From Minisyncoccia bacterium (GTDB lineage Bacteria; Patescibacteriota; Minisyncoccia; Phycocordibacterales; UBA918): DNA of 21,885 nucleotides. Positions 1 through 21,885 of the stretch are shown in pieces. The DNA is taken from assembly GCA_964229335.1 (NCBI GenBank), contig CAXRCZ010000011.1, forward strand, positions 1 to 21,885, given 5' to 3'. The notes under the pieces were generated by a model. The model worked only from the letters and a program-made list of their open reading frames with translations, was not told the DNA's origin and ran no database searches. Numbering within the stretch: the first letter of the stretch is position 1; each line of letters starts with the position of its first letter. Made by a program: the position numbers and the translations under genes.

Positions 1-1
1 T

Positions 2-148
2 GATGCGTACGACTATCTTGATGACGCACTAGACGCACTCTACGATGCTGAAGACGCATACGATGACCGCGACTACGATGACGCTATCGACTACGCTCAC
101 GACGCTGAAGACGAAATCGATGATGCGTTAGATGAGATTGACTACTAA
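2..148 (+). CDS. 3' end of a protein with a highly acidic D/A/Y-rich helical repeat (5' part outside the window)
   Basis: Frame 2 is open from the window edge: DAYDYLDDALDALYDAEDAYDDRDYDDAIDYAHDAEDEIDDALDEIDY, TAA at 146-148, followed by a terminator. Not in the ORF track because it has no start codon. Confidence 0.75.
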   Translation, partial: DAYDYLDDALDALYDAEDAYDDRDYDDAIDYAHDAEDEIDDALDEIDY

Positions 149-163
149 CATCTCCTCGTAATT

Positions 164-194
164 AAAAAATCCTGCCAATACGGCAGGATTTTTT
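164..194. terminator. Bidirectional intrinsic terminator
   Basis: AAAAAATCCTGCC-aatac-GGCAGGATTTTTT between two convergent genes. Confidence 0.85.
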
Positions 195-200
195 ATTACT

Positions 201-518
201 TTATATTCCCGGTTTTCTAGAGCGTTTTTTAAAATTAAATTCCCGCAGTTTTTTGCTTTCTTGTAGCTTAGTAAAGACAGTTTCTGGTTTTCGCGTCGTG
301 TGCACGGCGACTTTTTGGGCGCTTTGACCACTGATAATAAGTTCAAAGCCAGCAGTAGTGAATACACAAGTCACATACCGCTCGCTAGCTGTTTTGCGAT
401 TACTACGAATCTCTCCGGGCGCAATCATTTTTATACCTGGTATTTTCTCGAGCTCCTTCACCACCACTTTGGCGGTTTCAGTCAGGGTAGAGTGTTCGCG
501 ACCACGGGCTTTTGGCAT
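201..518 (-). CDS. DUF2103-like small protein
   Basis: 105 aa; HSTL...LEKIPGIKMIAPGEI...G..L...GQSAQKVAVHT resembles DUF2103 as recalled. Extended -10 (TGcTATAGT) lies 6 nt before the ATG. Confidence 0.6.
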   Translation of the reverse strand: MPKARGREHSTLTETAKVVVKELEKIPGIKMIAPGEIRSNRKTASERYVTCVFTTAGFELIISGQSAQKVAVHTTRKPETVFTKLQESKKLREFNFKKRSRKPGI

Positions 519-532
519 GGTTGTACTATAGC

Positions 533-568
533 AAAAAGCCCGCCGAACCAGTAAAGGTTGGGCGGGCT
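533..568 (-). terminator. Intrinsic terminator of the 615-1070 gene
   Basis: AGCCCGCC (537-544) / GGCGGGCT (561-568) stem with a T-run on the minus strand. A second imperfect hairpin lies at 574-604. Confidence 0.75.
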
Positions 569-614
569 CTATTTAACCTTCGCGCCCTATTACGCGGAGG
601 GTTGATGAACAATA

Positions 615-1070
615 CTATGCCAGCTTCAGCACTTCTCGAAGCTCTTCCTCGAAATCGAAAGTATATTCGGTAGATTGAAGCGCTACGGTGTCACCATCGA
701 TGGTACAAGTTCCACCCCATTCGCCTGCATAAGTGTAGGTAATGTTGCAGGTTTTGGCGATGTCCGGAGGAATGGCTGTCTTGTCGATTGCCTGCAGCGA
801 TAATTCTCGCTCGAATACCAAATACATCTTGGTGGCCTTAGCACGATTTGCCATACCGATAACCTGTTTGTCGCCTTCCTTACGAACTCTGACTTCGTAA
901 GAAGTATTTATAACAACCATCGGTGGTTCACTGTCGTTAGCAAACGCCAGGGTGCGATATGTATACTCCGGACTCTGAATATCTGGAGATGTTTCGGCAG
1001 GTATTTCCTTAGCATCGCTACATGCTAGGAGTAGTACTACCGTGCTAATTATTAGTAGCTTCCTATACAT
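615..1070 (-). CDS. Hypothetical exported protein, probable lipoprotein
   Basis: 151 aa; basic N-terminus, hydrophobic stretch and lipobox-like LLA-C (Cys17). SD-like GAAAGGA 9 nt upstream. Confidence 0.65.
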   Translation of the reverse strand: MYRKLLIISTVVLLLACSDAKEIPAETSPDIQSPEYTYRTLAFANDSEPPMVVINTSYEVRVRKEGDKQVIGMANRAKATKMYLVFERELSLQAIDKTAIPPDIAKTCNITYTYAGEWGGTCTIDGDTVALQSTEYTFDFEEELREVLKLA

Positions 1071-1121
1071 CTAAATTCATCCTTTCGTTTTGATGTGAAT
1101 GCGAATAGGGTATCCTTTTAT

Positions 1122-1149
1122 ATTGTAGTATAAATCTCCAAAAAGTCAA
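1122..1149 (-). promoter_or_regulatory. Putative sigma70 promoter for the lipoprotein gene
   Basis: Minus strand TTGACT-16 nt-TACAAT. Confidence 0.55.
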
Positions 1150-1183
1150 TTTAAAAATAAAATAGTCAAGACTCAAGCAAACA

Positions 1184-1211
1184 TTGACTTTTTAACTCAT
1201 TTTGGTACTCT
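1184..1211 (+). promoter_or_regulatory. Putative sigma70 promoter for the rpsS-rplE unit
   Basis: TTGACT-16 nt-TACTCT with extended -10 TG. Confidence 0.6.
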
Positions 1212-1215
1212 AACG

Positions 1216-1536
1216 CCGTTCCAAACCTTTGTCGCATTTCTAGCTCACTGGAGCAAGAAGAACAAAAGAATAACGGAATGGGAATCCCTTCTAAGGCCGG
1301 CCGTTACCTGTCTTTACTAGGGATTCTCACTCAATCCGCCACTGAGCGGACTTTTTCAGTAAAAGTCTCCAATCAAGCGGTTTATCAAAAATCTATAAAC
1401 AACAAGGACTAACTGTAAGGGATGAAGTTCACGGAGTCTAGATTGATTGCGAGGAGCGGTATGACTATACCGCGACGAAGCAATCAGCCGTAACGACAAA
1501 GAAATTCGCCTGTACAGACCTGTCCGTACACACGAT
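1216..1536 (+). promoter_or_regulatory. Long structured 5' leader of rpsS
   Basis: About 320 nt non-coding with stems at 1216-1276, 1279-1329, 1336-1380 and 1406-1525. Confidence 0.5.
1406..1525 (+). repeat. Rod-shaped structured element (divergent member of the GAGG/ACRAAG-loop family)
   Basis: Nested stems GGAC/GTCC, CTGTA/TACAG, TTGATTGC/GCAATCAG and CGGTAT/ATACCG, with internal loops GAGGAG/CGACGAAG and CGGAG/GACAAAG. Confidence 0.5.
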
Positions 1537-1872
1537 ATGTCACGATCATTATATAAAGGTCCCTACGTAGATGAACGTCTACTAAAGAAGATCGACGGAA
1601 AGAAGCCTGGTGAAGGCGGCGCTATCAAAACATGGGCGCGAAATTCTGTCATTGCCCCAGAAATGGTTGGCTTTACCTTCGGTGTTCACAACGGAAAAGA
1701 CCACCTACCAGTCACCGTTACCGAAGACATGGTCGGTCACAAGCTCGGTGAGTTTGCCCCAACCAAGAAGTTCTGGAGACACGGAGGTAAAATGCAGAAA
1801 GAACTCGATATTAAGAAGAAAGAAGCTGAAATTGCAGCAGCCCGAGCAGCTAAAGCAGCGGCTAGTAAGTAA
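1537..1872 (+). CDS. rpsS: 30S ribosomal protein uS19 with C-terminal Ala/Lys-rich extension
   Basis: [12 protein letters not shown]...[22 protein letters not shown]...[12 protein letters not shown]. Confidence 0.98.
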
Positions 1873-1881
1873 TAATTTGGT

Positions 1882-2199
1882 ATGAAAGCAACACTCAAAA
1901 ATTACCGCCAGTCGCCTCGCAAAGTTCGCCTCATTGCTGACTTAGTACGAGGGAAGAAAGCTACCGAAGCACTTACCATCCTTAAATTCGTCGATAAACG
2001 AGCGGCTGGACCGTTTGCGAAGCTTATCGAGTCAGCTATCGCTAACGCCAAGCAGCAGGGAAGGGATGTAGATAGCTTGAAAATCAAGCGAGTTTCAGTC
2101 GACAAAGGAACTGTCCTCAAGCGCTTTATGCCACGTGCTCGTGGTTCAGCGTCACGCATTAACAAACGTAACAGCCATATCTCAGTTGAGCTCGGCTAA
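1882..2199 (+). CDS. rplV: 50S ribosomal protein uL22
   Basis: RQSPRKVRLIADLVRGK...LKRFMPRARGSASRINKRNSHI. Confidence 0.98.
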   Translation: MKATLKNYRQSPRKVRLIADLVRGKKATEALTILKFVDKRAAGPFAKLIESAIANAKQQGRDVDSLKIKRVSVDKGTVLKRFMPRARGSASRINKRNSHISVELG

Positions 2200-2207
2200 T
2201 AATACTT

Positions 2208-2945
2208 ATGACACACACAGCACATCCATACATTCAACGGATCGGTGTCAATCGCAATTGGCGAAGCCGCTGGTTCACGACAGACCAAAAGAAGTTTCGT
2301 GAATACTTGCGAGTTGACGCTGCATTGCGCCGGTTCCTAAAGAAGCGTCTCAAAGGTATGTCAGTTGACGCGATTGAGATTGAACGAGATGACAAGTCTA
2401 TTCGTCTTATCATCAAAACTGCGAAGCCAGGACTTATCATTGGTCGCAACGGTGACGGAATCACTGCATTGAAGAAAGAACTTGACTTGTTTTTGCGCAA
2501 GCAAAAGATGAGTGAAAAACTTGATTTCAAGGTAGATATCGAAGAAGTACGTTCGCCAGAATCATCAGCTCGCATCGTCGGCCAAATGATTGCCGAAGGA
2601 TTAGAAAAGCGTCTGACTTTCCGTCGCGTAATGAAGCAAACAGCTGAGAAAGTAATGGCTAACCGAGATGTAGAAGGAGTTCGTATTATTCTTTCCGGTC
2701 GTCTTGCCGGCGCCGACATGGCTCGAAAAGAAGAAATTAAAAAAGGTCGAGTGCCACTACAAACCCTCCGCGCTGATATTGATTTTGCGCGAGTCGAAGC
2801 TAACTTGCCGTACGGAGTTATTGGTATCAAAGTCTGGATTTACCGCGGACAAGTGTTTGCTGATCGTGCCGCTGCTGCTACCCAAGCAGAAGCTGCGCCA
2901 GCACCACGAGCTCCACGACAAGCACGCGGCCAGAACGTTAAATAA
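2208..2945 (+). CDS. rpsC: 30S ribosomal protein uS3
   Basis: KH-domain KPGLIIGRNG, SGRLAGADMAR, GRVPLQTLRADIDF, YGVIGIKVWIY. Confidence 0.98.
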   Translation: MTHTAHPYIQRIGVNRNWRSRWFTTDQKKFREYLRVDAALRRFLKKRLKGMSVDAIEIERDDKSIRLIIKTAKPGLIIGRNGDGITALKKELDLFLRKQKMSEKLDFKVDIEEVRSPESSARIVGQMIAEGLEKRLTFRRVMKQTAEKVMANRDVEGVRIILSGRLAGADMARKEEIKKGRVPLQTLRADIDFARVEANLPYGVIGIKVWIYRGQVFADRAAAATQAEAAPAPRAPRQARGQNVK

Positions 2946-2954
2946 TAATTGCCT

Positions 2955-3395
2955 ATGTTAGTTCCAAAAAAAGTAAAACACCGTAAATGGCAAACCAATC
3001 GTATTAGCGAAGCTAGACGACAACGCCCAGATACGCGCGGAATTACCGTAGCGCATGGTCAGTACGGCCTAAAAGCAACGAGTGGTGGTCGTTTACGTTC
3101 AAACCAAATCGAAGCAGCTCGTCGAGTAATTTCTCGAACCCTAGGAAAGACTGGAAAAATCTGGATTCGTGTATTTCCAGACCGACCAATCACCAAAAAA
3201 GCAGCTGAGGTACCGATGGGTAAAGGTAAGGGAGACCCAGATCACTTTGTGTTCGAAGTTCGACCTGACCGAATCCTGTTCGAAGTATCAGGTGTAAAAG
3301 AAGAAGTTGCTCGCGAAGCATTTCGTAAGGCAACCGCAAAATTACCAGTTAAGGCTAAGTTCGTTCGCAAGAGTGAAGCTCCAAGCAAGAAATAA
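2955..3395 (+). CDS. rplP: 50S ribosomal protein uL16
   Basis: MLVPKKVKHRK...QIEAARR...IWIRVFPDRPIT.K...MGKGKG. ATG at 2955 preferred over TTG at 2949. Confidence 0.97.
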   Translation: MLVPKKVKHRKWQTNRISEARRQRPDTRGITVAHGQYGLKATSGGRLRSNQIEAARRVISRTLGKTGKIWIRVFPDRPITKKAAEVPMGKGKGDPDHFVFEVRPDRILFEVSGVKEEVAREAFRKATAKLPVKAKFVRKSEAPSKK

Positions 3396-3400
3396 TGCCT

Positions 3401-3598
3401 ATGAAAATGGAAAACATTCGAAAACAATCAGACAAAGAATTGATTGCCACCGTGGCAGAAGCTCGAAAAACTGTCCGAGAAGAACGCTTCAAGGACAAGT
3501 TCAGCCGCAAAGCTAATGTGATTCGTGAAGCCAAGCTCACCATCGCTCAAGCACTCACCGAACTTACTAGCCGCCGAGCTAATACCGATACCAAATAG
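3401..3598 (+). CDS. rpmC: 50S ribosomal protein uL29
   Basis: Position between rplP and rpsQ; IR..SDKEL...RF...IREAKLTIAQALT. Start could also be 3395 or 3407. Confidence 0.9.
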   Translation: MKMENIRKQSDKELIATVAEARKTVREERFKDKFSRKANVIREAKLTIAQALTELTSRRANTDTK

Positions 3599-3601
3599 CG
3601 T

Positions 3602-3874
3602 ATGAGTAATTCAGAAACAAACCAAGAACAAAAAATGTCCACTGGCGGACGCGTATTGCGCGGTACAGTGGTAGGTACAAAAATGCAGGATACCATTACG
3701 GTTGCGGTAGAACGGTATGTAAAGCACCCAAAGTACAAAAAGTACCTTCGTCGCACCAAGAAATATCTTGTGCACGATGCTGGTAATACAGCCAATGTAG
3801 GAGACAAGGTCGAAATTAAAGAAGTACCCCCGATGTCAAAGCGAAAAAGCTTTGCTCTGGTAACTAAAAACTAG
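3602..3874 (+). CDS. rpsQ: 30S ribosomal protein uS17
   Basis: GTVVGTKMQDTITVAVERYVKHPKYKK...KKYLVHD...PMSKRK. Confidence 0.98.
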   Translation: MSNSETNQEQKMSTGGRVLRGTVVGTKMQDTITVAVERYVKHPKYKKYLRRTKKYLVHDAGNTANVGDKVEIKEVPPMSKRKSFALVTKN

Positions 3875-3877
3875 CGT

Positions 3878-4249
3878 ATGATTCAACCACAAACAATAGT
3901 AAAGATTACAGACAACTCTGGTGGTAAGGTCGGTCGAGTATTCAAAGTACTAGGCGGATCGAAGAAACGCTACGCTGAGTTAGGGGAAATGGTGGTACTT
4001 TCAGTACAAACAGCTGAACCCCGAAAACAAATCAAGAAAAAAGACGTGGTATACGGAGTAGTGGTACGTCAACGAAAACCGTTTCGACGAAAAGATGGTT
4101 CATACGTGTCATTCGATGACAACGCTGTTGTAATCGTCGACAAGGTGAAAAAAGAACCACGAGCGAACCGTGTCTTTGGTCCGATTCCACGAGAATTATC
4201 AGAAGCAGGCTATCAACGGATTGTATCGTTGGCTCCTGAAGTAGTGTAA
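3878..4249 (+). CDS. rplN: 50S ribosomal protein uL14
   Basis: MIQPQT...DNSGGK...RKDGSYVSFDDNAVV...RVFGPIPREL...IVSLAPEVV. Confidence 0.98.
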   Translation: MIQPQTIVKITDNSGGKVGRVFKVLGGSKKRYAELGEMVVLSVQTAEPRKQIKKKDVVYGVVVRQRKPFRRKDGSYVSFDDNAVVIVDKVKKEPRANRVFGPIPRELSEAGYQRIVSLAPEVV

Positions 4250-4258
4250 TCAAAACGT

Positions 4259-4570
4259 ATGAAGATCAAACAAGGAGACACCGTAAAGATCATTGCTGGT
4301 AAAGACAAAGGAAAGACTGGCAATGTTCTCACTACACTAAAAGAAACCAACCAGGTGATTGTCGAAGGTATCAACATTGCCAAACGACACCAAAAAAATC
4401 GCCGCGTCCGCTCACAAGGGCAAATTGTCGAGAAAAGCATGCCAATTGATGTATCAAATGTCGCGTTGCTTGATGGAGACAAGGCTGTGCGAGTGGGTTA
4501 TAGCTACGAAGGAGAAGGTGATAAGCAAAAAAAGGTGCGAGTTGCCCGACCATCTGGTAAAAAGATTTAA
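4259..4570 (+). CDS. rplX: 50S ribosomal protein uL24
   Basis: KOW motif IKQGDTVKIIAGKDKGKTG; VEGINIAKRHQK; PIDVSNV. Confidence 0.98.
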   Translation: MKIKQGDTVKIIAGKDKGKTGNVLTTLKETNQVIVEGINIAKRHQKNRRVRSQGQIVEKSMPIDVSNVALLDGDKAVRVGYSYEGEGDKQKKVRVARPSGKKI

Positions 4571-4593
4571 TTAACGAGTAATAAATAGAGAGT

Positions 4594-5133
4594 ATGGAAT
4601 CAGTACAGACTCAACTAAAAAACGTATTTGACTCACTAAAGGGTGACTTCAATTACACCAACGTCAATCAAGCACCAGCCATCGAAAAAGTAGTTATTTC
4701 GGTCGGCACCGGTCGAGTTGATGACAAACAAAAAATTGCTCTTATCCAAGATCGTCTTGCGACCATTACTGGACAAAAAGCTTCTCCACGAGCAGCCAAG
4801 CAATCAATCGCATCATTCAAGTTGCGTGAAGGCGATATTATTGGTTACCAAGTAACCCTGCGTGGCGCACGGATGATTCACTTCTTAGACAAGTTGATTC
4901 ACCTCGCATTGCCACAAACCCGTGACTTCCGTGGGCTAAAGGTTACTTCTATTGATGAAATGGGCAACTACACCATTGGCATCAAGGAACACACCATCTT
5001 CCCAGAAACGGCTGACGAAGAACTAAAAGATGTGTTTGGTATGTCAGTCACTATCGTGACCTCTGCCAATACCAAAGCCGAAGCCGAAGCGCTTTTGCGA
5101 CACGTTGGCTTGCCTCTTCAAAAAGCTGAATAA
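4594..5133 (+). CDS. rplE: 50S ribosomal protein uL5
   Basis: ITGQK...AKQSIASFKLREG..IG..VTLRG...RDFRGL...GNYTIGIKEH.IFPE. Confidence 0.98.
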   Translation: MESVQTQLKNVFDSLKGDFNYTNVNQAPAIEKVVISVGTGRVDDKQKIALIQDRLATITGQKASPRAAKQSIASFKLREGDIIGYQVTLRGARMIHFLDKLIHLALPQTRDFRGLKVTSIDEMGNYTIGIKEHTIFPETADEELKDVFGMSVTIVTSANTKAEAEALLRHVGLPLQKAE

Positions 5134-5377
5134 GCTTTTTAGAAAGCAAACTGCTTTGCTTTCGGAAGAATCAAGAGACGGAGTCATAATTTTCTCACCT
5201 ATCCCAGTGAGAAAATAGGCGAGTCGGGCTCGAGAGTTCTAAAACAAAATGACCGCGATAGCGGTCATTTTGTTTTAGAAACTGGTGGGTGCCATTGCAG
5301 AAACCGGTCGAGGAGTCTAAATAGTTTCAGGCTCAAATAAGCACGAAAAACCTTTCAGAAGAAAGTTTTTTCGTGCT
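5121..5377. repeat. Array of consecutive hairpins downstream of rplE
   Basis: Inverted repeats at 5121-5139, 5142-5163, 5189-5216, 5237-5280 (perfect 20-bp arms, GATA loop), 5281-5308, 5313-5334 and 5340-5377. Confidence 0.7.
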
Positions 5378-5400
5378 GACGTATGCCATATTTTTGCACC

Positions 5401-5428
5401 TTGCTTTTTTATTAAAATGTGCTATTAT
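5401..5428 (+). promoter_or_regulatory. Putative promoter of the inserted gene
   Basis: TTGCTT-16 nt-TATTAT with extended -10 TG. Confidence 0.55.
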
Positions 5429-5554
5429 TTGCTTAGTTCTTTTCATATTTACCATAGCTTCAAGTTTGCAAATTAGTTGTCGATTTTAAGCTATGGTAAA
5501 CCTAATATCTTAGGAGCCGCTAGCGAATGACGAAAACCGCAAGGAGAAACCGTC

Positions 5555-6166
5555 ATGAACAAGCAAGAGATGAAATTCTGGGCACGCATGTTCGAAAACA
5601 CACCGAATATGACTTCTGAGGTGATGCAGGGCTGGATTGACAATCCCAAGGCCCTCAAGAAACTTCTGTCTGGACTCATTCCGGCAGAAACTCGCTTCAC
5701 CAGCCTGACCTCGCTCACGGTCGCCAGCAACACCGTCAACCCGTCCGATTTCTTCAAGACCCCTGAAGGTCTAGGGACGTCGAACAACTTCAACGACTTC
5801 ATCCTTTCGGGTGCGCGGAAGAAGAAGGTGTCGACGGATGAGACAACCATCCGCTATGCCGACTTGGCGCAGGCCGCCAATGACGCCGAGATCGGTGGAG
5901 AACTGCCTGAGGGCCATGTCTTTGAGGACGTCAATGTGTTCCTTGCCCATCTCGCGACGCTCATCGAGGGTCACTGGGGCGGCAAGGAAGGGATACTCCT
6001 CAACAACGGCTACGCCAACATCTTCTACGTGAAGGTGAACGGTGAAGTCTTCGCTGTCGACGTCCGCTGGCGCACCGTCAATCGGGAGTGGCACTGCTTA
6101 GCCGGTCGCCTCGGTGACGTTCGGTGGCGTGCTGGCGATCGGGCATTCTCGGCAACTGCCGCTTAG
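5555..6166 (+). CDS. Hypothetical protein inserted in the spc cluster; candidate DGR variable (target) protein
   Basis: 203 aa; SD AAGGAG at 5541-5546; visibly GC-richer than its neighbours. C-terminus LLNNGYANIFYV...V.VRW...W......W.AG.RAFS is encoded by an adenine-poor stretch. The ORF is well supported; the DGR role is inference. Confidence 0.7.
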   Translation: MNKQEMKFWARMFENTPNMTSEVMQGWIDNPKALKKLLSGLIPAETRFTSLTSLTVASNTVNPSDFFKTPEGLGTSNNFNDFILSGARKKKVSTDETTIRYADLAQAANDAEIGGELPEGHVFEDVNVFLAHLATLIEGHWGGKEGILLNNGYANIFYVKVNGEVFAVDVRWRTVNREWHCLAGRLGDVRWRAGDRAFSATAA

Positions 6167-6222
6167 AGCACTGTTCGTCTCACGTCCAGGCTCGAGCAGT
6201 GGTGGCCTAGTCATTACACAAA

Positions 6223-6268
6223 CCCCGCATCCAAAGAGGCCCTGCCTCTTTGGATGCGGGGCCTTTTT
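6223..6268 (+). terminator. Intrinsic terminator or long hairpin after the inserted gene
   Basis: Perfect 18-bp stem CCCCGCATCCAAAGAGGC-cct-GCCTCTTTGGATGCGGGG followed by ccTTTTT. Confidence 0.8.
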
Positions 6269-6281
6269 GTTTTGAATTAGA

Positions 6282-6309
6282 TTGCAAAATAATATTATTC
6301 TGGTATTGT
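6282..6309 (+). promoter_or_regulatory. Putative promoter re-starting transcription for rpsN-secY
   Basis: TTGCAA-16 nt-TATTGT with extended -10 TG, right after a terminator. Confidence 0.6.
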
Positions 6310-6500
6310 AGCGACACCAATGAGTAGTACAAAGTTGCTCTTGGAAGACTCGAAAGGGTCGGATTATTAGGGAGTACAGTCACTCAACTCGGAGTGAAAC
6401 GGCTCCATCCAAAAGAATAATTGGCAAATAATGTAGCGCCTTGCGATGCAAGGACTACTCTTTAATGTCACTATTCTTTTATCTAACATAACCTGAATCG

Positions 6501-6686
6501 ATGGCTAAAAAGTCTATGATCGTAAAGGCGCAACGCGCGCCAAAATACAAATCACGAGTCGTACGTCGTTGTACTTTATGTGGACGACCGCACGGCTACA
6601 TGCGTGACTTTGATATGTGTCGGATTTGCTTCCGCGAATTAGCACATGAAGGCGAGATTCCAGGCGTAAAGAAATCATCATGGTAG
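6501..6686 (+). CDS. rpsN: 30S ribosomal protein uS14, short zinc-binding (C+) type
   Basis: 61 aa MAKKS...[37 protein letters not shown] with two CxxC pairs. Confidence 0.98.
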
Positions 6687-7075
6687 GAGACACAATCGGC
6701 GATTTCATCATCCGTCTAAAGAACGGGGGTATGGTAGGCAAGGACACTGTTTCTGTCCCATACTCAAAATTACGTCACAGTATCGCCCAAAAACTCGTTG
6801 ATGCCGGCTACATCGCATCAGCCGACGCACAAGGCAAAGAAGTGCAAAGCAAAACCCTTGAAATCAAACTTCGCTACGAAAATGGTGCCCACCGCATCAA
6901 CGGCGTGAAGCGTGTTTCAAAACCAGGTCGACGATTATACACCAAAGTTGCAGACCTTCACCCGGTTAAATTCGGCAAAGGTCACCTAATTCTTTCTACT
7001 CCAGCCGGCATTCTTACTAACGAGGAAGCCAAGGAGAAAAAAGTCGGTGGTGAGCAACTATTCATTATTTGGTAA
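6680..7075 (+). CDS. rpsH: 30S ribosomal protein uS8
   Basis: [12 protein letters not shown]...[10 protein letters not shown]...[12 protein letters not shown]....VGGE; overlaps the rpsN stop. Confidence 0.97.
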
Positions 7076-7077
7076 AT

Positions 7078-7608
7078 ATGAGTCGTTTAGGAAAAAACCC
7101 AATTACTATCCCGAACGGGGTAGAAATCAATAAAGACGGGAAGACACTAACCGTCAAAGGACCAAAAGCGACGTTGACTCGTGAGTTTCGTGACGACGTC
7201 ACTATTGAAATTAAAGACGGTGAAGTAATCCTTACACCCGGTACTACGGACCTAGCGCCAGCGCTATGGGGCACCTACGCATCACACGTAACTAACATGA
7301 TTACTGGTGCTACCGAAGGATTTACTCGAGTACTTGAAATTGAAGGGGTGGGATATCGTGCTGCCGTGACTGGCAATGAAATTGTTCTTAACGTTGGTTT
7401 TTCTCACCCAGTGCATCTGACCATTCCAGAAGGCATTACCGCTGAAGTGGTGAAAAACACTATTACCCTTACCGGTAGTGACAAAGACGCGCTTGGCCAA
7501 TTTGCCGCCAACGTACGCAAAGTGAAGAAACCTGAACCGTACAAAGGAAAGGGAATTCGCTACCAGGGAGAATACATTATCAGAAAACAAGGCAAGAAAG
7601 CCGTCTAA
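7078..7608 (+). CDS. rplF: 50S ribosomal protein uL6
   Basis: MSRLGKNPI...VKGPK...GVGYRA...GFSHPV...KPEPYKGKGIRY; ATG at 7078. Confidence 0.98.
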   Translation: MSRLGKNPITIPNGVEINKDGKTLTVKGPKATLTREFRDDVTIEIKDGEVILTPGTTDLAPALWGTYASHVTNMITGATEGFTRVLEIEGVGYRAAVTGNEIVLNVGFSHPVHLTIPEGITAEVVKNTITLTGSDKDALGQFAANVRKVKKPEPYKGKGIRYQGEYIIRKQGKKAV

Positions 7609-7656
7609 GGTTCAAAATAGCAGTATTTTGAATTTTAGATTTGTAACCATATCAAT

Positions 7657-8007
7657 ATGATCAACAAATCAAACACCAAGACGGCTAAGCGTGCCGTACG
7701 CCACAAGCGCCTTCGTGCCAAAGTGGTTGGTACCGCTTCTCGCCCACGTCTGGCTGTCTTCAAAAGCAACAAGTTTGTGTACGCACAACTAATTGACGAT
7801 GAAGCAGAAAAAACCTTGGCCGCAGCCGACTCACGCACTGAAAAAGGTTCTCGACTAGAGAGCGCCAAAGCAGTGGGTGAAGCAGTCGCTAAAAAAGCCA
7901 AAGAACAGAAAATTGAAAGCGCAGTCTTCGATCGCGGCGGATTCCAATACAAAGGAATTGTAGCTGCAGTAGCAGACGGCGCTCGTGAGGGAGGTCTCGT
8001 ACTCTAG
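7657..8007 (+). CDS. rplR: 50S ribosomal protein uL18
   Basis: [30 protein letters not shown]...[11 protein letters not shown]...ADGAREGGL. Confidence 0.98.
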
Positions 8008-8045
8008 TGCGAACTCAAACACATTTATAACTCTATAATTACTTT

Positions 8046-8663
8046 ATGTCAGAAGAAAAACAGCAGGAAGCTACAACTGGAGTAACTACTCCAGACTCTG
8101 CCGCTCCAAAGAAAGAGTCGGCAACCGATGCACCAGCTGTCGCTACGGATCAGAAACGACCGCGCCGGCGACCAGGTGGTGATAAACGACAACGTCGACC
8201 ACGACGTGGTGGAAGAACTGAACGAGTTCGACCGGAATTTGATCAAAAGATTATCAGCATCCGCCGCGTAACTCGTGTTATGGCTGGTGGTCGTCGATTC
8301 TCTTTCTCAGTCTCAATGGTGATTGGAGACAAAAAAGGAAAAGTTGGTGTTGGAGTTGGAAAAGCTTCAGACACACAGCTAGCTATCCAAAAAGCGGCTC
8401 GAGATGCCAAAAAGAACCTAATCATTATTCCAATGAACAAAGATGGTCATATTCCTCACGACGTACACACCAAGTACGCTTCAAGTGAAGTGATGATTAT
8501 GCCAGCACCTGGTCGCGGACTTGTAGCTGGTTCGTCTGTCCGTACCGTCCTCGAACTGGGAGGAGTAAAGGATGTTACTGCGAAGATCTTTTCTCGCAGT
8601 AAAAACAAACTTAACAACGCACGCGCTGCTGTCGAAGCGCTCAAGCAACTAAAGAAAAACTAG
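8046..8663 (+). CDS. rpsE: 30S ribosomal protein uS5 with long N-terminal extension
   Basis: IRRVTRVMAGGRRFSF...GDKKGKVGVG.GKA...PAPGRGLVAG..VR.VLELGGVKD. Confidence 0.98.
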   Translation: MSEEKQQEATTGVTTPDSAAPKKESATDAPAVATDQKRPRRRPGGDKRQRRPRRGGRTERVRPEFDQKIISIRRVTRVMAGGRRFSFSVSMVIGDKKGKVGVGVGKASDTQLAIQKAARDAKKNLIIIPMNKDGHIPHDVHTKYASSEVMIMPAPGRGLVAGSSVRTVLELGGVKDVTAKIFSRSKNKLNNARAAVEALKQLKKN

Positions 8664-8664
8664 T

Positions 8665-9114
8665 ATGCAACTTCATGAACTAAAACCAACCAACAAGCGG
8701 AAAACCGCTAAACGAGTTGGTCGTGGTGGAAAGCGCGGCAAGACCTCGGGTCGTGGACACAAAGGACAACTAGCGCGTGCTGGTAACAGCACTCGTCCAG
8801 AAATGCGTGAGCTGATCAAAAAGCTACCAAAGCTTCGTGGTCACGGAACCAACCGAGCCCGTACCGTAAATGCAGAACGTGATCTACCAACCGTAGTAAA
8901 CGTGAGCGAGCTCGACAAAGCATTCGACGCAGGCGCCACTGTATCTCCTAAAACCTTAGTAGCCGCTGGTGTAATTAACTCTGTACGAAAGCGAGCGCCA
9001 AAAGTGAAGATTCTTGGAAACGGAGAACTTAGCACTAAATTACAAGTAGAAGATTGTCAGGTTTCAGCTTCAGCAAAAGAAAAAATTGAGAAAGCTGGCG
9101 GAAGTGTCAAATAA
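8665..9114 (+). CDS. rplO: 50S ribosomal protein uL15
   Basis: MQLHELKP...RVGRGGKRGKTSGRGHKGQ.AR...KILGNGEL...SASAKEKIEKAGG. Confidence 0.98.
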   Translation: MQLHELKPTNKRKTAKRVGRGGKRGKTSGRGHKGQLARAGNSTRPEMRELIKKLPKLRGHGTNRARTVNAERDLPTVVNVSELDKAFDAGATVSPKTLVAAGVINSVRKRAPKVKILGNGELSTKLQVEDCQVSASAKEKIEKAGGSVK

Positions 9115-9133
9115 GCGATAGCATAGACATATC

Positions 9134-10405
9134 ATGCAGAACTTCCTTCAAAAACTAAAAATAATCTTCACTGAACCAGCTATTCGCAACCGAATTCTCT
9201 TTGTACTATTTGCTCTCCTTATCTTCCGTGTATTGGCAGCTGTGCCAATTCCGGGAGTAGATCAGACGGTGCTAGAGCAATTCTTCACCAACAACCAGTT
9301 TCTTGGATTACTCAACATCTTCTCAGGAGGTGGGTTAGCTAACCTATCGATTGTGATGCTTGGGGTCGGTCCATTCATTACTGCGTCTATTATCATGCAG
9401 TTGATGACAGTAATGTCACCAAAGCTGAAAAGCTTGTACACCGAAGAAGGTGAAGCTGGACGCGCTAAATTCACTCAATACAGTCGTATGTTGACTGTGC
9501 CACTGGCTGTATTGCAAGGGTTTGGCTTCCTTACTCTATTGCAGAGCCAAGGAGTACTACCTGGTCTGTCGACCTTTGAGTTTGCAGTTAATGTAATCTT
9601 GGTAGTAGCTGGATCTATATTACTGATGTGGATTGGTGAATTGGTCACCGAATATGGGATTGGAAACGGTGTCTCTATCATCATCTTCGCTGGTATTGTG
9701 GCCAGCCTTCCATCAACAGCGAGTCAGTTGTACTTTGGCTTTGATCAATCACAATTGCCGCTATACATTGGCTTTGGAGTAGTAGCGTTAGCTATCATCT
9801 ATGCCGTTGTCTATATGACAGAAGCCGAGCGACCAGTGCCAGTCACCTATGCCAAGCAGAGTCGTGGAGGTAATACGTATGGGGGTAGTACTTCATACTT
9901 GCCACTACGTATCAACCAAGCTGGAGTTATCCCAATCATCTTTGCCTTGTCAGTGCTTTTGTTCCCACAAATGGTACTCAACGTCTTAGGTTCATTTGAC
10001 CTAGCTTGGACTACGACTGCCAATCAAGTTGTGACTGACTTCATGAACAATGCATGGTACTACGGAATCACTTACTTTATACTGGTATTCTTGTTCACGT
10101 ACTTCTACACCGCGGTCACCTTTGACCCGGATGCAATGTCCAAGAACTTGCAACGAAATGGCGCGTTCATTCCAGGTATTCGCCCAGGTGAGCGAACAGC
10201 CGAATATCTAGGAAATGTAGTTACTCGACTTACCCTAGTCGGAGCTATCTTCCTCGGTATCGTGGCGGTATTGCCAGTCGGTATGCAAATTATCACCGGT
10301 GTAGCAGCTCTTGCTATCGGTGGTACGGCGGTCTTGATTGTCGTGTCAGTGGTACTGGACCTAATCCGACGTCTCGACGCCCAAGTCTCACTTAGAGAAT
10401 ATTAA
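9134..10405 (+). CDS. secY: Preprotein translocase subunit SecY
   Basis: Polytopic membrane protein; LGVGPFITASIIMQL, GIGNGVSIIIFAGI, AGVIPIIFA, FIPGIRPG, IGGT..LIVV; follows rplO. Confidence 0.98.
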   Translation: MQNFLQKLKIIFTEPAIRNRILFVLFALLIFRVLAAVPIPGVDQTVLEQFFTNNQFLGLLNIFSGGGLANLSIVMLGVGPFITASIIMQLMTVMSPKLKSLYTEEGEAGRAKFTQYSRMLTVPLAVLQGFGFLTLLQSQGVLPGLSTFEFAVNVILVVAGSILLMWIGELVTEYGIGNGVSIIIFAGIVASLPSTASQLYFGFDQSQLPLYIGFGVVALAIIYAVVYMTEAERPVPVTYAKQSRGGNTYGGSTSYLPLRINQAGVIPIIFALSVLLFPQMVLNVLGSFDLAWTTTANQVVTDFMNNAWYYGITYFILVFLFTYFYTAVTFDPDAMSKNLQRNGAFIPGIRPGERTAEYLGNVVTRLTLVGAIFLGIVAVLPVGMQIITGVAALAIGGTAVLIVVSVVLDLIRRLDAQVSLREY

Positions 10406-10519
10406 TTTCTCCCGTGACTTTGTTGGACTACGATAACTTTTATCTCACCGTACGCTTGTACGACTCGAAAAAAGTTTTTTGTCCGCCTCGTCTCGAAAGA
10501 AATTTATCACTCTCTAAGT
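10390..10519 (-). repeat. Rod-shaped structured element overlapping the secY stop (antisense)
   Basis: Outer stem ACTTAGAGA/TCTCTAAGT. Minus strand reads GAGGC-GGAC...GAGTCGTAC-aagc-GTACGGTGAG...GTCC-AACAAAGT; the same motifs occur at 16897-17024. Confidence 0.75.
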
Positions 10520-10543
10520 AAAGTAATAAAAAGATAGTTGAAA

Positions 10544-10578
10544 TAAGAAAAAACAGCCCAGCGGGCTGTTTTTTCTTA
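10544..10578. terminator. Bidirectional terminator between secY and the convergent kinase gene
   Basis: TAAGAAAAAACAGCCC-agc-GGGCTGTTTTTTCTTA, perfect 16-bp arms. Confidence 0.85.
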
Positions 10579-10588
10579 CGTATGGTGC

Positions 10589-11158
10589 CTACTGGCTCTG
10601 CCACTTTTTAAATTCGGCGACGATGGTTGCCACCACTTTGTCTGGTTCGTTGCTTTCAGTATCTATTACTAAATCGTAGTTCTCTGGGTTGTAGGGATTT
10701 ACTTGATACAAATCTTGGTAGCGCTTTGTTTCACTAGCGAGTCGGTTTGCGAGGACTTCAGCATACTCTTCTGCGGTGGCTGGAATGTGTTCAGCGTGAC
10801 GGCGTTCTTCATCAAGTTTGTTCATGATACGTTCGGCGGCGGTCAGGAGATCGAGCTCTAGATAGACACGAAACGAATATGGCATCCAGTGCCACGCCAT
10901 CCGAGAATCAATCACTAGATTGTCTTCTTCCGCGCCCAAATCGCGGAGTTTCTGATCAACCAAGTGATCGATATCTTTTTCTTCTTCTGCTACTAGGTTG
11001 GTTTCCAACACGTCAATGCCGCGCTCGTTCCCAATTGCTCGGAAAAAATCTCCAGAAGAAAAATGTTGGTAACCGAGAACCTCAGCTACTTTTTTTGAAG
11101 TGGTGGATTTACCGCTCCCCGGTTTGCCAGCGATAGTGATAATCTGCTTTTTTTCCAT
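10589..11158 (-). CDS. cmk: Cytidylate kinase, archaeal-type family
   Basis: IITIAGKPGSGKSTT P-loop, SSGDFFR..G.ERG, IDHLVD, VIDSR.A, R..SE..RY..LY, YDLVIDT: pattern of the short archaeal-type CMP kinases. Confidence 0.8.
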   Translation of the reverse strand: MEKKQIITIAGKPGSGKSTTSKKVAEVLGYQHFSSGDFFRAIGNERGIDVLETNLVAEEEKDIDHLVDQKLRDLGAEEDNLVIDSRMAWHWMPYSFRVYLELDLLTAAERIMNKLDEERRHAEHIPATAEEYAEVLANRLASETKRYQDLYQVNPYNPENYDLVIDTESNEPDKVVATIVAEFKKWQSQ

Positions 11159-11242
11159 AATGTTGAGTAGAGTAGCATTTTCTTGAAATTTTATCTAACC
11201 GATGTAGACTAAGGCTTCATCACTAGCAGTCTAGTAAATTAT

Positions 11243-11836
11243 ATGGAACCAATCACCGTTATCTTTATCGGCCCACAAGGAAGTGGAAAGGGAACTCAAA
11301 TTCAAAAGCTTTTCGAAATCTTATCAAAGCGTGATCCAGCCCGCCGAATTGTCGATATCCAAACTGGCCGACGCTTTCGAGCTTTGGCTGCGAAGCACGA
11401 AACATTTGCCGAAAAGAAAGTAGCCAAGACGCTTGATAGCGGACAACTGCAACCGGACTTCTTGACGCATATTCTCTGGGGGCAAGCCATGCTTGATCAG
11501 CTAGACAACAAGAGTCACTTATTGATTGATGGTTTCCCAAGAACGGTAAATCAAGCAGAGGTGCTCGAAGATGCACTCGATTTCTTTGAACGTGAAGAGT
11601 TACAAATCATCAATTTAGATACGCCTGAAGAAGTAGTACGAGAACGGATGATGTCTCGAGCTCGTGAAGATGACACCAAAGAATCAATCGAGACAAGACT
11701 AGCTTGGTATCGAGAGGATACGCTTCCAGTTCTTGATTATTATCGAGTGCGGCCATCTACCACTGTCCATGACATTGATGGTACGCAGCAGATTGAAGCT
11801 GTTCATGAGTCAGTCTTAGAGGCTTTAAACTTATAA
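11243..11836 (+). CDS. adk: Adenylate kinase family NMP kinase, short-LID type
   Basis: GPQGSGKGTQ, TGRRFR, IDGFPRTVNQA, R.REDD...I..RL..Y; canonical position between secY and map. Confidence 0.88.
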   Translation: MEPITVIFIGPQGSGKGTQIQKLFEILSKRDPARRIVDIQTGRRFRALAAKHETFAEKKVAKTLDSGQLQPDFLTHILWGQAMLDQLDNKSHLLIDGFPRTVNQAEVLEDALDFFEREELQIINLDTPEEVVRERMMSRAREDDTKESIETRLAWYREDTLPVLDYYRVRPSTTVHDIDGTQQIEAVHESVLEALNL

Positions 11837-12609
11837 TGATTACAAAAAAAACAACCGAAGAAATTGAGGTATTGAGTGAAGCCGGGAGTATTCTAGCCGC
11901 TATGCTCAAGCGCTTGGGACAAGCCTGCTTGCCCGGGGTGACCACGCTAGAGTTGGATGATCTGGCTATGCAATTGGTCGAAGAGTACGACGTTGAACCA
12001 ATTCTTCTAGGGTATCATCCAGGATTTGCTGATCGTCCATATCCAGCTGCAGTTTGTATATCAGTCAACGAATGTGTTCAGCATGGTGTACCAAGTGAAG
12101 GGGTGGTTTTGGCTGAAGGAGATGTGGTTAACATCGATATGTCTATCGCTTATCAGGGTATGGTAGTTGATTCTGGCATCACTGTCGGAGTAGGTGAGAT
12201 AAGTAAAGAAGCTACGAAGTTACTCGAGGTCACAAAAGAAGCTTTGGCTCTCGGTATCAAACAAGCCAAACCAGGCAATCACATCGGAGATATCAGCCAC
12301 GCCATCCAAACCCTAGTCGAATCACGTGGATTGTCTGTAGTAAAAGTGTTGTGTGGCCACGGGGTTGGCTACGACCTTCACGAAGAGCCTTCTATTCCTA
12401 ACTATGGCCGAGCTGGTACTGGTCCAAAGATTGAAGTCGGTCACGTGTACGCTATTGAACCAATCGTAAACCTCGGCACAGACGATGTGTATTTTGATGA
12501 TGAAGGAGACGGGTATAGTGTCTACACGAAAGACGGCTCCTACAGTGCTCATTTTGAGCACACAGTAGCTATTACTGAAAACGGTCCAATGATTCTTACC
12601 AAAGAATAA
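11836..12609 (+). CDS. map: Methionine aminopeptidase type I
   Basis: CISVNE..QHGVP, NID...DSG.T, GHGVG..LHEEP, AIEP, SAHFEHT. Confidence 0.97.
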   Translation: MITKKTTEEIEVLSEAGSILAAMLKRLGQACLPGVTTLELDDLAMQLVEEYDVEPILLGYHPGFADRPYPAAVCISVNECVQHGVPSEGVVLAEGDVVNIDMSIAYQGMVVDSGITVGVGEISKEATKLLEVTKEALALGIKQAKPGNHIGDISHAIQTLVESRGLSVVKVLCGHGVGYDLHEEPSIPNYGRAGTGPKIEVGHVYAIEPIVNLGTDDVYFDDEGDGYSVYTKDGSYSAHFEHTVAITENGPMILTKE

Positions 12610-12678
12610 CCAACTAGATAACTATTTTGTAATTTTTTACCTCCCGGGCTATACTGCCACCACCTAATATTGAATTTT

Positions 12679-13266
12679 ATGGAAACACACCCACACCAAG
12701 AACGATCGCTAGTACTTCTCAAGCCTGACAGCGTACAACGCAGTCTGGTCGGAGAAATCATAAAGCGCTTTGAACAAACTGGCCTCAAGATTACCGCCAT
12801 GAAAATGATTGTCCCGAGCGAGGCGCAATTACTCGAGCACTACAACAAAGATGATGACTGGTACGAACGAAAAGGAAAAGGTATTGTCGAAGAGCTAGCC
12901 CAACAAGGTAAGGAGGTTGATAAGGAAGCGATTGAATACGGTAAAGACATTATTCGTACTATCGTGCACTACATGACGGCAGCCCCAGTGGTAGCTATGG
13001 TACTAGAAGGGAATAAAGCCGTGGCCGTGGTTTCTAAAATTGTCGGCAGTACTGAGCCAGCCACATCAGATGTAGGAACCATTCGTGGAGACTATACAGT
13101 TGATTCATACTTCCATGCCACTTACGAAAACCGGGCAGTCCGCAACTTGGTGCATCAATCAGAATCACCAGAAGAAGCCGAGCGAGAAATCGCCATTTGG
13201 TTCGATGACAAAGAAATGATGAAGTACACATCGGCGCAAGAGAGAATTCTCTACAACGCTGAGTAA
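12679..13266 (+). CDS. ndk: Nucleoside diphosphate kinase with an internal insertion
   Basis: ERSLVLLKPDSVQRSLVGEIIKRFE..G, G.T.P.....GTIRGDY, RNLVH.S; ATG at 12679; promoter-like TTGTAA-17-TATACT at 12627-12655. Confidence 0.95.
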   Translation: METHPHQERSLVLLKPDSVQRSLVGEIIKRFEQTGLKITAMKMIVPSEAQLLEHYNKDDDWYERKGKGIVEELAQQGKEVDKEAIEYGKDIIRTIVHYMTAAPVVAMVLEGNKAVAVVSKIVGSTEPATSDVGTIRGDYTVDSYFHATYENRAVRNLVHQSESPEEAEREIAIWFDDKEMMKYTSAQERILYNAE

Positions 13267-13300
13267 GAAAACGCTCCCATTATGGGAGCGTTTTCTTTTT
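13265..13300 (+). terminator. Intrinsic terminator after ndk
   Basis: AAGAAAACGCTCCC-attat-GGGAGCGTTTTCTTTTT. Confidence 0.85.
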
Positions 13301-13341
13301 CCTAAATAGTCTGTATAGTAAAACCAGAAAGGAGCCTTAGT

Positions 13342-13662
13342 ATGCGTTATTCTCACGAATGCGTAATAGCTGGCCTTGCACTATCAAGTTTTTTCTTTGT
13401 TCCGGTTATGGATTATCAACCAGCAGGTTTCACTTATGCACCCTGGTGGATCGAATATGTACTGATAGTGCCCGCCGTAACCAGTTTCCTATATTGGATA
13501 TGTAAAAAATATCCAAGAGCATGGAACCGTAGTCGCCACCTCAAGTTATGGTTGAGGTGGCGATTTTTCGTGTTACCATTATTAGTGGAACCACATCCGT
13601 ATGTTCCGGAATACATAGCATCAGGGCTGCCTGAACTCGCGAGGAGTAATGAGAACCAGTGA
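13342..13662 (+). CDS. Hypothetical small membrane protein
   Basis: 106 aa with 2-3 hydrophobic, Trp-rich segments; strong SD GAAAGGAG 7 nt upstream; bounded by terminators. Confidence 0.55.
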   Translation: MRYSHECVIAGLALSSFFFVPVMDYQPAGFTYAPWWIEYVLIVPAVTSFLYWICKKYPRAWNRSRHLKLWLRWRFFVLPLLVEPHPYVPEYIASGLPELARSNENQ

Positions 13663-13736
13663 TGGATTTCAGACACGAATCGGATAGGGTGCCCACCTGA
13701 TAAAAAAGTCAGGGAGCATGCGTCTGTGGTTCCATC

Positions 13737-13767
13737 AAAAATGCACCTCTTTGGAGGTGTATTTTTT
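13737..13767 (+). terminator. Intrinsic terminator
   Basis: AAAAATGCACCTC-tttg-GAGGTGTATTTTTT. Confidence 0.75.
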
Positions 13768-13790
13768 ATGGTAAATGCTACTATGCAGGT

Positions 13791-14165
13791 ATGATTCCGC
13801 GCCGCATTCTTTTCTTTGTTTTGTTAGCTGCGCTATTTGCTATGACTCATGCCTTTGCAGTCGAGACGGCTTTATACTGGTACTACCCGTCATTTGATAT
13901 CATCATGCATTTCTGGGGTGGTGCCTTGATTGTGTTTAGTGTTCAGGCTCTTTCGACATTATCTTTTTTTCCTCTCAAACCAAATTTCATTACTATCGCA
14001 CTGGTACTGGTACTGGTTATGGTTTCCTGGGAAGTATTTGAGCGCTCAGCTGGTCTCTACAATACTGAGACCTACATCTTTGACACCGCCAAAGACCTTA
14101 TAGTTGGTTCACTAGGTGCGGCAGTAGCCTACCTATTATTTACCTCCAAAAAAGAGACCGAATAA
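13791..14165 (+). CDS. Four-TM membrane protein, VanZ/DUF2238-like
   Basis: FDIIMHFWGG, WEVFE and DTAKDL..G..G motifs embedded in hydrophobic helices. Confidence 0.65.
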   Translation: MIPRRILFFVLLAALFAMTHAFAVETALYWYYPSFDIIMHFWGGALIVFSVQALSTLSFFPLKPNFITIALVLVLVMVSWEVFERSAGLYNTETYIFDTAKDLIVGSLGAAVAYLLFTSKKETE

Positions 14166-14204
14166 GCGACTTACAGATACACCGCTCCTTGCTATACTAC
14201 ACTC

Positions 14205-15566
14205 ATGGCAACCTTAGGATTTTATGGCGGTGTTGGATCAGTAACTGGGGCAAACTTCTTACTCGAGTGGGATGATAGCAAGGTCATGGTAGATTGCGGC
14301 CTTATTCAAGGTAGTGAATTTGCAGCAGAAGAGAACGCTGCCGCCTTTGCCTATGACCCTACAAGTGTCGACGTTCTATTGGTTACCCATGCTCACGCTG
14401 ATCATATTGGTCGTATACCAAAGCTTGTAAAAGAAGGGTTCAAGGGAGTTGTTTATTCAACACCAGCCACCAAAGACTTAGCCGCTGTCATGCTAGCTGA
14501 TGCGGTCAAGGTGCAGCAGTACGAAGCAAAAAAAACTAATCAAGAACCACTGTATGATGAGTCCGAGGTAGCAGCCAGTCTCAGCCTCTGGAAGGTACAT
14601 GGCTATGAAGAACCTTTTACAATCGCGGAAGATATAACGGTAAATTTTTACGACGCCGGTCACATACTAGGCTCAGCCATCGTCGAGCTGACTCGTAATA
14701 ATAAAAAGATAGTGTTCTCTGGTGATATTGGTAATGTGCCGCAACCGCTTTTGTCGCCACCAGATATACCTACTGACTATGACTACATGGTGATGGAGAG
14801 CGTGTATGGAGATCGCTCGCACGAAGGAGTCGAAGAGAGAACAGACCTACTAAAATCTCACATCGAAGACACTATCAAGAAACAAGGAACATTAATTATT
14901 CCCGCGTTTTCACTCGAGCGGACACAAGCTATTTTGTTTGAAATCAACAATCTAATTGAGAATGGGGAAGTGGAATCGATTAATACCTATCTTGATTCGC
15001 CGTTAGCCATTGCTGTCACAGAGATATATCGAAATTCGACTGAGTACCTTAAGCCAACTATTCAAAAACAAATTAAAGCCGGCGACGATATCTTCGAGTT
15101 TGATGGGTTATCTTTTACCGAAACAGTCAAAGAATCAAACAAAATCGCCAATACACCAGGAGCCAAAATCATCATTGCTGGCTCGGGCATGAGTCATGGC
15201 GGTCGTATCAGACGCCACGAACGAGAGTTTTTGAGCGACCCTAGCACCACTTTATTACTGGTCGGCTACCAGACCACCGGTAGCCTGGGGCGTAAGCTAC
15301 AAGACGGCGCAAAAGCAGTCTATATAGATGGTCAAAAAGTAAAAGTTAAAGCGAAGATTGCGGCTATTAGAGGGTTCTCCGGCCACGCAGACCGCGAACA
15401 GTTAATTGATTTCGTACACCAAGGCAACGGACAAAACGCCAAGCAAATATTCGTAACCATGGGGGAAGAACGAGCCTCGCTCTTCTTGGTGCAGCGCTTA
15501 CGGGAATATTTGGGAGCAAAGGCGATTGCACCGGAACTTGGTTCGAAGATAGAGATAGATTTTTAG
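14205..15566 (+). CDS. MBL-fold beta-CASP nuclease (YSH1/CPSF73-like bacterial family)
   Basis: VDCG, THAHADHIGR, AGHILGS, FSGDIG, MESVYG, IPAFSLER.Q, AGSGM..GGR, FSGHAD. Confidence 0.92.
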   Translation: MATLGFYGGVGSVTGANFLLEWDDSKVMVDCGLIQGSEFAAEENAAAFAYDPTSVDVLLVTHAHADHIGRIPKLVKEGFKGVVYSTPATKDLAAVMLADAVKVQQYEAKKTNQEPLYDESEVAASLSLWKVHGYEEPFTIAEDITVNFYDAGHILGSAIVELTRNNKKIVFSGDIGNVPQPLLSPPDIPTDYDYMVMESVYGDRSHEGVEERTDLLKSHIEDTIKKQGTLIIPAFSLERTQAILFEINNLIENGEVESINTYLDSPLAIAVTEIYRNSTEYLKPTIQKQIKAGDDIFEFDGLSFTETVKESNKIANTPGAKIIIAGSGMSHGGRIRRHEREFLSDPSTTLLLVGYQTTGSLGRKLQDGAKAVYIDGQKVKVKAKIAAIRGFSGHADREQLIDFVHQGNGQNAKQIFVTMGEERASLFLVQRLREYLGAKAIAPELGSKIEIDF

Positions 15567-15567
15567 T

Positions 15568-16158
15568 ATGGAAGTGTATGCTTTTAAACTTTTCGCTACT
15601 ATCCTCGCAATTTTGCTGATGGTGACAGCGTATGTGCCGTATCTCAGAGACTTATTTAAAGGAAACACCCAACCACACACCTACACTTGGCTGATTTGGG
15701 CAATTACCGCTTCGGTAGCTACGGCAGGGGTCTATGTGGGTGGTGGTGACTTAGGTTTTTTTCCAATGCTGGCAGGAACCTCAATGGTAATTTTTGTATT
15801 GATTTTGTCTCTTAAGTACGGTTCAAAAAACATCACGACTTCAGACACTCTAACTTTGATTACAGCTCTCCTCGCAATAGTTATTTGGGTACAGCTAGAG
15901 AATCCTTTGCTGGCTGTCATGCTCGTTACCATAATTGATGGATTGGGATACATTCCAACTTTTAGAAAGGTATATCAGGAACCGATGAGCGAAACACGAT
16001 TATTTTGGTTTTTAATAACAGTCAGTTATTTATTTAATATCTTAGCTTCTGCAGAATTTAATTTACTAACTGCTCTGTACTTAACAACCATAGGAGGAAT
16101 TAATATTTGTTTATACACCTTTATTACTCTTAGGAGAAAGAATATTGCTAGAATATAA
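15568..16158 (+). CDS. Multi-pass membrane protein, PQ-loop-like repeat
   Basis: About 7 hydrophobic segments; two related units VPYLRDLFKG..QP...TWLIW and IPTFRKVYQEP.SE...W. Confidence 0.65.
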   Translation: MEVYAFKLFATILAILLMVTAYVPYLRDLFKGNTQPHTYTWLIWAITASVATAGVYVGGGDLGFFPMLAGTSMVIFVLILSLKYGSKNITTSDTLTLITALLAIVIWVQLENPLLAVMLVTIIDGLGYIPTFRKVYQEPMSETRLFWFLITVSYLFNILASAEFNLLTALYLTTIGGINICLYTFITLRRKNIARI

Positions 16159-16192
16159 AAACCGCCGGACGTACGTCCGGCGGTTTTTATAT
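16153..16192. terminator. Bidirectional terminator forming a perfect 40-bp palindrome
   Basis: ATATAAAAACCGCCGGACGT|ACGTCCGGCGGTTTTTATAT between convergent genes. Confidence 0.85.
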
Positions 16193-16213
16193 GGTACGTA
16201 CTTAGGTACGTAC

Positions 16214-16558
16214 CTATTTTACGGCTTCAACAACGCGGTTAAAGGCTTCTGGGTTTTCTACAGCGAGGGTAGCAAGCACCTTGCGATTTAGTTCGATGTT
16301 CTTGTCCTTGAGCATCTTGATAAACCGACTGTACTTGATGCCGTGGGGCATAAGAGCGGCGTTAATGCGGACGGTCCACAGGCGTCGGAAATCACCCTTT
16401 TTGTCGCGACGGTGATTAAAAGCGTGCAGTTGAGCGTGGTAGATTGCTTCGCGAGCTGCTCGCTTTTTCTTTGAGCGTTGTAGACGATATCCTTTTGCTT
16501 CATCGAGGATATTTCGTCGTCGTTTCTGGGCCATTAGGCCTCCTTTTACACGTGCCAT
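16214..16558 (-). CDS. rplT: 50S ribosomal protein bL20
   Basis: MARVKGG...AKGY...RRDKKGDFRRLWTVRINAA...YSRFI..LK...IELNRKVLA.LA. Confidence 0.98.
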   Translation of the reverse strand: MARVKGGLMAQKRRRNILDEAKGYRLQRSKKKRAAREAIYHAQLHAFNHRRDKKGDFRRLWTVRINAALMPHGIKYSRFIKMLKDKNIELNRKVLATLAVENPEAFNRVVEAVK

Positions 16559-16600
16559 GGTAAGTAATGTTGGTTAATTAGTAATCAAAACTAGGTTTGC

Positions 16601-16792
16601 TTAGGCTCCTGATTTAGGAAGAAAGCGTCGGGTAACTCGTTTTGGAAGAGAGAGGTTCTGGGTTCGTTTGCGACCGAGTCGTTGTTGGCCAGTTTGACGA
16701 GCGTTAAAGTGGTTTTGACCAGGCTTGCGCGCCACCAATTTTCCATTTTTGGTTACTTTGATTCGCTTTGTGTATGATTTATTAGTTTTCAT
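16601..16792 (-). CDS. rpmI: 50S ribosomal protein bL35
   Basis: MKTNKSYTKRIKVTKNGK...GQNHFN; lies between infC and rplT. ATG at 16792 preferred over the ORF-track TTG at 16831. Confidence 0.93.
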   Translation of the reverse strand: MKTNKSYTKRIKVTKNGKLVARKPGQNHFNARQTGQQRLGRKRTQNLSLPKRVTRRFLPKSGA

Positions 16793-16840
16793 AGAGATAG
16801 GTGTGATCGGGCATTGCCTGGGAAACGGCAAAGTGGCAGA

Positions 16841-16869
16841 AATATACCGTATTTAGAGGTTTTCCGCAA
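16841..16869 (-). promoter_or_regulatory. Putative internal promoter for rpmI-rplT
   Basis: Minus strand TTGCGG-17 nt-TATATT. Confidence 0.55.
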
Positions 16870-16896
16870 GTAAAAACGGGAAATTATTTTATAGCT

Positions 16897-17024
16897 TAAG
16901 AAATATATTGATTGCTTGTAGCATGAGGCGAGCAAGCAAAATAATGTGAGGCGTATTAAGTTATACGGTGAGAATTATTTTGCGCCGCTCAACAAAGTGA
17001 TACGGGCAATATAGACATTTCTTA
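16897..17024 (+). repeat. Rod-shaped structured element overlapping the infC stop (antisense)
   Basis: Stems TAAGAAAT/ATTTCTTA, ATTGCTTGTA/TACGGGCAAT, GAGC/GCTC, GCAAAATAAT/ATTATTTTGC and CGTAT/ATACG; motifs GAGGC, GAGGCGTA...TACGGTGAG and AACAAAGT. Confidence 0.75.
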
Positions 17025-17702
17025 TATGATGCCGCCTTCGATGTCCATTAGTTCATCCAAAGACTTTTTCTTGGGCTTATGTTGTGGTTCAGCAGCGTCA
17101 CCAGAGGCTGTTTTGTCAGGTTTATCTTCATCCAACACTTTTACTTTCTGTGCTTTTTGCTTACCTTCTTTTTCTAGGGTAGTAGTAAAACCTTTTGGAC
17201 TTTTCTTGATTGGATCAGCGATTTTGTATTCTGCTGGAATGATTTTTAGGAATCGTTCGAGACGTTCTTTCAGAAAATCAGGTTCCATGTACTTGTATCG
17301 TCCCCATAGGAACAAGTCGACTTTTACTCGATGTCCTTCGAGTAACCATTCAGCCGCACGGCGAGCTTTTAGTTGCTGGTCATGATCTCCTGTACCGATT
17401 TTTACCTGCACACTTTTGGTTTCGGTGACGTGAGCTTTGGCCTTGGCTTTGCTCGCCTTACGCTTGGTTTCGTAGCGGTATTGGCCATAATCAGTGATTT
17501 TGGCTACCGGCGGCTTGGCGTTCGGTGAGATTTCAATCAAATCGAGCTTACGCTTTTCAGCTTCTTTCTTGGCGTCTGCGAGAGAAAGTGTACCCAGGTT
17601 TTCTCCTTCAGGCCCAATAACCCGCAATTCAGGCGCTCGAATAGCTTGGTTTATCTTAGTTCTAGTATCTTTTCTTGAAAATTTTCTTCCCTTGTTTTGC
17701 AA
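17022..17702 (-). CDS. infC: Translation initiation factor IF-3 with C-terminal extension, non-ATG start
   Basis: INQAIRAPELRVIGPEGENLG...LDLIEISPNAKPPVAKITDYGQY.YE...HD...K......L.EGHRVKV; upstream of rpmI-rplT. Exact start is uncertain. Confidence 0.95.
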   Translation of the reverse strand: MQNKGRKFSRKDTRTKINQAIRAPELRVIGPEGENLGTLSLADAKKEAEKRKLDLIEISPNAKPPVAKITDYGQYRYETKRKASKAKAKAHVTETKSVQVKIGTGDHDQQLKARRAAEWLLEGHRVKVDLFLWGRYKYMEPDFLKERLERFLKIIPAEYKIADPIKKSPKGFTTTLEKEGKQKAQKVKVLDEDKPDKTASGDAAEPQHKPKKKSLDELMDIEGGII

Positions 17703-17802
17703 ATTAGTGGGGCTTAATGAATAAATTGTGCCGGTGAATCAAAAGTATTTTAAAGTGTCATGACTGTACCATAGCCTCGCGAAACTGCAACTAGCGCTAC
17801 GC

Positions 17803-18186
17803 TTAGCTCGTACAGCTTGAACACCGGCATCCAGTTGGCTCGATGTATTGTTCAAAATAATCTTTGCCGTAATGAACGGTTAGCTCCTCACCAGCTTTGA
17901 TAGCTTTTTTTGCGATAGCAAACGCTCTAGTCTCAGCTTCGTTTAGTTCGAAAAAACAATTTGGTTTGCAGGCGTGATTAATATAACGAGCAATATTAGT
18001 GCGAGACTTCCCGTCGATAACTCTTTCACTATCGAGGGTGAGAAGATATTTTCCACCGCGCTCGTTGGCTTCATCTTCGGTAATAGTTTCGCCAATATAT
18101 TCAATGATTTGCTCACCCTTTTTAAAATCTTGATTGGCATAGAGACCCAATCCAGCTCGACTTTTTTTCACCACGACTTGATTCAT
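17803..18186 (-). CDS. SET-domain protein (putative protein-lysine methyltransferase) with post-SET cysteines
   Basis: GLGLYA, IIEYIGE, ARYINHACKPN, I.AGEELTVHYG, CRCSSC. Confidence 0.92.
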   Translation of the reverse strand: MNQVVVKKSRAGLGLYANQDFKKGEQIIEYIGETITEDEANERGGKYLLTLDSERVIDGKSRTNIARYINHACKPNCFFELNEAETRAFAIAKKAIKAGEELTVHYGKDYFEQYIEPTGCRCSSCTS

Positions 18187-18281
18187 TGGTCGCTAGTATA
18201 ACAGAGCTTTTTGCAGATAACAGGGGTGTCAATTTGTTACCAAATCAAGCGAGCGAGGATGCTACTATAAATTCAGTAAGT

Positions 18282-19592
18282 ATGAGAACCGGAGATGGGA
18301 CATCTAAGAAACCAATGATTCAGGCCACGTTGGTCTTTTTCGTTTTACTCACACTCCTTACACTATTTGTCATGGTTCATGAGTTCACTGATTATGAACT
18401 CAAGTTGGTAGTGGTTGGTGCTATTTTTATATTCAGCACTTTGATTGCTGTCATTGCGTATCACAGCGCAAAGAATGACACTAAAAATGACATCAAATAT
18501 GACCTTGGTCTAGACATCACCCCGCTATCACAAGAGTTGTACAGTAAGTTGTATGAAAACAGCCCGGTACCGTATTTGCTTATAGATCAAGAAGGAAAGG
18601 TGATTTCTTCTAACGTGTCGGGAGCAAGAATGCTCGGTGTCCCAAAAGAAAAACTTCGTGGCTTCAACATCTTTCAAAGAATTGAGTCCGATGAAATGGG
18701 TCACATCGAACTACTGATTGAGAAGTTTCAGCACGGTATTTCTATCGGCGACGAGACAGTTAGAGTGACGCGACCAGATGGTAGTGCTAGTTGGGCGCTC
18801 TTATCTCTATATCAATTTGTCTCAAGAGCCAAAGAAAACCTCGGACTTTTAACGCTCGTCGATATCACTAAACAAAAAAGAATTGACGAAGCAAAAACCA
18901 ACTTCGTATCTCTAGCCTCACACCAATTACGAACGCCTATCGCAGCTATTAAGTGGAGCGCAGAGTTATTACGAATGGAAGGAGCCAATCTGACCAACCG
19001 GCAAAAAAAGTACACCGACCGCCTCCTCATCGGAACACAAAGAATGGCTCTGTTGGTGGATGACTTCTTGCGCGTGTCACGCTTTGAGTTGGGTACGTTC
19101 CAGTCAGAATTTAGTTCAGTAGAAGTGTCAAAACTAGTGGATGATATTTTGCTTGAACAGACTCCACGAATTAAGCAAAAAGAACTAATAGTCAAAAAGT
19201 TTTACGATCTTTCACTACCGCCAATTGTGTCTGATGCGCACTTGTTGCGAATGATTACCAGCAACCTGCTTTCAAACGCCGTTAAATACAGCCGACCAGG
19301 CGGAATTATTCATATCGGGTTTAATCGCCAGGGAACAGACCTAGTATTGTCGGTGGCTGACAACGGAATCGGCATTCCTCCTACCGAACAGAGTCAAATC
19401 TTTACCAAATTGTATCGCGCCACCAACGCTGCTCGGACAGAGCCGGATGGTACAGGGTTGGGACTATATATTGTAAAAGAGGCCGCCGAAGTGCTCGACG
19501 GCCGCGTCACCTTCACTTCAACTGAAAATGTCGGGAGTGTATTTGAAGTCCAGCTACCAGTAGTGGAAGCTACGCAGCCAACTGAGTCTTAA
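18282..19592 (+). CDS. Membrane-bound PAS-domain sensor histidine kinase
   Basis: Two N-terminal TM helices, PAS region, H-box SLASHQLRTP, N-box NLLSNAVKY, DNGIGI, GTGLGL. ATG 18282 follows TGcTACTAT (ORF-track TTG 18186 is unlikely). Confidence 0.93.
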   Translation: MRTGDGTSKKPMIQATLVFFVLLTLLTLFVMVHEFTDYELKLVVVGAIFIFSTLIAVIAYHSAKNDTKNDIKYDLGLDITPLSQELYSKLYENSPVPYLLIDQEGKVISSNVSGARMLGVPKEKLRGFNIFQRIESDEMGHIELLIEKFQHGISIGDETVRVTRPDGSASWALLSLYQFVSRAKENLGLLTLVDITKQKRIDEAKTNFVSLASHQLRTPIAAIKWSAELLRMEGANLTNRQKKYTDRLLIGTQRMALLVDDFLRVSRFELGTFQSEFSSVEVSKLVDDILLEQTPRIKQKELIVKKFYDLSLPPIVSDAHLLRMITSNLLSNAVKYSRPGGIIHIGFNRQGTDLVLSVADNGIGIPPTEQSQIFTKLYRATNAARTEPDGTGLGLYIVKEAAEVLDGRVTFTSTENVGSVFEVQLPVVEATQPTES

Positions 19593-19938
19593 TTCTATCT
19601 AGGACCTCCTCGACACTCACTGCTGGCTTAAACATTACTTGGCTGAGGGGGAGTTGTAGATTCTTGGCGATTTCATCAACTGACTCAGAGGCAGTGATAA
19701 TAATTATCTTGACGTCTTTGCCCCACGAGTCCTCACGTAATTGTCGGTATATCTCATATCCGGTTGTGTCAGGTAGCTTGATATCCAGTAAAATCAAGTC
19801 TGGATGTTCCGAAAAAGCCAGTGCTAGACCCTCTTTTCCAGACAGCGCAATGTGGGGCTCGTGATTAGCTACTGTCAAAATATCTCTTAACGAGTCTGCC
19901 AATTCGTGTGAATCTTCGATAACAAGAATTTTTGCCAT
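19570..19938 (-). CDS. Single-domain response regulator (receiver only)
   Basis: KILVIED, PDLILLDIKLPD..G, IIIITA, KP; no output domain; 3' end overlaps the kinase gene by 23 nt. Confidence 0.92.
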   Translation of the reverse strand: MAKILVIEDSHELADSLRDILTVANHEPHIALSGKEGLALAFSEHPDLILLDIKLPDTTGYEIYRQLREDSWGKDVKIIIITASESVDEIAKNLQLPLSQVMFKPAVSVEEVLDRIKTQLAA

Positions 19939-20026
19939 ATTTCTTATATACTATTCTAACCCACAAGCAGAAATAATGCAGGGAATAGAACTGTAAGAGC
20001 TAACACCACTAACCGTCATCAATAAA

Positions 20027-20647
20027 ATGGAAAAAATAAAAAACAATTATCTGTACATTGTATTAGCAGTAGTTATAATCGTAGCAGCTATAGCCGCTTA
20101 TTTATTACTCGCCAAGCCAGCCCTCGACAACCGTACTGTTATGGTGCCGACTATGGAAACAGTAAGTAGTCCAAATGTCGCTCTCTCTTTTGCCTATGAA
20201 AGTGGTGTTGATAAATTTACTCTTATCGAACCACCTCTAGAAGAAGGGCCATTAAAAGAAGCCTTTATCATCATGGACACCCAAGCGTTTATCGCGAGCG
20301 AAAGTGATCCTGCTAGTGTTACTCCTCCAACCATGAGCGTCTTTGTATTTGCCAAGCCTGAAGCCTTACCTGGAGCTCCAGACATGAGTCGTCTCGATGA
20401 GTTGCGAGCGTGGGCGCAGGAAAACCAATCACTCACAGCTATTACTGCTGCATCGTCAGAACCAGAAGTAGTGGAGATTGATGGTCTAAATGCGCTTCGC
20501 TACTCTGCTGATGGTTCCTACAAGCAAGATTTTTATCTAGTGAGTTACCAAAGTAATCACTATCTGTTCGCTGGTCAGTATGAAGAAGCTGGAGATCGAA
20601 TGAACGAAGCCTTCGCTACCTTAATGTCGACTGTAGAGTTTGACTAA
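20027..20647 (+). CDS. Membrane-anchored exported protein (possibly PsbP/Mog1-like fold)
   Basis: N-terminal TM anchor; LSFAY...EIDGLNALRY...YLFAG...F..LMSTVEF. Fold assignment is inference. Confidence 0.65.
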   Translation: MEKIKNNYLYIVLAVVIIVAAIAAYLLLAKPALDNRTVMVPTMETVSSPNVALSFAYESGVDKFTLIEPPLEEGPLKEAFIIMDTQAFIASESDPASVTPPTMSVFVFAKPEALPGAPDMSRLDELRAWAQENQSLTAITAASSEPEVVEIDGLNALRYSADGSYKQDFYLVSYQSNHYLFAGQYEEAGDRMNEAFATLMSTVEFD

Positions 20648-20670
20648 TCTCGCCTAATCGCTAATTTCGT

Positions 20671-21759
20671 ATGAAACGATCGTTAATTGCCATAGTTACA
20701 TTCGTAGTATTGTGCGCTGGTCTGTATATAGCAGTGCAGCATCTTGGCGGGCAAGAAGAGGCCGGCGAACGCGACATAAGTCTCACTCAATTCTCAGACT
20801 CATCAATTCAGCTAGCTTTTGATTATCCAACCGGCCCTGATGGTTATACCGTAGAAGACGTAACCAATCTCAACACTACAGAACCAACCGTGGTCAAAGC
20901 CTATAGCATCATCAACACCAAAGAAAAGGCCGAATTAGAGTCGAGCGATACTGCTCGCGAAGCCCCGCCAACTATTCAACTAGTGGTGTATCGAAATGAA
21001 CAAAACCAATCAGCCAACATGTGGGTCGATGCTAACCCTCAACTTTCTAATACCGGACTACTAATGGGAGAAATCGACCGTGATGCAGTCGTAGGAGGTG
21101 CCAATGCTGTGCGCTACACCATAGATGGTCTGTATATGGCAGACAATGTCGTGGTAGCTAATGGAGGCTACATATATTACTTCTCTGGCTCATACCTAGA
21201 AGCTGACTCATATATACGACAAGACTTCACAGCTCTTATTGATTCAGTTCGATTCACACCGCCAGCTAATACTGGAGAGGTAACCATACAAGCCGCGTGT
21301 GAAAACGCCCTTACCTATATGCTATTTGAGTCTGGCGAACAGGCCGACCAATTTATGGCCGAGTGTCTAGCCGGAGAACATCCAGAAGTAGTAGAGCGAT
21401 ATCGCGATAGTATGGGTGGCCCTACCACTCCCAACATTGAGGTGACTTCGCCAAGCGCTAGGCAGTCAGTCGGCAATCCCATTACCTTAACAGGGGAAGC
21501 GCAAGGTAACTGGTTTTTCGAAGCTACTGCACCAGTCGTGGTAGTTAATTGGGACGGACTCATCATCGGTGAAGGCTATATAGAAGCGGAGGGTGATTGG
21601 ATGACCACCGACATGGTGCCATTCAGCGGTTCGATTTCGTACGACTTACCAGCCGATAGCTACAGCAACAACGGCACTGTCATATTTCAGCGAGCCAATG
21701 CCTCTGGCTTACCAGAAAATGACGCAGCGGTAGAGATACCAGTGGTGTTGCAGCAATAA
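20671..21759 (+). CDS. Membrane-anchored exported protein: paralogous N-domain plus C-terminal Gmad2-like Ig domain
   Basis: N-terminal anchor; N-domain aligns by eye with 20027-20647; C-terminal IEVTSP...V.NPITLTGEA.GNWFFEA..PV resembles Gmad2. Confidence 0.7.
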   Translation: MKRSLIAIVTFVVLCAGLYIAVQHLGGQEEAGERDISLTQFSDSSIQLAFDYPTGPDGYTVEDVTNLNTTEPTVVKAYSIINTKEKAELESSDTAREAPPTIQLVVYRNEQNQSANMWVDANPQLSNTGLLMGEIDRDAVVGGANAVRYTIDGLYMADNVVVANGGYIYYFSGSYLEADSYIRQDFTALIDSVRFTPPANTGEVTIQAACENALTYMLFESGEQADQFMAECLAGEHPEVVERYRDSMGGPTTPNIEVTSPSARQSVGNPITLTGEAQGNWFFEATAPVVVVNWDGLIIGEGYIEAEGDWMTTDMVPFSGSISYDLPADSYSNNGTVIFQRANASGLPENDAAVEIPVVLQQ

Positions 21760-21782
21760 GTGACGGTCACTGTTTAAAAACT

Positions 21783-21808
21783 TCACCGCCTCAAAGGCGG
21801 TGATTTTT
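21783..21808 (+). terminator. Intrinsic terminator
   Basis: TCACCGCC-tcaaa-GGCGGTGA-TTTTT. Confidence 0.75.
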
Positions 21809-21826
21809 AACTATTAAAAGATATAT

Positions 21827-21855
21827 AAAAAGAAAACCCGCCGGAACGGGTTTTC
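21827..21855. terminator. Second hairpin, probably terminating a convergent gene beyond the window
   Basis: aaaaaGAAAACCCG-ccggaa-CGGGTTTTC. Confidence 0.6.
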
Positions 21856-21863
21856 GTTATAGT

Positions 21864-21885
21864 AGATCGGAAGAGCGTCGTGTAG
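21864..21885 (+). other. Illumina TruSeq adapter sequence (assembly artefact)
   Basis: AGATCGGAAGAGCGTCGTGTAG is the start of the standard read-2 adapter and ends the window. Confidence 0.97.

Follow-up and report, generated by a model that had tools for sequence, protein, structure and literature searches.

A family of ~125-bp palindromic repeats with ERIC-type loops lying in one orientation at stop codons

Results

Rod-shaped repeats at the ends of secY and infC

The window analyzed here is a stretch of 21,885 nucleotides (contig CAXRCZ010000011.1) from the 741-kb genome of a Minisyncoccia bacterium (G000; contamination 7.5%). It contains secY at 9134..10405 on the plus strand and infC at 17022..17702 on the minus strand, both named by NCBIfam. 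The stop codon of secY (10403-10405) lies within a rod-shaped palindrome at 10390..10519, the motif strand of which is the minus strand, antisense to secY (103 bits). A second rod, at 16897..17024 with its motifs on the plus strand, starts at the stop codon of infC (107 bits). The first-pass annotation had reported this pair, and both rods were found where it had placed them, with the named stems paired as described and with AGGCG, GAG.CGTA, TACGGTGA, and CAACAAAG in identical order and spacing.

On the motif (minus) strand of the secY copy, the outer right loop motif (CAACAAAG, 10417..10425) lies in the arm facing the gene, the apical module (10444..10466) holds the tandem G.A, the G.T pair and a CGTAC/GTACG stem, and the outer left loop motif (10484..10489) is GAGGCG with a lone G-C pair. 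The apical CGTA..TACG.TGAG part may resemble Rickettsia palindromic elements. The outer 9 bp of this copy are the last codons of secY paired with the far arm. The outer stem had been said to take in the gene end in both copies; the secY copy does include the last four codons and the stop, and the infC copy includes the stop codon only.

Folding was predicted for both strands of each copy. For the secY copy, the minus strand folded at -46.9 kcal/mol (z -7.7) and the other strand at -37.9 kcal/mol (z -5.9). For the infC copy, the plus strand folded at -42.0 kcal/mol (z -5.4) and the other strand at -35.0 kcal/mol (z -6.05), so that despite its weaker energy the sense strand had a slightly stronger z score (-6.05 vs -5.38). 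None of 200 shuffles was as stable as the rod for either copy. The proposed preference for folding on the strand antisense to the gene thus held in energy at both sites.

A bidirectional, terminator-like hairpin was seen by eye at 10544..10578, apart from the rod, between secY and a convergent (d)CMP kinase gene. It had been annotated as a separate terminator; the hairpin is there, and the terminator scan has no entry for it, probably because its T run is absorbed into its stem.

A third copy of the rod, overlooked in the first-pass annotation, was found at 1403..1525 on the plus strand (63 bits), 12 nt upstream of the start codon of rpsS (named by NCBIfam). This copy is an exception to the stop rule described below and has an ortholog in a second genome, G007. 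The ribosomal protein cluster of this region begins at rpsS without a preceding rplB (window 615-1537), and a GC-rich gene of 203 codons lies between rplE-like and rpsN-like genes (window 5555-6166); these genes were named by eye.

Copies, covariation and distribution of the family

Model searches confirmed the rods at 10390-10519 and 16897-17024 as real copies of a repeat family of ~125 bases. A model built from 8 copies found 17 copies in the 741-kb genome, and a model built from 44 copies found 19. Two of the 19 are identical copies in a duplicated rpsA region: rpsA, its neighbours and the rod occur twice, identical and inverted, on contig C7 near 21437 and 105155, which reflects either a duplication that happened recently or an artefact of assembly. 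Every one of the 18 genomes of the same genus that were searched carried matches, 2-78 each. Elsewhere in the order, one of 12 genomes of other families had matches, as did 16 of 150 genomes across the phylum, four of which had 8-14 copies.

An exact pattern scan of species genomes gave 121 loci from about one sixth of the collection, from which the total was estimated at ~810 stretches. The covariance model scored 76 of 80 of these loci at E 0.05 or better, a rate that applies to pattern-selected loci and is not a blind one. The titles of the matching entries were mostly of Patescibacteria (Kaiser-, Zambryski-, Lloyd-, Sacchari-, Uhr- and Peribacteria); further titles were Nitrospira, Deltaproteobacteria, Clostridia, Gammaproteobacteria, and Anaerospora hongkongensis DSM 15969. 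All five genomes tested from such titles carried 5-22 copies, with 11 in A. hongkongensis DSM 15969. Taxon labels need care, because the genome titled Nitrospira (L145/G193) is 0.6 Mb; its copies are Patescibacteria-like, and the label may be wrong.

Most copies were 121-128 bp in length. In the alignment of 44 copies, which was fitted to the model and contains the 8 training copies, 94% of cells were paired; shuffles gave 67.5% and slid controls 34-49%. Of the 27 pairs, 25 had changed on both sides. The covariation around fixed loops that had been noted from two copies therefore held in this larger set. Among 83 cross-phylum matches, also aligned by fitting to the model, 88% of cells were paired; one of five covariation measures was not above shuffles (20 vs 19.8 pairs) and the others were. 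The loops were the invariant parts, namely the tandem G.A and G.T pair under the apical stem and the lone G-C between two small loops, while the stems varied freely.

Rfam gave no match at either window copy (E up to 5) and none in 14 loci, and blastn gave none in phage and plasmid collections. Two scans of viral contigs returned three pattern matches, none of which was scored by the model. We found no description of the rod family in the literature, where the supplements of PMC2996986 (Geobacter multicopy sequences) and PMC11602168 (a MITE catalogue) and subscription papers may contain one. The initial description of the element as undescribed stands for the family, which is new and uncatalogued in Rfam, but not for its kind: size, loop grammar and strand bias are common to ERIC/IRU, and this is an ERIC-type palindromic repeat.

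Other repeat structures were observed in these genomes. On contig C1 of G000, a further long rod at ~24120-24270 (L007) has a nearly perfect outer stem and loops of a different kind, and the models did not match it. In Anaerospora G194, rods at L311-L314 occur within composite stacks of other repeats, 200-450 bp in length.

One arm of the rod faces the gene end

For position and strand, the whole of G000, together with 400 kb of G007 and 725 kb of G018, gave 113 profile matches; seven of these (long nested or partial forms and a duplicated copy) were removed, which left 106 copies for analysis. In 84 of the 106, a gene of at least 90 codons ended 46-71 nt from the centre, always into the CAAC-side arm. 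Random placement of the copies in their own gaps would give 15 such cases, and a gene ended into the other arm only once. Among the remaining 22 copies were some beside short genes, tandem second copies and about six, such as the rpsS copy, that stood beside start codons. Fusion to stop codons of core genes, as first proposed, thus applies to about four in five copies, and a few copies adjoin start codons.

Judged by local GC skew, the 84 stop-abutting copies belonged to leading-strand genes in 65 cases and lagging-strand genes in 13, with 6 unclear, against a background of 970:350. Because the rule holds on both kinds of genes, the orientation follows the gene and not the fork, and a replication-strand rule was rejected. 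The motif strand was the better-folding one in 105 of the 106 copies as RNA and in 102 as DNA, and in the model-fitted alignment G.T outnumbered A.C by 82 to 23. Upstream genes, of which 69 were scanned, were varied housekeeping genes. We rejected a cis-regulatory RNA of one gene family, as these genes are diverse and the fold favours the strand opposite the mRNA. TGA was the stop beside two of 77 copies, compared with 9-13% of stops genome-wide.

Distances from centre to stop were bimodal, with 17 copies at 46-53 nt and 67 at 56-71 nt. Where the stop lay inside the rod (the 17 copies), 7.41 of the last 9 coding bases were matched by the far arm, whereas swapped gene ends gave 4.61 +/- 0.2 with a maximum of 5.35 in 500 draws; the S9 gene is an example of such paired C-terminal codons. 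The other 67 copies had no excess far-arm match to the last codons (4.18 vs 4.21). At secY of the window, the far arm follows the gene, because the gene has the REY end that is usual in the genus. The reverse was also observed: altered C-termini were present at 11 of 41 filled secY ends and at 5 of 51 empty ends.

The stop triplet was mirrored exactly in 23 of 63 assignable copies of the far class, once as TGA/TCA. TA was present at the mirrored end of 27 of the 63, followed by G in 10, A in 8, C in 7 and T in 2. Since the stop was mirrored in 23 of the 63 and the base after the far TA was not limited to A or G, there is no clean TA duplication.

At four secY 3' ends (L062, L065, L064, and L043), we observed terminators that share a stem with the middle stem of some rods, two of them with the apical CGTAC as loop. 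These terminators may be collapsed rods.

Mobility and turnover

Most copies were old. Mean identity was 56-62% within genomes, and nearest neighbours in G000 were 60-67% identical. The rpsG and rpsS copies were orthologous between G000 and G007, and orthology spans deep splits. Selection would therefore be needed at each locus, which fits a host function too. Copying between unrelated genes was seen in G018, where pairs of copies at unrelated genes were up to 88% identical, one of them over exactly 125 bp from TA to TA. Related copies had the core in common and were wholly different in the outer 18-20 bp; one young pair did have this part in common.

Rods had arrived repeatedly in the last codons of secY or just past its stop. 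Among 92 distinct secY ends, 41 were filled, a count from a profile that misses some decayed rods, and filled and empty ends were interleaved on a tree of 30. The secY genes of L340 and L336 are 97.6% identical, yet they carry different rods. The L340 rod lies inside the last codon, and the final 5 bases of its far arm are the target flank copied in inverted orientation. At L047, a new rod has come to lie between ATG and the old gene end, which is preserved; this rod contributes new codons, and an older rod follows. At L360, half of an old rod has given way to a new one, which abuts the right half that is left. The arrivals had no fixed target and no clean duplication, and the two clearest insertions, L047 and L340, are not at TA.

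Empty sites in relatives had been proposed as a check on mobility. No clean pre-insertion allele was found among the loci compared; the closest, at secY of G007, looks like loss by deletion, because a far-arm remnant remains. An apparent empty site in G198 C106 was dropped on account of an N gap there. Three contig sets from one study contained no joint or empty allele over window 8500-18500. Cores were exchanged between loci in Anaerospora: between G194 and G198, whose genes are 81-86% identical, orthologous rods kept the frame and swapped cores, and 30-nt partial duplicates of the left arm were found beside the stop. The 88% pair at unrelated genes, the new secY rods in close relatives and the exchanged cores indicate indirectly that the family is mobile. 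The mobile hairpin at gene ends that had been put forward at the outset is in keeping with these signs.

Seven disjoint young pairs were compared over 288 stem pairs, of which 16 had changed to another Watson-Crick pair on both sides, where ~1.4-2.1 were expected. The rate of change per site was 0.12 in the stems and 0.37 in the apical loops (35 sites). Template switching is a published route to double stem changes (bioRxiv 10.1101/2021.04.15.439925). The excess of double changes and the far-arm match can also be explained by selection alone.

Candidate partner enzymes

A co-occurring HUH transposase or reverse transcriptase had been suggested as a companion of the rod, and neither was found to track it. 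Of 30 genomes with the element, 17 had a Y1 transposase, as did 6 of 11 genomes without the element and none of four genomes of the second rich family; no rods flanked the Y1 gene at six loci. IS630-type DDE_3 was found in none of 41 genomes, and reverse transcriptase in two of five. Y1, IS630 and reverse transcriptase were each rejected as the partner, as none tracks the rod. RAYT-like Y1 genes with flanks free of rods were observed next to dnaJ, at a site common to G018 and G007 (L263 and L265). None of the 69 upstream genes was named as a transposase, with 17 belonging to no family.

A search of 1.87 Mb for an autonomous form made of half-elements around a gene yielded nothing but rods that carry an insert of 85 nt in the loop. 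The insert is a second repeat of ~85 nt with three hairpins, well conserved in the apical loop of rods with differing stems (G018 C3 52998-53201; C1 97893-98097; C4 69650-69854 and 73489-73693). It also occurs free, for example at 97363-97437 of G000 C4. We take the end of this repeat to resemble IS200/IS605-type ends.

Comparison with known repeats

ERIC/IRU/RU-1 of enterobacteria is a 127-bp imperfect palindrome (PMC2229807 and PMC2759123). The rod family is alike in being a multi-copy intergenic rod of similar length (here 121-128 bp, 2-78 copies per genome). Both have a tandem G.A and a G.T pair below the apical stem, with a lone G-C separating a 2x2 from a 2x3 loop, and the motif strand folds better in all 12 ERICs of E. 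coli K-12. Beside a stop, four of the 12 presented the same arm and two the other arm; adjacency to stops is far tighter in the rod family. The 12 K-12 copies are 84% alike by column, whereas the stems of the rod family are free, and TA termini with a TA target duplication were not found in the rod family.

Sequence comparison gave no likeness to ERIC. With model R2, the aceF-lpd ERIC scored 9.7 bits (E 4) and K-12 contained no match; motif matrices reached 14.8 against a null maximum of ~21, and nhmmer gave no ERIC match. A structural descriptor, written after seeing both ERIC and the rod family, matched the inner motif in 12 of 12 K-12 ERICs and the inner and outer motifs in 4 of 12. It had no other match in 50 kb, with null rates of 0.38 (inner) and 0.0 (both) per 50 kb. 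In the rod family it matched 62 of 106 copies by the inner motif and 53 by both, with none on the opposite strand. Because loops and strand bias are shared, sequence tests fail and the TA rule does not hold, we concluded that the rod family works like ERIC and is not an ERIC member by sequence or TA rule.

Other families were compared by description. Rickettsia RPE-1 is given in PMC2229807 as a long stem-loop of 105-146 bp with in-frame fusion to genes, and it resembles the rods in size, stem-loop and in-frame gene fusion. RPEs are often inside genes, whereas the rods are at gene ends. REP/REPIN elements with RAYT (HUH Y1) are non-autonomous palindromes near stops, and REP ends can supply stops (PMC3733652 and PMC3184786). 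From them we borrow, by analogy, the model of a hairpin that a protein reads on one strand, and apply it to the rods. REPs differ in being 20-40 bp with a tetranucleotide tag and in flanking their transposase, whereas Y1 genes in rod genomes are neither rod-flanked nor co-occurring with rods. YPAL/RU-2 and CIR share insertion beside gene ends or dyad symmetry, YPAL also without a TA rule. They were set apart by their description in PMC2229807, YPAL by its 168 bp and direct duplications of 3-26 bp, and CIR by its two separate arms and GANTC site.

Discussion

The repeat described here is a non-coding palindrome of ~125 bp with ERIC-type loops, in one orientation at stops. Its loops are fixed and its stems vary freely, one arm lies at the gene end, and the better fold is on the non-mRNA strand. 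On balance, we favour the reading that it moves as a hairpin of single-stranded template-strand DNA, the loops of which would be read by a trans-acting enzyme. The loops would then be a recognition code on single-stranded template-strand DNA for this putative enzyme, and something tied to transcription or translation, not to replication, would steer insertion to gene ends. Arm-to-arm copying by template switching, together with selection, may hold the stems paired and the rod at ~125 bp, and the same copying could extend the far arm over the last codons, sometimes sealing the rod to them. Old copies would persist long at a locus as part of 3' untranslated regions, where some middle stems may act as terminators.

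Several other explanations were weighed. It is unlikely that the rod is a domesticated structure of mRNA 3' ends, tuning termination, ribosome recycling or decay and spread mainly by gene conversion. Such a role would suit copies that stand between stop and terminator beside housekeeping genes, the persistence of orthologous copies, the sense strand that still folds in the window copies (z -5.9 and -6.1) and the middle stems that are terminator-like in some rods. It would also suit reports that ribosomes stall at REPs within 15 nt of the stop (PMC12306157) and that ERIC affects mRNA stability depending on its orientation (PMC2229807). However, in 105 of the 106 copies it is the non-mRNA strand that has the G.T pairs and tandem G.A, the descriptor matches none on the mRNA-side strand, more than half of secY ends have no rod, and the copy number ranges from 2 to 78 within one genus. 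A host DNA site at the ends of strongly transcribed genes, such as a cruciform or hairpin for a topoisomerase or another housekeeping enzyme, would likewise account for an orientation that follows the gene and for fixed length and loops, and gyrase binding by REP/BIME is a precedent (PMC3184786). We regard it as highly unlikely in view of the patchy spread of the family (16 of 150 genomes in the phylum, one of 12 in other families of the order) and the turnover at single loci.

If the rod were a classical MITE with TA as its target and an IS630/Tc1-like transposase as its mover, with the stop codon supplying the TA and selection purging other insertions, this would explain the young pair that spans TA to TA, the rarity of TGA stops beside copies and the six secY alleles that end in MRE-stop, as though inserted into a Tyr codon; ERIC itself has TA ends and duplications (PMC2229807 and PMC2759123). 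This explanation is distinctly unlikely, as the outer stems, which would be its terminal inverted repeats, are not conserved between copies, the base after the far TA is of all four kinds, one TGA stop is mirrored by TCA, L047 and L340 are not at TA, and DDE_3 is absent from the 41 genomes. The first-pass annotation had also offered an antisense RNA or protein-binding module. A small RNA of this sort, transcribed opposite the gene end, agrees with the antisense side of the better fold and with G.U and tandem G.A, which are common in RNA. We give it very little credence: in the window, the bidirectional terminator stands between the rod and any convergent transcript, such a terminator is usually found on the side from which the antisense transcript would come, 10300-10700 contains no promoter-like site, and convergent genes carry one copy each.

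The mechanism by which ERIC-type repeats move is described as not established in PMC2229807 and PMC2759123. We also considered a broader idea, which we regard as rather unlikely: ERIC, the rod family and perhaps RPE might be one cross-phylum class of gene-less DNA hairpins that can do without their own transposase gene. Their tandem G.A loops would be read on the template strand by a conserved machine of the cell, which would deliver the hairpin to sites of translation termination and rebuild the outer arm by copying the target. If this were true, each insertion would rewrite the last codons of a gene or seal itself to them.

The strong covariation calls for caution, since part of it may stem from mutation and concern the DNA strand, and it is no proof of a functional RNA. 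By keeping the ERIC loops while its stems vary freely, the rod family isolates the features that matter. The cultured host A. hongkongensis DSM 15969 and the ERICs of E. coli make tests of binding, orientation and mobility feasible. The family presents near-exact targeting of stop codons and insertions that follow no TA rule, and in streamlined genomes it rewrites the C-termini of essential proteins.
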